Shown here piece after piece: positions 1 to 64,000 of a stretch of DNA of 64,000 nt; positions within the stretch are counted from its first letter, which is position 1; each line of letters begins with the position of its first letter. Origin of the DNA: Candidatus Babeliales bacterium (GTDB lineage: Bacteria; Babelota; Babeliae; Babelales; JACPOV01); NCBI GenBank assembly GCA_050250855.1, contig JBFWNW010000001.1:412266-476265 (forward strand), read 5' to 3'. The notes beneath the pieces were generated by a model, which ran no database searches, was not told the DNA's origin, and saw only the letters and a list, made by a program, of their open reading frames with translations. Both the position numbers and the translations under genes were made by a program.

Positions 1-1500
1 GGCCTTATCAATATTTTCAGGATTGTTGGTAGCACCAATAATGATAACTGTTTTTGAGCTATCAGAAGAAATATTCATGCAGCCACTTAATGCGGTAAGA
101 GCATTTGCTAATCCAGCACCATCGCGTTCATTTTGCCATGAGCACAAATGAATTTCATCAATAAATACAATGCACGGTGCATTTAATTTTGCGTATTTAA
201 TAATAGTATCTAAACCATGCAGTTGAACGTCAGCTGCGCTGAATACTAAGAATTCAAATTTTATACCTAATTTACGTGCACTGCCGGCAAGCGCTTCTAC
301 CACAAATGTTTTACCCGATCCTGGCGGCCCATACAAAAGATAGCCGGGTGAAGGAGCAATGCCCGCACGGTCAAAACGTTCTGGGTTACGAATATAATCA
401 ATTAAAAGCTGGAATGTTTCTTTGATATGATCTTTACCAATAATATCATCAAGGGTTGCTCGCGGCTCTTTTTTACCGAAATCAATTTTTCCGGTACCAG
501 GACCACCGCGTAAATAACTGCGCACACCTTCCCAACGCAAGGAGCACCAATTTTTAAACTCTTGCCATGTTTCTGGATAAAATGAAACAAGAAGTGGCCA
601 GGTAACGATAGTAGGAACGGCGAGGTTTACAAAGCCGATTTTTTCAAGCACATAATGTATTTTTGCTACGATGGTGGCATCTTTGTTAGGTTCTAGTATT
701 TTATTGCCATGCTTATTGTGAGTATCGCCAATCCAATCTTTGATTTTCGATAATGGTTTTCCTATAAATGTTTTTTTATCGAACCATTCTTTTTTGGAAT
801 TAGCAATTACTTGATAACCAAAAAGACAACCAAGACCTGTTAAGAAAGCCTTTTTGCCAAGATTGTAACGCGTATAAAAATTTTCTAGCGTTCTATATGA
901 ACGATTCATAAAAGAGAGACCGACCATTTGTGTTTCTTGCACAAGAAGAGCCATGTTTTGTTGGCACTGGCTAATCTGTTCATCAATTTTTTCAAAATCA
1001 ATATCATCATGAGCCATGCTGCGTTTAATGACCATCTGAAGATTAGGTTCTTCGAGTGTCTTAAGATTGTAATAAACAAGATTACGCATATGGTCTATAT
1101 ATGCTTGGGCGATATCCAAAAGCACTTTAATGCTATAAGGATCAACAACAACATACGATCCTTTTTTGATTTCTTGGATGGTGTTACGTATTTTTGAAAT
1201 ATGTTTGATAACCATTTTTTTATCAATATTACGCAACTGATTATTGTTTACCACCTGGGCAAGGTGTTCACAGTTTGCATCAAGGCCCTCAAAAAGTCTG
1301 AGTGTTGGCTGAATTTTCTCCTCAAGAAAGTCATTCTTCATTTTTTTTAATTCAGCTTGAACTTCAGGCGGTAGCTGCTTGGGATCAATCTTTCCATGCT
1401 CTTGTGCCGCTGCGTCTGCTGCATGCAACAGGGTAGAAGGTGCTAAAAAGCTCGAAACTACTAGGGCAAAGAAATAAATTCTAATATAATTTTTTATCAC
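1..1500 (-). CDS. FtsH-like AAA+ ATPase, 3'-truncated by the window edge
   Basis: Manual translation from GTG at 1500 (RBS AGGA): hydrophobic N-terminus, then PERFDRAGIAPSPGYLLYGPPGSGKT (Walker A), APCIVFIDEIH (Walker B) and VIIIGATN. Absent from the ORF track because there is no stop codon in the window. Confidence 0.85.
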   Translation of the reverse strand, partial: MIKNYIRIYFFALVVSSFLAPSTLLHAADAAAQEHGKIDPKQLPPEVQAELKKMKNDFLEEKIQPTLRLFEGLDANCEHLAQVVNNNQLRNIDKKMVIKHISKIRNTIQEIKKGSYVVVDPYSIKVLLDIAQAYIDHMRNLVYYNLKTLEEPNLQMVIKRSMAHDDIDFEKIDEQISQCQQNMALLVQETQMVGLSFMNRSYRTLENFYTRYNLGKKAFLTGLGCLFGYQVIANSKKEWFDKKTFIGKPLSKIKDWIGDTHNKHGNKILEPNKDATIVAKIHYVLEKIGFVNLAVPTIVTWPLLVSFYPETWQEFKNWCSLRWEGVRSYLRGGPGTGKIDFGKKEPRATLDDIIGKDHIKETFQLLIDYIRNPERFDRAGIAPSPGYLLYGPPGSGKTFVVEALAGSARKLGIKFEFLVFSAADVQLHGLDTIIKYAKLNAPCIVFIDEIHLCSWQNERDGAGLANALTALSGCMNISSDSSKTVIIIGATNNPENIDKA

Positions 1501-1610
1501 AGGTATTCCTCAAAAAGTACTTTGATGCTTCTTTAAAATCTATACAAAGATGGTACTAAAGAGGGAGTTTTTGTCAATTGCCTAAGGGGTTTTGAGGGGG
1601 TTTGCAGGCT

Positions 1611-1641
1611 AAAAGAAAGGGCTTTGGAAGCCAAAGCCCTT
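1611..1641 (-). terminator. Rho-independent terminator of the 1650-2030 gene
   Basis: Stem AAGGGCTTTGG/CCAAAGCCCTT followed by a T-rich tail on the minus strand. Confidence 0.75.
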
Positions 1642-1649
1642 GAATTGGT

Positions 1650-2030
1650 TTATTGTAGACCTAGTGCGTTTTCTACTGAGTTAAAGAGTGAATTGAGTGG
1701 TCCTTGAACATAGTCTTTATAAACAGATTTTACCGATTCAAAGATAATAACGCCTGCCAGAAGATCAAGGGCTTTTTCCGCTGTTTTTCTTCTTACAGCA
1801 TTTTCTTGTGAGTCGGTTGTATTTGCATATTGATCAGGAAGGTGCAATGTGTATTTATAGAATAAGTAAAGACCAGCTAAAGGTAATACGGTTGATTTAC
1901 CTAATTGATAAATACTTGCAATAGGAGAGCCAGAGCGTGGCATCATTGGTTTCATTGGCATATCTTTGTCGCATGTTTTAGCATTGATGCTTCCGGCCAC
2001 CAAAAGTGATGCTAGGAGTAATTTTTTCAT
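1650..2030 (-). CDS. hypothetical exported/membrane protein
   Basis: Signal peptide MKKLLLASLLVAGSINA; start moved to the ATG at 2030. Confidence 0.6.
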   Translation of the reverse strand: MKKLLLASLLVAGSINAKTCDKDMPMKPMMPRSGSPIASIYQLGKSTVLPLAGLYLFYKYTLHLPDQYANTTDSQENAVRRKTAEKALDLLAGVIIFESVKSVYKDYVQGPLNSLFNSVENALGLQ

Positions 2031-2207
2031 AAGAACCCTTTTTTTGTTAAAAATGTTAAAAGAAATGTCTCTTGGCAAGCAAGCCTATGTCAATTGACAG
2101 TTTTGTCAATAGTAAGAAAATCAGATAAAAATTCTTGTGTCTTTTTGAATGAGTGTGTACGCTTTTTGGTGAATTGCTTATCGCAAATTAAAAACGTTTA
2201 CATGTTT

Positions 2208-2288
2208 ATACTTCGACTCGAGTTGAAACTCTCGCTCAGTATGACTGGTTTCTCGGTCTCCCTGAGCGAACAGAGTGAGTCGAAGGGT
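2208..2288. repeat. palindromic REP-like element
   Basis: CTTCGACTC...CGCTCAG / CTGAGCG...GAGTCGAAG inverted arms; related to the element at 14915-15085. Confidence 0.6.
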
Positions 2289-2315
2289 AAATATAATTTT
2301 AAAAGGAGTTTTTTT

Positions 2316-3761
2316 ATGACTATGTCTAACCGTGTTCTTATATTTTGTGCATTAGCCGCGGCGCTGTCATTGGGTATTGTAGGTATAGTCAAAACTAAAA
2401 AAACAAAAGCTGAAAAATATGCTTTAAAGGCCGTTAAGAGTTTGAAAAATGTAGTACCACTTCTTATTAGTGGTTCTGGGGCTGCAGGAGGGTCGGCTGC
2501 TTTGTATGGATCGCGCTCTGACTTAAAAACTATTGTCATTGGGGGTGAAAAGCCAGGCGGTGCGCTGACAGAAACAAGTTATATTGAAAATTGGCCGGGA
2601 AGAGTAAAAGTACTCGGTTCAAAATTAATGGATGATCTGCATGAACAAGCAAAATCGTTTGGTGCAGAATTTTTAAATGATACCGTTTTATCTATAGATT
2701 GTTCTGAGTGGCCATATACGGTAAAAACTGAAGGTGGTTTGACGTTGCGTGTACTTGCGCTTATTTATGCAACCGGTTCTACGCCGCGCACACTTGGTAT
2801 TCCGGGAGAAAAAGAGTTTTGGGGCAGAGGTGTTACAACCTGCGCTATTTGCGATGCTCCTTTTTGCAAAGGATATGATGTTGCCGTTGTTGGTGGTGGC
2901 GATACCGCAGCTGAAGAAGCGATGCAACTTGCTCCGTATGCAAAACATATTACTATTTTAGTAAGAGGTTCTGCTATGCGCGCTAGCGCTGCAATGCAGG
3001 AACGCTTGAAAGAGTATCCTAATATTGCTATTGCATATCATAAAGAAGTTAAAAAAATTAATGGCACTGATGGTCATGTTAGTTCAATTGACGTTTTGGA
3101 TAACCAAAGTAATACAATGCAAACAATGCCAATACGAGGATTCTTTTTGGCAATAGGTCATGATCCCAATGTTGCTTTAGTAAAAGATTGTGTAGCGCTT
3201 GATAAAGAAGGATATGTTGCATTGGATAGCAGATCACAACGCACGTCAGTTCCTTTCATATATGCAGCAGGAGATGTCGCCGATAAACATTACAAGCAAG
3301 CGGGCGTTGCAGCAGGAGATGCTATAAAAGCGGCTCTGGATGCATTGGCAGATTTGCAAGAGCTTGGTTATTCAACTAAATTTGCCAAAAGTATTGAAAA
3401 GAATTTCTTTAGCCCGTCACAGGCAGAAGCAAAAGAGGTAGCATTAGTTTCTTCCGTCAGTGAATTTGAAAAGATAATGATGAGCTCAGATGCGCCAGTG
3501 ATACTGGACTTTTTTGCTGAATATTGTCCAAGCTGCATGCGCATGATTCCGGTTGTAGAATCGGTTGCTTTTGAACTTGGCAACGATGCTTCTTTTTATA
3601 AAGCTGATATGGAACAGGCGCAAGAGCTTGCTCGTACATATAATGTTGAAAGCATTCCAACTCTTTTAGTGTTCAAAAAAGGAAAATTAGTCGGCCGCTA
3701 TACGGAGGCTATGAATAAAAGTCAGCTTCATGAAACGGCAAAAAAACATATTGAAAATTAA
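2316..3761 (+). CDS. trxB: thioredoxin-disulfide reductase fused to a C-terminal thioredoxin, with an N-terminal hydrophobic anchor
   Basis: GSGAAG, GGALTET, CAICD, GGGDTAAEEA, AAGDV; C-terminal DFFAEYCPSC thioredoxin domain; RBS AAGGAG before the ATG at 2316. Confidence 0.9.
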   Translation: MTMSNRVLIFCALAAALSLGIVGIVKTKKTKAEKYALKAVKSLKNVVPLLISGSGAAGGSAALYGSRSDLKTIVIGGEKPGGALTETSYIENWPGRVKVLGSKLMDDLHEQAKSFGAEFLNDTVLSIDCSEWPYTVKTEGGLTLRVLALIYATGSTPRTLGIPGEKEFWGRGVTTCAICDAPFCKGYDVAVVGGGDTAAEEAMQLAPYAKHITILVRGSAMRASAAMQERLKEYPNIAIAYHKEVKKINGTDGHVSSIDVLDNQSNTMQTMPIRGFFLAIGHDPNVALVKDCVALDKEGYVALDSRSQRTSVPFIYAAGDVADKHYKQAGVAAGDAIKAALDALADLQELGYSTKFAKSIEKNFFSPSQAEAKEVALVSSVSEFEKIMMSSDAPVILDFFAEYCPSCMRMIPVVESVAFELGNDASFYKADMEQAQELARTYNVESIPTLLVFKKGKLVGRYTEAMNKSQLHETAKKHIEN

Positions 3762-3782
3762 CTATTCAACGAGATATTTTGC

Positions 3783-4859
3783 ATGAAGCAACTTGGTTTA
3801 CTTCTTATTATTTTAGCGTTGCATACGGTGGGCGTGAGCTTAAGCATGCAGCAGCCCAAGCCTTGGCGCAGCAAAAGCTATGGTAAAATTCTAAAAAAAG
3901 TCGGTATAGATGGGGTTAGAGAGTTCGTTAATCAAGGCTGGGATGTTAACGAAAGGGATATTGATGGCGATTCAGTTCTTACGCATGCGCTTGGTTATGC
4001 ACGAACTTTTAAATATTTGATTGAGAATGGTGCGAATATACATCAAAAGACTGATAAGCGTTATGGTCGTTATAATCATGAAGGAGAAACCTTTCTTCAT
4101 CAAGCCGCTGAGTCTGCCTATTCTGATACGGTCCTCATACTTATTCAAGCAGGCGCTGATGTCAATGCGCTTACAAAGAAGGGAGAGACACCCCTTTTTT
4201 ATGCTTGTAATGGCATGTATGAAGATGAAAATCATGATGAGGATAGAATTAAGACTGTGCAGCGATTGCTTGCGCATAGTGCAGACGTAAACAAAAGGCC
4301 TGATTGTGGCAGTTCTGTGCTCCATAAACTGACTGGTGAATGGGGTAGAGGGGTAAAGGTAACTGAGTTACTTCTTGCTTATGGTGCGGATGTAGGTCTG
4401 GTAGATAATAAAGGCAAAACATGTCTATCTTATGCTGTGGGTCGGGTGTATGGATTATACATGAAATATAGTTTGGCTCATAGTAATGTTGATTTAAAAA
4501 AAATGGAAGAGGATATTGGCCGGGGCTTTTTGATCACGCTTGAAGGCGGCATGCAATCTCTTATGAATAATACAGCTTCTAAAATGCGCGCATCGTATTT
4601 TTTACGCGATACTCTTACAGAGCTTTGTTTAATACGTGAACATGGCGGCGATTCTGTTTTTGGAAAAGATTTTTTGCCGCTTGATATGTTCAAACTTATT
4701 TTGAAAGAGACAAAAGATCAAAGTCAATCAACAAAAGTTTCTTTGCGCCCATCAGCAAGGCGCATACAAGAGATTATTACTTTTTTTAAAGATGAAGGTT
4801 TTGATCAAAGAGATCCCGGTTTTATGCAGCAGTTAGAAGAATATAAAAATAAACAATAA
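3783..4859 (+). CDS. secreted ankyrin-repeat protein with C-terminal F-box-like motif (copy 1)
   Basis: Signal peptide; GETFLHQAA and GETPLFYAC ankyrin repeats; KDFLPLDMFKLIL. Confidence 0.85.
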   Translation: MKQLGLLLIILALHTVGVSLSMQQPKPWRSKSYGKILKKVGIDGVREFVNQGWDVNERDIDGDSVLTHALGYARTFKYLIENGANIHQKTDKRYGRYNHEGETFLHQAAESAYSDTVLILIQAGADVNALTKKGETPLFYACNGMYEDENHDEDRIKTVQRLLAHSADVNKRPDCGSSVLHKLTGEWGRGVKVTELLLAYGADVGLVDNKGKTCLSYAVGRVYGLYMKYSLAHSNVDLKKMEEDIGRGFLITLEGGMQSLMNNTASKMRASYFLRDTLTELCLIREHGGDSVFGKDFLPLDMFKLILKETKDQSQSTKVSLRPSARRIQEIITFFKDEGFDQRDPGFMQQLEEYKNKQ

Positions 4860-4869
4860 GAGAAAGAGC

Positions 4870-6000
4870 ATGATGTATATAAAACAGCGTGGTTTACTTT
4901 TTATTTTGGCGTTGCATACGGTGGGCGTGAGCTTAAGCATGCAGCAGCAACCTTGGCCTTGCAAAAATTATTATAAAGCTCTCAAAGATGCCAGCGTAAA
5001 AACGATTGCCGACTGGCTTAAACAGGGCTGGGACATGAAGCAAAAGGATGAAACGGGCTATTCAGTTCTTTGGCGTGTACTAAATCGCCCTGATATGATT
5101 ACCTTTTTGATTGAGCAGGGTGCTGATATACACGAACGTGATCATATGGGAAAAACCTTTCTTCATGAAGCTGCTTGGCAGGGTTGTCCGGAGGTTGTTG
5201 AGCTTCTTATTGCAAACGGTATTGAGGTAAACGTACTTACTAGTAATGGAACTACGCCACTTCTTGATGCTTGTGAGCGAACGCATGCAAAGGAGGAGGG
5301 TGATACGAGATTTAAGATTGCCCAACAATTGCTTGCTCATGGTGCAGATGTAAACAAAAGGCCTAATTATGGCTATTCAGCGCTCCATAAATTGGCTTAC
5401 AGTGGTTTGACAAAGGTAGCTGGGTTACTTCTTGCTCATGGTGCAGATGTGAGTTATGTACATACCAGTCAAGATTCCAGATGGCCCAGTGCAGGATCCA
5501 TGCTGCGTCGTGCTCTGCAGGAAGGAAACAATGACATTGCTCATTTATATATACAGTATAGTTTTGCTCATAATAATGTTGATTTAAAAGAAATGAGAGA
5601 GGATGTTTCTTGCGGGTTTATGGATCGAAATAGAAAATTTTTTTCTGGGAATGATGTTTCTGCTTGCTCTCTGCACATGCTCAAAGAGGGCATGAAATCT
5701 CTTATGAATGGTACAGATTGTAAATTGCATGCAACATGTTTTTTAGGCGACATGCTTACAAAGTTTTGTTTAATGCGTGAGCATTGTGAAGATTCTGTTT
5801 TTGATAAAGATTATTTGCCGCTTGATATGTTCAAACTTATTTTGCAAGAGGTAAAAGATCAAAGTTCACTAACAGAAGTTCTTTTGCGTCCATCACGAAA
5901 GCGCATACAAGAGATTATTACTTTTTTTAAAGATGAAGGCTTTGATCAAAGTGATCCTGATTTTATGCAGCAGTTAGAAGAATATAAAAACAAACAATAA
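4870..6000 (+). CDS. secreted ankyrin-repeat protein (copy 2)
   Basis: Ankyrin repeats GKTFLHEAA and GTTPLLDAC; KDYLPLDMFKLIL. Confidence 0.85.
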   Translation: MMYIKQRGLLFILALHTVGVSLSMQQQPWPCKNYYKALKDASVKTIADWLKQGWDMKQKDETGYSVLWRVLNRPDMITFLIEQGADIHERDHMGKTFLHEAAWQGCPEVVELLIANGIEVNVLTSNGTTPLLDACERTHAKEEGDTRFKIAQQLLAHGADVNKRPNYGYSALHKLAYSGLTKVAGLLLAHGADVSYVHTSQDSRWPSAGSMLRRALQEGNNDIAHLYIQYSFAHNNVDLKEMREDVSCGFMDRNRKFFSGNDVSACSLHMLKEGMKSLMNGTDCKLHATCFLGDMLTKFCLMREHCEDSVFDKDYLPLDMFKLILQEVKDQSSLTEVLLRPSRKRIQEIITFFKDEGFDQSDPDFMQQLEEYKNKQ

Positions 6001-6011
6001 GAGAGAGCATA

Positions 6012-7118
6012 ATGTACAGAAAACAGCGTTGGTTATTTTTTATTTTAGCGGTGCATACAGTGGCTGTGAGCTTAAGTATGCAGCATCCTTGGGATTGCAA
6101 TAGCTATTATGATGCTCTCAAAGATGCAAATGAAAAAACGATTACCGAATGGCTGGAGAATGGATGGGACATTAACCAAAAGGATAAAAGAGGCTATTCT
6201 GTTCTTCGGTCTGTAATTCGGCGTCCTGATATGCTTACATTTTTGATTGAGAAGGGTGCTGATATACATGAACGGGATGATAAGGGAGAAACCCTTCTAC
6301 ACAAAGCTGCTTGGCATGGCTGTCCGGAGGTTGTAGAGATTGTTATTGCAAACGGTATTGAAGTAAATGCACTTTCTCATGATGGAACTACGCCACTTCT
6401 TTGTGCTTGTGAGCGAACGCACGTAGAAAAGCAGAAGGAGGAGAGATTTAAGATTGTACAAAAATTGCTTGCGCATGGTGCAGATGTAAACAAAAGAAGT
6501 TGTTGTGGTAGATCAGTGCTTCACGAGCTGGCTTCTAAAGATTTAGTAGATATAGCTAAATTGGTTCTTGCTTATGGTGCGGATGTAAGCCAGATAGATA
6601 ATAAAGGTAAAACCTGCCTATCTTGTGTTGCGAGGAATAACGTAAAAATGGCTCATTTATACATCAAGTATAGCTTGGCTCATAGTAACGTTGACTTAAA
6701 AAAATTGAGAGAGGATGGTTCTGGCTTTCTGCATAAATATATTGGATCGCAACCAGCGCTATCTCCCGAAAGTATTTTTTTCTGTTCTCTTCCAATGCTC
6801 AGAGAGCAAATGCAATCCGTTATGAATAATACAGATTCTAAAATGCGGGCATCGTATTTTTTATGCGATACACTTACAGAGCTTTGTTTAATACGTGAAC
6901 ATGGCGGCGATTCTTTTTTTGGAAAGGATTTTTTGCCGCTTGATATGTTCAAGCTTATTTTGCAAGAAGCTCGCACCATAAGTCAATCAACAGAAGTTCC
7001 ATTGCGTCCATCGCTAAAGCGCATACAAGAGATTATTACTTTTTTTAAAGATGAAGGCTTTGATCAAAGTGATCCCGATTTTATGCAGCAGTTAGAAGAA
7101 TATAAAAATAAACAATAA
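6012..7118 (+). CDS. secreted ankyrin-repeat protein (copy 3)
   Basis: Ankyrin repeats; conserved C-terminal module. Confidence 0.85.
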   Translation: MYRKQRWLFFILAVHTVAVSLSMQHPWDCNSYYDALKDANEKTITEWLENGWDINQKDKRGYSVLRSVIRRPDMLTFLIEKGADIHERDDKGETLLHKAAWHGCPEVVEIVIANGIEVNALSHDGTTPLLCACERTHVEKQKEERFKIVQKLLAHGADVNKRSCCGRSVLHELASKDLVDIAKLVLAYGADVSQIDNKGKTCLSCVARNNVKMAHLYIKYSLAHSNVDLKKLREDGSGFLHKYIGSQPALSPESIFFCSLPMLREQMQSVMNNTDSKMRASYFLCDTLTELCLIREHGGDSFFGKDFLPLDMFKLILQEARTISQSTEVPLRPSLKRIQEIITFFKDEGFDQSDPDFMQQLEEYKNKQ

Positions 7119-7128
7119 GAGAGAAGGC

Positions 7129-8235
7129 GTGATGTACAGAAAACGGCGTGGTTTAGTTTTTATTTTAGCGTTGCATGCGGTGAGCGCGAGCTTGGGGATG
7201 CAGCCTCCAAAAAGCTATTATGATGCTCTAAAAGATGCCAGTATAGAAACGATTGATAAGTGGCTTGAACAAGGCTGGGATATTAAGCAAAAGGATCAAA
7301 GAGGTTTTTCAGTTTTTTCGTCTGTACTAAATCGCCATGATATGGTTACCTTTTTGATTGAGAAGGGTGCTGATATACATGAACGTGATCATAGGGGAGA
7401 AACCCTTCTTCATAGAACTGCCTGGGAGGGCTGTTCGGAGGTTGTTGAGATTCTTATTGCAAGAGGTATTCAGGTAAATGCACTTTCTCATGATGGAACT
7501 ACGCCACTTCTTTGTGCTTGTGAGCGAACGCATGCTAAAGAGCAGAATGAAGAAAGATTTAAGATTGTACAAAAATTGCTTGCGCATGGTGCAGACGTAA
7601 ACAAAAGGCCTAATTATGGCAGTTCAGTGCTCTATAAACTGGCATATAGTGGTTTGATAAAGGTAGCTGAGCTACTTCTTGCTCATGGTGCAGATGTGAG
7701 TCATGTACATTCCTGTGAAGGATCCATGCTGCGTCGTGCTCTGCAGGAAGGGAACAATGACATTGCTCATTTATACATACAGTATAGTTTTGCTCATAGT
7801 AACGCTGATTTAAAAAAAATGAGAGAGGATCTTTTTTGCGAGTTTATACGTAAATATGCAAAATTTTTTTCTGAGGAGGGCGCTTCTTCTTGTGCTCTGC
7901 AAATGCTCAAAGATGACATGAAATCTCTTATGAATAATACAGCTTCTAAAATGCGCGCATCGTATTTTTTACGCGATACGATTATAGAGCTTTGTTTAAT
8001 GCGTGAGCATTGTGAAGATTCTGTTTTGAGAAAAGATTATTTGCCCCTTGATATGTTTGAGCTGATTTTGCAAGAAGCTCGCACCATAAGTCAAACAACA
8101 GAAGTTCCTTTGCGTCCATCGCCAAAGCGCATGCAAGAGATTATTCGCTTTTTTGATTCTGATGCTGAAGAGTGTCGTCAAAATAGTTCTAGTTTTATGC
8201 AGAAACTAGAAGGATATAAAAGTAAGGAACAGTAA
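7129..8235 (+). CDS. secreted ankyrin-repeat protein (copy 4)
   Basis: Ankyrin repeats; KDYLPLDMFELIL. Confidence 0.85.
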   Translation: MMYRKRRGLVFILALHAVSASLGMQPPKSYYDALKDASIETIDKWLEQGWDIKQKDQRGFSVFSSVLNRHDMVTFLIEKGADIHERDHRGETLLHRTAWEGCSEVVEILIARGIQVNALSHDGTTPLLCACERTHAKEQNEERFKIVQKLLAHGADVNKRPNYGSSVLYKLAYSGLIKVAELLLAHGADVSHVHSCEGSMLRRALQEGNNDIAHLYIQYSFAHSNADLKKMREDLFCEFIRKYAKFFSEEGASSCALQMLKDDMKSLMNNTASKMRASYFLRDTIIELCLMREHCEDSVLRKDYLPLDMFELILQEARTISQTTEVPLRPSPKRMQEIIRFFDSDAEECRQNSSSFMQKLEGYKSKEQ

Positions 8236-9233
8236 TGCATAAGTACTATATTTTTTATTTAGCTGCAAGTCTGGTGAGCGTTAATTTTGGTATGGATGAA
8301 ACGTCAGAAAAACCAAAATCATTACTTGACGCGGCAGGGCAAGGAAGCTTGATGCACGTTCAAGAATTTTGTAACAATGGCGCTAATGTAAATCAACGAG
8401 GTAAATATGGCCATACGCCCCTTGAAAAGGCTTTTTTGGGTAATCATCTAGATATCGCTCAATTTCTTATTGAAAATGGTGCTGATGTAAATCAAAGCGG
8501 TCAATATTTTACCCCGCTATTTCAGGCCATTCAAAAAGATAGCTTAGATGCTGTAAAATTTCTTATTGCACAGGGTGCCAATGTAAATCAACCATGTAAT
8601 GACGATACAGGACTTCGCTTGGCAGCTGGAAGAGGCTGTTTAGATATCGTTCAATTTCTTGTTGCCAAAGGAGCTGAGGTAAACCCATTACCTACTAAAT
8701 ATGGGAAGCAAACGCCACTTCTTTCTGCCTTAGAAAATGGGCATCTAGAAGTTGCTGCCTATTTGCTTGCGCATGGTGCAGATATAAAGATCCCACTTGG
8801 AAAGGTAAAAGGGTTAATAGCTACTGAAAATTTAAAAAAGCTTCTACAGGAAGGTAAGTCAGCTATAGATCGTGAAAATTTTAAAAATGGGCTTAAAAAT
8901 GAAGATTTGGATTATCATAAGGATGCAATCAATTCCTTAACAAAAAATCTAAAAGAACTAGCTGAAGAGTTTATTAATAATAAATTCTTTATCCCACTTG
9001 AACAACAATCATTGCTCACCTTATGCTGTACGCGTGAGCTGTGTCAGAATTCTTTGTTTTATAAAGATTTCTTGCCGTCAGATATATTCAAGATCATTAT
9101 TAAGCAGGCAGAGATATTAGCATTATCAAATGTGCAAGCAACGGAGTTAGTGAGCTTTTTTAGGGAGATTGAGTATGAGCAAACTGATCCTGATTTTATG
9201 CAGAAGTTAGAAGAATATAAGAACAAGAGATAA
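8235..9233 (+). CDS. secreted ankyrin-repeat protein (copy 5)
   Basis: TPLEKA, TPLFQA and TPLLSA ankyrin repeats; KDFLPSDIFKIII. Confidence 0.85.
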   Translation: MHKYYIFYLAASLVSVNFGMDETSEKPKSLLDAAGQGSLMHVQEFCNNGANVNQRGKYGHTPLEKAFLGNHLDIAQFLIENGADVNQSGQYFTPLFQAIQKDSLDAVKFLIAQGANVNQPCNDDTGLRLAAGRGCLDIVQFLVAKGAEVNPLPTKYGKQTPLLSALENGHLEVAAYLLAHGADIKIPLGKVKGLIATENLKKLLQEGKSAIDRENFKNGLKNEDLDYHKDAINSLTKNLKELAEEFINNKFFIPLEQQSLLTLCCTRELCQNSLFYKDFLPSDIFKIIIKQAEILALSNVQATELVSFFREIEYEQTDPDFMQKLEEYKNKR

Positions 9234-9235
9234 CT

Positions 9236-9997
9236 ATGAAGCTCTATATTTTTTGTTTTGTCATAAGTTTGGTGAGCGTTAACTTTGGAATGGAAAGAAA
9301 ACCAGGGCATTTTAGTTATGATGATTATCTTTTATTTGCAATTTCTGACGATTTAGTTAGAACTAGCAAGGTTATTCTTTTAGCGCAAAAAATTGAGCCA
9401 TATGAATTAATTCAAAGTCAGTTCATAGAAAAACCATCTCATATTACTTCGATAGACAAGTTTGATATTATCAAATTATTTATTGAGAAAGGCTCTCAAG
9501 CAAGCGAAACAGGACGCTTAGATCTCGTTAAATTTCTTATTGAAAAAGGCGCTCGAGTAAATCAATCACCTTCTAGACTTAGTCCTTTTATTATGGCTTT
9601 GGAAAAAGGTTATTCAGATATTGCTGCATATTTACTTGTTCATGATGCAGATACAACAAGGCTTAAAGATTTAAAAGAAAATTATATAAATATTAAGCCA
9701 TTGATAATAGAAACTCTTCAAAAAGCAGTAATCAGTATTATTGTAGGTAGTTTCTTCAACAAATTAGAACAACAGTCATTGCTTGCCTTGTGCCTTATTC
9801 GTGAATATTGCGATGATTCACCCTTTGGTAAAGATTATTTACCCCTTGATATGTTTAAAGAAATTAAAAAGCGGGCAGAGGCTTTATCGCTTTCCGTTTG
9901 GCAAACATTGGAATTAATAAGTTTTTTTAGGGAAATTGGTTGTGAACACAGTGATCCTGATTTTATGCAGAAACTAGAGCAGTATAAAGGTTTATAA
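9236..9997 (+). CDS. secreted protein with degenerate ankyrin repeats (copy 6)
   Basis: LVKFLIEKGARVN; KDYLPLDMFKEI; same DPDFMQKLE tail as the other copies. Confidence 0.8.
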   Translation: MKLYIFCFVISLVSVNFGMERKPGHFSYDDYLLFAISDDLVRTSKVILLAQKIEPYELIQSQFIEKPSHITSIDKFDIIKLFIEKGSQASETGRLDLVKFLIEKGARVNQSPSRLSPFIMALEKGYSDIAAYLLVHDADTTRLKDLKENYINIKPLIIETLQKAVISIIVGSFFNKLEQQSLLALCLIREYCDDSPFGKDYLPLDMFKEIKKRAEALSLSVWQTLELISFFREIGCEHSDPDFMQKLEQYKGL

Positions 9998-10124
9998 AAC
10001 AAAACTACTTTAAAAAAGCTTGAAAGTTCTTTTTCTTTTTATGTACTAATATATTTTATTGCAATCTGAAATTACTATTTGGTATTGTAAGAAGTGAATA
10101 CGATTAGTAAAAAGGAAAAAGGCT

Positions 10125-11228
10125 ATGCTCTTTATAAAAAAACCTTATACATACGCTCTTTTTTTGCTCTGCGCCCTATGGAGCGGAGGAGTTTTTTTAT
10201 TAAGAGCAGAATCGCAGGATTCTTTTGCTCCTCATATGCCGGGGACTGAAATTCTTACCGGAACAACGCAAGATTATCTTGATAAACAAGGTAAATATTT
10301 ATATGGCGCTAAGCTTGAATATGTCGTTTTTCCCTCTCAGCAGGCGCATGATTCTGATAAAATCCTTCATCGTCATGGTATTTTGTATCTGAAGCCTGAT
10401 GCGCGTGGCACTATACTCGTGTGCCACGGTTTTAGCTGTGATAAGTTTGATATAGCCTTTATTCGCCGCGTTTTATTTGCGCAATACAATGTAATGTTAT
10501 TTGATTTTCGTGCCCATGGCGTTAACGTAGCGCATGATGATTGCTGTACGTTTGGTAAAGATGAAGCGCTTGATGTAATGGGTGCCGTTTCGTATATAAA
10601 GCAGCGAGCAGATATACAAAATCTACCCCTTATAGGGTACGGTTTTTCTATGGGAGCCGTTGCTGCTATTCAGGCACAAGCAACAGATTCTAGTTTATTT
10701 GATGCGCTTGTTCTTGATTGTCCTTATGACAAAAGTGAAAATGTTATTAAGCGAAGCTTAGAGCATCTTAACTTTACTGTTTTTGGCTATACTTTTGAAA
10801 TGCCAGGAAAACAGCTTCTTGAAAAATTTGCCTTTAATACCTATGTACAATCAGTACTTAAATTTCTTCTTAAAATAGTAGCGCGTCTTGATGCCACCGC
10901 AACAAGAACGTTTATGTATCCGCTTAGTCCTGTTGATTCTATTAAAAAAATAGATATTCCTTGTTTTTTCATTCATTGCAAACATGATGAAAAAGTTCCG
11001 GTGCAAGCAGCAAAAGCGCTTTATGCAAATGCAGGAGGCTATAAACGGCTGTGGTTAACGGATGGGCGTCGCCATTTTGATTCGATTTTTTATAATCCAG
11101 AAAAATATATTTATAAAGTAAATAAGTTTATTGATCACGTTTTAAATCAAGAGTTAGCACAGCGAGTGCAAAGTAAAGTATATATCGATAATCGTAATAA
11201 GAGGAGAAGATATGAAGCGTATCTTTAG
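10125..11228 (+). CDS. alpha/beta hydrolase
   Basis: CHGF, FDFRAHG, GFSMG nucleophile elbow, DEKVP, C-terminal His. Confidence 0.85.
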   Translation: MLFIKKPYTYALFLLCALWSGGVFLLRAESQDSFAPHMPGTEILTGTTQDYLDKQGKYLYGAKLEYVVFPSQQAHDSDKILHRHGILYLKPDARGTILVCHGFSCDKFDIAFIRRVLFAQYNVMLFDFRAHGVNVAHDDCCTFGKDEALDVMGAVSYIKQRADIQNLPLIGYGFSMGAVAAIQAQATDSSLFDALVLDCPYDKSENVIKRSLEHLNFTVFGYTFEMPGKQLLEKFAFNTYVQSVLKFLLKIVARLDATATRTFMYPLSPVDSIKKIDIPCFFIHCKHDEKVPVQAAKALYANAGGYKRLWLTDGRRHFDSIFYNPEKYIYKVNKFIDHVLNQELAQRVQSKVYIDNRNKRRRYEAYL

Positions 11229-11916
11229 TATGAGCATATTACTGCTCATTGGAACATCATCATTATTTGCAAAATTTTATGAACCTATGAGTGATGCACA
11301 ATTTTATAAGCAAATAGAGCGCCATCCATTTACCGTTGTTTTCTTTGTACCCTATGCAGAAAGTCCTGCTGATGAAAAAAAGCTTGATATGATGGATGAT
11401 GCTTTTGAGCGTTTGAGCAGAAGAGAGCGTTACAAAAAAACCGATGTTGCTTTTATTGTTATAGATTTAGCAGAACTTTCTGGGCTTGTTGCTGATTTTA
11501 TGCTCAATATAAAAGTGCCAACCATGATGCTTTTTAAAGGTGGTAAAGTTGTCAAAAAAGCAGATGGTTCTATTTTAAAGCAAGAAGGCTTTCTTGATAA
11601 AACTGAAATACAAGAACTTATTGAAGAATATTTTGGGCAAGCATTGAACGATAGAATACGCCGTATGATTGATATAGCAAAAACACGTGAACAAGAACGC
11701 CAGCGCTTAGCACAGCAAGAAGCGCAGGCACAAGCTCAGCAGCAAGAACAAGCAACTACGCAAGTGGAATATGTAACACAGCCAGCAACAACCTATACAA
11801 CGTATTCATATCCTCGCTATCGAAGATATTATGGACCACGATTTGGTGTAGGTTTAGGCTTTGGGCCATTCTGGGGCGGCGGCTGGCGAGGTAGAGGCTG
11901 GCGACGTCGTTGGTAA
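11212..11916 (+). CDS. exported thioredoxin-fold protein lacking CxxC, with Gln-rich and Gly/Arg/aromatic tail
   Basis: Signal peptide; TVVFF...FIVID...VPTMMLFKGGK thioredoxin-like pattern. Confidence 0.6.
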   Translation: MKRIFSMSILLLIGTSSLFAKFYEPMSDAQFYKQIERHPFTVVFFVPYAESPADEKKLDMMDDAFERLSRRERYKKTDVAFIVIDLAELSGLVADFMLNIKVPTMMLFKGGKVVKKADGSILKQEGFLDKTEIQELIEEYFGQALNDRIRRMIDIAKTREQERQRLAQQEAQAQAQQQEQATTQVEYVTQPATTYTTYSYPRYRRYYGPRFGVGLGFGPFWGGGWRGRGWRRRW

Positions 11917-11943
11917 TATAAAAATTAAAAAAGGGGCGTTGTT

Positions 11944-12327
11944 ATGAATAAAAAAATTTTTGTGCTTGGATTATTATTGGGTGTTTCATTACTCCATGCA
12001 CGTTTATATATAACAGAAGATGAATCAGAATTCTATCAACGCCTTACGTGTCCTTCATGTACTCGCGCACAATCAGTGCCCTATGAAGCATCGGTTAAAA
12101 ATAATAATGGTTCAAGAACCTTAATTGCACGAATCACCGAAGATGGGCGTTGCTATAATGCATGTAGTTCTGAAGAATGTTGTTGCTGCATTGATTATCG
12201 TCACCCGCGTGGTATGTATGGCTTTATGGGCTATCCATATGGTTATTGGCCAGCATTTGGTCAAGGCTTTGGTTTTGGTGGTTACCGAAGACCGGGGTCA
12301 GATTTCGGCTTTAATTGGGGCTGGTAA
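11944..12327 (+). CDS. exported Cys-rich protein with Gly/aromatic tail
   Basis: Signal peptide; CPSC, CCCC; GFGFGG...FNWGW. Confidence 0.6.
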   Translation: MNKKIFVLGLLLGVSLLHARLYITEDESEFYQRLTCPSCTRAQSVPYEASVKNNNGSRTLIARITEDGRCYNACSSEECCCCIDYRHPRGMYGFMGYPYGYWPAFGQGFGFGGYRRPGSDFGFNWGW

Positions 12328-12439
12328 GAATTTTTGTCCGATAATGCTTCGGCGTTGCTATGTAATAAAAAATTAGAGCAATTTTCTCCTTTGCGGTATA
12401 CTTTCCTTATATGTTTTTTATTAATAAGGAAATATACGC

Positions 12440-13954
12440 ATGAATACCATTACCCTTTCTCATGAATCATTATTAGAAAGTAAAAAACAGGGTTGTGCAT
12501 TGTTTGTAGAACAAGATGCCCTGAATACGCAAGAAATTAAAGATATAGCAAAAGCATATTTCCCCTCGTTAACAACCTATTTCAAAGCGCATGATTTTAC
12601 TGGTCAAGCAGGAAAAATAGTTGCATTGCCGGTTGCTGATGGCAAAGCAGTAACTATGATTTTTTTTGTTGGGCTTGGTGCACCAAAACAAAAATCGATT
12701 GATATTGAAACATTTCGTCGAGCATTAGGACTTTTAATAAAAACATTGCAACGACAAAAAATTGATAGTTGTTCATTGGTAACGCCAGAAGCATCATTAT
12801 TTAGTGTTTCAAAAGAAACCTTAGCAAAAGAAGTTGCTATAATTTCTAATATGGCCGCGTATCATTTTGATGAATATATCACCAAAGAAGATAGAAAAGT
12901 AAATCAGAATCTTGATCTTACCTGGATTGTAAAAGCAGCTGATGCAAAAGAGTACAAAAAGGGTTTAGAGGTTGGTTCTATTATTGCAAAATCAATTAAT
13001 AAAGTTCGTCATTGGATTGATTTACCACCAGTAGCATTAACACCTACCGAATTAGCAGGCAAAGCACAAAAGATTGCCAAAGAGCAGGGATTAAAAGTTA
13101 CTGTTTTTAGTGAGCCTGAAATTAAAAAAATGGGAATGGGTGGTCTGGCAGGAGTTTCTGCTGGTTCTGAACAAGATTGCAAATTTGTTATTTTAGAATA
13201 TAAAGCAAAAAAGAAAAATGCGCCGACTATTGCGTTAGTTGGTAAAGGAATTACGTTTGATTCTGGCGGCTTGAGTTTAAAACCAGCGCGCTACATGGAA
13301 ACGATGAAAGAGGATATGTCAGGCGCTGCGGCAGTAATTGGCACGATGGAAATTCTTGCACAGTTGCAACCTGATGTGAACGTTTTGGGGATTACACCAC
13401 TTTCTGAAAATTTACCCAGTGGTAAAGCGACAAAGCCTGGCGATATTCTCACCTTTTATAATGGTATGACGGCAGAAGTAAAAAATACGGATGCAGAAGG
13501 TCGTTTAATTTTAGCTGATGCGCTTTCATATGCGGTAAAACATTATAAACCTGATGTAATGATTGATATTGCAACATTAACGGGAGCTTGTGCGTATGCG
13601 CTTGGGCCATTCTTTACTGGCATAATGGGTAAACATCCAGAAGTTCTTCAAAAGATAAAAGATGCGGCCAAAAAATCTGGCGATTATGTTTGGGAACTTC
13701 CTTTTATTGATGACTATAAAGTTGCTATAAAATCTCCTGTTGCCGATATGTGCAATAGTGGTAACGATAAATATATGGCCGGTGCAATTACCGCAGGATT
13801 CTTTTTGCAGAATTTTGTAGGCGAAACGCCATGGGCGCATTTAGATATTGCTGGTACTGCATTTGATGTTCCTGATATTAGTTATTATGGCGGCAGTGGT
13901 GCAACTGGTGTAGGTGTTCGCTTATTTGTGGAATTAGTACTTAATTGGCGCTAG
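12440..13954 (+). CDS. pepA: leucyl aminopeptidase (M17)
   Basis: VGKGITFDSGG, MKEDM, NTDAEGRL, DIATLTG, WAHLDIAG. Confidence 0.95.
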   Translation: MNTITLSHESLLESKKQGCALFVEQDALNTQEIKDIAKAYFPSLTTYFKAHDFTGQAGKIVALPVADGKAVTMIFFVGLGAPKQKSIDIETFRRALGLLIKTLQRQKIDSCSLVTPEASLFSVSKETLAKEVAIISNMAAYHFDEYITKEDRKVNQNLDLTWIVKAADAKEYKKGLEVGSIIAKSINKVRHWIDLPPVALTPTELAGKAQKIAKEQGLKVTVFSEPEIKKMGMGGLAGVSAGSEQDCKFVILEYKAKKKNAPTIALVGKGITFDSGGLSLKPARYMETMKEDMSGAAAVIGTMEILAQLQPDVNVLGITPLSENLPSGKATKPGDILTFYNGMTAEVKNTDAEGRLILADALSYAVKHYKPDVMIDIATLTGACAYALGPFFTGIMGKHPEVLQKIKDAAKKSGDYVWELPFIDDYKVAIKSPVADMCNSGNDKYMAGAITAGFFLQNFVGETPWAHLDIAGTAFDVPDISYYGGSGATGVGVRLFVELVLNWR

Positions 13955-13959
13955 TATTA

Positions 13960-13987
13960 TTGACAAATATTGCAATGAATCTATAAT
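13960..13987 (+). promoter_or_regulatory. sigma70 promoter
   Basis: TTGACA-N16-TATAAT consensus. Confidence 0.7.
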
Positions 13988-14030
13988 AAGCCCACAGAGA
14001 TAACCTTTTTATAGCTTAGGAGTATTTGCA

Positions 14031-14177
14031 ATGATGTTAAAGCAGCTAACATTTTTACTATTTCTTTTTTCTGCGACAACTTTTGTGTCAGCATACAATG
14101 GTGATCAAGGAGAGGTTATTGTAGTAATTGGTACTGGTAATGGTGGTGAGACTAAACAAACAAGTGTTGCGCCATAA
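14031..14177 (+). CDS. small secreted peptide (48 aa)
   Basis: MMLKQLTFLLFLFSATTFVSA-YNGDQGEVIVVIGTGNGGETKQTSVAP; RBS AGGAG; consensus promoter directly upstream. Confidence 0.6.
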   Translation: MMLKQLTFLLFLFSATTFVSAYNGDQGEVIVVIGTGNGGETKQTSVAP

Positions 14178-14228
14178 TACATAGAATTATTATCTATCGT
14201 TTTTATAAATACATTGAGGAAAAACAAC

Positions 14229-14840
14229 ATGGTTTCATATTCTCCTAAAAAACTGTTCTTTTTTATGATTTTTTCTGCATCATGCATGCAGGGTTCAGAT
14301 CAATCCTTTGATGCTTTGAAGGAAAAAACTAAGACTAAATGGCGACACATACAATCTCAAGTTTATGAGTTTGCAGATACTGTTAAAGAAAAAGCTCCTG
14401 AATTTTTCAATACTATGAAAAACAAAGCTTTTGAGTTTAAAGATAAATATTTACCGCAGCAAGAAGCGCAACAATCTGAGTCTAGCGCTATCAAAGAATC
14501 TGTGCCAGGAGCTGCAGCGACCCCTGCTGATGTTTTACCAGCTCAAGAGACAGCAGCGGCAAAAGAAGTTGCTATGTCTGATAACGCGGTGCAAACCATT
14601 CAAGGTCTTGAGCAAAATAAAGATGTAAAAGTTGCTTGGTTTTCAAAGCGCACGGCATTGTTTTTTGGCGCAGGTGCAGTAGCCCTTATTTCAGTTGGTG
14701 CGATTGTTTATATTCTTTATGAGGATGGTACGCTTACAAAACTCGCTGATGTAGTCAAAGAACATCCGGTCAAAACTGGTTTGGCGTGTTTAGCTACAGC
14801 ACTTACTTTTTATGCAGGATATAGTTACTGCACGAAGTAA
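14229..14840 (+). CDS. hypothetical membrane protein
   Basis: Signal-like N-terminus and two C-terminal hydrophobic helices. Confidence 0.6.
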   Translation: MVSYSPKKLFFFMIFSASCMQGSDQSFDALKEKTKTKWRHIQSQVYEFADTVKEKAPEFFNTMKNKAFEFKDKYLPQQEAQQSESSAIKESVPGAAATPADVLPAQETAAAKEVAMSDNAVQTIQGLEQNKDVKVAWFSKRTALFFGAGAVALISVGAIVYILYEDGTLTKLADVVKEHPVKTGLACLATALTFYAGYSYCTK

Positions 14841-14862
14841 GTAGTTTACTCGAGAATTTTTT

Positions 14863-14894
14863 AAAGAGCTCTGGTTTTTCCAGGGCTCTTTTTT
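14863..14894 (+). terminator. Rho-independent terminator
   Basis: AGAGCTCTGG-loop-CCAGGGCTCT followed by a T-run. Confidence 0.75.
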
Positions 14895-14914
14895 GTTTTA
14901 TAGGATATTAATAA

Positions 14915-15085
14915 CCGTTCGAATGCTTCGACGAGCTCAGCACGAACGGAGTAAATATTTTACTACTGTATGACCTGCGCAGGTATTTGTGCAAAATTTG
15001 GGAATCTATCGAAGTATTAGTACGAACGGCTTTAATAGAAGTCTTTTTTCCCGTTCGCCCTGAGCCTGTCGAAGGGTGCGAACGA
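14915..15085. repeat. palindromic REP-like element pair
   Basis: CCGTTCGAATGCTTCGACGAGCTCAGCACGAACGG ... CCGTTCGCCCTGAGCCTGTCGAAGGGTGCGAACG. Confidence 0.75.
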
Positions 15086-15352
15086 AGTAAAGTAAATGCA
15101 AGAATCATATTAATCACTGTCGACATGAATCTTGTCCGATAACGCTCAGCTGATAATTTAATATAAAACCAATTTTTGGCGACTCATTTTCGAGGATTGA
15201 GCAGGGCGTTGAAGTTTATTTCTAAGCTCAATCCTCTTACCTGAGTCTTAGATGAAACGAGAAGCTTTTTTAAGAAAAGTTTTTGGGGCTATAAAAAATA
15301 TTGCAAACACAAAGCAGATAAGAGTAGGGTGATAGCATAAAAAAAGGAATAT

Positions 15353-16003
15353 ATGTCATATAAAATTATTATGTATCTTTTTTTAATAGTGAATATAGGA
15401 GAAGTAATGGCGGAAAAAAAGGATGTATTAAAAACATATAGAAAAAGAAGGGATTTAACAATCTCTCCAGAACCAAAGGGTACGGTTGCTAAAAAAAGAT
15501 CAAAAAAACCTATTTTTGTTATTCAAAAACATGCAGCATCACATTTGCATTACGATTTTCGTTTAGAAATTGATGGCATATTAGTTTCTTGGGCTGTGCC
15601 TAAAGGTCCATCAATGAATCCAAAAGAAAAACGCTTGGCCATGCGTACTGATGATCATCCTATGGAATATGCAAAATTTGAAGGCATGATTCCGGAAGGC
15701 ACCTACGGTGCCGGTACTGTTATGATCTGGGACTATGGAACCTATAAGAACATAAAAAAGAAAAACGATAAACTAGTTCCTATGACAACGTGTCTCAAAA
15801 ACGGGCAAATCGAAATCTTTTTATATGGAAAGAAACTAAAAGGAGGCTATGCTCTCCATAGATTTAAGCCAAAAGAAGATGCGTGGCTTTTAATAAAAAT
15901 GAATGATGAGTATGCAAGTGCTCGACGCAATCCAACGAACACAGAAAATAAATCCGCACGTACCAATAGAACGATGAACGAAATTAAAAAGGAAGAATCA
16001 TGA
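15353..16003 (+). CDS. LigD 3'-phosphoesterase domain protein (stand-alone)
   Basis: FVIQKHAASHLHYDFRLE, SWAVPKGPS, DHPMEY, YGAGTVMIWDYG. Confidence 0.92.
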   Translation: MSYKIIMYLFLIVNIGEVMAEKKDVLKTYRKRRDLTISPEPKGTVAKKRSKKPIFVIQKHAASHLHYDFRLEIDGILVSWAVPKGPSMNPKEKRLAMRTDDHPMEYAKFEGMIPEGTYGAGTVMIWDYGTYKNIKKKNDKLVPMTTCLKNGQIEIFLYGKKLKGGYALHRFKPKEDAWLLIKMNDEYASARRNPTNTENKSARTNRTMNEIKKEES

Positions 16004-16950
16004 ACTCCTTAAAAGTAGGTCGTTATAAGGTAGCTATTACTCACCCTGAGCGTACACTTTTTCCAAAAAGTAAAATAACAAAAGAGGATTTAATTGAGTA
16101 CTATAACGATATTGCTTCTTATATGGTACCGTACCTTAAAGATAGACCCTTGACTATGCACCGTTATCCCGAGGGAATTACTCAAGAAGGATTTTACCAA
16201 AAGGATATGCCGGATTATTTCCCTGATTTTATTAAAGGAAAAACAATCCCTAAAAAAGAAGGTGGCAGCACCACCTACGTGGTCTGCAATAATGCAGCAA
16301 CGCTTGTATACTTAGCAAACCAGGCGTGCATTACACCCCACGTATGGTTAAGTAAGATCGATAAACTAAAATACCCCGACATGCTTATTTTTGATATGGA
16401 CCCACCATCAACAACCAAGAAAAGTTTTAACCTTGTACGGCACGCGGCTCTTTCGCTCAAAAAAATTCTTGAAGATATTGGTTTGGTTCCTTTTGTAAAA
16501 ACGACAGGATCTCGGGGCTTACATGTTGTTGTGCCCATAAAAAGAACGGCCACCTTTGATGCCGTACGTACCTGCGCACAAAAAATTGCGCAGATCTTAA
16601 TTGATAATGACCCCAAACATTTTACGATGGAAATACGTAAAGAAAAAAGAGGCAATAAAGTATTTATTGATACGCTACGCAACGCGTACGCGCAAACGGC
16701 CGTTGCTCCTTATGCGGTGCGCGCTAAAGAAAAGGCGCCCGTGGCAACCCCTATTTTTTGGGATGAAGTTGAAGATGCAACCCTTACTTCACAGCGCTAT
16801 AACATAGATAATATTTTTAACTATCTTAAAAAACATAAAGATCCTTGGAAGAATTTCTTTAAAAGTGCGCGGGATATAAAGAGTGCTTGTAAGAAATTAA
16901 AACGTTCGTATGGTTTCCAGCCTTCGTCAAGACTTCGGCGGACAGGCTAA
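16000..16950 (+). CDS. LigD polymerase/primase domain protein (stand-alone)
   Basis: RYPEG, FYQK, FDMDP, KTTGSRGLHV, APYAVRA. Confidence 0.92.
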   Translation: MNSLKVGRYKVAITHPERTLFPKSKITKEDLIEYYNDIASYMVPYLKDRPLTMHRYPEGITQEGFYQKDMPDYFPDFIKGKTIPKKEGGSTTYVVCNNAATLVYLANQACITPHVWLSKIDKLKYPDMLIFDMDPPSTTKKSFNLVRHAALSLKKILEDIGLVPFVKTTGSRGLHVVVPIKRTATFDAVRTCAQKIAQILIDNDPKHFTMEIRKEKRGNKVFIDTLRNAYAQTAVAPYAVRAKEKAPVATPIFWDEVEDATLTSQRYNIDNIFNYLKKHKDPWKNFFKSARDIKSACKKLKRSYGFQPSSRLRRTG

Positions 16951-17033
16951 TCAGCTCAAATATCATTAAAATTTATAAATACCGTTATGGTTCGAGACGC
17001 AAACTAAACAAGTTTGCTCCTCACCATGAACGG
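16903..17033. repeat. palindromic REP-like elements overlapping the 3' end of the LigD-Pol gene
   Basis: CCAGCCTTCGTCAAGACTTCGGCGGACAGGCT, and TGGTTCGAGACGCAAACT...AGTTTGCTCCTCACCATGAACGG. Confidence 0.8.
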
Positions 17034-17061
17034 TATTTTAGTTGAATTTATAATGGATCCT

Positions 17062-18174
17062 TTAAAACCTCCTATTGTCAGCAACGCAGTTCATAACAAG
17101 CCCGACCATGCAAAGGCCACAAATAAGAGCAGAGTTACCATAGCTGACAAAAGGAAGCCCTATTCCTTTGGTAGGAGCAAGGCCGGTTGTTACCGCTAAA
17201 TTAATAACAGCCTGCAAACTTGTTAAAATAACAAATCCCAATACAACCAATACAGAAAAAAGATCTTTAAGTTGCCAAGCAATGCGCATGCCAACATAAA
17301 GAAATACTACATATAACGCAATAAGTAGTGTTGCGCCAATAAAACCTGTTTCTTCAGCAATAATAGAAAAAATAAAATCAGTATGCTGCATAGGTAAATA
17401 AAAGAATTTTTGTTTTGAATGAGAAACTCCGGTACCCCAAAAGCTGCCAGAACCAATAGCAATTAATGATTGTATAATTTGAAACCCGGCCCCTTGCGGA
17501 TCATTCCAAGGATTTAGAAAAATAGCAATACGTTTAAGACGATAAGGATATTTAAAAATTAATAATAGAATAACAGGAATTGCTATACCAAGTGTGCCAA
17601 AAAAAAGATACGAACTAAAATGTATAACAAAAAAGAGCATAAATGAGGTAGAGGCGATAGTAACCGCCATGCCAAAGTCTGGCTGCGCAAGTAGTATTAA
17701 ACATGGTGCTCCTACTATTATTAAAAAAGGAAAAAAACCAGAAAAAAATGAACCAAGTTTTCCCTCTTTTTTACTCAAAAAATAGGCAAGGTATATAATA
17801 AGAAAAATTCTAAGCAGCTCGCTTGGCTGGAACGATAATCCCGGTAAAGAAAGCCAGCGGTTTGATCCATGAATGCGTAATGAAAGTCCTGGAACAAACG
17901 TAAGCATTGTTGCCACTAAGGAACTTAAAAAAAGATACGGGCTTGCATTTTTTATCAGCTCAAGAGGAACTATGCGAAAAAGTAAAAGGCCGATAAGTCC
18001 TAAGGACAAACCTATAAGTTGCTTTTTTACAAAATAAAAGCTTGATCCTAACCTTTCAAAAGCAAAAACAGAGCTTGAGGAATAAATAAAAAGTAAGCCA
18101 ATGACAATAAGAGCAGCAATGCTACTTAAAAATATATGAAGATCTGCCTGTAACTTTTTTTGACTTTGTATCAT
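17062..18174 (-). CDS. ftsW: SEDS-family peptidoglycan glycosyltransferase FtsW
   Basis: RW...FQPSE, QPDFG, GFQIIQS, HTDFIFSIIAEE, PTKGIGLPFVSYG. Confidence 0.92.
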   Translation of the reverse strand: MIQSQKKLQADLHIFLSSIAALIVIGLLFIYSSSSVFAFERLGSSFYFVKKQLIGLSLGLIGLLLFRIVPLELIKNASPYLFLSSLVATMLTFVPGLSLRIHGSNRWLSLPGLSFQPSELLRIFLIIYLAYFLSKKEGKLGSFFSGFFPFLIIVGAPCLILLAQPDFGMAVTIASTSFMLFFVIHFSSYLFFGTLGIAIPVILLLIFKYPYRLKRIAIFLNPWNDPQGAGFQIIQSLIAIGSGSFWGTGVSHSKQKFFYLPMQHTDFIFSIIAEETGFIGATLLIALYVVFLYVGMRIAWQLKDLFSVLVVLGFVILTSLQAVINLAVTTGLAPTKGIGLPFVSYGNSALICGLCMVGLVMNCVADNRRF

Positions 18175-18227
18175 AAGCTCTCCCGTTTTTCTTACCTTAC
18201 TCCAGGAGGCCGAGAGCTGTCAAAAGT

Positions 18228-19268
18228 TTATGGTTGGCATTGAGCAAGAATGGCATCACCCAACATGATCTTTTCCGGATTATACGGCAACCCGTACTTT
18301 TTATAAAACGCATGAACTACTGATTCATAAAATAATGCATCGTATTCATTATCGTTCATATAGTGAGGATGACGTGAATGTTTGAGCTCTAGAATATATA
18401 GATGAGGATGGCCTGCTTTTTTAAGCTCATGATACAGATTCCAGGTGCATACGGCAGGAACTATTTTATCAATCTTTGAAGTAATAAGTAAAAGAGGTAC
18501 ATCATGAGGGAACTGCTCAACAACTTTTATCGGTTGAATACCATCAAGGTTATGATTTGGATAGATACAAGAAAAAAGTTTTTGTGCCGCATACTGTGCG
18601 TATGAAGATGATGCATATGAACCCAATTTACTTTTTAGGATTGATACTGTTTGGTCAAAGCAACCTTCAAGAATAACCGCTTTAACCGTTTTTATTTCTT
18701 TTTTGAGGTATTCGGTTGCCATAAAATTAAAAATGGTTGCAGCACCACGTGAAGCACCGTAAAGAACCATGGCGTTATCATGTTTAGCTTGCGCGTCGTA
18801 TGTTTGTGATAAACAGTCAATATCAGCTTCTTGCGCTAATGAAAGCGCTTTGCGATTAATAGAAGGATTTTTTACGCATTCAGTTGAAGATGCTTTTTGA
18901 ATAAAAGTGTTTTCATACGAATCTTCAAGCAGGCGGCGTATTTGTGCAATGCCCGTATAGAGCTGATTAAACATATAATGAGGACATGCAATATGCGCCC
19001 CAAAAGAGAAGCTATTGGTTGAATCTAGATTAATTTCAGGGAAATTGATCGCCGTGGCATTACTGCCGATAACATTAATATGTTTGCCCACGTAGACACG
19101 TTGGCCCGTTGAGGCGTCATAGGAATTGCAATATTTTGCTATTTGCCGCTCAGTTGCATGAATGCCGGGAGCAAAAAGGTACGTGGTCTGTTTGCCATTC
19201 GGATGCACCCAGGTTTCTGAAAAGCAGTTAAAGCAGGAAAGAAGGAGCAATAAAAGTATATGGTACAT
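18228..19268 (-). CDS. exported alpha/beta hydrolase
   Basis: Signal peptide; YGASRG, DKIVP, HSRH. Confidence 0.7.
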   Translation of the reverse strand: MYHILLLLLLSCFNCFSETWVHPNGKQTTYLFAPGIHATERQIAKYCNSYDASTGQRVYVGKHINVIGSNATAINFPEINLDSTNSFSFGAHIACPHYMFNQLYTGIAQIRRLLEDSYENTFIQKASSTECVKNPSINRKALSLAQEADIDCLSQTYDAQAKHDNAMVLYGASRGAATIFNFMATEYLKKEIKTVKAVILEGCFDQTVSILKSKLGSYASSSYAQYAAQKLFSCIYPNHNLDGIQPIKVVEQFPHDVPLLLITSKIDKIVPAVCTWNLYHELKKAGHPHLYILELKHSRHPHYMNDNEYDALFYESVVHAFYKKYGLPYNPEKIMLGDAILAQCQP

Positions 19269-19386
19269 AAAAACCTACTATTAATGTTATTATATACCTC
19301 TACTGTAACGCTATTTGGCCTTATGAGCAAGAGGGTCAAGCTTTCTATATTCTGCTTAGTGTTTTTTAATATGTATTATTTAAAAT

Positions 19387-19532
19387 CCCGTTCGTGGTGA
19401 GGGTTTTTCGAAGAAAAACGTCTCGAACCATTCGAACTCAGAATTAAAATATAATTTTTTATCTTTTTTAATAGGCTCCCGTTATGGTTCGAGACGCAAA
19501 CTAAAATAAGTTTGCTCCTCACCACGAACGGA
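19387..19532. repeat. palindromic REP-like element pair (uninterrupted form)
   Basis: CCCGTTCGTGGTGAG...CGTCTCGAACCA, AT-rich spacer, then TGGTTCGAGACG...CTCCTCACCACGAACGG. Confidence 0.85.
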
Positions 19533-19568
19533 ATAGAGAGCTTTGAATACTTTCTTTTAGAGAGAATG

Positions 19569-21572
19569 TTACTTAACTTTACTACCTATCTCCTTACACA
19601 AATTATCAAAGGTAGTACTTGAAGGAGCCGGTACATTGAGGATATCTGCCAGGGTTGGCGTAATCTGTTGGACCCAGATTTTTTGGCATACTTCCTTCTT
19701 TTCATAGCTATCCGGTTGATACAGCATTAAGGGGACATGGGTATCATAATGATATGGCGATTTGTGGCTGGTGCCGCGCATATTTTTACCCACCAAGGTG
19801 TATGGATATACTTGAATAATCAGGTCGCCGCTGCGGCCTGGGAAATATTGATTTTGGAAATGGTTCTTGAACTGATTGTCATCGTAATAACGTTTTTGTA
19901 ATTGCCGCGGCGTCCAGACTTGTTTTATGCCCGGTTGTTTTTTAAGCTCTCGTTTAAGCGTGTTAATAACTGCTTTTTGTTGTTTTGGTGGTAATGTATC
20001 AAAAACAGCATGATTCAGATAAAAATCGGGCGTATCAATATACCGTATTATATTTTTAAGATTAAATTTTTTCTCAAGCGTGGCATTGATTTCCTTTTTT
20101 AAAATGTTTTTATCAATGCGCTGTGCCGATGAATAACCTTTTTTTTGTACATTTTCAATTAAAGGCATACTCGCATGATCTGCTGTCAGAAGCCATACTA
20201 TATTTTCAGGATCTGCTTTTGTATGCATAAATGCCATAAATTCTGCAATTTCTTTATCAAGGTGATATAAAATATCTATATATTCTATGCTTTGTGCTGT
20301 AAAATGGTGCCCAATTTTATCGGGCGTACTGACGCTCAAAAACATAACAAAAAGATTGTCATCAGGGTTATACTCATTATCAATACACGTTTTGGCAAGT
20401 TCAAAAAGTAATGCTTGTGCGTGCGGCGTTTTTAAATAGTTTTTAGGAGCAACTACGGTTTGGTGTAAAGCTGGTTGTCTGCTGAATGCATATACGTCAT
20501 GAGCTGCATCATACGCTACATCTGATTTATCATAGGCAAGATGCCAGAAATTTTTTTCTGGCGCTTGATGATTTTTATTAAACTCTTTGAGCCAAGCAGG
20601 CAACGTGTCAAAATAGGCTTTGCTTGAACTGAATTGCATTGCTTTTTCATCAAACCAAACAGCTTTTCCTGCTTTGCCAGCGCACAGTGCCGCTGCACGA
20701 TCTTTATGCGAAAAACAAAATACTTTATTTTTCTTGTTTGCTGTTGCTTGCAGCATTATTTGATCTGCAAGCGTATCAACCATAAGATAGTGTGATGAAA
20801 CACCAAATGTATAAACACCATCAGGAGAAAAAACGGCTGAGCATGGGTTATTATCTTGAGCTGCATTAATTTCATTGCCATTATAATCGATCCAACCATT
20901 ATCAACAATGCCGTGATTGCGTGCATGTGTTCCTGTTGCAAGGCCGGCATGATTGGTTGCTGTTGCTGGCATTGACGAAGGCCAGTAAGCATTATTAAAG
21001 ATAATGGCATTATCAAAAAATGTTTTAAAGCCGCCCGTAAAGTATGGTTTTAAGTTGTGTAATGTTTGTTGCCCGAGTTGATCAATGACTAAAATAATGG
21101 CAACCTTGGGTGTAGTTTTTTTAGTATAATGATGAGTCCCATAAGTATCGGTAAGATTTGCATGCTCTAAATTAGCATATTCAAAATTTGTGTTTTTAAG
21201 ATTTGCTCTTTCAAAAATAGCATATTTTAACGAGGCTCCCTTGAAATTCGCATGTTCCAGAGAAGCTAATAAGAAATTAGCTCCTTCTAAATTTGAACAT
21301 TCAAAATTTGCAGAGGCTAGATTAGTATTGCCAAAGTTTGCATTTTTCAGATTGCTATAAGAAAAGTTTGTTCCCTCTAAATTTGAGCTTTCAAGAAGGA
21401 TAGGGATATTTTTTTTCTGTAATTCGTTTACAACGCTTCTTAAATCACAAAAACTTAGATCGCCAGCAATGCATTCTCCGGTTTTTTTAAATATTTCTAA
21501 ATGATCAGAATTATAGGCTATTATTAAATTACAGGAGAAGAAAAAAAATAAAAAAAACTTTATTTTATTCAT
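19569..21572 (-). CDS. pentapeptide-repeat / alkaline phosphatase-superfamily (PafA-like) fusion
   Basis: Signal peptide; (A/T)N(F/L)xx pentapeptide repeats; VIDQL, TATNHAGLATG, KDRAA, DKIGH, TADH. Confidence 0.85.
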   Translation of the reverse strand: MNKIKFFLFFFFSCNLIIAYNSDHLEIFKKTGECIAGDLSFCDLRSVVNELQKKNIPILLESSNLEGTNFSYSNLKNANFGNTNLASANFECSNLEGANFLLASLEHANFKGASLKYAIFERANLKNTNFEYANLEHANLTDTYGTHHYTKKTTPKVAIILVIDQLGQQTLHNLKPYFTGGFKTFFDNAIIFNNAYWPSSMPATATNHAGLATGTHARNHGIVDNGWIDYNGNEINAAQDNNPCSAVFSPDGVYTFGVSSHYLMVDTLADQIMLQATANKKNKVFCFSHKDRAAALCAGKAGKAVWFDEKAMQFSSSKAYFDTLPAWLKEFNKNHQAPEKNFWHLAYDKSDVAYDAAHDVYAFSRQPALHQTVVAPKNYLKTPHAQALLFELAKTCIDNEYNPDDNLFVMFLSVSTPDKIGHHFTAQSIEYIDILYHLDKEIAEFMAFMHTKADPENIVWLLTADHASMPLIENVQKKGYSSAQRIDKNILKKEINATLEKKFNLKNIIRYIDTPDFYLNHAVFDTLPPKQQKAVINTLKRELKKQPGIKQVWTPRQLQKRYYDDNQFKNHFQNQYFPGRSGDLIIQVYPYTLVGKNMRGTSHKSPYHYDTHVPLMLYQPDSYEKKEVCQKIWVQQITPTLADILNVPAPSSTTFDNLCKEIGSKVK

Positions 21573-21659
21573 ATGGATCCTTTTTAATGGTTTGTAATTT
21601 GTTATACTTTAGCAACAAGATACCTTGTAAATAAAGATAAAAGTGAAAGGAAGTTTCTT

Positions 21660-22298
21660 ATGATTAAAAAAATTATATTCAGCACGCTGGTGTTTACTAC
21701 TATGAATGCGATGGATGAGAATTCTTTGTTTATGCAATCGTATAAAAAAACTCTTGCCGCTATAAATGCCTATCAGAAGGTAGAGCCTAATCAGATGAAT
21801 TTTCTGTATGCTATGAAGGAAGATACTAAAAAAATCGTACTTAAAGATTTTTTATCCTGTGCTGAGCTTAAAAACGCAAGGGCTCAAACATTTACTCTGG
21901 CTCAATATATACATCTTAAAGAGGCGGCAAGAGGTAATGCTTTGTTTAACGCTCAGACTACAGTTATACTGGCCGGGCTTTATTCTTATTGGTCTATTTT
22001 CGATATCAATTGGGATTTGAATTATGATTGTTTTATGGACGAAAGATACCATTGGCATCGTAGGTGGAAGGTAAGTCAAAGATCCACAGATGAGAAAATA
22101 GAATTTTTCAGAGATAAAGTATTATGGTGGGGAGGTATTTTAGCTTTAGCTGTAATTTTTCGAAAACATTGTCGTTCTGAGTATCTTCTAAATACAGAAA
22201 AAGTAAATAATGCTCTTTCTCATGTTATGAGCAAAAAAGAAGCTGCTAAATATAACGAAACGTTGATGCGTAATATGGTTGATCGAGAAAAGTTATAA
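21660..22298 (+). CDS. secreted/membrane hypothetical protein (paralog A)
   Basis: Signal peptide; two hydrophobic segments; termini shared with the next gene. Confidence 0.7.
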   Translation: MIKKIIFSTLVFTTMNAMDENSLFMQSYKKTLAAINAYQKVEPNQMNFLYAMKEDTKKIVLKDFLSCAELKNARAQTFTLAQYIHLKEAARGNALFNAQTTVILAGLYSYWSIFDINWDLNYDCFMDERYHWHRRWKVSQRSTDEKIEFFRDKVLWWGGILALAVIFRKHCRSEYLLNTEKVNNALSHVMSKKEAAKYNETLMRNMVDREKL

Positions 22299-22308
22299 GG
22301 AGGTTTCT

Positions 22309-22968
22309 ATGATTAAAAAAACTATATTCAGTACGCTGGTGTTTATTACCATGAATGCTATGGATAATAATTCTTGTTTTATGCAATCGTATAACAAAAC
22401 GCTTGCCGCTATTAATGCTTATCAAAAAGTAGAACCTAATCAGATTAACTTTTTGTATGCCATGAAGAATGAACCGTTAAGAAAAGGTGCGCAGCAAGAT
22501 CTTTTATCATGTGCGGAGCTTAAGAATGCGAGAGCTCAAGGTTTTACTATTGACTCATATAGATCTAGAATTTTTACCAATCAATGTATTCCTTTTATTA
22601 CAGGTCTTTTTATAATCGGAAATGCTGGTATTGTTTCGAATAAAATCATACAAGACATACAAAAAAATAGAAAAGAGCTCACAGCTGCTTGGGATTCGGA
22701 TACAGGTCGTAGGTATGAATATACATCACAATACACAGCTTTTATAGATTGGGAAAATGATCGATTAATAAAAATCACGTTTGATAAAGTACTTTTAGGA
22801 GGACTTTTAGTTTTCACCGCACTACTTACTAAAAAGTTTAGCATTAATCCTTTTTTGATGAATAAAAAAAAATGTACCGATGCACTTCTTCATGTCACTA
22901 GTAAAAAAGAAGCTGCTAAACATAACGAAACGTTGATGCGTAATATTGTTGATAGAGAAAAACTATAA
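22309..22968 (+). CDS. secreted/membrane hypothetical protein (paralog B)
   Basis: RBS AGGAGG before the ATG at 22309; N- and C-termini nearly identical to the 21660 gene. Confidence 0.7.
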   Translation: MIKKTIFSTLVFITMNAMDNNSCFMQSYNKTLAAINAYQKVEPNQINFLYAMKNEPLRKGAQQDLLSCAELKNARAQGFTIDSYRSRIFTNQCIPFITGLFIIGNAGIVSNKIIQDIQKNRKELTAAWDSDTGRRYEYTSQYTAFIDWENDRLIKITFDKVLLGGLLVFTALLTKKFSINPFLMNKKKCTDALLHVTSKKEAAKHNETLMRNIVDREKL

Positions 22969-22969
22969 G

Positions 22970-24271
22970 CTAAAAACTGTGCACCAGCTTTTTAAAATAA
23001 GCACCGCGTTCTTGATAGTTTTTAAATAAGTCAAAGCTTGCCCCGGCCGGTGAAAAAAGTACAGCATCGCCGCCTTGTGCATTATCCATACAAACAGAAA
23101 ATGCTTGCTCAAGGGTAGAATATGCTTCTGCTGGAATTGTATATTCTGCGCAAGCGGTAAAAAGCTGTTCAGCTTCTTTGCCAAAACAGTACACTTTTTT
23201 GACCTTACCTTGTAACTCTTTGATCATGGGCTTGCGGTCAATACCTTTGCTAATACCACCCAAAAATAAAATAACTGAACTGTTACCAAGGGCATTCAGC
23301 GCAGTAAGCGTTGCTTGAGGAACGGTAGATTTTGAATCATTATAAAACGTAATATTATTTTTTGTAGCAACCTTTTCTAAGCGATGTTCAATAGTTTGTT
23401 CTTGTGCAAGAAATGAAATATCAGGAGCAATACCCAAAAGATTGAGCGCTGCGGCAACAATAAGAATATTTTCTTGATACAGATGCGGTGGTAATGCAGC
23501 AATGTCGCATAATTCTTTTTGCGTAACGCCATCTATAATTTTTTTATTATCCAGATAATAAAGATTATTTTCAAAACTATTTTGCTTTTTACAAGAAAAG
23601 AATCGTGTAGCCTTGGGCCACACAGTGTCATTTTTAAAAGTAAGCGGCACCAGTGATTTTTGATCTTCTTTTTGGTAAGCAAACATATTTTTTTTTGCAG
23701 CAAAATAATCCTGCAGCGTTGTATGCCGATCTAAATGATTCGGGAAAAAATTTGTCAGGATCGCTAAATCTGGGGCAAACAGTGTGCAATGCTCCAGCTG
23801 AAAGCTAGAAACTTCTAGAACAGCATAATCAAGTTCATCTTGCTTTTCTAATAGATCGCATAATCCCACACCAATATTGCCGCCGCAAACGACACGTTTG
23901 CCAGCATGCGCAAGCGCTTTGGTCAACAGCGTGGTAACCGTTGTTTTGCCTAAGGTGCCGGTAATGGCAATAATCGGTTTTTTAAAATAGAGCGCAAAAA
24001 GATCCAGCTCTGGCAATAATTTATGGTGTACCGATGCAAAGGGGCGCAGATCTATGCCGCCGCTCGGGATAATAATATCCTGCGTTTGTAAAAACTGCTC
24101 AAGGTTTTGCTCATGAGCAACATTCAGCTTTTGTAATGTTGCTTCTTCATCTAAAGAAAGCGCTCGTTGATCAAAAATGGTTACGGCATGGCCAGCAGCC
24201 AAAAAGGCGGCTGTTGCTTTGCCCATAATGCCGTAGCCCCATATGCCAATTTTTTTATTATTGAGGTTCAT
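22970..24271 (-). CDS. murD: UDP-N-acetylmuramoyl-L-alanine--D-glutamate ligase
   Basis: AITGTLGKTT, GGNIG, LEVSSFQLE, HLDRH, HRLE, NDSKST, SPAGASFD. Confidence 0.95.
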   Translation of the reverse strand: MNLNNKKIGIWGYGIMGKATAAFLAAGHAVTIFDQRALSLDEEATLQKLNVAHEQNLEQFLQTQDIIIPSGGIDLRPFASVHHKLLPELDLFALYFKKPIIAITGTLGKTTVTTLLTKALAHAGKRVVCGGNIGVGLCDLLEKQDELDYAVLEVSSFQLEHCTLFAPDLAILTNFFPNHLDRHTTLQDYFAAKKNMFAYQKEDQKSLVPLTFKNDTVWPKATRFFSCKKQNSFENNLYYLDNKKIIDGVTQKELCDIAALPPHLYQENILIVAAALNLLGIAPDISFLAQEQTIEHRLEKVATKNNITFYNDSKSTVPQATLTALNALGNSSVILFLGGISKGIDRKPMIKELQGKVKKVYCFGKEAEQLFTACAEYTIPAEAYSTLEQAFSVCMDNAQGGDAVLFSPAGASFDLFKNYQERGAYFKKLVHSF

Positions 24272-24274
24272 AGA

Positions 24275-24763
24275 TTATTGATAATATTCTTCAAAAGTAG
24301 TTTGTAAAAGTAAAATTTTGAAAAAATACTTTATACTTATATATAAACCATACCCAGGTAATTTTTCAATAAATGATATGACTGGGTATCTTTTTCTAAC
24401 GATTTTTCCATCACAGCTTCCATAATAAGAGGAAATGATTATATTTTCAGTTTCCTTATCAACCATTCCCTCATGCATAAGTCCAAGCTTTTCAAAAGTA
24501 TTAATTGTTTCTTGTTTAAAGCGTTTATATTCTTCCTTTTTTTGATTTTCTGCCTCTTGGGGACTTAGATCTGGGTCGTTTGTGTAAAAACAATATTGAA
24601 CTAAAAAGAAGTAGGGCCATTTATCAATTTCATGTAAAGCTTCCCATACCTTGTCTATTTTTTCTTGTGGAACATCGACACCATTGCGTAATACTGTTGC
24701 TTCAAGGACATTATTATTTAAAAAATTAAGAACTAAAAACACAATAAATAGCTTTTTTTTCAT
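24275..24763 (-). CDS. secreted hypothetical protein
   Basis: Signal peptide MKKKLFIVFLVLNFLNNN shared with the two upstream genes. Confidence 0.6.
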   Translation of the reverse strand: MKKKLFIVFLVLNFLNNNVLEATVLRNGVDVPQEKIDKVWEALHEIDKWPYFFLVQYCFYTNDPDLSPQEAENQKKEEYKRFKQETINTFEKLGLMHEGMVDKETENIIISSYYGSCDGKIVRKRYPVISFIEKLPGYGLYISIKYFFKILLLQTTFEEYYQ

Positions 24764-24777
24764 AAGGACTACTTAGC

Positions 24778-25317
24778 TTAACTTTTTAAATGCCAAGATA
24801 AGCAGACACGGTCTTTGCATTCACCATTTTCATCCAAAGGCCAAAATTCTTGGTTTGGTTCTTGTTTAAAAAGTTCCTGATAGAGATTTATTAAATTTTC
24901 TTTTTGCTCGGGAGTCGCTGGCTCAGGTTTTTCAGCTGGCACATGATGCATGAATTTCCCCAATAATTTTTTGCAGAAATTTTTATATTCATGTGTAAAT
25001 AATATAAATGTATGCCAATAATCATCAAGCTCTTTATGAAACATAGGTAGTGGCATAGTTGATACAGAACCTGCTATTGCAAATTTTTTAAATTCTAGAT
25101 CAAGAATCTTTAAACGTTCATTAGATACTTCTTCATGTTCTTTTTTATAACGATTCATGACAAATGTTGTATCGTAAGCAAATATTTTTTCTCTAGATTC
25201 TATTGATATGGTACTAGGCGCAGACTTTGGTACCCCACATGTCATAACAGAAAAATTATTGCCGTTATTATTTAAGAAATTAAGAAGTAAAAACACAATA
25301 GATAATTTTTTTTTCAT
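24778..25317 (-). CDS. secreted protein with GRDP-like (D-x-x-WH-x-x-IL) domain
   Basis: EFKKF...LDDYWHTFILFTHEYKNFCKKLLGKFMHHVP. Confidence 0.65.
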   Translation of the reverse strand: MKKKLSIVFLLLNFLNNNGNNFSVMTCGVPKSAPSTISIESREKIFAYDTTFVMNRYKKEHEEVSNERLKILDLEFKKFAIAGSVSTMPLPMFHKELDDYWHTFILFTHEYKNFCKKLLGKFMHHVPAEKPEPATPEQKENLINLYQELFKQEPNQEFWPLDENGECKDRVCLSWHLKS

Positions 25318-25460
25318 GATAAAGCCTTTGCTGTTTAATTAAATAGCAGCAACACCAATCGTTACTGCTATTATTACTTTTACTGTTAATAGTTTAATAT
25401 TTAGTGAGCTAAATATCCATTGAATAGAAGGCGCAATACCATTGTTTCAAGCTTGAAATA

Positions 25461-26063
25461 TTAAAAATCACAACTTTCACTTTCACAGTTGAAGTTACAA
25501 GCTCTACCACAAATGGAACCACACCAGCTTGTACAGTCGCTAAATTTCTCATTTTTACTCAAGGGCCAAAATTCTTGGTTTGGTTCATGATTAAAAAGCT
25601 TCTGATATAAATTTATTAAATTTTCTTTTTGCTCAATGCTTACTGGTTCTGGATTTTCAGCAGGTACATGATGCATAAATTTCCCCAATAATTTTTTGCA
25701 GAAATTTTTATATTCATGCGTAAATAATATAAATGTATGCCAATAATCATCAAGATCTTTGTTGCACATAGGTAATGGCATAGTTGATACAGAACCTGCT
25801 ATTGCAAATTTCTTAAACTCTAGATCAAGGATTTGTAAGCGATCATCAGATACGTCTTTATGTTCTTTTCTATAGCGATTCATGACAAATGTTGTATCGT
25901 AAGCAAATATTTGTTCTCTAGATTCTATTGATAGGTTACTAGGTTCAGATTTTGGGACGCCACATGTCATAACCGGTGCATAGCAATCCATGCTTGAAGA
26001 ATTATTACCGTTATTATTTAAGAAATTAAGAAGTAAAAACACAATAGATAATTTTTTTTTCAT
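25461..26063 (-). CDS. paralog of the 24778 gene with a Cys-rich tail
   Basis: Same domain; tail CTSWCGSICGRACNFNCESESC. Confidence 0.65.
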   Translation of the reverse strand: MKKKLSIVFLLLNFLNNNGNNSSSMDCYAPVMTCGVPKSEPSNLSIESREQIFAYDTTFVMNRYRKEHKDVSDDRLQILDLEFKKFAIAGSVSTMPLPMCNKDLDDYWHTFILFTHEYKNFCKKLLGKFMHHVPAENPEPVSIEQKENLINLYQKLFNHEPNQEFWPLSKNEKFSDCTSWCGSICGRACNFNCESESCDF

Positions 26064-26130
26064 AATGCTCCTTTTGTGGATTCGTTATATAAAAATCTTT
26101 ATGCAATTTTGTATGAAAGTGTTTTTTTTG

Positions 26131-27558
26131 TCAATATTTTTCTGAAAATAAGCTGAAATTACCATCCTTAACCTCATAAATCGTAGAAATTGATAATTCT
26201 TTTAAAAATTCTAGATCATGAGTTACTATAATCATTGCTCCTGAATAAGCATTAAGAACTTTTATAACATGCCTCCGTATTTCAAGATCAATATTATTAG
26301 TTATTTCATCAAGCAGTAAAAGAGAAGGATTACGTGCTGCAAGTTGCGCTAAGCATAACCGTGCTTTTTCACCACCTGATAGCGATGAAATTTTAGCTGC
26401 GATGCTTTCCTGAGCGCTGAAAAGAAAATCATTTAAATGTTTGCGCACTTGTTGACTTGACCACATAGGAGCAGCATCTTGTATGATTTCTTCAACTGTT
26501 AAGTTGCAGTTAAGTGTTGAATAGTGTTGATCTAAATAACCAATATCATTTTTTTCTGGTATTAGCCATTCTCCTTGCAATAGTATTGCTGAATCTTGTA
26601 AAATAGCTTTTAATAGTGTTGATTTTCCAGTGCCATTATCACCTATAATTGCAATTCTAGTATCGCCTTGTAGTTGGAGATTTATATCTTTAAGCAAAGG
26701 ATTTTTATAACCACAACTTCCATGATTAATAGAGACAATTGATTTTTTTGAAGGTGTTTTGCATGCTTCAAGATTAAATTTAGGCTCTAGCTCTTTATGA
26801 ATAAAGTTATTGGTAAATTGTTGTTGTATATTTTCTTGAGACCTAGATAATCGTTTTAAATTTTTTCCGATAGTTTGTGATCCACTTTCTTTCATAGCGC
26901 CCAATAAACTACGATCATTTTCATTTTTATTACGGGATTTGCTTTGAGAGGCTCTTTTATTTTCTTGTTCTATCAATTTACGCAACTTGCGTTTTTCCTT
27001 GAGCAAATACTCTCGCTGGAGTTCAAGAGTATTTTTTTTGAGATCATGTTCTTTGAGATATTTTTTATAGTTTCCTCGAAAAATACTTATTAAGCTATGT
27101 TCAATATGCCAAATTTCATCAAATTCTAAGTTTAATATATCGGGGTCATGTGAAACTATTATTAATGTCCCAGAATATCGCTGTAACATGTGAATTAGTG
27201 ATCTCTTGTTATTTAGGTCTAAATGATTAGTTGGTTCATCAAGGCATAAAATATCAGGATTAAGGCTGAGGGCTTTTGAAAGTTCTTTATTAAATCGTTG
27301 CCCTCCACTTAATTCAGTATACTCTTGAATTGTTTGAGGAACGTAACCAAATACTAAACTATCTGGAATAGTAACAGTCCCCTCGATGGGATTTACAAGT
27401 CCTTGAATTATTTTAAGCAGGGTAGATTTTCCAGCACCATTAATCCCCATAATAACTATACGCTTTTTGGGATAAATTTGTGCATTAAAGTTTTCAAAAC
27501 AAATTTTGTTATGAATAGAAAAAGAAATATTATTAATGCTAATTGGTTTTTTATTCAT
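26131..27558 (-). CDS. ABC-F family ATPase
   Basis: Two ABC domains (GINGAGKS/LSGG/LDEPTNHLD; GDNGTGKS/LSGGE/LLLDE), coiled linker, no transmembrane segments. Confidence 0.9.
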   Translation of the reverse strand: MNKKPISINNISFSIHNKICFENFNAQIYPKKRIVIMGINGAGKSTLLKIIQGLVNPIEGTVTIPDSLVFGYVPQTIQEYTELSGGQRFNKELSKALSLNPDILCLDEPTNHLDLNNKRSLIHMLQRYSGTLIIVSHDPDILNLEFDEIWHIEHSLISIFRGNYKKYLKEHDLKKNTLELQREYLLKEKRKLRKLIEQENKRASQSKSRNKNENDRSLLGAMKESGSQTIGKNLKRLSRSQENIQQQFTNNFIHKELEPKFNLEACKTPSKKSIVSINHGSCGYKNPLLKDINLQLQGDTRIAIIGDNGTGKSTLLKAILQDSAILLQGEWLIPEKNDIGYLDQHYSTLNCNLTVEEIIQDAAPMWSSQQVRKHLNDFLFSAQESIAAKISSLSGGEKARLCLAQLAARNPSLLLLDEITNNIDLEIRRHVIKVLNAYSGAMIIVTHDLEFLKELSISTIYEVKDGNFSLFSEKY

Positions 27559-27615
27559 AAAAATAACTCCTACTTATAGCATTAAGTTTAAATTATTTTT
27601 TAAAACGAGTATATC

Positions 27616-27639
27616 AAACAAGAGTCCGGACTCTTGTTT
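27616..27639. terminator. perfect 24-bp palindrome between padR and the ABC-F gene
   Basis: AAACAAGAGTCCGGACTCTTGTTT. Confidence 0.55.
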
Positions 27640-27649
27640 AGTGCTTCTA

Positions 27650-28201
27650 CTATGGTAACTGATCCTTTTTTACTTTTTCAAGAGCAGATTCAATCCATGC
27701 TATTTCTGCATTCATATGCGCAATTTGCAGTTGAAAATTCTCAGAAATGTGGCGAGGTGCTTTTGTCTCTTTCATGCGCAAGGGGGTTAAGTGTTGCATA
27801 GAGTCAACAATTGACTTTAAAATGCGCACTCTATTTTCTAAAGCAAGAACAATCTCTTCTTTTGGCAGCATATTCATAAATGTCAATGCAACTTGAAAAG
27901 GATCGATGATTGGCTTTATTTCCCACCATTGATTACGCAGAAGGCGCTTAAACTCCTCCTTACCACTTTCTGTTATTTCGTAGATTGTTTTGCCTGATGC
28001 TTCTTGTACCGTTGCATCACTGCATACCGGTTGTACAAGACCTTCTTCTGCCATAGATTTAAGGGCAAAATAGAGAGACCCATAAGCAATGTTCGCCCAC
28101 TTTTCTGCATTCCATGATTCAAGCTCTTGCCGAATCTCATAGCCATGCTTAGGGCCACGTTGTGCCAATACTCCTAAAATGAGTATACGTGCTGAAGACA
28201 T
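27650..28201 (-). CDS. PadR family transcriptional regulator
   Basis: ILGVL...HGYEI...GSLYFAL...YEITESG. Confidence 0.9.
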   Translation of the reverse strand: MSSARILILGVLAQRGPKHGYEIRQELESWNAEKWANIAYGSLYFALKSMAEEGLVQPVCSDATVQEASGKTIYEITESGKEEFKRLLRNQWWEIKPIIDPFQVALTFMNMLPKEEIVLALENRVRILKSIVDSMQHLTPLRMKETKAPRHISENFQLQIAHMNAEIAWIESALEKVKKDQLP

Positions 28202-28231
28202 AAAAACTCCTTGGTGTTAAAAATTAAATAT

Positions 28232-28249
28232 AAACTTATATACAAGTTT
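28232..28249. promoter_or_regulatory. candidate PadR operator
   Basis: Inverted repeat AAACTT-N6-AAGTTT just upstream of padR. Confidence 0.4.
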
Positions 28250-28353
28250 GTATAAAATATTGATCATTGTCAAGATATTGTTAATTAATTTGAAAATTCG
28301 TTTGATATGTATTAATATTATATGCATACAAATCATTTTGAGAAGGATAAAAT

Positions 28354-28791
28354 ATGCTAATTATTGAGCACTGTGTTGAAACGGCGGCCCGACCGGAGAC
28401 TGTTTGGGCGTTATACCAAGATGTATCGGCGTGGCCTTTATGGGATAAGGAAGTTGAATATGCGAAATTGCTTGGTCCTTTTGCTCTAGGTACCAAGGGT
28501 AAGCTTAAGCCGGTTGGCGGTCCCGAGGTGCCGTTTGAGATTACGCACTTAGAACCTTTTAAAATATTTTCAGATACATCGTATGTACCTCTTGGTACGT
28601 TAATGTTTATGCATACGTTAAAAAAGCAGGCCAATGGCAAAACTGAAATATGCCATAAGGTTGAAATAAAAGGTTTTCTGAAATATTTTTGGGCGTTTGT
28701 CATTGGTAGGAATATAAAAAAAGGGCTCCCCCATGCAATGCAAAGTTTAGCAGCATTAGCAGAAAAGAAAGAAGCCAATGAAAGAAAATAA
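28354..28791 (+). CDS. SRPBCC/polyketide cyclase family protein
   Basis: PETVWALYQDVSAWPLWD pattern. Confidence 0.8.
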   Translation: MLIIEHCVETAARPETVWALYQDVSAWPLWDKEVEYAKLLGPFALGTKGKLKPVGGPEVPFEITHLEPFKIFSDTSYVPLGTLMFMHTLKKQANGKTEICHKVEIKGFLKYFWAFVIGRNIKKGLPHAMQSLAALAEKKEANERK

Positions 28792-29230
28792 ATGGGAATT
28801 AAGCCGTTTTACCTCAGCTCAAGAAAGTCCAGGGTTTCTTTTGTGGCAAGTATATCTTGTATGGAAGCGTAAGATTGAATCTCGTTTAGAGTTTTTTAAT
28901 CTTACCCATATACAGTTTGTGTTGCTTGCCGGGCTTGCTTATTTGCAAAAAAATAATGCTGACGTCAGTCAAGTGGAACTGGCTAATTTTACTCAATGTG
29001 ATGTTGCCATGACGTCTCAAGTGTTACGAACCCTAGTAAAAAAAAATTTAATAGAACGTTATCAAAAGCCAGACGATGAGCGCGCTAAATATCCAAGACT
29101 CACCGCTCATGGTTTAAAAACATTGGAATCTGCTATTAAGGAGGTTGAATCAATAGATCATAATTTTTTTAATCTAGGAGCTGATTATAAAATATTTTTA
29201 ACATGTTTGCAGCAATTAATAACACGATAA
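28778..29230 (+). CDS. MarR family transcriptional regulator
   Basis: SPGFLLWQ, LTHIQF, SQVELA, DERAK..LT..G. Confidence 0.88.
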   Translation: MKENKWELSRFTSAQESPGFLLWQVYLVWKRKIESRLEFFNLTHIQFVLLAGLAYLQKNNADVSQVELANFTQCDVAMTSQVLRTLVKKNLIERYQKPDDERAKYPRLTAHGLKTLESAIKEVESIDHNFFNLGADYKIFLTCLQQLITR

Positions 29231-29257
29231 TATTTAATTATTCATTAAAAAGGATTT

Positions 29258-29971
29258 ATGATGACGACACTTTTATATTTACAAGATCCCAAGCAATTGG
29301 AAAGCAAGGTTACTATTCTTTCAGAAGGAATGGATGAAAGAGGAAAGTATTTTATTACTGATAAAACGCCATGCTATCCTCAAGGCGGTGGACAACCTGC
29401 AGATCAAGGCCTCCTAGCTTTGCATGATGCTTCTTACACCATTAAAGATGTTCGCAAGGTTGAAGGAGAGATTCGTCACTATTGCGACCAGCAGATTTCT
29501 TTGCAAGAACCAGCTTTTTTGACGGTTGATGCAGCACGAAGAGTTCTTAATACCCGTTATCATACTGCAGGACATTTACTCAGCCTTATAGTAGAAAATC
29601 TTGATAGTACCTTGAAAGCGATCAAGGGTCATCAATTTCCAGGGGAAGCATATGTTGAATTTGTAGGAACACCACAAAACAGCGAACAGCTTTTGACCGA
29701 CGCACAAAATTATATTAATAGGGCCCTAGAACAGAACTTTGGTGTAGTAATTAAAAATCTTGAAGGACAAGAAGCATGCGATTACATGCAACACAATCCA
29801 GGCGGGGAATTTTTAGCAACGAGCAATGTTCGTTTATGCATTATTGGTGACTTTAAACCAGTTGCTTGTGGTGGAACCCATGTAGAAATCCTAAGCTCTC
29901 TTGGTACGGTGCAGATAACAAAAATAAAAACAAAGAAAGGTAATACTAAAATTTCTTATATGTTACCGTAG
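29258..29971 (+). CDS. AlaX-type alanyl-tRNA editing protein
   Basis: YPQGGGQPAD, HTAGH and CGGTH zinc motifs. Confidence 0.9.
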   Translation: MMTTLLYLQDPKQLESKVTILSEGMDERGKYFITDKTPCYPQGGGQPADQGLLALHDASYTIKDVRKVEGEIRHYCDQQISLQEPAFLTVDAARRVLNTRYHTAGHLLSLIVENLDSTLKAIKGHQFPGEAYVEFVGTPQNSEQLLTDAQNYINRALEQNFGVVIKNLEGQEACDYMQHNPGGEFLATSNVRLCIIGDFKPVACGGTHVEILSSLGTVQITKIKTKKGNTKISYMLP

Positions 29972-29980
29972 GTAAATTTT

Positions 29981-31921
29981 TTATAACTTGTTTTTATCAA
30001 GAATTTTAGAACTTGCTTTATACTCTTGATAACATTCCCATGGTGTTTTTTCTGAACCAAATTTGGGTTGCGTCACTACAACGTCTTCTTGAACAAGTTT
30101 TTCTAAAAGAGTATCGAGCTTATGCATCACGCGAGCAAAGCTTTCAGGATTCGCTGTATTGAATGATTGTATTTGCACGCCATCCCCTATTGCTTTTTGG
30201 ACGGTATCTTCAGTAACAATCCATGCAAACTCTTTTTCATCTGAATTAATTATTTTCTCAGGATTACTTTTGAGGGTTTCTAGCAGCTCTAAAACATTAT
30301 CGCTATTCCTCGTTTCAAACAAATAGCTCAAAGGTCCTTCTCGTTTTAATTGAGCTTTTGCTTTATAGCCCCCAGATTTTGCTAGGTATATATGTTTTTC
30401 CAGATGGTTTTTTGGTACAGAAATCTGAATAAGATTGCCATATATAGAAAGATTATTAAATTCTTCTTCTAATGAATCAATCTCTTTTTTATGCTTTAGA
30501 TAAAAGCTTCCTTGTTTGAATTTCTCAAAAATTTCTTTTGACTGAATGTTAAGTTTCGAAATATTTGAATTGTTCAGAAAATATTGAGGTGTAGAGCTTC
30601 CTAGATTAGTGGTATTTGCAAACAATGCATAGTTGGTAAATAGTAATGCTTGACGTGAATTCTTATCAAATCTTCCTTCACGCAAGATTTTTCGACGTAG
30701 TTCCTTTTCTTGTGCAATGTGTTGAGCACTTTGATTACAGTCACTATTCTCAGGAAAGCGAGTAAAAATATAGTTATCAAGTTGTTTGGTATGCTTTAAT
30801 TGCCATAATTTTGTATATAAAAGCTCGAGCCAATAAATATTCCACATTTGTGCATGATAAAATACATAGTGTTTTTTTTGTATAAGCTCAGCTTCATATT
30901 CCATAGCTTTATTGAATACCTCAAGAGTAGTATTAAGATGTTCAAAGGATTCAGTGAATTCTGAAATGTTTTCTTGCAGGTGATTACCACTTTGTGTATT
31001 TGGTATTATCCTAAAATTGAAGTTTTGAGCTAAAAAAGGAAATAATAAACTTTTTTGTTTTTCATTTGACAGCGCATATATGACAGGAAAATGTTTGATT
31101 TTTTTTTCATTTTTGAGCATTTTAATAATATTTGAGAGAATAATATTTCTTTGCTCTTCATTTGAATGGTGATAGATCCAAAGCAAATCTTCAATTTCAC
31201 GGTCTTGTTTAAGTATTTGTAGCAATACATCTTTTTGTTCATCAGTTGACTCTTCATAAATCCAACCTAAATGGCAAACTTCTTTACCTTCTTTGAATGC
31301 TTGTACAATAGCTGAAATTACTATATCTTTTTGTTCTTTAGATGAATGAGAATAGATCGAAGGTAAAACCTGAATATCTTTGCCTTGTTTAAGCTCTTGC
31401 ACCATATCTGAAAGCATGACATCCTTTTGCTCAGTTGTTAATGAACAATAGAGGTTGATATCATCTCCAAACCACCATCGAAGACCTTTGACATACATTG
31501 TTGCCCACAGGCCGGCACTCGCAGGCATGATTTTATTATTGGAGAGTTGAGAGTGGGCGGTAGTTTGTAAACCAAGCGGCAATTGTTTTTTGTTGTGTTG
31601 ATAATTCATAGCACGTACTGCTTGCAAGCCAAGAGCAGATTGATTATGTGCTAAGGTTTTGCCAAAGTTTGCAAAAAGAGAGAGGTTGTTTAAGGTCGTC
31701 GGCAGCATAGCAGTTTTTGGCTGCTTGCCAAGAACTTGTGCTGCTTTTTGTGCACCAAGAGCTCCTTGGTCTTTGAGCCAGGTTTGCGCTGCTTTATTGA
31801 AAAAGCCTTGAGCGCTTTGGGTGCTTTTTTGTACCAATTTTTGTAGGGCCTGCATAGGATAGGCCGATTGTTGCATGAAAACCAAACCTGTGCAAACAGC
31901 TATTTTAACCAGTTTATGCAT
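29981..31921 (-). CDS. secreted protein: acid-poor leader, ~38-aa helical repeats, C-terminal putative enzymatic domain
   Basis: N-terminal ~150 aa shared with the 32782 gene; STDEQKD..L...LKQ repeats; YVFYHAQ motif. Confidence 0.7.
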   Translation of the reverse strand: MHKLVKIAVCTGLVFMQQSAYPMQALQKLVQKSTQSAQGFFNKAAQTWLKDQGALGAQKAAQVLGKQPKTAMLPTTLNNLSLFANFGKTLAHNQSALGLQAVRAMNYQHNKKQLPLGLQTTAHSQLSNNKIMPASAGLWATMYVKGLRWWFGDDINLYCSLTTEQKDVMLSDMVQELKQGKDIQVLPSIYSHSSKEQKDIVISAIVQAFKEGKEVCHLGWIYEESTDEQKDVLLQILKQDREIEDLLWIYHHSNEEQRNIILSNIIKMLKNEKKIKHFPVIYALSNEKQKSLLFPFLAQNFNFRIIPNTQSGNHLQENISEFTESFEHLNTTLEVFNKAMEYEAELIQKKHYVFYHAQMWNIYWLELLYTKLWQLKHTKQLDNYIFTRFPENSDCNQSAQHIAQEKELRRKILREGRFDKNSRQALLFTNYALFANTTNLGSSTPQYFLNNSNISKLNIQSKEIFEKFKQGSFYLKHKKEIDSLEEEFNNLSIYGNLIQISVPKNHLEKHIYLAKSGGYKAKAQLKREGPLSYLFETRNSDNVLELLETLKSNPEKIINSDEKEFAWIVTEDTVQKAIGDGVQIQSFNTANPESFARVMHKLDTLLEKLVQEDVVVTQPKFGSEKTPWECYQEYKASSKILDKNKL

Positions 31922-31986
31922 AACACTCCATATTGTTAATTTTCTTGCTTTGCTTAAGAGCTTTCTCTAATGAAACAAATAATTAC

Positions 31987-32757
31987 TTAAATATCTTTTA
32001 TGATATTAGTAATTTTTTTACATACTTCTTCTTGTCCGTATCTCTGATTTCCATAAAATAGTTTACCTAGCCCTACCGTTAACAATCGTACAATTTTTGT
32101 TCCATCACAAGTTCGAGACAAAGGTAAAATATTTGAAATAATATTTGAAATGATATGCAAACCCATCAAAAACTTGATTAAACTTGTATTAAATCTTTTT
32201 TCATCTTGTTCATCATGCAATGATTCATAATAAGAACATCCCTTGAATGCCGTATAAGCATACATCAATCCGGCTAATGGCCCTGCTGCAAGCATAGTTG
32301 ACAATGTCAAGATAGGGTACTTAGGTATACTTAACGATGAAGCATCAGCTCTGACAGATCCATTACCTAATGGAATTGGTGAAATATACATAGATGGACC
32401 CGAATATTCTAAAGCTAAAGATTTTTTAAAAAACAACTTCTGAGGAAATTGCCCATAAAGTGATAGTATTGCAGCATGCCCCATTTCATGAACTAATACT
32501 CCACCCCTCTCAAGAGCATAGAGCAATACTCCATTTTCCATAGTATTTCCAATAATATTTTTATTACGTTTAAAATATTCTAGTATTGTTTCATCTTTAG
32601 ATTTACTCAATTCCCGTAATGTTTCAATCGCTTTATCTTTACATTCCATAGCAATAATGCTCACTGGATTTTCTTTGTTACAATCTTGCATGGCTACCAG
32701 TGAAAAAACATTAAGGCACAATAACGTAATTAATTTTATTCTTTTCATGAACGCCAA
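31987..32757 (-). CDS. M50-like zinc metallopeptidase
   Basis: HEMGH, AAGPLAG, NILP...DG. Confidence 0.75.
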   Translation of the reverse strand: MAFMKRIKLITLLCLNVFSLVAMQDCNKENPVSIIAMECKDKAIETLRELSKSKDETILEYFKRNKNIIGNTMENGVLLYALERGGVLVHEMGHAAILSLYGQFPQKLFFKKSLALEYSGPSMYISPIPLGNGSVRADASSLSIPKYPILTLSTMLAAGPLAGLMYAYTAFKGCSYYESLHDEQDEKRFNTSLIKFLMGLHIISNIISNILPLSRTCDGTKIVRLLTVGLGKLFYGNQRYGQEEVCKKITNIIKDI

Positions 32758-32781
32758 ACCTGTTGTTTGTAATCCTATTTT

Positions 32782-34383
32782 TTATTTCATATAGGGAAGT
32801 AATTTTTTTTTCTGTTCTTCAGTTGAACTATAATAGATATCGGATAAATTATAAATTTTTTTGCCTTCCTTAAGTGTATGTATTATATGTGGAAATAAGA
32901 TATCTCGCTCTCCAGTCGAATTATAATAGATGTTCGATATCTTTAATTCCTTGCCTTCTTTAAGCGCTTTTATAATTTCTGGTAGTAAGATCTTTCTTTG
33001 TTCTTTGGTTGACTTGCTATAAATGACATTTAAATCTTCAATTTCATCACCCCGACAAATTATCTTGCCTATGATGCTAGGAAATAAAATATTTCTTTGC
33101 CTGTCAGTTGATCTAGCATAAATCCTAGCTAAACCATCAATTTTTTCACCCTGGTTGAGCATTTTAACAATAAATGGAAGTAATATATCTCTTTGTTTTT
33201 CAGTTGAATGCTCATAGGTCCAAAATAAATTAAGTTGATGTACAATAAATGGAAGTAATATATCTCTTTGTTCATCAGCTGAATGCTCATAGATCCAACG
33301 TAAACCATCAATATTTTTGCCTTGTTTAAGCGCTTCAGCAATACTCAGAAGTAATGTATTTTTTTGATCATAGGTTGAGAACAAATACATCATACCTAAT
33401 CCTTCAATTTTTCTGCCTTGTTTAAGTGCTTTCCCAATACTTGGCAGTAATATCTTTCTTTGTTCATCAGTTGAGTCATTATAGATTGTTCCTAAGCTTT
33501 CAATTTCCTTGCCTGTTTCAAGGGCTTGTACAATATCGGGAAGTAATATATTTTTTCTATATTCGTTAGGTGCCTTAATATAGATATTAGATGGGCAGAA
33601 GCCTTTAATTTTCTTGCCTTGCTGAAGGGTTTGTACAATAAAAGGAAATAATATATTTTTTTGCTTTTCAGTTAAGGGGCTATAGATTAAATCTAAATCT
33701 TCAACTATCATATTTTGCTTAAATGCTTCTGTAATGCCCGAACATAATATATTTTTTTGTTCTTCAGATAAATGCCAACAGATGGAATGTAAAGAATTAA
33801 GCTTCTTAGCGCACAGTGTTCCTTGTTTAATCTCTTGAGCAATATCTGCAATCACAACGTCTTGTTGCTCATTAGTTAATGAACGGTAGAAATCAGGTTC
33901 ATAAATATCATCCCCATACCACCATCGAAGACCTTTGACGTACATTGTTGTCCACAAGCCGGCGCTAGCATGCATGATTTTATTATTAGAAAGTTGAGAG
34001 TAGGTTGTAGTTTGTGTGCCAAGCGGCAATTGCTTTTTGTTGTGTTGATAATTCATAGCACGTACTGCTTGCAAGCCAAAAGCTTGAGATTGATTATGTG
34101 CTAAGGTTTTGCCAAAGTTTGCAAAAAGAGAGGGGTTGTTTAAGGTGGTGGGCAGCATAGCAGTTTTTGGCTGCTTGCCAAGCACTTGTACTGTTTTTTG
34201 TGCACCAAGAGCTCCTTGGTTTTTGAGCCAGGTTTGCGCTGCTTTATTGAAAAAGCCTTGAGCACTTTGGGTGCTTTTTTGTACCAATTTTTGCAGGGCC
34301 TGCATAGGGTAGGCTGGTTGCTGCATGAACACCAAACCTGTACCGAGAGCTATTTTAACCAGTTTATGCATAATAAATTCCAT
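32782..34383 (-). CDS. secreted helical-repeat protein
   Basis: Many ~38-aa STxEQRxILLPxIxxALKQGKxIxxLxxIY repeats. Confidence 0.75.
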   Translation of the reverse strand: MEFIMHKLVKIALGTGLVFMQQPAYPMQALQKLVQKSTQSAQGFFNKAAQTWLKNQGALGAQKTVQVLGKQPKTAMLPTTLNNPSLFANFGKTLAHNQSQAFGLQAVRAMNYQHNKKQLPLGTQTTTYSQLSNNKIMHASAGLWTTMYVKGLRWWYGDDIYEPDFYRSLTNEQQDVVIADIAQEIKQGTLCAKKLNSLHSICWHLSEEQKNILCSGITEAFKQNMIVEDLDLIYSPLTEKQKNILFPFIVQTLQQGKKIKGFCPSNIYIKAPNEYRKNILLPDIVQALETGKEIESLGTIYNDSTDEQRKILLPSIGKALKQGRKIEGLGMMYLFSTYDQKNTLLLSIAEALKQGKNIDGLRWIYEHSADEQRDILLPFIVHQLNLFWTYEHSTEKQRDILLPFIVKMLNQGEKIDGLARIYARSTDRQRNILFPSIIGKIICRGDEIEDLNVIYSKSTKEQRKILLPEIIKALKEGKELKISNIYYNSTGERDILFPHIIHTLKEGKKIYNLSDIYYSSTEEQKKKLLPYMK

Positions 34384-34389
34384 TTATTT

Positions 34390-35307
34390 TTAGAATAACC
34401 CGTGTTTATTCATATAGGGATGCAATATATTTTTCTGTTCATTAGTTGAAGAACCATAAATCTCAGATAAACCTTCAACTTCCATACCTTCATTATATGC
34501 TTGCAGAATGCTAGACAATAATATATTTTTTTGCTCTTCAGTTGAGTGGCAATAAATGTCATCTAAATAATCAATTTTCTTGCCTTGATTAAGTGATTGT
34601 ACAATATATGGAAATAATGTATTTCTTTGTTCTTCAGTTGATTTTTTATAGATATCCGATAAATATTTAATTTCTATATCTTGTTTAAGAGCTTGTATAA
34701 TAGCTGGAAATAATATGTTTTTTTGCTTTTCAGTTGAGTAGAAATAAATGCCAGCTAAATTATCATTTTTTATATATGGAAGTAATCTATTTCCTTGTTC
34801 TTCAGTTGATTTTTTATAGATATCCGATAAATATTTAATTTCTATACCTTGTTTAAGGGCTTGTATAATAGCTGGAAATAATATATTTTTCTGCTTTTCG
34901 GTTGAGTGGCAATAAATGTAATCTAAATAATCAATTTTCTTGCCTTGATTAAGTGATTGTACAATATATGGAAATAATATATTTTTTTGCTCTTCAGTTG
35001 AATGGTAATAGATAAGACCTAGCCATTCAGCTTCAATACCTTGTTTAAGTTTCATTAGAATATATGGAAATAATATATTTTTTTGCTCTTCAGTTGAATC
35101 TGTATAGATCTCACCTAATTTTTCAATTTCCATACCCTGTTTAAGTTTTTCTGCAAAATATGGAAATAGTATATCTCTTTCTTCCTTAGATGAATACCTA
35201 TAGATTTTATTTAAATCATTAATTGAATGTTCACAGTTTATAGGCATAGAACTCTGTAAAGCAAACACCAAACCTGTAAAGATAGCTATTTTAACCAGTT
35301 TTTGCAT
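34390..35307 (-). CDS. secreted helical-repeat protein (same repeat, no long leader)
   Basis: STEEQKNILFPYIVQSLNQGKKIDYL repeats with near-identical DNA copies. Confidence 0.75.
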   Translation of the reverse strand: MQKLVKIAIFTGLVFALQSSMPINCEHSINDLNKIYRYSSKEERDILFPYFAEKLKQGMEIEKLGEIYTDSTEEQKNILFPYILMKLKQGIEAEWLGLIYYHSTEEQKNILFPYIVQSLNQGKKIDYLDYIYCHSTEKQKNILFPAIIQALKQGIEIKYLSDIYKKSTEEQGNRLLPYIKNDNLAGIYFYSTEKQKNILFPAIIQALKQDIEIKYLSDIYKKSTEEQRNTLFPYIVQSLNQGKKIDYLDDIYCHSTEEQKNILLSSILQAYNEGMEVEGLSEIYGSSTNEQKNILHPYMNKHGLF

Positions 35308-35457
35308 AACAACTCCATCATTTATGGGAAATAATATATAAATACATAGTAATAATACCTCAAAAAAAGCCTTTTTTCAAGGGGTTTAAGACTTATACCT
35401 TGCTTCAATTCTATATTTTGCTATGGTTATGCAAATAATGTTTAAAGGATAAAATTT

Positions 35458-35946
35458 ATGAATATACTCTCTATTTTACAAGGAACCCCCTATTGGGTCT
35501 GGAATATACTTGCCTATCTTATTATATCAGGAGCAAAGGCAACGAAACCTGTTGTTTTTCCTCTCTGGCGTTTTGGCATAATGCCATTAGTTTTTGTAGT
35601 ATGGTCACTTACTTCTTTGCATACGCGTTGCGGTAGTTGTTTATCATTGTATGCTTTTTGGGTTGCAGCATTATTTTTTGGAATAGGAGTAGGGTATTGT
35701 TTACTGCAAAGAACATCAATAACTTTCGATGCGCAAGGATCAATCCATCTTCCAGGAAGCTTTGTTCCTTTGCTTTTGTCGTTATTATTTTTTGCTGGTA
35801 AATATAGTTTAGGCGTTACGTATGCACTTAATCCAGCGTTAAAAACAAGCTTTTTATTGGGTTTTGATGTGGCATTATCAGGTGTTATTTCAGGAATTTC
35901 TTTAGGAAGATTTTTGAATATTGTTTATCGGTATAAGAAAGCATAG
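35458..35946 (+). CDS. integral membrane protein
   Basis: TPYWVW start; several hydrophobic helices. Confidence 0.65.
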   Translation: MNILSILQGTPYWVWNILAYLIISGAKATKPVVFPLWRFGIMPLVFVVWSLTSLHTRCGSCLSLYAFWVAALFFGIGVGYCLLQRTSITFDAQGSIHLPGSFVPLLLSLLFFAGKYSLGVTYALNPALKTSFLLGFDVALSGVISGISLGRFLNIVYRYKKA

Positions 35947-36778
35947 TACAATGTTGTATCTTTTTATTATAACTACTTACTGTATATCATGGACATTATT
36001 GTATTATGCTGTTGCACCAGATTTAGTGATGTTTGTGCCTGGGCTTACTGCTTTTTTTTTCATGATAGTTGAAAGGAAAAGCTTTTTTGCTATAGTGCAT
36101 TCTTTGCGCCTAGGATCTTTTAGAAATCTTTTTTTGGGATTTTTAATTTCTTTATCAGCATTTTTATTATATATAAGTTGCGCTCATCTTAGTTTGTCGT
36201 GTGTTTTTGGTTTATCTGAACAAGCATTAGCTTACCATGGCAATAGTGCATTCAAGGCCTGGATTAGCTTTTTTACGATAGGTTTTCCTTCTCTTTTTGC
36301 AGTTAGCTTATTCTTTGCTTTTTTTGAAGAAATTGGATGGCGAGGTTATTTACTCAAAAAAATCAATCAAAGATATTCAATGTCAATTCTCAAGAAAAGC
36401 AGTATAGTAGGATTACTTTGGGGGTTGTGGCATATTCCTCTTTACATAATTTCTCCTACTGAGCCAGTAAGAATTGTTATATTTCTCTGCAATGTTGTTT
36501 TAATAGCTATTCCGTACACCTGGCTTTATGAAGGTGAATATTCTGTTTGGCCTACTACCATTGCTCATGCTCTGCATAATACCTTATTTAACGTTGTCCT
36601 TTCTGCAATAACTTTGCATTCATCGAGTTCTTTGTGGCTTTATGGTGAAGAAGGGCTTCTTGTGACCGGAGTTTATAGCATACTTATTATTATTGGCTTT
36701 CTGGTCAATAAGTTTATACAAGCTGACAAAACAGAGTTTCTTCTATATACTAGGGTCAAAAACTTTGTAAAAAATTAA
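35921..36778 (+). CDS. CPBP family intramembrane metalloprotease
   Basis: EEIGWRGY, WGLWH, HALHN. Confidence 0.9.
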   Translation: MFIGIRKHSTMLYLFIITTYCISWTLLYYAVAPDLVMFVPGLTAFFFMIVERKSFFAIVHSLRLGSFRNLFLGFLISLSAFLLYISCAHLSLSCVFGLSEQALAYHGNSAFKAWISFFTIGFPSLFAVSLFFAFFEEIGWRGYLLKKINQRYSMSILKKSSIVGLLWGLWHIPLYIISPTEPVRIVIFLCNVVLIAIPYTWLYEGEYSVWPTTIAHALHNTLFNVVLSAITLHSSSSLWLYGEEGLLVTGVYSILIIIGFLVNKFIQADKTEFLLYTRVKNFVKN

Positions 36779-36799
36779 GACTGCCAAACAAGGATTCGT

Positions 36800-39736
36800 A
36801 TGTCCAACGATACAAAAAAACCTGAAAAAGTAAGCTTTAAGGATACTCTAAACCTGCCAACGACCGATTTTCCTATTCGTGCTAACCCAAAAGTTGATGA
36901 TTTGGCGTTGCTAGAGCGTTGGCAAGCAGAAGGTCTTTATGAAAAATCTTTTACGCATAATGAAGGCAATGAAAAATTCATTTTTCATGACGGGCCGCCG
37001 TATGCTAACGGTAATATTCACTTGGGCAGTGCTTATAATAAAATTTTAAAAGATATTGCCTGCAAAGGTCAGCGCATGGCCGGCAAGCAGGTGCCGGTAA
37101 CACCCGGTTGGGATTGCCATGGTTTGCCAATTGAACTGAAGGTAACCAAAGAATATCCAGGTCTTGCTCCAGAGGCACTCAAAAAGCAGTGCCGTGCGTA
37201 TGCGCAAAAGTGGGTTGACATTCAACGTCAAGAGTTCAAAAGTTTAGGAGTTCTTTTTAATTGGCAACATCCTTATTTGACGATGGCTCCAACCTATGAG
37301 GCGCAAGAGTTGCGTGCATTGGGTGAATTTATTGCACAAGGATATATTGCTAAAAAAAATAAAACAGTACCATGGTGCGCTTCGTGCCAAACGGTACTTG
37401 CTTCTGCTGAAATTGAATATCATGAGCGCAAAGATCCTTCTATTTATGTAAAATTTCCTTTATTGCAGCCTGACGTTGCAAAGCTTTTTGCCAAGCATGC
37501 AGCTATGCCTGTTAGCATGTTAATCTGGACAACAACGCCGTGGACGTTGCCGTTAAATAGAGCGGTGCTCATAAAGCCTGATGCAACCTATGAATTACTT
37601 GAAGCTGACGGACAAGGTATTATTGTGGGCGCAGCTTTGGCAGACAAAGTAATGGCGTTGCTTGAAAAACCCAAAAAAGTTTTAGCACAAATTCCAGCGC
37701 AAGCGTTGGCTGGTTTAAAAGTTGCGCATCCATTTATTCAAAATTTCCATGTGCCCGTTATTCTTGACCAATCAGTTTCATTGACCGATGGTACTGCCTG
37801 CGTACATTGCGCACCCGGATGTGGCCCAGAAGATTATGAAACCGGTATTCGTAACAAATTAGAAATTTTTTCACCAATAAGTCCTGATGGCAAATATCAG
37901 CGTGGTATTGAGCCAAACGTGCTGGAAGGTATGCCGGTTGCTGATGGCCAAGGATGGGTGATAAAAATGTTACAAGAAAATGGCAACCTTCTTGCAAAAC
38001 AATCTATTAAACACTCGTATCCACACTGCTGGCGCTGCCGCAATGGTTTAATTTTTAGAGCAACCAAGCAGTGGTTTTTAGATTTGTCGCATAATAATTT
38101 ACGTCAAAGAGCATTAGATGCTATTGAAAAAATAGAGTTTGTACCAGATCGTACGCGTAACTTTTTAAAAGCAACCGTTTCAGGCCGTTTAGAGTGGTGT
38201 ATTTCGCGCCAACGCACGTGGGGCGTGCCGATTCCTGCCTTATTATGTACAACGTGTGAATATGCTGTTATAAGCAAAGAATTTGTTGATCGCGTAGCGC
38301 AGGGAGTAGAAAAAGATGGCATTGAATATTGGGATACGGTAAACCTTGCTGATCTTGGCGTGAAAGATCTACAATGTCCACAATGTACTGGCCTTGCATT
38401 TAAAAAAGAAAAAGATATTTTGGATGTTTGGTTTGATTCTGGTGTAAGCCATTATGCAGTCCTTTATAAAAATCCAGCACTTGGTTTTCCAGCCGATCTT
38501 TATTTAGAAGGTCTTGATCAACATCGCGGGTGGTTTCAAAGTTCATTACTCACCAGTTTAGTACTTGAGCAAAAAGCTGCGATGAAAACTATTGTAACGC
38601 ATGGTTTTACCGTTGACCAAAAAGGTCATAAAATGTCCAAATCTTTGGGCAATGTAGTAACGCCACCAGAAATTATAGAAAAACTTGGCACTGATGGTTT
38701 ACGCCTTTGGGCTTCCAGTATAGATTTTGGCGGAGACGCAATTGTTTCTGATGTGCTGTTAAAAAACGTTGCTGAGGTGTTTCGTAAAATTCGCAATACG
38801 TTACGCTTTTTACTTTCAAACTTATACGATTTTGATATTGATAAGGATGCCGTTACGCTTGAAGATATGCTCATGATTGATCGCTATGCTATGGAGCAAC
38901 TATTCCACGTCAATTATCGCATTATCAAAGCGTACCATGCGTATGATTTTACGGCAGTATTTCATGAACTTGCTGATTACACAGCAAAAGAGTTAAGCTC
39001 ACTGTATTTGGATATTATCAAAGATCGTTTGTATGTTGAAAAGAGTGATGGCTTTTTGCGTAGATCAGCGCAAACGACATGTTGGCATATTCTTGATACG
39101 CTAACGCGTGCGATTGCGCCGATTTTATCATTCACTGCAGAGCAGGTTTCTGATCATTATCAAAAAAATAAAAAGGAATCTATTCATTTGCAAAACTTTG
39201 CACCATTGCATGACGTATGGCGCGCTGTTGCTGATGCTGCAAAAATTGACGTTCCTGAAATTCCAGGAACTAATTGGTACCCGCTGCATGGCCACATTGA
39301 TGAGACGGTTAAAAAGATTGAAGAAACAACGTTCCATCAAGAACGTACGTTGCAATGGGATGTGGTTTTTGAGCTGCGCGATGCATTGCTCAAAGCAATT
39401 GAAGCGCAGCGCGAAAAAGGGTTAATTAAACATCCTTTAGAAGTAAAGCTCACTGTATGCTTAAAACTTTCAAAAGAATATATGCAAGCGTTGAATGCAT
39501 TCTTTACTGACGTCAAAAAGACACAAACAAAAGAACAGTTTTTCCAAGAGTTGCTCGTTATCTCTCAGTTTATAGAACAAGCATCTCATGAAGGACTGGA
39601 AGAATCTAAAGAGCTTTCTGGCTTGTGGACAAAGGTTGAGCATGCAGAGGGCCAAAAATGCCCACGCTGCTGGAAGTGGGAAGTAACGCAGCATCCTGAT
39701 GCATTGTGTGTGCGATGCCAAGAAATTGTTGGTTAA
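36800..39736 (+). CDS. ileS: isoleucine--tRNA ligase
   Basis: HDGPPYANG, GWDCHGLP, WTTTPWT, WCISRQR, KMSKS, C-terminal CPRC...CVRC zinc finger. Confidence 0.97.
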   Translation: MSNDTKKPEKVSFKDTLNLPTTDFPIRANPKVDDLALLERWQAEGLYEKSFTHNEGNEKFIFHDGPPYANGNIHLGSAYNKILKDIACKGQRMAGKQVPVTPGWDCHGLPIELKVTKEYPGLAPEALKKQCRAYAQKWVDIQRQEFKSLGVLFNWQHPYLTMAPTYEAQELRALGEFIAQGYIAKKNKTVPWCASCQTVLASAEIEYHERKDPSIYVKFPLLQPDVAKLFAKHAAMPVSMLIWTTTPWTLPLNRAVLIKPDATYELLEADGQGIIVGAALADKVMALLEKPKKVLAQIPAQALAGLKVAHPFIQNFHVPVILDQSVSLTDGTACVHCAPGCGPEDYETGIRNKLEIFSPISPDGKYQRGIEPNVLEGMPVADGQGWVIKMLQENGNLLAKQSIKHSYPHCWRCRNGLIFRATKQWFLDLSHNNLRQRALDAIEKIEFVPDRTRNFLKATVSGRLEWCISRQRTWGVPIPALLCTTCEYAVISKEFVDRVAQGVEKDGIEYWDTVNLADLGVKDLQCPQCTGLAFKKEKDILDVWFDSGVSHYAVLYKNPALGFPADLYLEGLDQHRGWFQSSLLTSLVLEQKAAMKTIVTHGFTVDQKGHKMSKSLGNVVTPPEIIEKLGTDGLRLWASSIDFGGDAIVSDVLLKNVAEVFRKIRNTLRFLLSNLYDFDIDKDAVTLEDMLMIDRYAMEQLFHVNYRIIKAYHAYDFTAVFHELADYTAKELSSLYLDIIKDRLYVEKSDGFLRRSAQTTCWHILDTLTRAIAPILSFTAEQVSDHYQKNKKESIHLQNFAPLHDVWRAVADAAKIDVPEIPGTNWYPLHGHIDETVKKIEETTFHQERTLQWDVVFELRDALLKAIEAQREKGLIKHPLEVKLTVCLKLSKEYMQALNAFFTDVKKTQTKEQFFQELLVISQFIEQASHEGLEESKELSGLWTKVEHAEGQKCPRCWKWEVTQHPDALCVRCQEIVG

Positions 39737-39756
39737 CTATAAAAAAAGGAATAATC

Positions 39757-40527
39757 ATGTTAAAAACTGTTTGCGCTCTTGTTTTGTGTAGTAGTTTGGT
39801 AAGCTTCTGTGCAATAGAGTATCATCCCGAACTTGAAAGAACAGCAGAAGAAGTTGCCTGTTTTAATGAAACAGATGATAATGCTGAACGCTATTTGGCG
39901 TATCGAGATCTTCCGGAGCTTTTTAAACAATATACATCTGGGCCAAAAGCATTAGATTTTGGGGCAGGAACAGGAATTTCAACAAAGTTACTACTCAATA
40001 ACAATTTTTCTGTTTGCGCCGCAGACGTAAGCACAGAGATGGCAAAGCAGTTTAGGATTAATTATCCTGAAGTTCCTTTGTATATGATAAATAATAATGA
40101 ACTGCCATTTGCCGCGCATAGTTTTGATCTAGTATTTTCAAGCCTTGTTATTCTTGAAATTGCAAGCAAAGAGGCCCTCAAAGAATACTTTAAAGCCGCT
40201 CATGGCATTTTAAAAAAAGATGGTATTTTTGTTATTCTCAACACCAGTGATACTGCCTATACCAAGAATTGGTTTCTTTTTGGCAACGATTATCCAGAAA
40301 ACAAAAATCTAAAAAGTGGCGATTTAGCTACTATTTTTCAGTACGAAGGAAATATTAAATTTAGCGATTATTATTGGCTTGAGTGTGACATAAAAGCTTT
40401 AGTTGAAGAAGTCGGTTTTGAGATGATAACAATTCATCATCCATTAGGAAAGAGCGATGAGCCTTATGCATGGCGCGATGAATTAGAAGATTCTCCCTTT
40501 GTGCTTTTTGTAGCACGTGCACTGTAA
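39757..40527 (+). CDS. class I SAM-dependent methyltransferase
   Basis: ALDFGAGTG, FDLV; signal-like N-terminus MLKTVCALV. Confidence 0.8.
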   Translation: MLKTVCALVLCSSLVSFCAIEYHPELERTAEEVACFNETDDNAERYLAYRDLPELFKQYTSGPKALDFGAGTGISTKLLLNNNFSVCAADVSTEMAKQFRINYPEVPLYMINNNELPFAAHSFDLVFSSLVILEIASKEALKEYFKAAHGILKKDGIFVILNTSDTAYTKNWFLFGNDYPENKNLKSGDLATIFQYEGNIKFSDYYWLECDIKALVEEVGFEMITIHHPLGKSDEPYAWRDELEDSPFVLFVARAL

Positions 40528-40530
40528 AGT

Positions 40531-40650
40531 GTGGTTCGAGACGTCCAGGCTTCATTAAAACTACGCCGGACTCCTCACCACGAACGGAGAGTTAAATTTT
40601 CGCTCATCCTGAGTGATTTGTGAAACAAATTGTATCGAAGGATTTGAGCG
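40531..40650. repeat. palindromic REP-like element pair
   Basis: TGGTTCGAGACG[TCCAGGCTTC..CTACGCCGGA]CTCCTCACCACGAACGG, plus CGCTCATCCTGAG...TCGAAGGATTTGAGCG. Confidence 0.8.
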
Positions 40651-40665
40651 CTTTAATTGAAATTG

Positions 40666-41820
40666 TTACGCAGTTTTATGATACTGCTCAAGGGCTTCAT
40701 GTATAAATGCACTATCAGCAAATGTCGTTAGCATACCGCCTTGGATTTTGTCACTCGGTGAACTAATAATCATGCGATTATTTCTGTACTTTTCTTCCAG
40801 AGTTTTATCATACGCAGAGCCGGTTATGCATTTGAAAAGGTGAACTGTTTTTGACAAAGCTTCATGCGTATGTGCGTGGCCACCATCATTACCCATAACA
40901 ACGTATACATTGTGCAAATTATTTTTTGCCAATGATGCCAGATAGGCGGCTTCATTATTGTTTGAAACAACAACATCTTTATGTTGAAAGTGCACTAATA
41001 TTTTGAGGGGAAGATTGCCAAGAAGCGCTGCATTTTCAAAAGCATCGAGACCATCAAGTTTATACTGTGTTACTTTTGAAACCAAAGAAAGTGGCGCAGC
41101 CGTATCTTTCATAGAGCGTAACGGGATGTCTAACACTATTGAGCCATTAAGTATAACGCTGAGCAGATGAGCTCTGTCTTGTTGTGTGATACCAATTTCA
41201 GCAAGTTCCTTTTCATGGTTTTTAAAAAGAGTATCGTCATGCAAGAGCGCAATCAGATTTACAACAGTAGCGGCACCACGAGAAATACCAAAAAGATCTA
41301 TTGCCGTAAGATTGAGTTCATGTACTACGTGCTTTAACGTATAAAGTGCCGGCAATACGTCAGGGAGCTGCCCAAATGATGATTTCCAAAATGGCGCAAA
41401 AGCTGTCTTTGCATCAGGAAAATTGAAAGTAATAATATCACCGGGAAGTATTTTAAAGTAACGTTTTAAAATTTTAGCGCTATTTTGTTGGTTTTGCCAA
41501 CCGTGGAAAAATAAGGTTGGGTGATGGGCTTCTTTATATTGCATATCTTTTATATAAGATATTTTTAAAGGATAGCCAAATAACTTTTTTTCAGTTTTTT
41601 TATCTCTTCTGATTGTTTTGTATTCCCATGCCTCGTCAAGCTTATTTGAACTGAGGAGTAGTTGTATACCATAAAAAATTTCTTTCATGCCAGTGCCAAA
41701 TGATGGGAAAAATTCTTTAAAAGGGGCATCAGGTGATTTAAACTGCTTTAAGCCAATAAGTGGTTTGGTGCTTGGTGTGGAAAGAATAAAAAGGGATAAT
41801 AAAAGTAATTTTTTGTTCAT
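40666..41820 (-). CDS. exported alpha/beta hydrolase
   Basis: FFHGW, FGISRG, DVVV, GGHAH. Confidence 0.7.
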   Translation of the reverse strand: MNKKLLLLSLFILSTPSTKPLIGLKQFKSPDAPFKEFFPSFGTGMKEIFYGIQLLLSSNKLDEAWEYKTIRRDKKTEKKLFGYPLKISYIKDMQYKEAHHPTLFFHGWQNQQNSAKILKRYFKILPGDIITFNFPDAKTAFAPFWKSSFGQLPDVLPALYTLKHVVHELNLTAIDLFGISRGAATVVNLIALLHDDTLFKNHEKELAEIGITQQDRAHLLSVILNGSIVLDIPLRSMKDTAAPLSLVSKVTQYKLDGLDAFENAALLGNLPLKILVHFQHKDVVVSNNNEAAYLASLAKNNLHNVYVVMGNDGGHAHTHEALSKTVHLFKCITGSAYDKTLEEKYRNNRMIISSPSDKIQGGMLTTFADSAFIHEALEQYHKTA

Positions 41821-41953
41821 AAGGCAACCTCTAAAGCATTTCTATTTGTATAAACTATTCTATTTGTATAAACTATAATAATATATTTTATATAATTTGT
41901 CAAATTGAGCCATGAGTGGTTCTGAATGTAAATTTTACCTAGGTTATATACAT

Positions 41954-42262
41954 CCCGTTCGTGCCCCTCGATACACCGAGCAACGCTCGGCACTCGGGGT
42001 GATCGGGGCAACTGGTGAGCCTGTCCTGAGCCCTGTCGAAGGGGGTTTTTCGAAGAAAAACGTCTCAGCCTGCCCGCCGAAGTTTTAACGAAGGCTGGGA
42101 ACCATTCGAACTCAAAATTTAAAAATTATATATTTTTTAGGATTTCGTATGGTTCGAGACGCAAACTAAATAAGTTTGCTCCTCACCACGAACGGAATTT
42201 AAATAATTCTTAATAACTCGATTGATTCATTTTTATTAAAAATCCTTAGATTGAGTTTACGT
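41954..42262. repeat. composite nested palindromic element
   Basis: Equals the 19387 element with three short insertions; the tail 42189-42262 recurs at 57022-57095. Confidence 0.85.
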
Positions 42263-42273
42263 CGGTTGTGAAT

Positions 42274-42310
42274 AAAAAAACGGCGTGGCAGATAACAATG
42301 CCACGCCGTA
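42274..42310 (-). terminator. Rho-independent terminator
   Basis: ACGGCGTGGCA/TGCCACGCCGT stem with a T-run on the minus strand. Confidence 0.8.
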
Positions 42311-42334
42311 ACGATTCTTATTACAAGTAAAAAC

Positions 42335-44410
42335 CTATCTTCTTGTAGGTACCGCAGGTTTCTTTTCTTGCTTAAATTGGTTATCTAATGAGGTAAAAGC
42401 ATTAAGGAAATCCGCTAAGAAATTCTTATCAGAAACCGGTGAATCAAGGCGTATTGCATTGATTATTCCTTTTGTTTTTTCATCGCGGGTAGATTTTAAT
42501 GCTTCTTCTTCTGGTTGTCCCATGAAAAGATAACGGTTCAAAGGAGTTATGTTAATTACTTGAGCACCACGTTTTAATTGATTGCTCTGCCTGTCATAGC
42601 TCAAATTCAAAAGATTACCAAGAGATTCACGCAGAGATTCTTTCTTTTTCTCTTTTTCCTCTTCACCTTTTTCTTCTGTTGGCTTTATTTCTACAGGCTG
42701 AACCTTTGTAGCATCCTTTTTGTCTTTATCCTTTGGAGGGAAATATTTATGCCATAGTTCACGTGTTTGCGCTTCAATAAGTTTTTTATCAGCATCTTTT
42801 ATTTTAAGCATGCGATGAGGACTTAATTCATTTTTAATAGCACGCAAATGGCGCTCCATTTCAAGAAGTCTGTTATTTATATTTTTAGCTTTTTCATACT
42901 CAGTATTCTCAGAAGGATCTTTTTCTAGGAAAGCAGCAAATCCTTTAAAGAGTTCTTTGCCTGCCGGAGCTCCCATACTTTCTTCATTAATACTTCTTTC
43001 AAGCGCTTCAAAGTTTTTGGTTATAGTTTTCAGTTTATCTTCACCAGCTTTAGTATCTGGTTTTCTGGGTGCCGGCTTTTTAGGTTGTTCGCCTTTGTCT
43101 TTACCTTTTTCATCTTTCTTTGCTTCAGGTTTTTTTGCTGATGCTTTCGATGGCTCTTTTCCTTCATCTATTTTTGTTGGCTCAAATGCTGGTTTTCCTG
43201 TTTGTCCAGCAGGGCCATCAAAACTGGGCTTGAATGAATCACGCCCTTCGTAACCAGGAAGAAAGTCAGAGCCGCCAAAAAATCCTGTATCTAAATCTCG
43301 TGCTCGAGGTGAGAATGAAGGATAGCGTACACGCAGCGCTTCTTCTTGTGCTTGGCGTGCCTTCTTTTCAAGCTCTTCTTGTTCTTGTTTTAGCTTAAGC
43401 GCTTCCGGTTCATATTTACTCAGGACGTTTACCATTTCCTTAATAAGGTTATTTTGGTAGATCGCCTTGTTGTAGTTTTGCAAAATAGAGTCAAACACTT
43501 GTTTTGTTTGTTCTTTTTGCATAATGATATTATATGCTTCAGAGAATGTTTCGCGTTCTTTTTGTGCTTCTTTGACCGCTTCTTTAATTTCAGTCTCTGA
43601 TTTGCCTTCGCTTTTGAGTTCTTTTTCAAGAGCTTGAGGGCTTTTTTCTGTATATAATTTTTGATACGATTTATTGACCTCTTGCCATGAAGCATCAGTA
43701 GTTGTTCCTAATAAGGTATACGGATTTACTTCTTCTAGCTCTACTTCTTTTACAATAAAGAGTGGTTCAAGATAGTTTAATGCTTGTTCAAGCTCGCGAA
43801 GCGTTTTGCACAGAGGAGCAAACTCTTTTTCTGGCAGATATTTAAGAAGTTTGTCTTCTGCCAATGCATGGAAGTAATACAGCATATCTTGGATATTGTA
43901 TTTCCATTCTTTAAGCTTATCAGCATATGCTCGATTTGATTCTGCTTTATGAGAAATAGCATTGATTTTTGCAATAAGGTTTTTAAGAATGCCCTGTAAC
44001 TCTTTTGACTCCAAACACATTTTTGGCAGTTCAATCGGTTTTGGTTGTTCTAATTTTGGTAGTTCTGGCATAGGCTGCGCAACAGGAGCCGTTTGCTGTT
44101 CTTTTAATTCTGGTGGCGTAGGAACACCAAATAATTCTTGGAAAGGATCTTTCCCTTGAGATTCCATTTCTTTAATGTAGTCTTCACCAATTTTTGCCAA
44201 TGCATCAAGTGTTTCTTGGTCTAAAGTTTCCAGTACCTGTAACATTTCTTGTAATTCAGCTTCTGAAATGGGGGGCATTTTAGCACCCGGTGCTGGTCGC
44301 GCAGGAGCGGCTGGTTTCTTTTGTGGTGGCGCTTGTACAGGACGTTGAGCACTGTAGGAAAAAAAGTTTAAACTGAGTAGGGTTAGGAAAAAAATATTAA
44401 AAATCTTCAT
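42335..44410 (-). CDS. large exported coiled-coil protein with a degenerate J-like domain
   Basis: Signal peptide MKIFNIFF; NPYTLLG...ASWQEVNKSYQKL..EKSP (HPD absent). Confidence 0.6.
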   Translation of the reverse strand: MKIFNIFFLTLLSLNFFSYSAQRPVQAPPQKKPAAPARPAPGAKMPPISEAELQEMLQVLETLDQETLDALAKIGEDYIKEMESQGKDPFQELFGVPTPPELKEQQTAPVAQPMPELPKLEQPKPIELPKMCLESKELQGILKNLIAKINAISHKAESNRAYADKLKEWKYNIQDMLYYFHALAEDKLLKYLPEKEFAPLCKTLRELEQALNYLEPLFIVKEVELEEVNPYTLLGTTTDASWQEVNKSYQKLYTEKSPQALEKELKSEGKSETEIKEAVKEAQKERETFSEAYNIIMQKEQTKQVFDSILQNYNKAIYQNNLIKEMVNVLSKYEPEALKLKQEQEELEKKARQAQEEALRVRYPSFSPRARDLDTGFFGGSDFLPGYEGRDSFKPSFDGPAGQTGKPAFEPTKIDEGKEPSKASAKKPEAKKDEKGKDKGEQPKKPAPRKPDTKAGEDKLKTITKNFEALERSINEESMGAPAGKELFKGFAAFLEKDPSENTEYEKAKNINNRLLEMERHLRAIKNELSPHRMLKIKDADKKLIEAQTRELWHKYFPPKDKDKKDATKVQPVEIKPTEEKGEEEKEKKKESLRESLGNLLNLSYDRQSNQLKRGAQVINITPLNRYLFMGQPEEEALKSTRDEKTKGIINAIRLDSPVSDKNFLADFLNAFTSLDNQFKQEKKPAVPTRR

Positions 44411-44497
44411 GAATTTGTCATCCTTTGGTATGAATACAGAGAGGAGATTCCTCAATCGATTGCATCTATTTCAAATACAGAGGTCGTAAGAAAGCAT

Positions 44498-44911
44498 ATG
44501 TACATAAATTATAACGCCTTCTTATTTCTATTATTAAATTACCACAGAGTAAAAAAAAGTTCAAGGGGTACCCTCAGGGGTGGCTTTTTACTCCTTGAGC
44601 TTTTAGTTGCCTTTATTATAGCTCTTTTGCTAGGTACTGTAACTATTCTCTGGCAAAAAAATAGTATAGATGCTCTTGCAAAGCTCCAAAAACAGCTCTC
44701 TGTTCTCCAAGAAACTAGCCAAAATCTCAGGCGCATGCAAAGGGATGCGGCCTATGCAAAAAGGGCTCAAAGCGCTCTTGAGCAGGTACATCTTCTGGCA
44801 TCTATTGATACATTTTTAGTGCTCAAAGAGCCGCATCACTTCAAGCTTGTTACGGTACGCGCACCAGATTCTGGTCTGTATCTTATGGGAGGGGTTCTGC
44901 ATGAAAAATAG
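44498..44911 (+). CDS. prepilin-type (pseudopilin) protein
   Basis: GGFLLLELLVAF class III signal; start codon uncertain. Confidence 0.65.
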   Translation: MYINYNAFLFLLLNYHRVKKSSRGTLRGGFLLLELLVAFIIALLLGTVTILWQKNSIDALAKLQKQLSVLQETSQNLRRMQRDAAYAKRAQSALEQVHLLASIDTFLVLKEPHHFKLVTVRAPDSGLYLMGGVLHEK

Positions 44912-45413
44912 TCCCGGCTTTTTATTGATAGAGCTTCTTGTCTATATTGCGGCCTCTTTGTTTCTTGCTGTTGTTGTGCTGCGTAGTGCGATTTCTTATA
45001 CGCAACAATTAACCACAACCAGAAATGCCGTACAAAAAACATCGAGCATGCAGAGCGCACTTGTGGCATTTAAGCGAGATATTGAACAAGCACCTTGTGC
45101 TTGCGATGCATGGTATGTTATCAATGATCATGAGCTTATATGGCGCGGTGATCATGATGCATGCGGATGGTCTTATGAAAAGAAATCTTTAATACGGCGC
45201 CAAGGAACGTATGATCATAAAAAAAAGAATTGGGGGAAAAAAACAAAAAGTGTAGCCGCTCAGGGACTTGAACACGTTATATTTTCTGTGCATAAGAGTG
45301 ATACTGCGATTCAAGAAGTTGATTGCATGCTTTCTGCACATAAGGAAGGTACTAAGAAATCTTTTACCATGAACGTACAAGTACCTTTATGTAATGGAGA
45401 GATTTTGGTATGA
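44901..45413 (+). CDS. prepilin-type (GspJ/PilW-like) protein
   Basis: MKNSPGFLLIELLVYI. Confidence 0.75.
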   Translation: MKNSPGFLLIELLVYIAASLFLAVVVLRSAISYTQQLTTTRNAVQKTSSMQSALVAFKRDIEQAPCACDAWYVINDHELIWRGDHDACGWSYEKKSLIRRQGTYDHKKKNWGKKTKSVAAQGLEHVIFSVHKSDTAIQEVDCMLSAHKEGTKKSFTMNVQVPLCNGEILV

Positions 45414-45844
45414 AGCAAAAAGGTTTTATTGTCCTTATAGTGCTTGCTTGCATGAGCATGATACTTCTTTATAGTACGCTTGTATGGCGATCAGCAGCGC
45501 TTATTCATGCTTTAGTTGCTGAAAAAATAATGTATGAAAAACATAACGCTCTCCATCAAGCATTGGCGTTGTGGAGCATTGATCTTTGTAAAGAAAATTT
45601 TGACTATCTGTTAGCATCGCTTGATAAGGATGCTCAAGCACTTGCTATTCCACAATGGCCCCCGCGCAAAAAAGAAGCACTCCCCGGGTTGCTAAAACTG
45701 AGCAAACGGTCATATAATGAAATTGATATGGCAATACATCTTATGCTGGGCAAAAAAAGTAAAATTATTACGTGTACCTTAACCCGTAAAGAAAAAAATG
45801 CTCAGGAATATAGTTTTCATGTATCAGCATGGCGCTATTCATGA
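45410..45844 (+). CDS. GspK/PilX-like pseudopilin
   Basis: MKQKGFIVLIVL, lacking Glu+5 as is typical of GspK/PilX. Confidence 0.6.
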   Translation: MKQKGFIVLIVLACMSMILLYSTLVWRSAALIHALVAEKIMYEKHNALHQALALWSIDLCKENFDYLLASLDKDAQALAIPQWPPRKKEALPGLLKLSKRSYNEIDMAIHLMLGKKSKIITCTLTRKEKNAQEYSFHVSAWRYS

Positions 45845-45858
45845 GCCAGGAGCTTGCT

Positions 45859-46695
45859 ATGAAAAAATTACTCTTGTGCTTGCTGCTCTTTGTAGCTAAT
45901 GTATGCGCTCAAGAAAATCTTTCCTTATTTGATATCCATCCAGACGTACTTAATAAAAACATCCTTGATTATTTACTGTCAGAAAAGCCATTCTCAAGAT
46001 ACCATAAAAAATTTGAAAAATTAGATTATCAAGAGGTTCATACAAACGAATGTATTTTGAATCATATGCAAATTCCAACACAGCAACATATAACCTATTT
46101 AAAGTTTGAACCGCCTACCGTATTAGGACTATCTGATAATAAAGCATTAATTGGTTTTGCTATGTCAACGTATATAAAAGTTTTTAAGTCCGGTGATCCA
46201 AAAAATAACGTGTACTATAAAAAAATTTCATTACCTAGTGAGTGCGTAGGAATTCTTCTATGTTCAAAAAGTAATCGGGGTGTTTTCTGTATGGCACAAC
46301 AAGATAGGTATGAACTCATGCTGGCTAACTTTGATACTCAAAAAGAACTCTCTTTGATGAATTTTAAAAAATACCCTAATGATAATTTAACTGCACCAAA
46401 ACTTTTACTACATACTTCAGAGCAAAAAATCTATATAAAGATTCCTGAGAGCGCAGAGCGATATATTGATATTTCTAATGAAGATCCCTGGGCACGACTT
46501 TTGGCAAAGCAACGTTTTATGCATCAACCCCGGTTCTGGGAACAGCAGAAGCCTAAAACACTCAGAAATCTTTTCCATCGTCTTCGTATTTGTGCAGATC
46601 CTGCTACCTTGCGTGAACAGCAGGAAAAAAGGGTATTACCGCAAAATCTTGTAGGACTCTATCTGCGTCTAACAGGAACAGATACGCAACAGTAA
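45859..46695 (+). CDS. secreted protein with an N-terminal F-box-like motif
   Basis: Signal peptide, then LSLFDIHPDVLNKNILDYL; RBS AGGAG. Confidence 0.55.
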   Translation: MKKLLLCLLLFVANVCAQENLSLFDIHPDVLNKNILDYLLSEKPFSRYHKKFEKLDYQEVHTNECILNHMQIPTQQHITYLKFEPPTVLGLSDNKALIGFAMSTYIKVFKSGDPKNNVYYKKISLPSECVGILLCSKSNRGVFCMAQQDRYELMLANFDTQKELSLMNFKKYPNDNLTAPKLLLHTSEQKIYIKIPESAERYIDISNEDPWARLLAKQRFMHQPRFWEQQKPKTLRNLFHRLRICADPATLREQQEKRVLPQNLVGLYLRLTGTDTQQ

Positions 46696-46782
46696 AAAAA
46701 GAGTGGTTAAGACTGTCTTTTTTTGGCAGTATGGTTATACTTAATCTCTAGACTTATTATTGATTATAGCTGAAAGGTTTTT

Positions 46783-47229
46783 ATGAAAGTATACTTACGT
46801 AAAGATGTTGAAAGAATAGGCATGCAAGGGGAAATTGTAAAAGTATCTGATGGCTTTGCCAAAAATTTTTTATTTCCTAAGCAATTAGCTGTAGAAGTAA
46901 CTCCTGAAAATGAATCGTTTTATATTACACGCCAAAGAAAAGTAGAAAACCGTAAAGAGGTTATAGCTACGCAATCTTCATTATTGGCAGAAAAAATTAA
47001 AACAACGCAGCTTGTTTTAAAAAGAAAACTTCATGACGGCAGCAAGCTTTATGGCTCTATTTCTCCGGTTGAAATAGTTGATGCATTAGCAGAAAAAGGC
47101 ATTAAGGTTGCAAAAAACCAAATTCTTTTTGATAAATCAATCAAAGAAAAAGGCAGCTACGAAATAACTATCAAGCTTTCTTCCCGCTTACAACCAAAAG
47201 TTAAGATTTCAGTTGTAGCCGAAGGCTAA
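46783..47229 (+). CDS. rplI: 50S ribosomal protein L9
   Basis: MKVYL...GEIVKVSDGFAKNFLFP...KLYGSI. Confidence 0.95.
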   Translation: MKVYLRKDVERIGMQGEIVKVSDGFAKNFLFPKQLAVEVTPENESFYITRQRKVENRKEVIATQSSLLAEKIKTTQLVLKRKLHDGSKLYGSISPVEIVDALAEKGIKVAKNQILFDKSIKEKGSYEITIKLSSRLQPKVKISVVAEG

Positions 47230-47260
47230 GAAACATTCTCTAAGGAGAGGTCATTTTTTA

Positions 47261-48640
47261 ATGGCACAAGAAACACGCTGGGGCACCAAGTCAGCAGCTC
47301 AAGTATCTGCTGAAAAATTACTTGGTAAGGCTTTGCCTTTTAGCTTAGAGGCAGAAAAATCTGTATTGGGAGCTTTATTGCTCAATGATGAATCTATTCA
47401 TCAAATTTCTGAAATGTTGTTGCCTAGTGATTTTTATCAGGTAGCGCATAAGCTTATTTATCAAGCTATGCTTACACTGGTTGAGCATTATAAACGCATT
47501 GATATTGTTTCTTTACAGGATTTTCTTGAAAAGCAGAAAAACTTAGAACATGTTGGTGGCATTACCTATTTGCTTTCATTGCAAGAGGATATTCCTTCTA
47601 TAGGTATGCTCAAGCAGCATGCACAGATTATTAAGGAAAAATCGGTATTACGCGATTTGATTAATTCTGCAACGGAAATTATTACCCAGTGCTATGACCA
47701 GAATGATAAAGAAATTGATGCCGTTTTAGATCAAGCAGAGCAACACATATTCCAGATTGCAAACAAGCGTACTAATCAGAATTTTGTACAGCTTAATATT
47801 TGGCTCAAAAAAACTTTTGAACATCTTTCTGATATTAAAAATCATGCAAAAGGAATTACTGGTGTCCCATCGAGTTATAAAAAGCTTGATAAAATGACCT
47901 CTGGCTTTCAGAAAGGAGATCTGATTGTTTTAGCCGCACGTCCTTCTATGGGAAAAACGGCACTATCATTAAGTTTGGCAGCACAAGCTGCACAGGTACC
48001 CTTGAGTGTTGGTTTCTTTTCTTTAGAAATGTCAGCCGAGCAGCTCACGTTGCGTCTTCTTTCTATGCAAGCTGGTATTTCACACCAAAATATTCGTAAT
48101 GCAGCTATTTCTTCTGAAGAATGGCTTGAATTGACCAATGTGGCAGCACAACTTGCTGGTATGAAGCTTTTTATTGATGATACGGCCATGCTTTCCATTA
48201 TGGATTTGCGTGCCAAAGCGCGTAAATTAAAAGCTGAGCATAAACTTGATTTACTCATCATAGATTATTTACAATTATTGCGTACCGCGCGCAAACATGA
48301 AAATAGGCATCAAGAGGTTTCTGAAATTTCTCGTTCACTGAAGGCATTAGCAAAAGAATTGGAAGTTCCTATTATTGCGCTATCTCAGCTATCACGTGCT
48401 GTTGACTCGCGCGTTGATAAACGACCAATGCTTTCAGATTTGCGTGAATCTGGTGCTATTGAGCAGGATGCTGATTTGATTATGTTTTTGTATCGTGATG
48501 TGGTGTATAATCCTGATACAGAAAACCCAGCTCTTTCAGAGCTTATTATTGGCAAACAACGTAATGGCCCAACAGGTACTATTTATATGAACTTTATTCG
48601 AGAGCTGACAAAATTTGAGGAAACGGATTATGAAGAATAG
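47261..48640 (+). CDS. dnaB: replicative DNA helicase
   Basis: AARPSMGKT, FSLEM, IDYLQL, SQLSR, DLRESGAIEQDAD, KQRNGPTG. Confidence 0.97.
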   Translation: MAQETRWGTKSAAQVSAEKLLGKALPFSLEAEKSVLGALLLNDESIHQISEMLLPSDFYQVAHKLIYQAMLTLVEHYKRIDIVSLQDFLEKQKNLEHVGGITYLLSLQEDIPSIGMLKQHAQIIKEKSVLRDLINSATEIITQCYDQNDKEIDAVLDQAEQHIFQIANKRTNQNFVQLNIWLKKTFEHLSDIKNHAKGITGVPSSYKKLDKMTSGFQKGDLIVLAARPSMGKTALSLSLAAQAAQVPLSVGFFSLEMSAEQLTLRLLSMQAGISHQNIRNAAISSEEWLELTNVAAQLAGMKLFIDDTAMLSIMDLRAKARKLKAEHKLDLLIIDYLQLLRTARKHENRHQEVSEISRSLKALAKELEVPIIALSQLSRAVDSRVDKRPMLSDLRESGAIEQDADLIMFLYRDVVYNPDTENPALSELIIGKQRNGPTGTIYMNFIRELTKFEETDYEE

Positions 48641-48965
48641 AACGATATTCCTTTTTGTTTTTTCTATGTTGAGTTTATTTTTCATTACCTATGCCGCTGA
48701 GTTTAATGAACCACATCAATTGACTCTTTTTGACGAAAATCTCACTCAACCCCAAATAAACTCCGTTCAACAAAATCAAAATCCTCCTCAACAAAATATA
48801 CCGCTATTCTCAACTATTTCTGAAATGCTTGAAGTTATCACATGTGGACCAACAATCACCGGAATGCTTTATGATAATTTAGGTGGAGAAACGATTGCTC
48901 GCATACTTTTTCAATGTTTTAACAATTCAAGCGACGAGAAGGAACACCATGAAAAATATGATTAG
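48630..48965 (+). CDS. secreted hypothetical protein
   Basis: Signal peptide MKNRTIFLFVFSML. Confidence 0.55.
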   Translation: MKNRTIFLFVFSMLSLFFITYAAEFNEPHQLTLFDENLTQPQINSVQQNQNPPQQNIPLFSTISEMLEVITCGPTITGMLYDNLGGETIARILFQCFNNSSDEKEHHEKYD

Positions 48966-49254
48966 ATTCTGTTCTATACTTCTTATTTTCTCTGCAAGGG
49001 CTATGGATCAAAGTAAGCCGCACAAACAGCTTTTTGATGCTATTGAAGAACAAGATTTAGATTCTGTAAAAAATTATTTAAATGCAACTGACATTGATTT
49101 GGCAACACTCAAAAAAGCATCCGATAATGCCCAAGCAGTATTTTTTGGGTATTGGAAAGCTTATAAAAATTCTGATATTCATTTTACCTCAAAGCATAAT
49201 TCAATACGCTATTTTATTACTAAAAAGATTAACGAAATAGATTTAAATAACTAA
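48949..49254 (+). CDS. secreted small helical-module protein
   Basis: Signal ..ARA-MDQ; HKQLFDAIEEQDLDSVKNYL. Confidence 0.6.
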   Translation: MKNMIRFCSILLIFSARAMDQSKPHKQLFDAIEEQDLDSVKNYLNATDIDLATLKKASDNAQAVFFGYWKAYKNSDIHFTSKHNSIRYFITKKINEIDLNN

Positions 49255-49265
49255 GAAGGGATTTC

Positions 49266-50198
49266 ATGAAAAATACACTCAAACTACTTTTTGCAACATT
49301 AGTTATTTCTGTACACGCTATGGAAATCAAAAAAGCTAAAATAGAAATAGAAAAAAGTCAGCATCAAGAGCTTTTTAATTTTATTAAGGAAACCGATATG
49401 CATGGTGTAAAAGAATATTTAGAAAAAAATTATTTTGATGAAGAAACTCTAGAAAAAGCTCGTTGTCTAGCTGCTAATAAATGGAGTAGTAAAAATGAGC
49501 TGGTGCGAGAAGCTTCACAAAGAATCGTGAGTAATCTTGATGCTAAGATTAGGGAACTTTATCCTAATCGACCGCATGAAAAATTGTATGAAGCTATTCA
49601 ATACGTAGACATAAAATCTGTAGAAAAATACTTAGAAAATAATACTCTTGATTCGGTAACTCTTGCTATAGCCAAAAACCGCGCTACAGCAAAATTGTGG
49701 CATGGATTTAATGGTAGTTTTGATAAAAGGCCTCTTGACATTATTGATTTGATTGATAAAAAAGATTGCAATGAAAGGCAGCATCAAGAGCTTTTTAATT
49801 TTATTAAGGAAACCGATATGCATGGTGTAAAAGAATATTTAGAAAAAAATCATTTTGATGAAGAAGCTCTAGAATTTGCTCGTTATCTAGCTGCTGATCA
49901 ATGGAGTAGTAAAAATGAGTTCGTGCGAGAAGCTTCACAAAGAATCGTGAGTAATCTTGATGCTAAGATTAGGGAACTTTATCCCAACCGACCGCATGAG
50001 AAATTGTATGAAGCTATTCAATACGTAAACATAGAATCTGTAGAAAAATACTTAAAAAATAATACTCTTGATTCGGTAACTCTTGCTATAGCCAAAAACC
50101 GCGCTACAGCAAAATTGTGGCATGGATTTAATGGTAGTTTTGATAAAAGGCCTCTTGACATTATTGATTTGATTGATAAAAAACAAGAAAAGGAATAA
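49266..50198 (+). CDS. secreted protein with an internal 140-aa tandem duplication
   Basis: Signal ..VHA-MEI; four Hx-x-L(F/Y)xxI...V(K/E)xYL modules. Confidence 0.7.
   Translation: MKNTLKLLFATLVISVHAMEIKKAKIEIEKSQHQELFNFIKETDMHGVKEYLEKNYFDEETLEKARCLAANKWSSKNELVREASQRIVSNLDAKIRELYPNRPHEKLYEAIQYVDIKSVEKYLENNTLDSVTLAIAKNRATAKLWHGFNGSFDKRPLDIIDLIDKKDCNERQHQELFNFIKETDMHGVKEYLEKNHFDEEALEFARYLAADQWSSKNEFVREASQRIVSNLDAKIRELYPNRPHEKLYEAIQYVNIESVEKYLKNNTLDSVTLAIAKNRATAKLWHGFNGSFDKRPLDIIDLIDKKQEKE
49359..50182 (+). repeat. 420-bp near-perfect tandem duplication
   Basis: CAGCATCAAGAGCTTTTTAATTTTATTAAGG begins at both 49359 and 49779. Confidence 0.9.
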
Positions 50199-50201
50199 GT
50201 T

Positions 50202-50729
50202 ATGCATAGCAAAAAAATAGCTGCCGCTCTGTGCTTTCTGTGTTGTGCAACCTATGCAATGGAACAAAATTTAAATCGGCACAAAGAGCTTTTTGCTGCA
50301 ATTTTAGAATCTGATACTAAAAAAGCGCAAAGTTTTCTCTTGAATAATGATTATGCAATTGGTAGTGATACGTTACAAGATGCAGGACTCTTGGCAGGTC
50401 AAATTTTAGAAAATAAGAGAAATGCCGATAAAAATTGGTTGACCTGGGATCGAGGTTATGATCTTTTAAATGCTGTAGGCTATGGTATTTTGCTCGGAAC
50501 AAATCTGTACCTTACTCACGATGGCTCTGCATGGATTCAAACACCTGCTATTTTGATTCCTCTGGCAGGATGTGTTTTTAATTTTGTTAAATGTTTCCCG
50601 ACAGGAACATCACCGGAAGTACACAAGGCTCAGCTTGTTAAAGACACCATTTTTGCTCGTTCACTTGGCAACTTGGCAGCATCAGTAACTGGCTATCAAA
50701 ATGCTGTGCCAATCGCTCTAGAGGAGTAG
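50202..50729 (+). CDS. secreted/membrane hypothetical protein with the same helical module
   Basis: Signal ..TYA-MEQ; HKELFAAILESD. Confidence 0.6.
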   Translation: MHSKKIAAALCFLCCATYAMEQNLNRHKELFAAILESDTKKAQSFLLNNDYAIGSDTLQDAGLLAGQILENKRNADKNWLTWDRGYDLLNAVGYGILLGTNLYLTHDGSAWIQTPAILIPLAGCVFNFVKCFPTGTSPEVHKAQLVKDTIFARSLGNLAASVTGYQNAVPIALEE

Positions 50730-50749
50730 AAAATAAAAAAGGATGAGTA

Positions 50750-51235
50750 ATGATTATTCTAGGGATAGATCCAGGCTTTTCATTTACCGGTTTTAGCGTT
50801 ATCAAGCAAGAAGAACGCAAAACCTACCTGATGGATTATGGTTATCTTTCTTTACCACAACAAAAACATCTTTCACAACGCGTGGGTATTTTTTATAGTT
50901 TTTTTCAGGAAAAAATTATACGACACAAAATAACAGACCTAGCATTAGAGACGCCATTTTTAGGAAAAAATGCCCAAAACTTTTTGAAGCTTGGGTATTT
51001 GCGCGGCATTTTATATTTACTTGCAGACCAACATGGACTTATCTTGCATGAATTTTCTCCACGCGAAGTCAAGCAAGCCGTGACGGGATTTGGTGGCGCA
51101 CAGAAAGATCAAGTTGCACGAGTTATCGGCCAGCTTTTTCCACAGTTAAAAACACCGGTAAAGGCTGATGTAACCGATGCTTTGGCCGTTACGCTGTGTG
51201 GATTGTGGCGCATGAAGCGTTCTTCTTTTTTCTAA
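50750..51235 (+). CDS. ruvC: Holliday junction resolvase
   Basis: IILGIDPG, ALE..F, VKQAVTG.G.AQKDQV, DVTDALAV. Confidence 0.93.
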   Translation: MIILGIDPGFSFTGFSVIKQEERKTYLMDYGYLSLPQQKHLSQRVGIFYSFFQEKIIRHKITDLALETPFLGKNAQNFLKLGYLRGILYLLADQHGLILHEFSPREVKQAVTGFGGAQKDQVARVIGQLFPQLKTPVKADVTDALAVTLCGLWRMKRSSFF

Positions 51236-51320
51236 TATACTTGCCTTCATGGGTTCCAATAGTGTAGAGTGCAAATGTGTAGAAAAACCCGGTAAGGTTT
51301 TTAATCAAAAAGGAGAGCGC

Positions 51321-51803
51321 ATGAGATACAGCAATACAACCGCTCATCGCAAGACTCCGGCTCTTGTTAAGGCAAACTTGCTTGCTTTGTCACGTATTAT
51401 TCCGCATACTTTCACAGAACAAGATATTATAGCATTGCACGATGACTTTCTTACTCATGGCTTTCATTATCTTAAAGTGCCAGATGTACGTACGGGAAGG
51501 CGTATGATGGAAACGTTTTTATATTCACTCAAAAATTACTACCTTGATGTTGCTTGCTTGAGTATGGAAGAGCTTCCTCTGCCGGCAGCTGTTGCTGATA
51601 TATATGAAACACTGGAGTGGTATGGATATATTCGTCATGCATGTCTTGAGAGCTTTTTCCTTGAGCAATGGTACTTTGATTTTATATGGATTGAGGCAAC
51701 AGAAAATCTTTTACGCTCACCATGGTTTTGTAATTTTTCACAGTTGCTTGAAGAGTTTTTGATTAATGATGAAATACCAATATTTATCATATCTTATTAT
51801 TAG
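51321..51803 (+). CDS. hypothetical protein
   Basis: RBS AGGAGAG before the ATG at 51321. Confidence 0.6.
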   Translation: MRYSNTTAHRKTPALVKANLLALSRIIPHTFTEQDIIALHDDFLTHGFHYLKVPDVRTGRRMMETFLYSLKNYYLDVACLSMEELPLPAAVADIYETLEWYGYIRHACLESFFLEQWYFDFIWIEATENLLRSPWFCNFSQLLEEFLINDEIPIFIISYY

Positions 51804-51811
51804 GAAATAGA

Positions 51812-51979
51812 ATGGAAGAAAAAAATAAACAATGCGCAAGCTGCTGCGATCGCTGCAAATCTAAAAAAAGTTCTTGCAAACAATGCCCCACAACGCAAAG
51901 CTGTTGCAAATCATGCAAAGACTGTTGTTATGATTGCAAAAAGCAATGCATAAAAACCTGTGCAGGTAAATCATGTTAA
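51812..51979 (+). CDS. metallothionein-like Cys-rich peptide (55 aa, 15 Cys)
   Basis: MEEKNKQCASCCDRCKSKKSSCKQCPTTQSCCKSCKDCCYDCKKQCIKTCAGKSC; RBS AGGA; fills the gap between two genes. Confidence 0.75.
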   Translation: MEEKNKQCASCCDRCKSKKSSCKQCPTTQSCCKSCKDCCYDCKKQCIKTCAGKSC

Positions 51980-51989
51980 AGGTTCTACG

Positions 51990-52373
51990 ATGATAATATC
52001 AATTTTTTTAGTATCATTGATTGGCTTTGCACTTTCCTATTATGCCTACAACCTTGAGCAAAAAATAGAAAAAAATCCTTTTTATAAACCAGTATGCGAT
52101 ATTTCTGATCGCTTTTCCTGCTCAAAGCCTATTTTGAGCCAGTATGGAAAGCTCTTTGGTTTTTCTAATGCACTTGCTGGCATGGTCTATTATGCAACCA
52201 CCGCGATTTTAGCGCTTATGGGGCAGGCAACCATTCTCTTTTATTGCGCACTAGCTGCATTGCTAGCATCATGTGTATTGGCATACATTTTATATGCTCG
52301 TATAAAAACAGTTTGTTTGATATGCACGGCAATTTATATGGTTAATATCATACTCTTTTTGCTTACTTATTAA
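51990..52373 (+). CDS. vitamin K epoxide reductase (VKOR) family protein
   Basis: CDISDRFSCSKPILSQYG, FSNALAG, CLIC redox motif. Confidence 0.88.
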   Translation: MIISIFLVSLIGFALSYYAYNLEQKIEKNPFYKPVCDISDRFSCSKPILSQYGKLFGFSNALAGMVYYATTAILALMGQATILFYCALAALLASCVLAYILYARIKTVCLICTAIYMVNIILFLLTY

Positions 52374-53218
52374 TATACAAAAACATTCTTCAGGTCGGGG
52401 TTTAGAAAAAGTACTGCCAGTACTACATTGCTTACCGAGTGAATAAAAATATCACAACGAGAAAGAAGATAGGTGTCAACAATAACCTCTTGACCAAGTA
52501 TTGCATCATGAGACCCCTGATGAAGCTCTGGTATTTTATAATGAAGAGGTAAGCTATTAGCAGAGCGCTGAGCATTGCAATAAACAACCGTGCGATTGCA
52601 GGTTTTTAAAAACTCATCAACTATTTTTTGTTCATCGGTAGCAAGAAACACCTGATAGGAAGCATCAAACTTTTCAATTTCTTCCACAAATCGCGCTACA
52701 GAAATGGCGCGAGCTTCTTTGCTTTTATCAGTTCCTCGAATATGAACGCCAATAGTAGGTTTTCCCGCAATATGTTTATAATAAAAATCATCTACAGCTT
52801 TTTGCAGAGGTTCTTTTAAAGATATATAACGCTGTATAAGGTAGTTAAACTGTTTTCTTAAGACAGGTGAAAATGCATGGTGAAGTTTTTCTGGGTTTCC
52901 AGAAATTTGAAATCCATTAGGAGCAAAATATTCGCTGTGTATTGGATCACCTGGCTGATAAGTTTGATTAGAAAGTGGCTTGAAATAATACTCCCAAACA
53001 TTGAAAGCTCCATTAAAGCCTTCTTTCTGAAAATAGCAATCATTCTCACCCCAATAGGCAACAGGAGCTTTGTTATGCTTAATGCACCATACTAAATTAT
53101 TTAAAACACCAATAAAATTAGAAAAGAGCCCAACAGAGCGACCGCCAATAACATGTTTTTCTTGAGCACATACAAAGCTTAGTTGAATAAGGAAAAAATA
53201 TACTATTGTTTTTTTCAT
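52370..53218 (-). CDS. NodZ/GT23-like fucosyltransferase, exported
   Basis: GLFSN, GVHIRGTDK, FLATD, D.YLLSRCD...SNV. Confidence 0.75.
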   Translation of the reverse strand: MKKTIVYFFLIQLSFVCAQEKHVIGGRSVGLFSNFIGVLNNLVWCIKHNKAPVAYWGENDCYFQKEGFNGAFNVWEYYFKPLSNQTYQPGDPIHSEYFAPNGFQISGNPEKLHHAFSPVLRKQFNYLIQRYISLKEPLQKAVDDFYYKHIAGKPTIGVHIRGTDKSKEARAISVARFVEEIEKFDASYQVFLATDEQKIVDEFLKTCNRTVVYCNAQRSANSLPLHYKIPELHQGSHDAILGQEVIVDTYLLSRCDIFIHSVSNVVLAVLFLNPDLKNVFVY

Positions 53219-53645
53219 AGGTATAATCCTTTTTCAAGAATCATACCATAATGAAGCGCGGCTTAAAAGCAGTTGTTTCGCGCGGAGTTCTTCGAAGCCT
53301 TTCTGGCAAAGTAGAATAAAAATAGTCACAAAAGCTTGTTTTTTTAATTTAACAATTTGTCATTTATAGAATTATAAAACTACAAAAACCTGGTTTTATA
53401 AAAAATAGGCCAACGAGGATCGGCCCTATTGAAAGATTTTGGGTTGCCCAATGTTTTTACATTGTAAAGATACCGGGGCTTTTTTTGCCCAATTTTTGTT
53501 GGATATTTATTTTTACTAAAATTGTTTTTTTAGTTGACATCGATTACTATAATTTTCTATGCTAAGGGTGCTCTTAGAAATGGAGAGATTCCTTACCAAA
53601 AATCCAAAATTAATCGTTCGATCAAAAAAAGAGAAAATAAGGTAT

Positions 53646-53673
53646 TTGCCCGATAATATATATTATGTTAAAA
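53646..53673 (+). other. dif site (XerC/XerD recombination site)
   Basis: TTGCCCGATAA-TATATA-TTATGTTAAAA; the XerD arm matches 10 of 11 bases of E. coli dif (GGTGCGCATAA TGTATA TTATGTTAAAT). Confidence 0.85.
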
Positions 53674-53770
53674 AACAAACCACCGCATTGAAAAAATCAA
53701 TGCGGTGGAAAAAAGGAGAGTAGTAATGAAGCCTAGTTTAAAATGTGCCGGTCTTGCGACCCTCACATTA
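53670..53770 (-). ncRNA. candidate small RNA
   Basis: GCAA-tetraloop hairpin, CU-rich linker, 12-bp terminator stem with T-tail, upstream promoters. Confidence 0.5.
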
Positions 53771-53858
53771 GTAGTGTGACAAAAATTGCTAAAAAGTCAA
53801 CTTTTTAATATTTAAAATCAATCGGCATTTCAATGATTTTTATCACTTACTCTCAGAT

Positions 53859-53887
53859 AGTATAAGAGCATTTTTATAGACTGTCAA
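53859..53887 (-). promoter_or_regulatory. sigma70 promoter
   Basis: TTGACA-N17-TATACT on the minus strand. Confidence 0.7.
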
Positions 53888-53941
53888 CATATAAAAATAA
53901 AAAAATATTTAATATAAGCTTATTGTTACAAATAGAAAAGA

Positions 53942-55024
53942 TTAGAGGTTGATTCTTTGCGCACCCTGTTCAAGAAGCAGGGCCTCAAAAAAGCCTGTTT
54001 TTATAGGGGATGTGAACACCAACTGAGCTGAAAGGTGCCGGAGGTATTTAATGAGAATAGGGATAACTTGTTGGTCAAAGTCACTCATAAAGTCATCAAG
54101 TAAGAATACCGCCTTGCCCTTTTTTTGTTCAACAAGCTTTAAAAGGGCTGCTTTTAATAAAAGAATGGCCAATTTTTGCTGACCTCGAGAAGCATAGGCC
54201 TTTGACCTTTTGCCCTTAAAAACTATAAGAAAATCATCAAGATGAATACCAAAAAGTGACCGCCCCATAGCCCGCTCTTGGGCATGCAGCTCGGGGTTGG
54301 CTTGCTTGAAAGCCTCATAGCTTTCCTCAAGCTTTTTCTTGGGTCTATAAGAGCAGGTAATGGTAATAGATTCATCGAAGAAACCTTCAAGAGCTTCATT
54401 AACCAGTTCTTCTAGCGTTGTAAGAAGTAACACCCTTTTTTCTTGAAGTTCTTTACTCTGTTGCCACAACTTTTCAGTCCAAATATCATAAGACTGCATA
54501 TCGCTAGCAGCTGACTGCAATAAGGCGTTTCGCTGCAAAACAATCTGCTTATGCATTCTCAATGCTGGCAGAATATCTGGTTCATTAAGAATAAGTCCCT
54601 GATCTAAAAATGACCGCCGCGTTTCAGGATTTCCTTTAATGAGCAGTAAATCATCTTCAGTCAACGTTACAATACGATAAAACTGATTAAGCTCTTTGTA
54701 TGAACTAATTGCTTTTTTATCAACTTTTACCAAGCGCTTTGCCCCTGAAAAACCAATTTGGATTTCATGGTCAAAGTCATTGCCCTCATCATGGCACATA
54801 AGTTTTATGAAAAAACTATCTTTTTCAAAGAACAAAAGCTCTTTTGGTGTATGCGTTCTGAATGAGCGCAAATAGCACGCATAATGAAGCGCCTCTAAAA
54901 TTGAGGTTTTTCCAGAGCCATTCGGACCACTAATAAGAATCAATGGCGCATCAAGATCAATCTCTTGATCGGTAAAGCAACGAAAGTTTTTAAGCTGTAA
55001 GGAACGAATCTGCACAGATCTCAA
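53942..55024 (-). CDS. recF: DNA replication/repair protein RecF
   Basis: LKNFR, GPNGSGKT, RSFR, RRSFLD, ASRGQQK, LLDD. Confidence 0.92.
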   Translation of the reverse strand: MRSVQIRSLQLKNFRCFTDQEIDLDAPLILISGPNGSGKTSILEALHYACYLRSFRTHTPKELLFFEKDSFFIKLMCHDEGNDFDHEIQIGFSGAKRLVKVDKKAISSYKELNQFYRIVTLTEDDLLLIKGNPETRRSFLDQGLILNEPDILPALRMHKQIVLQRNALLQSAASDMQSYDIWTEKLWQQSKELQEKRVLLLTTLEELVNEALEGFFDESITITCSYRPKKKLEESYEAFKQANPELHAQERAMGRSLFGIHLDDFLIVFKGKRSKAYASRGQQKLAILLLKAALLKLVEQKKGKAVFLLDDFMSDFDQQVIPILIKYLRHLSAQLVFTSPIKTGFFEALLLEQGAQRINL

Positions 55025-55028
55025 ATAG

Positions 55029-56150
55029 TTAGTTTGTAGTTGGAGAAACTGGCATTACTAAATAGGTAATTTGAAAATCTTCCTTATCTGCCTGGAAAAT
55101 AATTGGCTTTGTTGGATTTTTTAAATAGCACGTAATATCTTTTTCAGAAAATGCTTGCAAGCCATTCAAAAGATACGGTGCATAAAAACGAATCGCCATT
55201 TCTTGCCCTTTAAATTCTTGTAATGGAACTTGCTCATTTAAATTACCAACTTCCTTGTTTTCCATAGAAACATTAAGCATTTCTTTGTCAAAGCTAAATT
55301 TTGTTGCTAAAAATTGCCCTGACAATAAACAGGAAGAACGGCGCAATGTTTTAATAAAGTGAGACCTATCAAGTATTGCAGGAACAAAATCATCTTTTTG
55401 CAAGATTGGTCGGTATTGGGGAAACTGATCAGCCAAAAGCTTGGTAAAGAAATTAAATGACTCACCAGAGAAAACAAGTTGGTTGCCGCAAACACCTAGA
55501 AATATCGTTTGCTGTTCAGAGCTATCTATGATCTTTTTTATTTCAAAAATAGCGCGTCGTGGTAAAAGCCAGCGCTTATCTTCTTCGAGCGTATATTTTT
55601 TGGTTTTAATTTGGGCAAGGCAATGGCCATCTGTAGTTGTCATCGTCAAACCATCAGCATTAAGCTCAAGAAAAAGACCATTAAGTGATGGATTTGCATT
55701 ATTTTGAGGAATTAAAAAAGCAACTTTATCAAGCAGCTGCGCAAAAAAAGATGCTTCAAGATGCATAAGATTTTCAATACGTTCTGGGAAAGGAGGAAAT
55801 GCTTCAGGATTTTTAATATTTAATCCCAAATTCACCGAGCCAGCTTGCAAAAGAAGTTGTTGATTTTCAAGCGTACATTCAATAGCGCCCTCTAACTCTT
55901 TGACTATATCAAATAAACGTTTACCAGGAACTAAGAATGATTCTGTTTGCGCAAAAGAACTATCTTCTATGCTGCATGTTGCTTGTAGACTTATTTCCAA
56001 ATCAGTACTTTTAAGTACTAACTCTTTATGGCCAACGTGAAATAAAATAGATGATGTTGCATCAATTGTTGTGCGCTTTGAACAAATTGGTTGCATCGAT
56101 GAAAGAATTGAAAAAAAAGTTTTTTGATCAACAATAAATCGACCAGCCAT
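55029..56150 (-). CDS. dnaN: DNA polymerase III beta clamp
   Basis: STDLE, TDGH.L, FPQY, YLVMP. Confidence 0.93.
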   Translation of the reverse strand: MAGRFIVDQKTFFSILSSMQPICSKRTTIDATSSILFHVGHKELVLKSTDLEISLQATCSIEDSSFAQTESFLVPGKRLFDIVKELEGAIECTLENQQLLLQAGSVNLGLNIKNPEAFPPFPERIENLMHLEASFFAQLLDKVAFLIPQNNANPSLNGLFLELNADGLTMTTTDGHCLAQIKTKKYTLEEDKRWLLPRRAIFEIKKIIDSSEQQTIFLGVCGNQLVFSGESFNFFTKLLADQFPQYRPILQKDDFVPAILDRSHFIKTLRRSSCLLSGQFLATKFSFDKEMLNVSMENKEVGNLNEQVPLQEFKGQEMAIRFYAPYLLNGLQAFSEKDITCYLKNPTKPIIFQADKEDFQITYLVMPVSPTTN

Positions 56151-56167
56151 AAAAAATCCTTAGGTTT

Positions 56168-56231
56168 GTTCGTATGGTTCGAGACATCCAGGCTTCGTCA
56201 GAAGACTACGCCGGATTCCTCACCACGAACG
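56168..56231. repeat. palindromic REP-like element
   Basis: TGGTTCGAGAC[ATCCAGGCTTCGTCAGAAGACTACGCCGGAT]TCCTCACCACGAACG. Confidence 0.8.
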
Positions 56232-56367
56232 AAATAATAAAAAATTTTTAAATCAAATTCACATTGGTATTAAGTATACTGGTTTGCTTACAACTTGGCA
56301 AAACTTGTTTTCTTGTACGCGCACCCTCTATACTCAATCATAGGGATAGTTTTATTAAGGGGGAATC

Positions 56368-57036
56368 ATGTTAAAAAAATATATTCTTATTATACTTCTG
56401 CCACTTTGTATGCATGCAAAAAGCATGCCGGTCAAAAATAGTAATGCTACGATACGCAAAATATATACCTGTAAAAACAAAGCGTTTTCTATTGGTGCCG
56501 ATGAAATTGCAACCATTGAAGAAAGTGGCGGTAATTCTACGTATGGAGAAATTACTGACAAAGGCGTTCAAATGCTCATTCATGAACTCAATCCTAAAAA
56601 ATCTGATGTGTTCTATGATCTTGGCTCAGGTGGCGGCCGCATGGTTTTAAAAATGTATCTTGATTCTCCCATACATAGAGCTGTTGGTATTGAGCTTTCT
56701 CCAACACGTCATGCTATAGCTCTTAAAGCGCAGGAAAAACTCAAAGAACTTGGCCAAGAAATCTCTGGTAAAATTCTTGAATTTCGTAATGCAGATATAC
56801 AAAAAGCACGCATACAGGATGCAACTATTATTTATGTAGCATCAACATGCTTTTCTGATGAATTTATGCAAAAGCTTACGACTAAACTTGCTGCGCTCAA
56901 AAAAGGACTTAACGTATTAACGCTGCGCCAATTACCAAAACATGAAGCATTTACACTTGTCAAAGAACTACGCGTTCCTATGACCTGGGGGGCGGATGTT
57001 TCTGTGTATTGGTATACATTAACGAACGGAATTTAA
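56368..57036 (+). CDS. secreted DOT1-like SAM-dependent methyltransferase
   Basis: Signal peptide; TYGEI...DVFYDLGSGGG...AVGIE; CFS. Confidence 0.75.
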   Translation: MLKKYILIILLPLCMHAKSMPVKNSNATIRKIYTCKNKAFSIGADEIATIEESGGNSTYGEITDKGVQMLIHELNPKKSDVFYDLGSGGGRMVLKMYLDSPIHRAVGIELSPTRHAIALKAQEKLKELGQEISGKILEFRNADIQKARIQDATIIYVASTCFSDEFMQKLTTKLAALKKGLNVLTLRQLPKHEAFTLVKELRVPMTWGADVSVYWYTLTNGI

Positions 57037-57102
57037 ATAATTCCTAATAATCGATTGGTTCATATTTATGACAAATCCTTAGATCGAATTTACGTTAATC
57101 TA

Positions 57103-58011
57103 CTACGCCCTTGGGTGTTTTTTATCATACACCTTGCGCAGATGATCCGTTTCTACGTGCGTATAAATCTGCACTGTTGCTATGGTTTCATGCCCCAGCA
57201 AAAGTTGTAGTGAACGCAGGTTAGCACCTTTTTTGAGTAAATGTGTTGCCAGTGAATGGCGCAATTTGTGCGGCGAAATATTTTTAATACCAGCTTTTGC
57301 GCATAATGCTTTGAGTATTAACCAGAATGATTGCCGAGAAATTGGCTTTACTTTTTTGCCATACAAAACAGGAAATAAATAATCAATATGGGCTTTTTTT
57401 CTAATTAATGTTTGATGCGTTTTTTCTACATACTGTTGCAATAAAATATGCATAGGTTCTGGTAAAGGAACTATGCGCTCTTTTCCGCCTTTGCCAAAAA
57501 CGGTAATAAAACCCGTATCGGTGTGCAAGTCAGAGAGCTTCAAGCGCGTCAGCTCAGAAACACGCATGCCAGAACTATACATGAGGCACAACATCACCCG
57601 ATTGCGTATACTTTTTTGTGTATCGCCAACCAAAGCCGCTTTAATAAGGGCTTCAACCTCTGCTTCGCTCAAATACGTTGGCAACCGCCTAGGAATTTTA
57701 GGAAAGGCAATATCAACCGTATAGTTTTCCCACCCCAACTGCTCTCCTGCCCAGGCATAAAAGGTCTTGAGGGCAGATAGCTTGCGCGAGCGGCTCCGTG
57801 CCGTTAAAGAAAGAGAGGCTAAATGCTTAAGGTATTCCTTAATAACCCCCTGATTAATGGTCTGAAAAGTAAGGCCTTTTTGCTCAAGAAACGTAACAAA
57901 TTGCGTAAGATCTGTTTTATAGGCAGCATAGGTGTTAGAGGCAACCCGCTTTTCTGCCAATAAGTAAGCTTCAAATCTTGTTAAAATAGTAGACATACTC
58001 ATACACTGCAT
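57103..58011 (-). CDS. xerD: tyrosine recombinase, XerD/XerC type
   Basis: GMRVSE, GKGGKER, SPHKLRHSLATHLL, LLGH, TVQIYTHV, HPRA end. Confidence 0.85.
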   Translation of the reverse strand: MQCMSMSTILTRFEAYLLAEKRVASNTYAAYKTDLTQFVTFLEQKGLTFQTINQGVIKEYLKHLASLSLTARSRSRKLSALKTFYAWAGEQLGWENYTVDIAFPKIPRRLPTYLSEAEVEALIKAALVGDTQKSIRNRVMLCLMYSSGMRVSELTRLKLSDLHTDTGFITVFGKGGKERIVPLPEPMHILLQQYVEKTHQTLIRKKAHIDYLFPVLYGKKVKPISRQSFWLILKALCAKAGIKNISPHKLRHSLATHLLKKGANLRSLQLLLGHETIATVQIYTHVETDHLRKVYDKKHPRA

Positions 58012-58105
58012 CCTTTTTTATAGGTTAGCTAACCTGAATTATACCAGAAAAATAGACCAAATCCACCTATAAAGAGAATCTTTTACCCTGGGATGTAATT
58101 TCTAT

Positions 58106-58133
58106 TTGACAAATTGAATAAAGACTGTATAAT
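58106..58133 (+). promoter_or_regulatory. sigma70 promoter upstream of the effector array
   Basis: TTGACA-N16-TATAAT. Confidence 0.7.
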
Positions 58134-58170
58134 AGTGTTTAGATATGATTATAATAAAAATGGAGACTTT

Positions 58171-58731
58171 ATGACTTCTACTTCTTTAAAAACAATATTT
58201 ACAATGCTCATCCTTGGTGCTACATCTGTGCATACCATGGAAAATAATAGATTTTTTCCTTTTGTTGTACAAAAAAAGGAAAAGCTAGAAATGCGAGTAT
58301 TGAGCCCTGAAGAGGCTCGAGAGGATGTACAAAGATGGTCAGATTTATCTGAAAAATCTAAACAGCAGATTATTGACGCTTTTAGAGAATCTGGCGATGA
58401 AAATGAAGAGCTATATTATTTTTGCCTCTTGACCTGGGAGAAAATTCTGACGTGGCCTATCTTAAATTACGAAGATAAAATGCTGGTGATTAACCAAATT
58501 GCTATAGGAACAAATTTCAGCAACCAAATTATAATTAACAACAAACTTATTAATGCTGCTGATTATTTTAAAAAGCTCGAAGAAAAATATGCACTCAAAC
58601 TTTTAAATGAAATGAGTGATAATTGGTCGCAGCTAGAAAAAAAAGAGAAAAAAAGAGTGCTCATGTTATCACAACAATATGAAGATAATGATCATTATCA
58701 AGAACGCATAAAAAGACTTAATAGTAAATAA
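58171..58731 (+). CDS. secreted hypothetical protein
   Basis: RBS GGAG; signal ..SVHT-MEN. Confidence 0.6.
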   Translation: MTSTSLKTIFTMLILGATSVHTMENNRFFPFVVQKKEKLEMRVLSPEEAREDVQRWSDLSEKSKQQIIDAFRESGDENEELYYFCLLTWEKILTWPILNYEDKMLVINQIAIGTNFSNQIIINNKLINAADYFKKLEEKYALKLLNEMSDNWSQLEKKEKKRVLMLSQQYEDNDHYQERIKRLNSK

Positions 58732-58735
58732 TTAA

Positions 58736-60175
58736 ATGGAGATTACTATGTTACGTAAACTATTACTTTTCACCTTACTTTTAGGAGCTATAGCTCCTGC
58801 AGCTGCAGCTTCAATCAAACTTGTATCAAACGATGATCAAGAGTTTGAGATAGAAAAAGCTGCTGCTGAACAATCAGAAACTATTAAAAATATGTTAGCC
58901 GATCTAGAAGATCAGCAAGATCAACCAATTAATTTACCTGCCATAGATGGAAAAACATTGGGACTTATTGTAGAGTTTCTGAACAACAACAAAGATTTGA
59001 GTAATCTAAATCTTTCTGATCTTATAAACCTGGTTAATGCTGCAAATGGTCTTGATATACCTAAGCTTCTTGATGCAGCTGCTAGGCTGTTAGCAGAACA
59101 TATTCAAACCAATAAAGCAAAAATTAACATTCAAGAGCTTAAAGAAAAGCTTCCCCTTGATATGCAAAAGCTCGTTGAAGCAAAGATACCCTTTAAGTTA
59201 TTACAAACTCTTACGGGGCATACGGACTCGGTCCTTTCAGTAGCATGGTCACCAGATGGCACCAAGCTTGCATCAGGTTCATGGGACGAAACCATAAAAA
59301 TATGGGATGTAAAAACTGGCACCGAGCTTCAAACTCTTACAGGGCATACACGCTGGGTCTTTTCAGTTGCATGGTCACCAGATGGCACCAAGCTTGCATC
59401 AGGCTCATATGACAAAACCATAAAAATATGGGATGTAAAAACTGGCACAGAGCTCCAAACTCTTACGGGGCATACGGACTCGGTCCTTTCAGTTGCATGG
59501 TCACCAGATGGCACCAAGGTTGCATCAGGTTCAACTGAAAAAACCATAAAAATATGGGATGCACAAACTGGCACCGAGCTTCAAACTCTTACGGGGCATA
59601 CACACTGGGTCCTTTCAGTTGCATGGTCACCAGATTGCACCAAGCTTGCATCAGCTTCATGGGACAAGACAATAAAAATATGGGATGTAAAAACTGGCAC
59701 AGAGCTCCAAACTCTTACGGGGCATACACACTGGGTCGTTTCAGTTGCATGGTCACCAGATGGCACCAAGCTTGCATCAGGTTCAGCTGACAAAACCATA
59801 AAAATATGGGATGTAAAAACTGGCACAGAGCTCCAAACTCTCACGGGGCATACGGACTCGGTCCTTTTAGTTGCATGGTCACCAGATGGCACCAAGCTTG
59901 CATCAGGCTCAGATGACAAGACCATAAAAATATGGGATGTAAAAACTGGCGCCGAACTTCAAACTCTTACAGGCCATACAGACCTGGTCCATTCAGCAGT
60001 ATGGTCACCAGATGGTACAAAACTTGCTTCAGCTTCACATGACAAGACCATACAAATATGGAACCAAGAAAGTATTTTTTCTCACGATGAAAATAGGAAG
60101 CAACTAGCATTGACACCATCAACACAGCTTTCTGCAGCGGCAATTGTCGCCAGCCTGCTATTTTTTAATAAATAA
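58736..60175 (+). CDS. SKP1-like domain / WD40 fusion protein (7 repeats), secreted
   Basis: [27 protein letters not shown]...[15 protein letters not shown] resembles SKP1; WD40 repeats [24 protein letters not shown]; likely true start 58748. Confidence 0.9.
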   Translation: MEITMLRKLLLFTLLLGAIAPAAAASIKLVSNDDQEFEIEKAAAEQSETIKNMLADLEDQQDQPINLPAIDGKTLGLIVEFLNNNKDLSNLNLSDLINLVNAANGLDIPKLLDAAARLLAEHIQTNKAKINIQELKEKLPLDMQKLVEAKIPFKLLQTLTGHTDSVLSVAWSPDGTKLASGSWDETIKIWDVKTGTELQTLTGHTRWVFSVAWSPDGTKLASGSYDKTIKIWDVKTGTELQTLTGHTDSVLSVAWSPDGTKVASGSTEKTIKIWDAQTGTELQTLTGHTHWVLSVAWSPDCTKLASASWDKTIKIWDVKTGTELQTLTGHTHWVVSVAWSPDGTKLASGSADKTIKIWDVKTGTELQTLTGHTDSVLLVAWSPDGTKLASGSDDKTIKIWDVKTGAELQTLTGHTDLVHSAVWSPDGTKLASASHDKTIQIWNQESIFSHDENRKQLALTPSTQLSAAAIVASLLFFNK

Positions 60176-61546
60176 ATGGAGATTACTATGTTACGTAAAC
60201 TATTACTTTTCACCTTACTTTTAGGAGCTATAGCTCCTGCCGCTGCCGCTTCAATCAAACTTGTATCAAACGATGATCAAGAGTTTGAGATAGAAAAAGC
60301 TGCTGCTGAACAATCAGAAACTATTAAAAATATGTTAGCCGATCTAGAAGATCAGCAAGATCAGCCAATTAATTTACCTGCCATCGATGGAAAAACATTG
60401 GACCTGGTTGTAAAATTTCTGAAAAACACCAACAAAGGTTTGAGCAATCTAAATCTTTCTGATCTTATAAACCTGGTTAATGCTGCAAATGGTCTTGATA
60501 TACCTAAGCTCCTTGATGCAGCAACTACACTGTTGGCAAATTATATTCACAACAACAAAGCCAACATTCCAGAGGAAAATCTTCCCGTTGATATGCAAAA
60601 GCTCATTGAAGCAAAGATGCCATTTAATAATGAACCATTTAAAAATCTTACGGGGCATACAGGCGAGAAGGTCAGATCAGTTGCATGGTCGCCAAATGGC
60701 ACCAAGGTTGCATCAGGTTCAGATGATAAAACCATAAAAATATGGAATGCACAAACTGGCACAATAATCCAAACTCTTACGGGGCATAAAGACTCGGTCC
60801 GGTCAGTAGCATGGTCACCAGATGGCACCAAGGTTGCATCAGGTTCAGATGATAAAACCATAAAAATATGGAATGCACAAACTGGCACAATAATCCAAAC
60901 TCTTACGAGGCATACACACTGGGTCAATTCAGTAGCATGGTCACCAGATGGCACCAAGCTTGCATCAGGTTCAGAGGACAACACCATAAAAATATGGAAT
61001 GCACAAACTGGCACAATAATCCAAACTCTTACGGAGCATACACACTGGGTCAATTCAGTAGCATGGTCACCAGATGGCACCAAGCTTGCATCAGGTTCAG
61101 AGGACAACACCATAAAAATATGGGATGTAAAAACTGGCACCGAGCTTCAAACTCTTACGGGGTATACTGACTCGGTCCTTTCAGTAGCATGGTCACCAGA
61201 TGGCACCAAGCTTGCATCAGGCTCATATGACAAAACCATAAAAATATGGGATGCACAAACTGGCACAGAGCTTCAAACTCTTACAAGCCATACAAACGCG
61301 ATCTGGTCAGTAGCATGGTCACCAGATGGCACCAAGCTTGCATCAGGCTCAGCTGACAACACCATAGAAATATGGAAACGAGAAAGTATTTTTTCTCACG
61401 ATGAAAACAATGAAAAATCAGAAAACACAGAACCCAGTGGGCAATTGGTAACAGCAGAACCAACTGATTGGTTGTTTTACACAGGGGCATTAGCAGGATT
61501 AGCTGGACTAGGTTTTGTTGCTTACAAACTATTTTTTAATAAATAA
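60176..61546 (+). CDS. SKP1-like / WD40 fusion protein (6 repeats) with C-terminal transmembrane tail
   Basis: Same architecture; tail WLFYTGALAGLAGLGFVAYKLFFNK. Confidence 0.9.
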   Translation: MEITMLRKLLLFTLLLGAIAPAAAASIKLVSNDDQEFEIEKAAAEQSETIKNMLADLEDQQDQPINLPAIDGKTLDLVVKFLKNTNKGLSNLNLSDLINLVNAANGLDIPKLLDAATTLLANYIHNNKANIPEENLPVDMQKLIEAKMPFNNEPFKNLTGHTGEKVRSVAWSPNGTKVASGSDDKTIKIWNAQTGTIIQTLTGHKDSVRSVAWSPDGTKVASGSDDKTIKIWNAQTGTIIQTLTRHTHWVNSVAWSPDGTKLASGSEDNTIKIWNAQTGTIIQTLTEHTHWVNSVAWSPDGTKLASGSEDNTIKIWDVKTGTELQTLTGYTDSVLSVAWSPDGTKLASGSYDKTIKIWDAQTGTELQTLTSHTNAIWSVAWSPDGTKLASGSADNTIEIWKRESIFSHDENNEKSENTEPSGQLVTAEPTDWLFYTGALAGLAGLGFVAYKLFFNK

Positions 61547-62983
61547 ATGGAGATTACTATGATACGTAAACTATTACTTTTCACCTTACTTTTAGGAGCT
61601 ATAGCTCCTGCCGCTGCCGCTTCAATCAAACTTGTATCAAACGATGATCAAGAGTTTGAGATAGAAAAAGCTGCTGCTGAACAATCAGAAACTATTAAAA
61701 ATATGTTAGCCGATCTAGAAGATCAGCAAGATCAGCCAATTAATTTACCTGCCATCGATGGAAAAACATTAGGACTTGTTGTAAAATTTCTGAACAACAA
61801 CAAAGATTTGAGTAATCTAAATCTTTCTGATCTTATAAACCTGGTTAATGCTGCAAATGGTCTTGATATACCTAAGCTTCTTGATGCAGCTGCTAGGCTG
61901 TTAGCAGAACATATTCAAACCAATAAAGCAAAAATTAACATTCAAGAGCTTAAAGAAAAACTTCCCTTTGATATGCAAAGGCTCGTTGAAGCAAAAATGC
62001 TACTATTTAAAACTCTTACGGGACATACAGAAAATGTCCATTCAATAGCATGGTCACCAGATGGCACCAAGCTTGCATCAGGTTCATGGGAGCTAAAAAT
62101 ATGGAATGCACAAACTGGCACCGAGCTTCAAACTCTTACAGGGCATAGAAGCCGCATCTGGTCAGTAGCATGGTCACCAGATGGCACCAAGCTTGCATCA
62201 GGTTCACAGGACAAAACCATAAAAATATGGGATGCGCAAACTGGCACAGAGCTCCAAACTCTTACGGGGCATACAGACTCGGTCCGGTCAGTAGCATGGT
62301 CACCAGATGGCACTAAGCTTGCATCAGGTTCATTAGACAACACCTACACCATAAAAATATGGGATGCAAAAACTGGCACCGAGCTTCAAACTCTTACGGG
62401 GCATACAAACTGGGTCCGTTCAGTAGCGTGGTCACCAGATGGCACCAAGCTTGCATCAGGCTCAGATGACAAGACAATAAAAATATGGGATGCGCAAACT
62501 GGCACCGAGCTTCAAACTCTTACGGGGCATACAGGCGAGAAGGTCATTTCAGTTGCATGGTCACCTGATGGCACCAAGCTTGCATCAGGTTTATCGGACA
62601 AGACAATAAAAATATGGGATGTAAAAACTGGCACCGAGCTCCAAACTCTTACGGGGCATACACGCTGTGTCCTTTCAGTAGCATGGTCACCAGATGGCAC
62701 CAAGCTTGCATCAGGTTCACAGGACAAAACCATAAAAATATGGGATGTAAAAACTGGCGCCGAACTTCAAACTCTTACAGGCCATACAGACCTGGTCCAT
62801 TCAGTAGTATGGTCACCAGATGGCACCAAGCTTGCATCAGGTTCATGGGACGAAACCATAAAAATATGGAAAAGAGAAAGTATTTTTTCTCACGATAAAA
62901 ATAGGAAGCAACTAGCATTGACACCATCAACACAGCTTTCTGCAGCGGCAATTGTCGCCAGCCTGCTATTTTTTAATAAATAA
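61547..62983 (+). CDS. SKP1-like / WD40 fusion protein (7 repeats)
   Basis: Same architecture as the 58736 gene. Confidence 0.9.
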   Translation: MEITMIRKLLLFTLLLGAIAPAAAASIKLVSNDDQEFEIEKAAAEQSETIKNMLADLEDQQDQPINLPAIDGKTLGLVVKFLNNNKDLSNLNLSDLINLVNAANGLDIPKLLDAAARLLAEHIQTNKAKINIQELKEKLPFDMQRLVEAKMLLFKTLTGHTENVHSIAWSPDGTKLASGSWELKIWNAQTGTELQTLTGHRSRIWSVAWSPDGTKLASGSQDKTIKIWDAQTGTELQTLTGHTDSVRSVAWSPDGTKLASGSLDNTYTIKIWDAKTGTELQTLTGHTNWVRSVAWSPDGTKLASGSDDKTIKIWDAQTGTELQTLTGHTGEKVISVAWSPDGTKLASGLSDKTIKIWDVKTGTELQTLTGHTRCVLSVAWSPDGTKLASGSQDKTIKIWDVKTGAELQTLTGHTDLVHSVVWSPDGTKLASGSWDETIKIWKRESIFSHDKNRKQLALTPSTQLSAAAIVASLLFFNK

Positions 62984-64000
62984 ATGGAGATTACTATGGT
63001 ACGCAAACTATTTTTGTTAACACTTATTTTAGGAGCAATAGCTCCTGCCGCTGCAGCTTCAATCAAACTTGTATCAAACGATGATCAAGAGTTTGAGATA
63101 GAAAAAGCTGCTGCTGAACAATCAGAAACTATTAAAAATATGTTAGCCGATCTAGAAGATCAGCAAGATCAACCAATTAATTTACCTGCCATTGATGGAA
63201 AAACATTGGGACTTATTGTAGAGTTTCTACAGAAAAAGGATATTGAGGTTAAAAAATTAGATCTTGAAGCACTTATTAATCTAGTCAATGCTGCAAATGG
63301 TCTTGATATACCTAAGCTCCTTGATGCTGCGGCTACCGTTTTAGCAGAACATATTCAAACCAATAAAGCAAAAATTAACATTCAAGAGCTTAAAGAAAAG
63401 CTTCCCCTTGATATGCAAAAGCTCGTTGAAGCAAAAATGCCATTTAAGTTATTACAAACTCTTACGGGGCATACAGACTCGGTCTTTTCAGTAGCGTGGT
63501 CACCTGATGGCACCAAGCTTGCATCAGGTTCATGGGACAAGACAATAAAAATATGGAATGCACAAACTGGCACCGAGCTCCAAACTCTTACGGGGCATAC
63601 AGGCTTTGTCCATTCAGTAGCATGGTCACCAGATGGCACCAAGCTTGCATCAGGCTCATATGACAAAACCATAAAAATATGGGATGCACAAACTGGCACA
63701 GAACTCCAAACTCTTACGGGGCATACAACCTACATCCAGTCAGTAGCATGGTCACCAGATGGCACCAAGCTTGCATCAGGCTCATATGACAAAACCATAA
63801 AAATATGGGATGCACAAACTGGCACAGAACTCCAAACTCTTACAGGGCATACAGACTGGGTCATTTCAGTAGCATGGTCACCAGATGGCACTAAGCTCGC
63901 ATCAGCTGCAGATGACAACACCATAAAAATATGGGATGCACAAACTGGCACAGAGCTCCAAACTCTTACAGGGCATTCAAACTCTGTTCATTCAGTAGTA
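62984..64000 (+). CDS. SKP1-like / WD40 fusion protein, 3'-truncated by the window edge
   Basis: ATGGAGATTACTATGGTACGCAAAC start, SKP1-like domain, at least four full WD40 repeats; open to the end of the window. Confidence 0.88.

Follow-up and report, generated by a model that had tools for sequence, protein, structure and literature searches.

Tandem genes for predicted exported Skp1-WD40 fusion proteins in a Babeliales bacterium: candidate single-chain adaptors of host cullins

Introduction

What would a bacterium do with a row of genes that each join a Skp1-type domain to a WD40 propeller behind a predicted export signal? The question is raised by the end of the window, the whole 64,000-nucleotide stretch of Babeliales DNA analyzed here, and it bears on the Dependentiae, which are described as a phylum of obligate protist parasites whose signal-peptide proteins are proposed effectors (PMC4378268, PMC6561590). 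We consider the chances about even that the array encodes exported, host-directed cullin-RING substrate receptors in which adaptor and receptor form a single chain.

Organization of the Array

Four open reading frames lie in tandem, head-to-tail, on the plus strand between positions 58736 and 64000, the last of them truncated at the contig end. Gene 1 (58736..60175; ORF list, Pfam and AF2 model) encodes 479 aa, or 475 aa from a second ATG at 58748, and comprises a signal peptide, a Skp1-like domain, a linker helix, seven WD40 blades, and a C-terminal tail. Gene 2 (60176..61546, plus strand; 456 aa) has the same design with six WD40 repeats and a longer tail resembling a membrane helix (WLFYTGALAGLAGLGFVAYKLFFNK). 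Gene 3 (61547..62983, plus strand; 478 aa) again has seven repeats, and its DNA is 96.5% identical to that of gene 1 over the first 465 bases, from signal peptide to linker (MAFFT). Gene 4 (62984..64000, plus strand) is represented by its first 339 codons, its frame being open at the window end. As read at the junctions, the TAA of each gene directly abuts the ATGGAGATTACTATG of the next. A preliminary description of this DNA had reported at least four abutting head-to-tail genes encoding a signal peptide, a Skp1-like part, 6-7 WD40 repeats, and a hydrophobic tail; the gene order is borne out by the four plus-strand frames and their junctions, and the layout by the ORFs, Pfam, and AF2.

All four proteins share the N-terminal opening MEITM[LIV], and genes 2-4 begin with the same 15 bases as gene 1. 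In gene 1 a putative ribosome-binding site and start occupy 58738..58750 on the plus strand; because its GGAG (58738-58741) stands six bases ahead of the second ATG (58748-58750), translation probably starts there, at MLRK.... An upstream plus-strand ORF (58114..58731; 205 aa, or shorter if translated from an internal start), whose N-terminus contains a hydrophobic segment, stops 4 bases ahead of gene 1 and, given this short gap, may be co-transcribed with it. It has no family match in Pfam or NCBIfam, and is unrelated to the ORF that precedes a second, smaller set of paralogs: two further genes of the same design on contig C2 of this 1.2 Mb genome, which bring the total to six.

Gene 4 is interrupted by the end of its contig (C1) within a perfectly repeated blade and resumes at the start of contig C3, the two contigs sharing a 127-base exact overlap of the same repeat. 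As the start of C3 repeats the end of C1 and completes gene 4 (terminating ...KLFFNK), the array most likely consists of exactly four genes. Its position within perfect repeats at the end of a contig is what an assembly artefact might produce, or evolutionary debris in which a recently acquired eukaryotic or viral Skp1 fragment became fused fortuitously with a repeat gene and was then amplified and left to drift without function. We regard this explanation as highly improbable: the six copies have intact frames of 456-489 codons, and the seventh piece is cut only by the assembly.

Export Signal and C-Terminal Tail

The signal peptide of gene 1 (58748..58810, plus strand), assigned by eye, is predicted to be of the Sec type, with MLRK, the hydrophobic core LLLFTLLLGAIA, and the cleavage motif PAAAA/S. 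The Kyte-Doolittle maximum over 10 residues at this N-terminus is 2.7, and the AF2 model places a low-confidence helix at residues 2-16 ahead of the Skp1-like domain. At the other end, the tail of gene 1 (60074..60172, plus strand), which closes with ...QLALTPSTQLSAAAIVASLLFFNK, is hydrophobic or amphipathic and has a pLDDT of about 47-51 in the AF2 model. Two forms of hydrophobic tail occur, one in genes 1 and 3 (LSAAAIVASLLFFNK) and a longer one in gene 2 and the C3 piece (WLFYTGALAGL...YKLFFNK). Neither Pfam nor NCBIfam gave a match to the tail. Two observations were counted against delivery to the host: a Sec signal peptide would indicate periplasmic export only, and the proteins of genes 2 and 4 could be retained in the inner membrane of the bacterium by their tail, which resembles a membrane helix.

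A signal peptide together with a hydrophobic C-terminal stretch and a K..K after it describes a type I membrane topology, and this favors an envelope role, in which the proteins would be periplasmic or surface scaffolds, adhesins, or binders of the host surface, tail-anchored in the case of genes 2 and 4, with the Skp1-like domain as an oligomerization or packing module. Periplasmic beta-propellers are common in bacteria, and weak TolB-type NCBIfam matches below the cut-off fit the same picture. We nevertheless judge an envelope role improbable, as the hydropathy of the tail is borderline (mean Kyte-Doolittle about 1.45 over 19 residues), both C2 paralogs lack the tail, and most relatives do as well, with a comparably hydrophobic C-terminus in only 2 of the 34 Skp1_POZ ORFs of other genomes.

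A Skp1-Type Domain at the N-Terminus

The N-terminal part of these proteins is a true BTB/POZ domain of the Skp1 type, which in gene 1 spans residues 26-137 (58811..59146, plus strand) according to PF03931, a PDB sequence search, Foldseek, and VIA-align. Skp1_POZ (PF03931) matches residues 26-86 in all six paralogs, with Pfam E-values of 5.8e-18 to 1.5e-16, well above the cut-off; gene 1 gives E=8.5e-18, and its best PDB SKP1 sequence match has E=1.7e-9. SKP1 accounts for 33 of the 34 PDB sequence matches and Elongin C for one. Residues 24-152 are modeled by AF2 with a pLDDT of 92.6, entries containing SKP1 make up 50/50 of the Foldseek matches listed for this N-terminal model, and VIA-align superposes it on SKP1 with Z 12.5-13.9 and an rmsd of 1.5-3.2 Å over 95-113 aligned residues. 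The Skp1/BTB fold that the preliminary description had placed at residues ~25-125, and on which its argument hung, is therefore present (Pfam about 1e-17). The general Pfam BTB family gives weak matches of 15.8-21.1 bits, which pass the cut-off of 20.5 in one of the four window genes, and no BACK domain is listed among the Pfam matches.

It had further been proposed that the F-box-binding C-terminal helices of SKP1 are replaced in these proteins. The alignment runs further than that, with residues 2..111-114 of the model lying on SKP1 2..141-142, that is, strands S1-S3 and helices through H7, and relatives of the array proteins retain a TPEE-like H7 sequence in the alignment. The model thus indicates that H5-H7 of SKP1 are retained and that only H8 is missing or replaced. 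The Pfam comparison proposed at the outset divides along the same line: Skp1_POZ (6/6) and WD40 were found, and the Skp1 C-terminal family PF01466 has no match at E<=1 in any of the six paralogs.

The PxPN motif in strand B3 of Skp1, linked to Cul1 contact by the structure analysis in PMC1257465, has become NLPA in each of the four genes of the window and is PLPN in both C2 paralogs. It is present in 9/36 Dependentiae domains and, since just 22 of 48 Skp1 hits of canonical appearance carry it, is a loose marker. AANYLDI of Skp1 is AANGLDI in the four window genes. Both substitutions were counted against the cullin-adaptor reading, as was the room that the retained H5-H7 leave for F-box binding or self-association.

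The same features suit a role in the host other than that of a cullin adaptor. The exported proteins might be decoys that bind F-box proteins through H5-H7, might engage partners of the RAVE, CBF3, or Sgt1 type, or might self-associate while the propeller holds a target, in each case blocking or relocating a target without ubiquitylation. The retention of H5-H7 in the model is consistent with this, and so are the change of PxPN to NLPA in the window four and its frequent degeneration in the family, the membership of Skp1 in several non-SCF complexes described in PMC11648922, and the structural match to a truncated Dictyostelium Skp1 homodimer, which shares the top score (Z 13.9) with several SKP1 chains. 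We consider it unlikely, however, as the critical F-box-binding surface of Skp1 is described as H7 together with H8 (PMC1257465), and H8 is gone and PF01466 undetected in the array proteins.

Linker Helix and WD40 Propeller

Returning to the reading as single-chain cullin receptors, what follows the Skp1-type domain in gene 1 is a short linker (59147..59185, plus strand) whose helix, residues 141-149, stands in place of SKP1 H8 and runs straight into the propeller, as judged from the AF2 model and alignments. An LPx[DE] motif in this linker recurs among relatives (alignments), and the helix (LPxDM) had been described as F-box-like. This description could not be upheld: the F-box, F-box-like, and Skp1 C-terminal Pfam families have no match at E<=10 in 8/8 linker segments. 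The F-box families PF00646 and PF12937 likewise have none at E<=1 in the N-terminal 155 aa and none at E<=10 in nine C-terminal segments, and no F-box match was found anywhere in the whole Babeliales genome. With none in N-terminal, linker, or C-terminal segments, membership of the array proteins among F-box proteins was rejected; their only likeness to an F-box is the short LPx[DE] stretch.

The WD40 propeller of gene 1 (59180..60073, plus strand; residues about 149-446) follows, by Pfam WD40 and VIA-align, the beta-propeller pattern of seven blades with four strands each and GH...WD repeats. Genes 1-4 contain 7, 6, 7, and 4 WD40 stretches in Pfam, and counts of the WSPDG core agree (7, 6, 7, and 4 blades). 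In the full-length AF2 model of gene 1 (pLDDT 91.9, pTM 0.83) the seven-bladed propeller begins immediately after the last Skp1-like helix, with no flexible spacer between them. The propeller would thereby sit roughly at the site of the receptor domain of an F-box protein, which argues against a role outside cullin ligases. This fusion family holds 42 of the 52 WD40 matches of the genome.

VIA-align gives Z 50-52 for the propeller against 7big, 2ymu, and 5yzv, and Z 46-52 across solved seven-bladed propellers, with 52-57% identity to 2ymu, 5yzv, and designed consensus propellers. The propeller appears closest to prokaryotic, highly repetitive WD40 domains, a likeness that lends some weight to an envelope role and is uninformative as to a host target. 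Across 27 blades, entropy is focused at about 4-7 positions of the 42-residue unit, the rest of the scaffold being near-uniform; the variable positions correspond to what we take to be the usual ligand-binding face of WD40 blades. Variation confined to a few positions of a constant scaffold also speaks against drifting debris.

Occurrence in the Dependentiae

The survey across the Babelota that the preliminary description had called for shows the architecture to be more widely distributed, with Skp1_POZ in 34 of 261 Dependentiae genomes and in 0 of 14 control genomes. A crude test detects a hydrophobic N-terminus in 32/34 Skp1_POZ ORFs of other Dependentiae, and the remaining two look alike but have no ATG in the ORF as cut. 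Fusion partners in the 29 ORFs scanned are WD40 (14), LRR (4), ankyrin (2), and M48 peptidase (1), with none recognized in 8; among 32 long metagenomic hits they are WD40 or another propeller (4), LRR (9), and Lcl_C (1). Joining to repeat domains of many kinds is a pattern of substrate-receptor families rather than of decoys. The absence from control genomes argues against an envelope role, as do reports of BTB/Skp1 domains from eukaryotes, their viruses, and protist-associated chlamydiae (PMC4209131, PMC1257465) and the parasitic habit and proposed signal-peptide effectors of the phylum.

Tandem Skp1_POZ arrays occur in genomes G121 (8+3 genes), G120 (5), G107 (4), and G189 (2). Paralogs group by genome in the tree, with SH-aLRT support of 98 for the window four, 95 for the five of G120, and 98 for the eight of G121; tandem arrays have often expanded within single genomes. 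Copy number differs markedly between close relatives (six here versus two diverged matches in G103, of the same genus), and some G121 array members are short (322-338 aa), which could be taken as signs of debris. The family as a whole argues otherwise: domain order, signal peptide, and LPx[DE] linker are conserved over many families of the phylum, and 53 of 55 Dependentiae domains are set apart by a well-supported branch from six canonical Skp1-like rows, as fits an old, maintained family.

Regarding export, this genome contains two secretins and two ATPases of the type II secretion system (T2SS) type. For Babela, no secretion system other than the T2SS is reported to have been found, and every TM6 genome studied is described as having two copies of gspD (PMC4378268, PMC4776705). 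In Chromulinavorax a putative signal peptide is described on 44% of CDS, among them numerous putative effectors, for instance proteins with ankyrin repeats (PMC6561590). As far as sequence can indicate, the array proteins combine the features of eukaryote-like effectors, namely a domain derived from eukaryotes, a predicted export signal, and expansion within single lineages.

Relation to Known Systems

With eukaryotic SKP1, the adaptor of SCF/CRL1 ligases (PF03931 + PF01466), the array proteins share the BTB/POZ core, the helices through H7, and the motifs S.TIKNML and AAN.LDI..LLD. They differ in having a signal peptide and a short acidic insertion loop, in lacking H8 and PF01466, in reading NLPA for PxPN in the window four, and in being covalently joined to a propeller, whereas SKP1 binds a separate F-box protein. 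Like the BTB-BACK-Kelch and MATH-BTB adaptors of CUL3, they unite a BTB-fold domain and a substrate-type repeat domain in one polypeptide, and those adaptor families are also described as large, fast-evolving, and lineage-specific (PMC1257465). However, the BTB domain of the array proteins appears closer to the Skp1 type than to the long dimeric form, no BACK domain is among the Pfam matches listed, the repeats are WD40 rather than Kelch, and the proteins are bacterial and predicted to be exported.

The preliminary description held that familiar bacterial and viral SCF mimics bring only an F-box. This is incorrect, as chloroviruses encode Skp1 itself (PMC7019647) and Parachlamydiaceae carry large BTB-box families (PMC4209131, PMC1257465), including 43 BTB-LRR proteins in UWE25 (PMC1257465). 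The BTB-box/F-box LRR/TPR families of Parachlamydiaceae (NEX/PEX), described as evolving by birth and death, resemble the array in combining ligase-adaptor domains with repeats, in tandem arrangement, and as proposed effectors of bacteria living inside protists (PMC4209131); those families rely on type III signals and on BTB-box or F-box domains, whereas the array has Skp1 itself, a predicted Sec signal, and mainly WD40 repeats, and belongs to the phylum Dependentiae. Chlorovirus PBCV-1 A039L offers a parallel in which a parasite of protists or algae provides a Skp1 of its own with which an SCF-like ligase is rebuilt, its ankyrin-repeat partners bearing a C-terminal Skp1-interaction motif (PMC7019647); the same is proposed here, with adaptor and receptor in one chain, unlike the separate cytoplasmic Skp1 and separate receptors of giant viruses. 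Skp1-like ORFs were also detected on two giant-virus MAG contigs, one of them a full-length SKP1 with H7-H8 (L045) and the other shorter (L044).

Among bacterial F-box effectors, Legionella AnkB is an example of host SCF hijacking by an amoeba-associated bacterium; it is described as held on the vacuole membrane by a C-terminal lipid signal (PMC7542358), to which the hydrophobic tail of the array proteins may be a counterpart. Bacterial F-box effectors bring an F-box and need host SKP1; the array brings Skp1 and has no detectable F-box. The prokaryotic repetitive WD40 proteins 2ymu and 5yzv are likewise built of seven blades with almost identical units of 42 residues (Z about 50-51 at 52-56% identity), but are isolated propellers from other contexts, with no Skp1 domain among the matches listed.

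Proposed Function

The model points to a single-chain design of BTB-fold plus repeat domain, with the logic seen in CUL3 adaptors of the BTB-Kelch type and in the BTB-LRR families of Parachlamydiaceae. After Sec export, the proteins may be released by the T2SS or in vesicles. Once in the host cytosol, the BTB/POZ domain derived from Skp1 would bind a cullin of the host, with CUL1 the most likely partner, and the rigidly attached propeller would position a host protein within reach of the RBX1-bound E2, so that one chain performs the job of SKP1 plus F-box protein and its targets, whichever host proteins these may be, are ubiquitylated. Cullin (PF00888) matched in 0/261 Dependentiae genomes, in a search where the control also matched nowhere; with no Cullin or F-box gene in the bacterium, a host partner would be needed. 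Since the tandem copies differ mainly at the presumed ligand-face positions, the array may be a small library of receptors, each with different targets.

More tentatively, this design may extend to a phylum-wide family in which an H7-truncated Skp1 is a portable handle on interchangeable modules (hypervariable WD40, LRR, ankyrin, peptidase) that plugs into host CUL1-RBX1 without host SKP1 or an F-box protein, the LPx[DE] helix filling the F-box groove in cis and the arrays acting as fast-evolving libraries of degraders. On the main reading, the array proteins would be a Skp1-based analogue of the BTB-Kelch adaptors; we found no published description of this family. Through the array proteins the host would probably be made to mark chosen proteins of its own for destruction and, if this hypothesis is correct, the tandem arrays would be natural degraders aimed at host proteins.

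Array layout and genomic setting

The window forms the terminal 64 kb of contig C1 in a 1.22 Mb genome of 11 contigs that is 95% complete. From 58736 to the window end it encodes four plus-strand ORFs of 479, 456, 478, and >339 codons with zero intergenic bases, and each TAA is followed directly by ATGGAGATTACTATG, which bears out the preliminary description of abutting head-to-tail genes. Read directly, ATGGAGATTACTATG contains GGAG, a six-base gap, and then a second ATG; this spacing makes the second ATG the likelier start, and the first 12 bases of the ORFs would then probably be a ribosome-binding spacer.

Gene 4 breaks off where the contig stops, within a blade that is repeated perfectly. 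The final 127 bases (63874–64000), within this exactly repeated WD40 blade, are identical to bases 1–127 of contig C3, which holds the last gene 4 blades and a ...KLFFNK terminus, followed by an ORF that by eye resembles a prolyl-tRNA synthetase gene. Because the overlap leads through the remainder of gene 4 into a different ORF, the array most likely comprises four genes; the assembly broke inside the repeat, and the blade count of gene 4 is uncertain. Contig C2 carries two additional tandem paralogs without a hydrophobic tail; they have AGGAG sites of their own, and their N-terminal modules share ~61% identity with the array's. Compared with the contig (G+C ~0.36), the array region (58001–64000) is richer in G+C (0.38–0.43), and its AT skew is strongly positive (0.14–0.19), which reflects repeat composition.

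An ORF with a hydrophobic N-terminal segment (58114–58731, plus strand) ends 4 bases 5' of gene 1 and thus may be co-transcribed with it. This ORF is unrelated to the one that precedes the C2 pair, and neither matches a Pfam or NCBIfam family. A 222-aa ORF (56368–57036, plus strand) located 1.7 kb upstream of the array matches the DOT1 histone methyltransferases (PF08123, E = 3e-18) and has a hydrophobic, signal-like N-terminus (MLKKYILIILLPLCMHA); its product is a candidate exported host-chromatin effector. Also closely upstream, on the minus strand (53942–58011), are recF-like (53942–55024) and dnaN-like (55029–56150) ORFs, both recognized by eye, and an XerC/D-type tyrosine recombinase (57103–58011; Pfam Phage_integrase, 7.8e-47).

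The Skp1 module and the linker helix

The Skp1/BTB module proposed from the sequence is upheld by both family and fold. Pfam assigns Skp1_POZ (PF03931) to residues 26–86 in all six paralogs (E = 5.8e-18 to 1.5e-16, typically ~1e-17), with weak matches to BTB, and WD40 to all four array genes. The Skp1 C-terminal domain (PF01466) and F-box have no match at E ≤ 1 in the N-terminal 155 aa of the six paralogs. A sequence search of the PDB gave 34 matches, 33 to animal, plant, yeast, and Dictyostelium SKP1 (best 1.7e-9) and one to Elongin C (7.8e-5), in alignments that span AAN.LDI..LLD and reach ~residue 124. The protein atlas gave sub-threshold leads only (0.86–0.88), toward viral/eukaryotic Skp1 and Elongin C clusters.

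An AlphaFold2 model of full-length gene 1, built on an alignment of 114 sequences (pLDDT 91.9, pTM 0.83), runs from a signal helix through a beta-alpha domain and helices at 72–84, 93–105, 109–125, 132–138, and 141–149 to seven blades and a low-confidence tail. When the N-terminal part was modelled alone (residues 24–152; pLDDT 92.6), all 50 Foldseek rows among the matches listed were SKP1-containing entries, and VIA-align superposed 95–113 residues on SKP1 with Z of 12.5–13.9, model residues 2 to 111–114 corresponding to SKP1 residues 2 to 141–142. As the alignment ends there, SKP1 is kept through helix H7 and H8 alone is missing; a TPEE-like H7 sequence is present even in relatives.

The preliminary description had the F-box-binding helices of SKP1 replaced in cis by an F-box-like LPxDM helix. 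That view stands for H8, which is replaced by the linker helix, and fails for H5–H7, which the alignment to residues 141–142 retains. The LPx[DE] start of the linker recurs in relatives (KLPLDILKL, ALPREIRNPI, QLPKEIANPI, GLPKELRKLV), a suggestive resemblance to the Leu-Pro start of an F-box. Full-model fold searches were dominated by WD40 chains and were uninformative on the linker. None of eight linker segments, the LPxDM helix included, and none of nine C-terminal segments matches an F-box, F-box-like, PRANC, or Skp1 C-terminal profile in Pfam at E ≤ 10, and genome-wide searches with PF12937 and PF00646 found zero F-box matches. Given these null results at E ≤ 1, at E ≤ 10, and across the genome, we rejected F-box identity for the linker, and an in-cis F-box is retained as a hypothesis only.

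The propeller and the C-terminal tails

Pfam delimits 7, 6, 7, and 4 WD40 stretches in genes 1–4, and the propeller aligns to seven-blade WD40 structures with Z of 46–52. Its nearest structures (52–57% identity) are the prokaryotic propellers 2ymu and 5yzv, highly repetitive like that of the array, and designed consensus propellers. The 42-residue unit is almost invariant over the array's 27 blades, varying at the two positions that follow GH, at a single first-strand position, at the residue preceding the Asp of GSxD, and at the positions that follow WD; by analogy with WD40 structures, these would be the usual top-face contact positions. Of 52 WD40 matches genome-wide, 42 fall in the Skp1 fusion family.

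Genes 1 and 3 share a tail (LTPSTQLSAAAIVASLL) that by eye looks similar to a post-propeller helix of relatives, as in LNLASAQIVAYV and MSLEQATQIWKYV. In genes 2 and 4, the tail might be a membrane anchor holding the protein in the bacterial envelope, which we consider improbable: its hydropathy is borderline, and the C2 pair and most relatives lack it. A reading of the tail as a sorting signal was rejected, as NCBIfam gave no match to PEP-CTERM, GlyGly-CTERM, or similar families at E ≤ 1, and a weak MitoNEET_N match on the gene 2 tail (E = 0.011, below the cut-off) was put down to composition only. Among the relatives L016, L013, L023, L022, L015, P0058, P0085, and P0109, many have a helix-like motif after the propeller, for example L(S/T)xxQAxxIWxY(L/V)QG..K.GW.GI..IL or, as a second LP motif at the extreme end of the protein, F..LPxx(M/I)(Q/K)..L.PYI. 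These C-terminal motifs match no Pfam family and may fold back onto the Skp1 part.

Distribution across Dependentiae and metagenomes

The only match in a word-based homologue search was gene 4 of the window, and an exhaustive profile-free search was used instead; with residues 1–150 as query, it returned 456 proteins at E ≤ 1e-3. We scanned 32 long metagenomic matches, whose records carry no taxon, with Pfam. They begin with signal-peptide-like segments and contain LRR (9/32), WD40 or another propeller (4/32), Lcl_C (1/32), repeated full Skp1 units with PF01466 (9/32), or POZ only (7/32); two of the 32 are unrelated low-complexity matches. The metagenomic protein P0003 contains repeated POZ units and no other domain.

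A survey of the architecture covered the phylum Dependentiae and 14 control genomes. Skp1_POZ is present in 34/261 Dependentiae genomes (24/189 of good quality; 24/145 genera) and in 0/14 controls. Fourteen of 29 scanned ORFs pair it with WD40, four with LRR, two with ankyrin, and one with an M48 peptidase, while seven show POZ only and one nothing, several being cut by locus ends. The peptidase ORF (L037:334–1695, minus strand, genome G184) joins a signal-like N-terminus and Skp1_POZ to Peptidase_M48 (E = 8e-9), an enzyme, unlike the repeat-domain partners. In a crude export test, which asks for a 10-residue hydrophobic stretch ≤35 residues from an ATG, 32/34 ORFs pass; the other two look similar and have no ATG in the ORF as cut.

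Tandem arrays also occur in genomes G121 (eight and three genes), G120 (five), and G189 (two POZ-LRR genes). Locus L048 (G107:C1:972500–984500) holds four tandem genes of 722–892 codons with two or three Skp1_POZ each; WD40 is Pfam-confirmed in L019, the single L048 gene scanned. A quick tree of 61 domains over 141 columns, with SH-aLRT support only, separates 53/55 Dependentiae domains from six canonical Skp1-like rows by a branch of support 98; the remaining two sit on long branches. Paralogs from one genome group together (support 98 for the window four and for the C2 pair, 95 for the G120 five, and 98 for the G121 eight), a clustering that matches the birth-and-death evolution reported for F-box and BTB families in chlamydiae (PMC4209131).

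Giant-virus Skp1 and known mimics

A scan of genome contigs made with a smaller, less divergent alignment recovered only two Babeliales loci and two giant-virus loci, the two nearest named relatives being Babeliales MAGs. Both viral loci, on giant-virus MAG contigs, encode Skp1-like ORFs not joined to a receptor domain. L045 (2989–3477) is a plain SKP1 of 162 aa with H7–H8 present, and its N-terminal half (DQVTLQSQDGQDFKVEVKVA...) bears, by eye, a striking resemblance to the bacterial fusions. In L044 (898–2473), the Skp1-like ORF adjoins, on the 3' side, an ORF that begins with an F-box-looking LPxxVLIEIF.

Cullin-RING ligases are hijacked by bacteria and viruses through F-box, U-box, and BTB-box proteins, and giant viruses encode a separate Skp1. 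The view that known mimics supply the F-box only is contradicted by chloroviruses, which encode Skp1 (A039L) and ankyrin partners (PMC7019647), and by Parachlamydiaceae, whose families of BTB-box and F-box proteins are large (PMC4209131, PMC1257465).

Proposed function

The Cullin family matched 0/261 Dependentiae genomes (controls gave none either) and the genome has no F-box, so the Skp1 domain is without a partner at home. The most economical reading of these sequences, which we regard as evenly poised, is that the protein would be exported as a single-chain substrate receptor whose Skp1 part would dock on a putative host cullin while the propeller would present targets. This genome encodes two secretins and two T2SS-type ATPases; in earlier genome descriptions, T2SS is reported as the sole secretion system found in Babela, and gspD occurs twice in all TM6 genomes studied (PMC4378268, PMC4776705). 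For Chromulinavorax, PMC6561590 reports a putative signal peptide on 44% of CDS, including many putative effectors, ankyrin-repeat proteins for example, and outer membrane vesicles in early infection.

The PxPN motif of strand B3, linked to Cul1 contact in PMC1257465, counts against cullin docking: the four window genes all have NLPA at this position, and the C2 pair has PLPN. The motif is only loosely kept, in 9/36 Dependentiae domains and 22/48 canonical-looking hits. With H5–H7 retained, the protein might instead make other Skp1-type contacts through the H5–H7 groove, an explanation we hold as doubtful yet worth keeping in view. A role of SKP1 Asn108 and Tyr109 as CUL1 contacts was not borne out; PMC11648922 puts Asn108 near the F-box side, and we therefore draw no cullin inference from the change of AANYLDI to AANGLDI in the array.

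Significance

No account of bacterial Skp1 fusions turned up in the literature searched, subscription journals lying outside its coverage. Within Dependentiae genome papers, Skp1 appears in one reference title only, and Skp1, POZ, and PF03931 are absent from nine supplementary files of PMC4378268 and two of three of PMC4776705. We place the array with bacterial mimicry of cullin-RING substrate receptors; the exported Dependentiae fusion would be, as proposed, the Skp1 counterpart of BTB-Kelch adaptors.

Skp1 fused straight to a substrate receptor in a bacterium would be a third hijack route. If the single-chain reading is correct, the host SKP1 and F-box layer would be dispensable and host control of receptor loading escaped, and Skp1 fusions would give the engineering of protein degraders a compact natural template. 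Should cullin binding fail, the family would still represent a widespread, unexplained deployment of a eukaryotic domain in exported bacterial proteins. The Dependentiae, poorly known parasites of protists, gain a concrete, testable effector set, and may join the chlamydiae as the second bacterial phylum with an expanded family of BTB-fold adaptors.

Follow-up and report, generated by a model that had tools for sequence, protein, structure and literature searches.

At the end of the window (the whole stretch of 64,000 nucleotides that was analysed), which comes from a 1.2-Mb, 95%-complete metagenome genome of Candidatus Babeliales (Dependentiae), four head-to-tail genes (A-D, positions 58736-64000) encode what we regard, with slightly better than even confidence, as a family of candidate effectors, arranged in tandem and exported through Sec, in which a Skp1-like head is joined directly to a 6-7-bladed WRAP-like propeller. 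The 126-bp units that encode the blades are kept alike at the DNA level inside each gene, across the tandem set of four, and between two loci, and within each blade four codons stay highly diverse. Cultured Dependentiae are obligate intracellular parasites of protists. Each of the four genes is laid out in the same order: a signal peptide comes first, then a BTB/POZ domain of the Skp1 type and 6-7 WD40 blades (126 bp each), and the C-terminal tail is hydrophobic. The features are as follows:

57103..58011, minus strand: XerD-like tyrosine recombinase (NCBIfam PRK00283, 306 bits, cut-off 279)
58736..60175, plus strand: gene A, an ORF of 479 aa with 7 WD40 blades (Pfam WD40, E 1.7e-97; Skp1_POZ, E 8.5e-18)
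58811..59185, plus strand: Skp1-like BTB/POZ domain of gene A, residues about 26-150 (PF03931, 64.7 bits, cut-off 21.9)
59201..60064, plus strand: WD40 array of gene A, 7 x 126 bp (TRF, unit extraction, AF2, Foldseek)
60065..60175, plus strand: C-terminal tail of gene A, a hydrophobic helix followed by LFFNK (translations; AF2 helix at residues 461-477, low pLDDT)
60176..61546, plus strand: gene B, 456 aa, layout as in A, 6 blades, array at 60638-61375
61547..62983, plus strand: gene C, 478 aa, layout as in A, 7 blades, array at 62006-62869
62984..64000, plus strand: gene D, more than 339 aa, array from 63452, 4 blades and 15 codons before the contig ends

The likely true start of gene A is its second ATG (58748), with a GGAG 8 nt upstream, and gene C has in-frame indels in three of its blades (-2, +2, and +1 codons). 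Gene D continues on another contig (C3:2-595), where it is followed by a convergent long ORF that reads by eye as a prolyl-tRNA synthetase. Two further paralogs, E and F, lie at a second locus on contig C2, so that the genome holds six genes of the family. The preliminary description had pointed to a Xer recombinase gene upstream and had assigned it no demonstrated role, and we agree. The encoded protein is XerD-like, although its score of 310 in the XerD equivalog model falls below the cut-off of 329.6, and the genome holds one other PF00589 gene; the two are most simply read as the housekeeping XerC/XerD pair. The idea that this recombinase forms part of the WD40 system was rejected as unsupported.

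The head of all four proteins belongs to the Skp1_POZ domain family (PF03931), with scores of 62-65 bits against a cut-off of 21.9. The general BTB model (PF00651) scores far lower (15.8-21.1 bits, cut-off 20.5), and copy D alone passes it. In a profile search of the PDB, the head of gene A recovered Skp1 chains (best E 7.5e-19, over Skp1 residues about 3-132), with Elongin C at 8e-6. The AF2 model of the head (pLDDT 88) likewise gave Skp1 chains throughout the Foldseek matches listed (ranks to 50), for instance 6v88 (rmsd 2.5 over 116 columns), and the AnkB-Skp1 structure 5k35 is among them. The C-terminal, F-box-binding domain of Skp1 (PF01466) was looked for in residues 1-155 of A-D (E<=1) and in residues 96-165 of A (E<=10) and matched in neither, with the controls P0015 and P0018 scoring 88 and 80 bits; two short helices do follow H6 in the head models, and they align poorly, with an rmsd of about 8 A when included. 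The conserved AANYLDI motif has its Tyr replaced by Gly in copies A-D, a residue that we take to be among those of Skp1 that contact Cul1 (Asn108/Tyr109). No F-box family was matched in residues 1-155 of A-D (E<=1) or in the C-terminal 126 residues of a relative from the same-genus genome G001 (E<=10). Cryptic F-boxes had been considered in an 'LPxD/E-hydrophobic' segment after the Skp1-like core and in an 'LSxEQLLL' segment after the propeller of relatives, and were dropped for want of a Pfam F-box match. A NACHT NTPase is also absent: at E<=1, Skp1_POZ and, weakly, BTB are the only families matched by residues 1-155 of A-D.

When residues 1-155 of A served as the query, a word-indexed search returned gene D only, whereas an exhaustive profile search did find relatives. 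Of 261 genomes of the phylum, 34 encode Skp1_POZ domains, frequently in tandem clusters; of 14 control genomes, none does. Among metagenomic proteins there are further fusions of the Skp1-like head, to LRR, RCC1, and Lcl_C domains, and such modular fusions, together with those to WD40, are as expected for a family of substrate receptors.

The second half of each protein is a WD40 propeller. PF00400 matches A, B, C, and D with E-values of 1.7e-97, 2.5e-85, 5.5e-92, and 6.9e-62 in 7, 6, 7, and 4 stretches, respectively, and TRF delimits 126-bp arrays at 59204-60061 (6.8 copies, 88% matches), 60642-61377 (5.8 copies, 89%), 62010-62869 (6.8 copies, 83%), and 63455-63998 (4.3 copies, 89%). Repeat numbers of 7, 6, and 7 had been noted before; we count the same in A, B, and C, and add D as a fourth gene with four full blades and part of another. 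The AF2 propeller of gene A (pLDDT 91-98, residues 151-440) matches the 7-bladed WRAP-T design 7big_A with a target-normalised TM of 0.99 and 55% identity. With a mean blade identity of 79%, set against a criterion of a median above 60% (PMC9218822), the propeller can be placed among the 'recently amplified' (WRAP-like) propellers of prokaryotes. The closest solved structures are of this type (Nostoc 2ymu, T. curvata PkwA 5yzv, and the WRAP-T designs; 52-56% identity). Single 7-bladed chains among them reach target-normalised TM values of 0.96-0.99, and the two-propeller Nostoc 2ymu, at 56% identity, gives 0.48. Unlike the present proteins, with their Skp1-like partner domain and export signal, WRAP propellers are described from free-living bacteria, as parts of STAND/NLR-like or kinase proteins.

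Over codons 1-35, the blades share on average 79% of amino acids and 86% of nucleotides, so that the earlier wording 'nearly identical' was right about homogenisation and somewhat overstated the likeness. Without four variable codons the pairwise nucleotide identity rises to 91%, and inside those codons it is 47%. In the numbering register used here ([42 protein letters not shown]), the four are positions 9, 10, 12, and 28, which across 27 aligned blades hold 8-10 residue types each, with entropies of 2.6-2.95 bits; each of the other 38 positions has at most 1.16 bits. These 4 of 42 codons account for 48% of the nonsynonymous pairwise differences and 12% of the synonymous ones. The variation is clustered, as had been proposed, after GH and at S-G-S-x-D, and unit extraction recovers every one of the motifs listed there. 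Because V-x-S-V marks the b-a bulge, position 12 corresponds to R1, position 10 to R1-2, and position 28 to D-1 (mapping as in PMC3419727), and position 9 is R1-3. The residues sit in the d-a loop and the b-c turn of the blade; in the AF2 model of gene A, V166 is the first residue of strand a and S182 the last of strand b. R1-2, R1, and D-1 are the published hotspots of the WD40 top face (PMC3419727), in line with the claim that the variable sites lie on the binding face. The pattern is not post-hoc, since the same four positions rank top in three further blade sets, taken from the Skp1-WD40 genes of four other Babeliales genomes with a different blade consensus (G025, 32 blades; G130, 39 blades; G227 and G193 together, 14 blades).

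Synonymous sites give the clearest contrast between the blades and the rest of the genes. For blade cores, pS is 0.175 within a gene, 0.180 between genes A-D, and 0.198 between A-D and the second locus (E and F), whereas the N-terminal domains of the two loci differ by 0.47-0.56; as a control, blades of this genome and of G001 differ by 0.55-0.68. The homogenisation reported within and between genes is thereby borne out. The blades also recombine (PHI test, p=0.0005; 329 of 703 informative site pairs incompatible). Counting identical multi-nucleotide loop haplotypes, TDSVL is found with the turns W, T, and D, RSRIW with Q and Y, SNSVH with D and W, and TDLVH with H and W. Recombination within the invariant core [15 protein letters not shown] thus reassorts both variable halves of the blade. 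The recombination-driven 'library' of the preliminary description stands as far as recombination is concerned, and 'library' is a generous word for six genes. No within-population variants were seen in the contigs of three metagenome runs, in which rare variants are dropped. Mutagenesis of the DGR type was rejected, as the genome, 95% complete, holds no match to PF00078 (reverse transcriptase), which a control search recovered in 3 of 14 known genomes.

Does the diversity of the four codons reflect selection? The pattern itself is plain, and its cause is a matter of argument. A per-codon dN/dS comparison gave a divided answer: dN at the four codons (1.06) is 5.15 times the dS of the blade core (bootstrap 3.6-7.5), and minimum changes number 33N:4S at the four codons and 33N:27S elsewhere (Fisher p=0.0006), but the ratio inside the codons, 33N:4S, is not significantly above a neutral 5:1 when taken alone (binomial p=0.24). 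The latter result would suit a history in which the propellers were merely amplified recently and the four codons are unconstrained surface positions that have undergone no adaptive diversification, and new propellers are known to be amplified continually from single blades in many lineages (PMC9218822). Such a history sits poorly with the fivefold excess over the dS of the flanking core, with the reassorted blade halves, and with the identical top four positions in three more blade sets. It also fits badly with the arrays of E/F and A-D being as alike as blades within a gene when the N-termini are near synonymous saturation, and we consider it quite unlikely. Less likely still, and in our judgement very improbable, is that a short-read assembler threaded near-identical repeats of one or several strains into mosaic blades. 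The array does come from a short-read metagenome assembly, on which the long-range order of blades rests. The contig (C1) ends within gene D, where a 126-bp unit is present as an exact duplicate, and the last 127 nt of C1 are exactly the first 127 nt of C3, an overlap that would join the two halves and give gene D at least 7 blades. Between the N-terminal parts there are identical stretches of 208, 173, and 143 nt. Logan contigs from three runs of one landfill-metagenome study, which hold the stretch, have a break at 58762 and represent the array by pieces of 112-280 nt, with neither joints nor indels reported, too little to verify blade order or copy number. Loose ends in these contigs match, on reading, the tail of paralogs E and F. 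An artefact is nevertheless hard to reconcile with exact repeats of at most 104 nt in the WD arrays, below the 127-nt overlap, with frames that are all open and stop-free, and with many short public contigs that show 0 differences across the variable codons. The same architecture and variability also recur in other genomes, including G025 and G130, each on a single contig.

The N-termini of all copies, read directly, consist of M(L/I/V)RK, a hydrophobic run, and AAAAS, and are predicted to be signal peptides. In cultured Dependentiae, signal peptides are reported on 44% of coding sequences and 78% of ankyrin proteins, and the ankyrin and other repeat proteins that bear them are read as host-directed effectors (PMC6561590; PMC4378268). 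At the other end, A and C share one type of C-terminal tail, and B and D a longer hydrophobic variant. The ending LFFNK was found only in A, B, and C in a scan of 1193 ORFs, and the D copy on C3, which lacks a Met and was outside the scan, ends likewise; its use as a genome-wide sorting signal was therefore rejected. A looser pattern (F[FL][NK]K / FF.K) matches six ORFs, which besides A-C are two small signal-bearing ones (FFTK, FFGK) and one without a signal (FLKK).

By ordinary topology rules, a cleaved signal peptide combined with a C-terminal hydrophobic helix that ends in K would make an inner-membrane anchor facing the periplasm, not the host cytosol. The proteins might thus stay bacterial, tail-anchored in the inner membrane or envelope, with propellers that bind ligands in the periplasm, at the surface, or in vesicles, and with the Skp1-like BTB fold as an oligomerisation or scaffold module that involves no host cullin. 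The helix and FFNK ending of A-D, the missing F-box-binding domain, the Tyr-to-Gly change in AANYLDI, and the Pfam name of PF03931, a tetramerisation domain, would all suit this arrangement, which as a whole we hold to be unlikely: E, F, and the G001 genes have no hydrophobic tail, the head is far nearer to Skp1 than to other BTB proteins and is fused to many eukaryote-type interaction domains across the phylum, and the Dependentiae literature cited above reads signal-bearing repeat proteins as host-directed. To about the same small degree it is conceivable that the proteins reach the host with the same architecture but act as decoys or inhibitors, the head titrating Cul1 or other partners of Skp1, or tethering targets without ubiquitination, so that no active ligase is formed. 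Normal SCF geometry could suffer from the lack of PF01466 and from the change in AANYLDI, and some relatives (P0002, P0012) consist of 2-3 tandem Skp1-like domains and have no receptor domain. A hypervariable, selected propeller face is more easily explained by recruitment of targets than by titration of a scaffold.

We thus favour exported, candidate degradation adaptors, a reading suggested by the Skp1-like N-terminal domain and by analogy. The exported head would dock on the host cullin-1 scaffold in place of the pair of Skp1 and F-box protein, and the top face of the propeller would then bind a host protein, which may be ubiquitinated or sequestered. Unequal crossing-over or gene conversion keeps the 126-bp units alike as the binding ring of four codons per blade on the top face stays diverse; recombination in the invariant core swaps blade halves. 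Because the R1-3, R1-2, R1, and D-1 codons are diverse, each paralog presents a different surface, and the diverse residues probably serve to capture changing host proteins. The observation made in the preliminary description is confirmed, and its interpretation holds in part, namely for homogenisation, hotspot variation, blade recombination, and the fungal parallel.

That parallel is with the HET-E/HNWD repeats of fungi, in which four codons flanking conserved residues undergo diversifying selection at the interaction surface and the repeats evolve in concert (PMC1805685), as do the blades described here. In the HNWD/NWD genes of Podospora anserina (het-e, het-d), 42-residue units are likewise alike at the DNA level and exchanged within and between paralogs; codons 7, 9, 25, and 27 of HNWD are positions 10, 12, 28, and 30 here (PMC1805685). 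The fourth strongly variable codon differs, being R1-3 here and not D+1, which is mildly variable (1.16 bits). The present proteins also carry a signal peptide and a Skp1-like domain instead of HET/NACHT, belong to a reduced intracellular bacterium, and are presumed to serve attack on a host, not self/non-self recognition; RIP, a fungal process, is inapplicable. With eukaryotic SCF receptors (Skp1 with F-box/WD40 proteins such as beta-TrCP and Fbw7) they share a BTB-fold module and a substrate-binding propeller top face, with cullin docking putative here, but the F-box and the Skp1 C-terminal domain are lacking and the Skp1-like fold and the propeller are covalently linked, a single-chain layout that resembles the BTB-Kelch adaptors of CRL3. 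Among bacteria, Protochlamydia PEX1 (BTB and LRR) and Legionella AnkB (F-box) also represent expanded, often tandem families that combine a CRL-docking with a repeat domain in amoeba-associated organisms (PMC4209131). Unlike these, the head described here is Skp1-like rather than BTB or F-box, and a Sec signal is predicted, not type III/IV export. The PEX1 families are reported to be under purifying selection, in an account that describes them without hypervariable repeat positions (PMC4209131).

Concerted evolution with a hypervariable WD40 top face was already known from fungal and bacterial NLR-like proteins, as was the hijacking of cullin-RING ligases by eukaryote-like effectors; the combination of these two themes did not appear in the literature searched, with searches that were not aimed directly at it. 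We suggest tentatively, at less than even confidence, that the Dependentiae possess an offensive counterpart of NLR-type diversification, an undescribed class of single-chain SCF substrate receptors that lack an F-box and carry self-homogenising WD40 arrays in several Babeliales. If so, recombination of blades and selection on a code of four residues per blade would allow fast evolution of host-protein degraders in a 1.2-Mb genome. Docking of the Skp1-like head on host Cul1 would be a new, F-box-free route for bacterial substrate receptors into SCF ligases, in which case the variable blades would preserve the attacker's half of an arms race in readable form. The near-symmetric natural propellers, with their four-position code, could interest protein designers. 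As the family is both widespread (34/261 genomes) and modular, it offers testable effector candidates for the poorly understood manipulation of hosts by the Dependentiae.

According to ORF calling, the final 5.3 kb of the window is occupied by four open reading frames that lie head-to-tail on the forward strand:

58736-60175, + strand: gene A, ORF
60176-61546, + strand: gene B, ORF
61547-62983, + strand: gene C, ORF
62984 to the window end, + strand: gene D, incomplete ORF

In this cluster, ATGGAGATTACTATG lies directly 3' of each stop codon. Because a GGAG is found 8 nt upstream of the second ATG in the cluster genes, this ATG is the likelier start of genes A-D, which would leave intergenic gaps of 12 nt. 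Contig C1, part of a 1.22-Mb genome assembly (11 contigs, 95% complete), ends with the window, whose final 127 nt (63874-64000) match exactly the beginning of contig C3 (C3:1-127), on which gene D continues with three more blades (126-bp, 42-codon WD40 units) and a C-terminal tail of the A-D kind. Since this exact overlap lies inside a duplicated blade, C1 and C3 are probably adjacent. The break falls within an exactly duplicated 126-bp unit, so that gene D has at least seven blades (A, B, and C have 7, 6, and 7), the copy number of the duplicated unit being uncertain. A convergent long ORF on C3, 3' of the gene D tail, was read by eye and is presumably a prolyl-tRNA synthetase.

Each copy has four parts: (i) an N-terminal leader; (ii) a Skp1_POZ domain; (iii) 6-7 WD40 repeats; and (iv) a C-terminal tail. 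The N-terminus of every copy consists of a pair of basic residues followed by a hydrophobic run and AAAAS, and, as read directly from the sequence, is predicted to be a Sec signal peptide in A-D as well as in E and F, two paralogues in tandem on contig C2 (~65% identity). A-D end in a hydrophobic helix and FFNK, which are not present in E and F. Skp1_POZ matches residues 26-86 with 62-65 bits (cut-off 21.9). A profile of the N-terminal domain retrieves Skp1 chains from the PDB (E 7.5e-19), with Dictyostelium Skp1A as the top match and an alignment that spans Skp1 residues about 3-132; for Elongin C the E-value is no better than 8e-6. Foldseek with the head model (pLDDT 88, 88-sequence alignment) returns Skp1 chains throughout the matches listed (ranks to 50). 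The Skp1 C-terminal, F-box-binding domain (PF01466) was not detectable in the head by Pfam scan, for which two ordinary Skp1-size proteins served as positive controls (80-88 bits), and no F-box was matched in Pfam scans of the N-terminal regions of A-D and the C-terminal region of L027, a locus from a relative genome. A-D carry a Gly where AANYLDI has Tyr. The propeller model has a pLDDT of 91-98 over residues 151-440; its closest solved structures are the WRAP-T designs, Nostoc 2ymu, and T. curvata PkwA (52-56% identity), and its identity to eukaryotic WDR5 is 38-39%. Since the propeller is nearest to the prokaryotic highly repetitive WD40 proteins, reportedly the subject of a systematic study by Hu et al. 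in 2017, and the head is Skp1-like, the protein appears chimeric, with a bacterial-type amplified propeller joined to a eukaryote-like Skp1 head.

The 27 blades of A-D, including the three on C3, were codon-aligned in the register LQTLTGH... Positions 9, 10, 12, and 28 accept 8-10 residue types each, with an entropy of 2.6-2.95 bits, and the remaining positions have 1.16 bits or less. These 4 of 42 codons hold 48% of pairwise nonsynonymous vs. 12% of synonymous differences, and pN is 0.57 within them vs. 0.07 elsewhere. The preliminary description, which placed the variation just after GH and at S-G-S-x-D, is borne out by these per-codon counts. It had also called the units nearly identical, which slightly overstates the blade mean of 86% nucleotide identity (91% outside the four codons, 47% inside). 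Minimum changes are 33 nonsynonymous to 4 synonymous in the four codons vs. 33 to 27 elsewhere (Fisher p=0.0006), although 33:4 is not significantly higher than the neutral expectation of 5:1 (p=0.24). The ratio of dN at the four codons to dS in the blade core is 5.15 (3.6-7.5 by bootstrap over blades). Because the blades recombine, these N:S tests are counts rather than a tree-based site model. The set of top-face residues differs from paralogue to paralogue.

The WD40 top-face hotspots R1, R1-2, and D-1 follow the definition of Wu et al. (PMC3419727): in the (V/L/I)-R1-R2-(V/L/I) bulge with which strand a begins, R1 comes directly after the first hydrophobic residue; R1-2 is found two residues ahead of R1, and D-1 immediately precedes the tetrad Asp. 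In G-H-T-x-x-V-x-S-V, position 12 corresponds to R1, 10 to R1-2, and 9 to R1-3, while position 28 is D-1. The model has strand a starting from V166, with positions 9 and 10 in the d-a loop, and strand b extending to S182, with position 28 in the b-c turn. The variable residues are predicted to lie on the top face by this published rule, rather than by a distance calculation, and the strand limits of the model agree.

For blades, pS was taken over the core (codons 1-35 minus the four variable codons).

pS of blades and N-terminal domains
Blades within a gene (A-D): 0.175
Blades between genes A-D: 0.180
Blades, ABCD vs. EF: 0.198
N-terminal domains, ABCD vs. EF: 0.47-0.56
Control, blades of this genome vs. 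the same-genus genome G001: 0.55-0.68

The control indicates that blade synonymous sites are not intrinsically held constant. Given the low blade pS, the high N-terminal pS, and this control, homogenisation of the arrays took place inside this genome, across genes and two loci, later than the divergence of the heads, or else the arrays have been recently exchanged. DNA-level homogenisation within and between genes, as first proposed from the repeats themselves, is upheld. Recombination among blades is supported by the PHI test (p=0.0005), and 329 of 703 site pairs are incompatible. Identical multi-nucleotide loop haplotypes are paired with different turn haplotypes, and vice versa; breakpoints must fall in the nearly invariant segment between loop and turn. 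A diversity-generating retroelement is excluded for the assembled 95% of the genome, as no reverse transcriptase is found there. The recombinase upstream of the cluster, for which no role had been indicated, is XerD-like; the genome encodes 2 tyrosine recombinases, this one included, and the simplest reading is that they are the housekeeping XerC/XerD pair.

With respect to assembly, the longest exact repeat within the WD arrays (104 nt) is shorter than the 127-nt contig overlap, yet the N-terminal parts are exactly alike over runs of 208, 173, and 143 nt. The public data are three runs of one landfill-metagenome study with short contigs, possibly themselves the source of the assembly. There is a break in these contigs at 58762, and they span the array as pieces of 112-280 nt, of which many show zero differences; the local array sequence is thus corroborated, and its long-range order is not. 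In gene B, which has only 6 blades, the adjacent blades B3 and B4 (60910-61123) carry identical variable residues (HWN/E) and match exactly over 88 nt, and a seventh blade may have been collapsed by short-read assembly. The hypervariability pattern does not depend on the window assembly alone, as it is seen in relatives too.

The closest genome, G001, has three scattered genes of A-D architecture, with heads 35-42% identical; in each gene the blades form a set of their own, similar to one another. Blade similarity was compared in 31 loci from relatives: G130 has at least six genes with 7 blades (median blade identity 0.60-0.75), five genes lie in tandem in G025 (0.50-0.84), blade identity is up to 0.74 in G227 and 0.70 in G193, and other relative genomes have divergent propellers (0.17-0.49) or no WD40. 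The top four entropy positions are again R1-3, R1-2, R1, and D-1 in G025 (32 blades), G130 (39), and G227 with G193 (14). Within the phylum, PF03931 occurs in 34 of 261 genomes, representing 24 of 145 genera, and often in tandem clusters; none of the 14 control genomes has it. Searched exhaustively against 1.84 billion representatives, the head profile had 2438 matches at E<=0.001, of which the best 150 mostly resemble ordinary Skp1 proteins, judged by length. Among the matches are signal-peptide proteins that join a Skp1-like head to WD40, LRR, RCC1, Lcl_C, or more Skp1-like domains; a signal peptide and a head fused to Lcl_C, RCC1, or LRR, or a head present 2-3 times, are found in P0049, P0148, P0133, P0130, P0118, P0119, P0002, P0012, and locus L035 (genome G023). 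This points to a broad family, modular in metagenomes. A helical stretch, L-S/T-x-E-Q-L-L-L, is conserved 3' of the propeller in many relatives (loci L015, L016, L018, L019, L020, L024, and L027; proteins P0113 and P0151) and is not present in A-F; the one copy scanned (L027) matched no Pfam family and no F-box.

Other features of the neighbourhood and of the genome are as follows:

56368-57036, + strand: 222-aa protein with a signal-like N-terminal segment and a DOT1 histone-methyltransferase domain (PF08123)
58114-58731, + strand: 205-aa ORF that stops 4 nt 5' of gene A, with a hydrophobic signal-like run after an internal Met
59329-63699, - strand: antisense ORFs of 81-197 aa across the arrays, recurring at a 126-bp period
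C1:2883-3743, 16497-17267, 19205-20176, 25181-25495, and 155683-156438 (contig coordinates, outside the window): weaker WD40 matches within very long ORFs (869-1536 aa)

The DOT1-domain gene lies two genes upstream of the cluster (E 3e-18, 66.6 bits, cut-off 23) and encodes another eukaryote-like, possibly host-directed enzyme. The 205-aa ORF, without a Pfam match above threshold or an NCBIfam match, may be co-transcribed with the cluster. The antisense ORFs are most simply by-products of the repeats, and the very long ORFs presumably encode further large repeat proteins.

As to function, we judge it slightly better than an even chance that A-D are exported, host-directed adaptors, in which host cullin-1 would be the docking partner of the Skp1-like head, and a host protein would be recruited by the top face of the propeller. 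This is favoured because the head is specifically similar to Skp1, because the family is modular like substrate-receptor families, and because, among the genomes searched, PF03931 was confined to host-dependent bacteria. It is further favoured by the signal-peptide-bearing repeat proteins of cultured Dependentiae, which are read as effectors (PMC6561590, PMC4378268), and by analogy with the chlamydial BTB-LRR and F-box families (PMC4209131); Babela is noted for ubiquitin-system genes (PMC4776705). On the other hand, PF01466 is missing and the Tyr of AANYLDI is replaced, and a role of the C-terminal hydrophobic tail as an anchor in the bacterial membrane is equally conceivable.

The blades match the evolutionary mode of fungal HNWD/HET-E WD40 repeats, a parallel that had been drawn at the outset and that stands, and of the wider class of recently amplified propellers; A-D are outside the NLR family, as they have no NACHT domain. 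The cullin-adaptor idea, in turn, matches the known bacterial F-box and BTB effectors. A secreted bacterial protein in which a Skp1-like head is joined directly to a hypervariable, homogenised propeller was not found in print, in a search that left subscription journals mostly uncovered and had no query pairing bacterial WD40 hypervariability with effectors, and none of the Skp1_POZ/PF03931 literature among the matches listed concerns bacteria.
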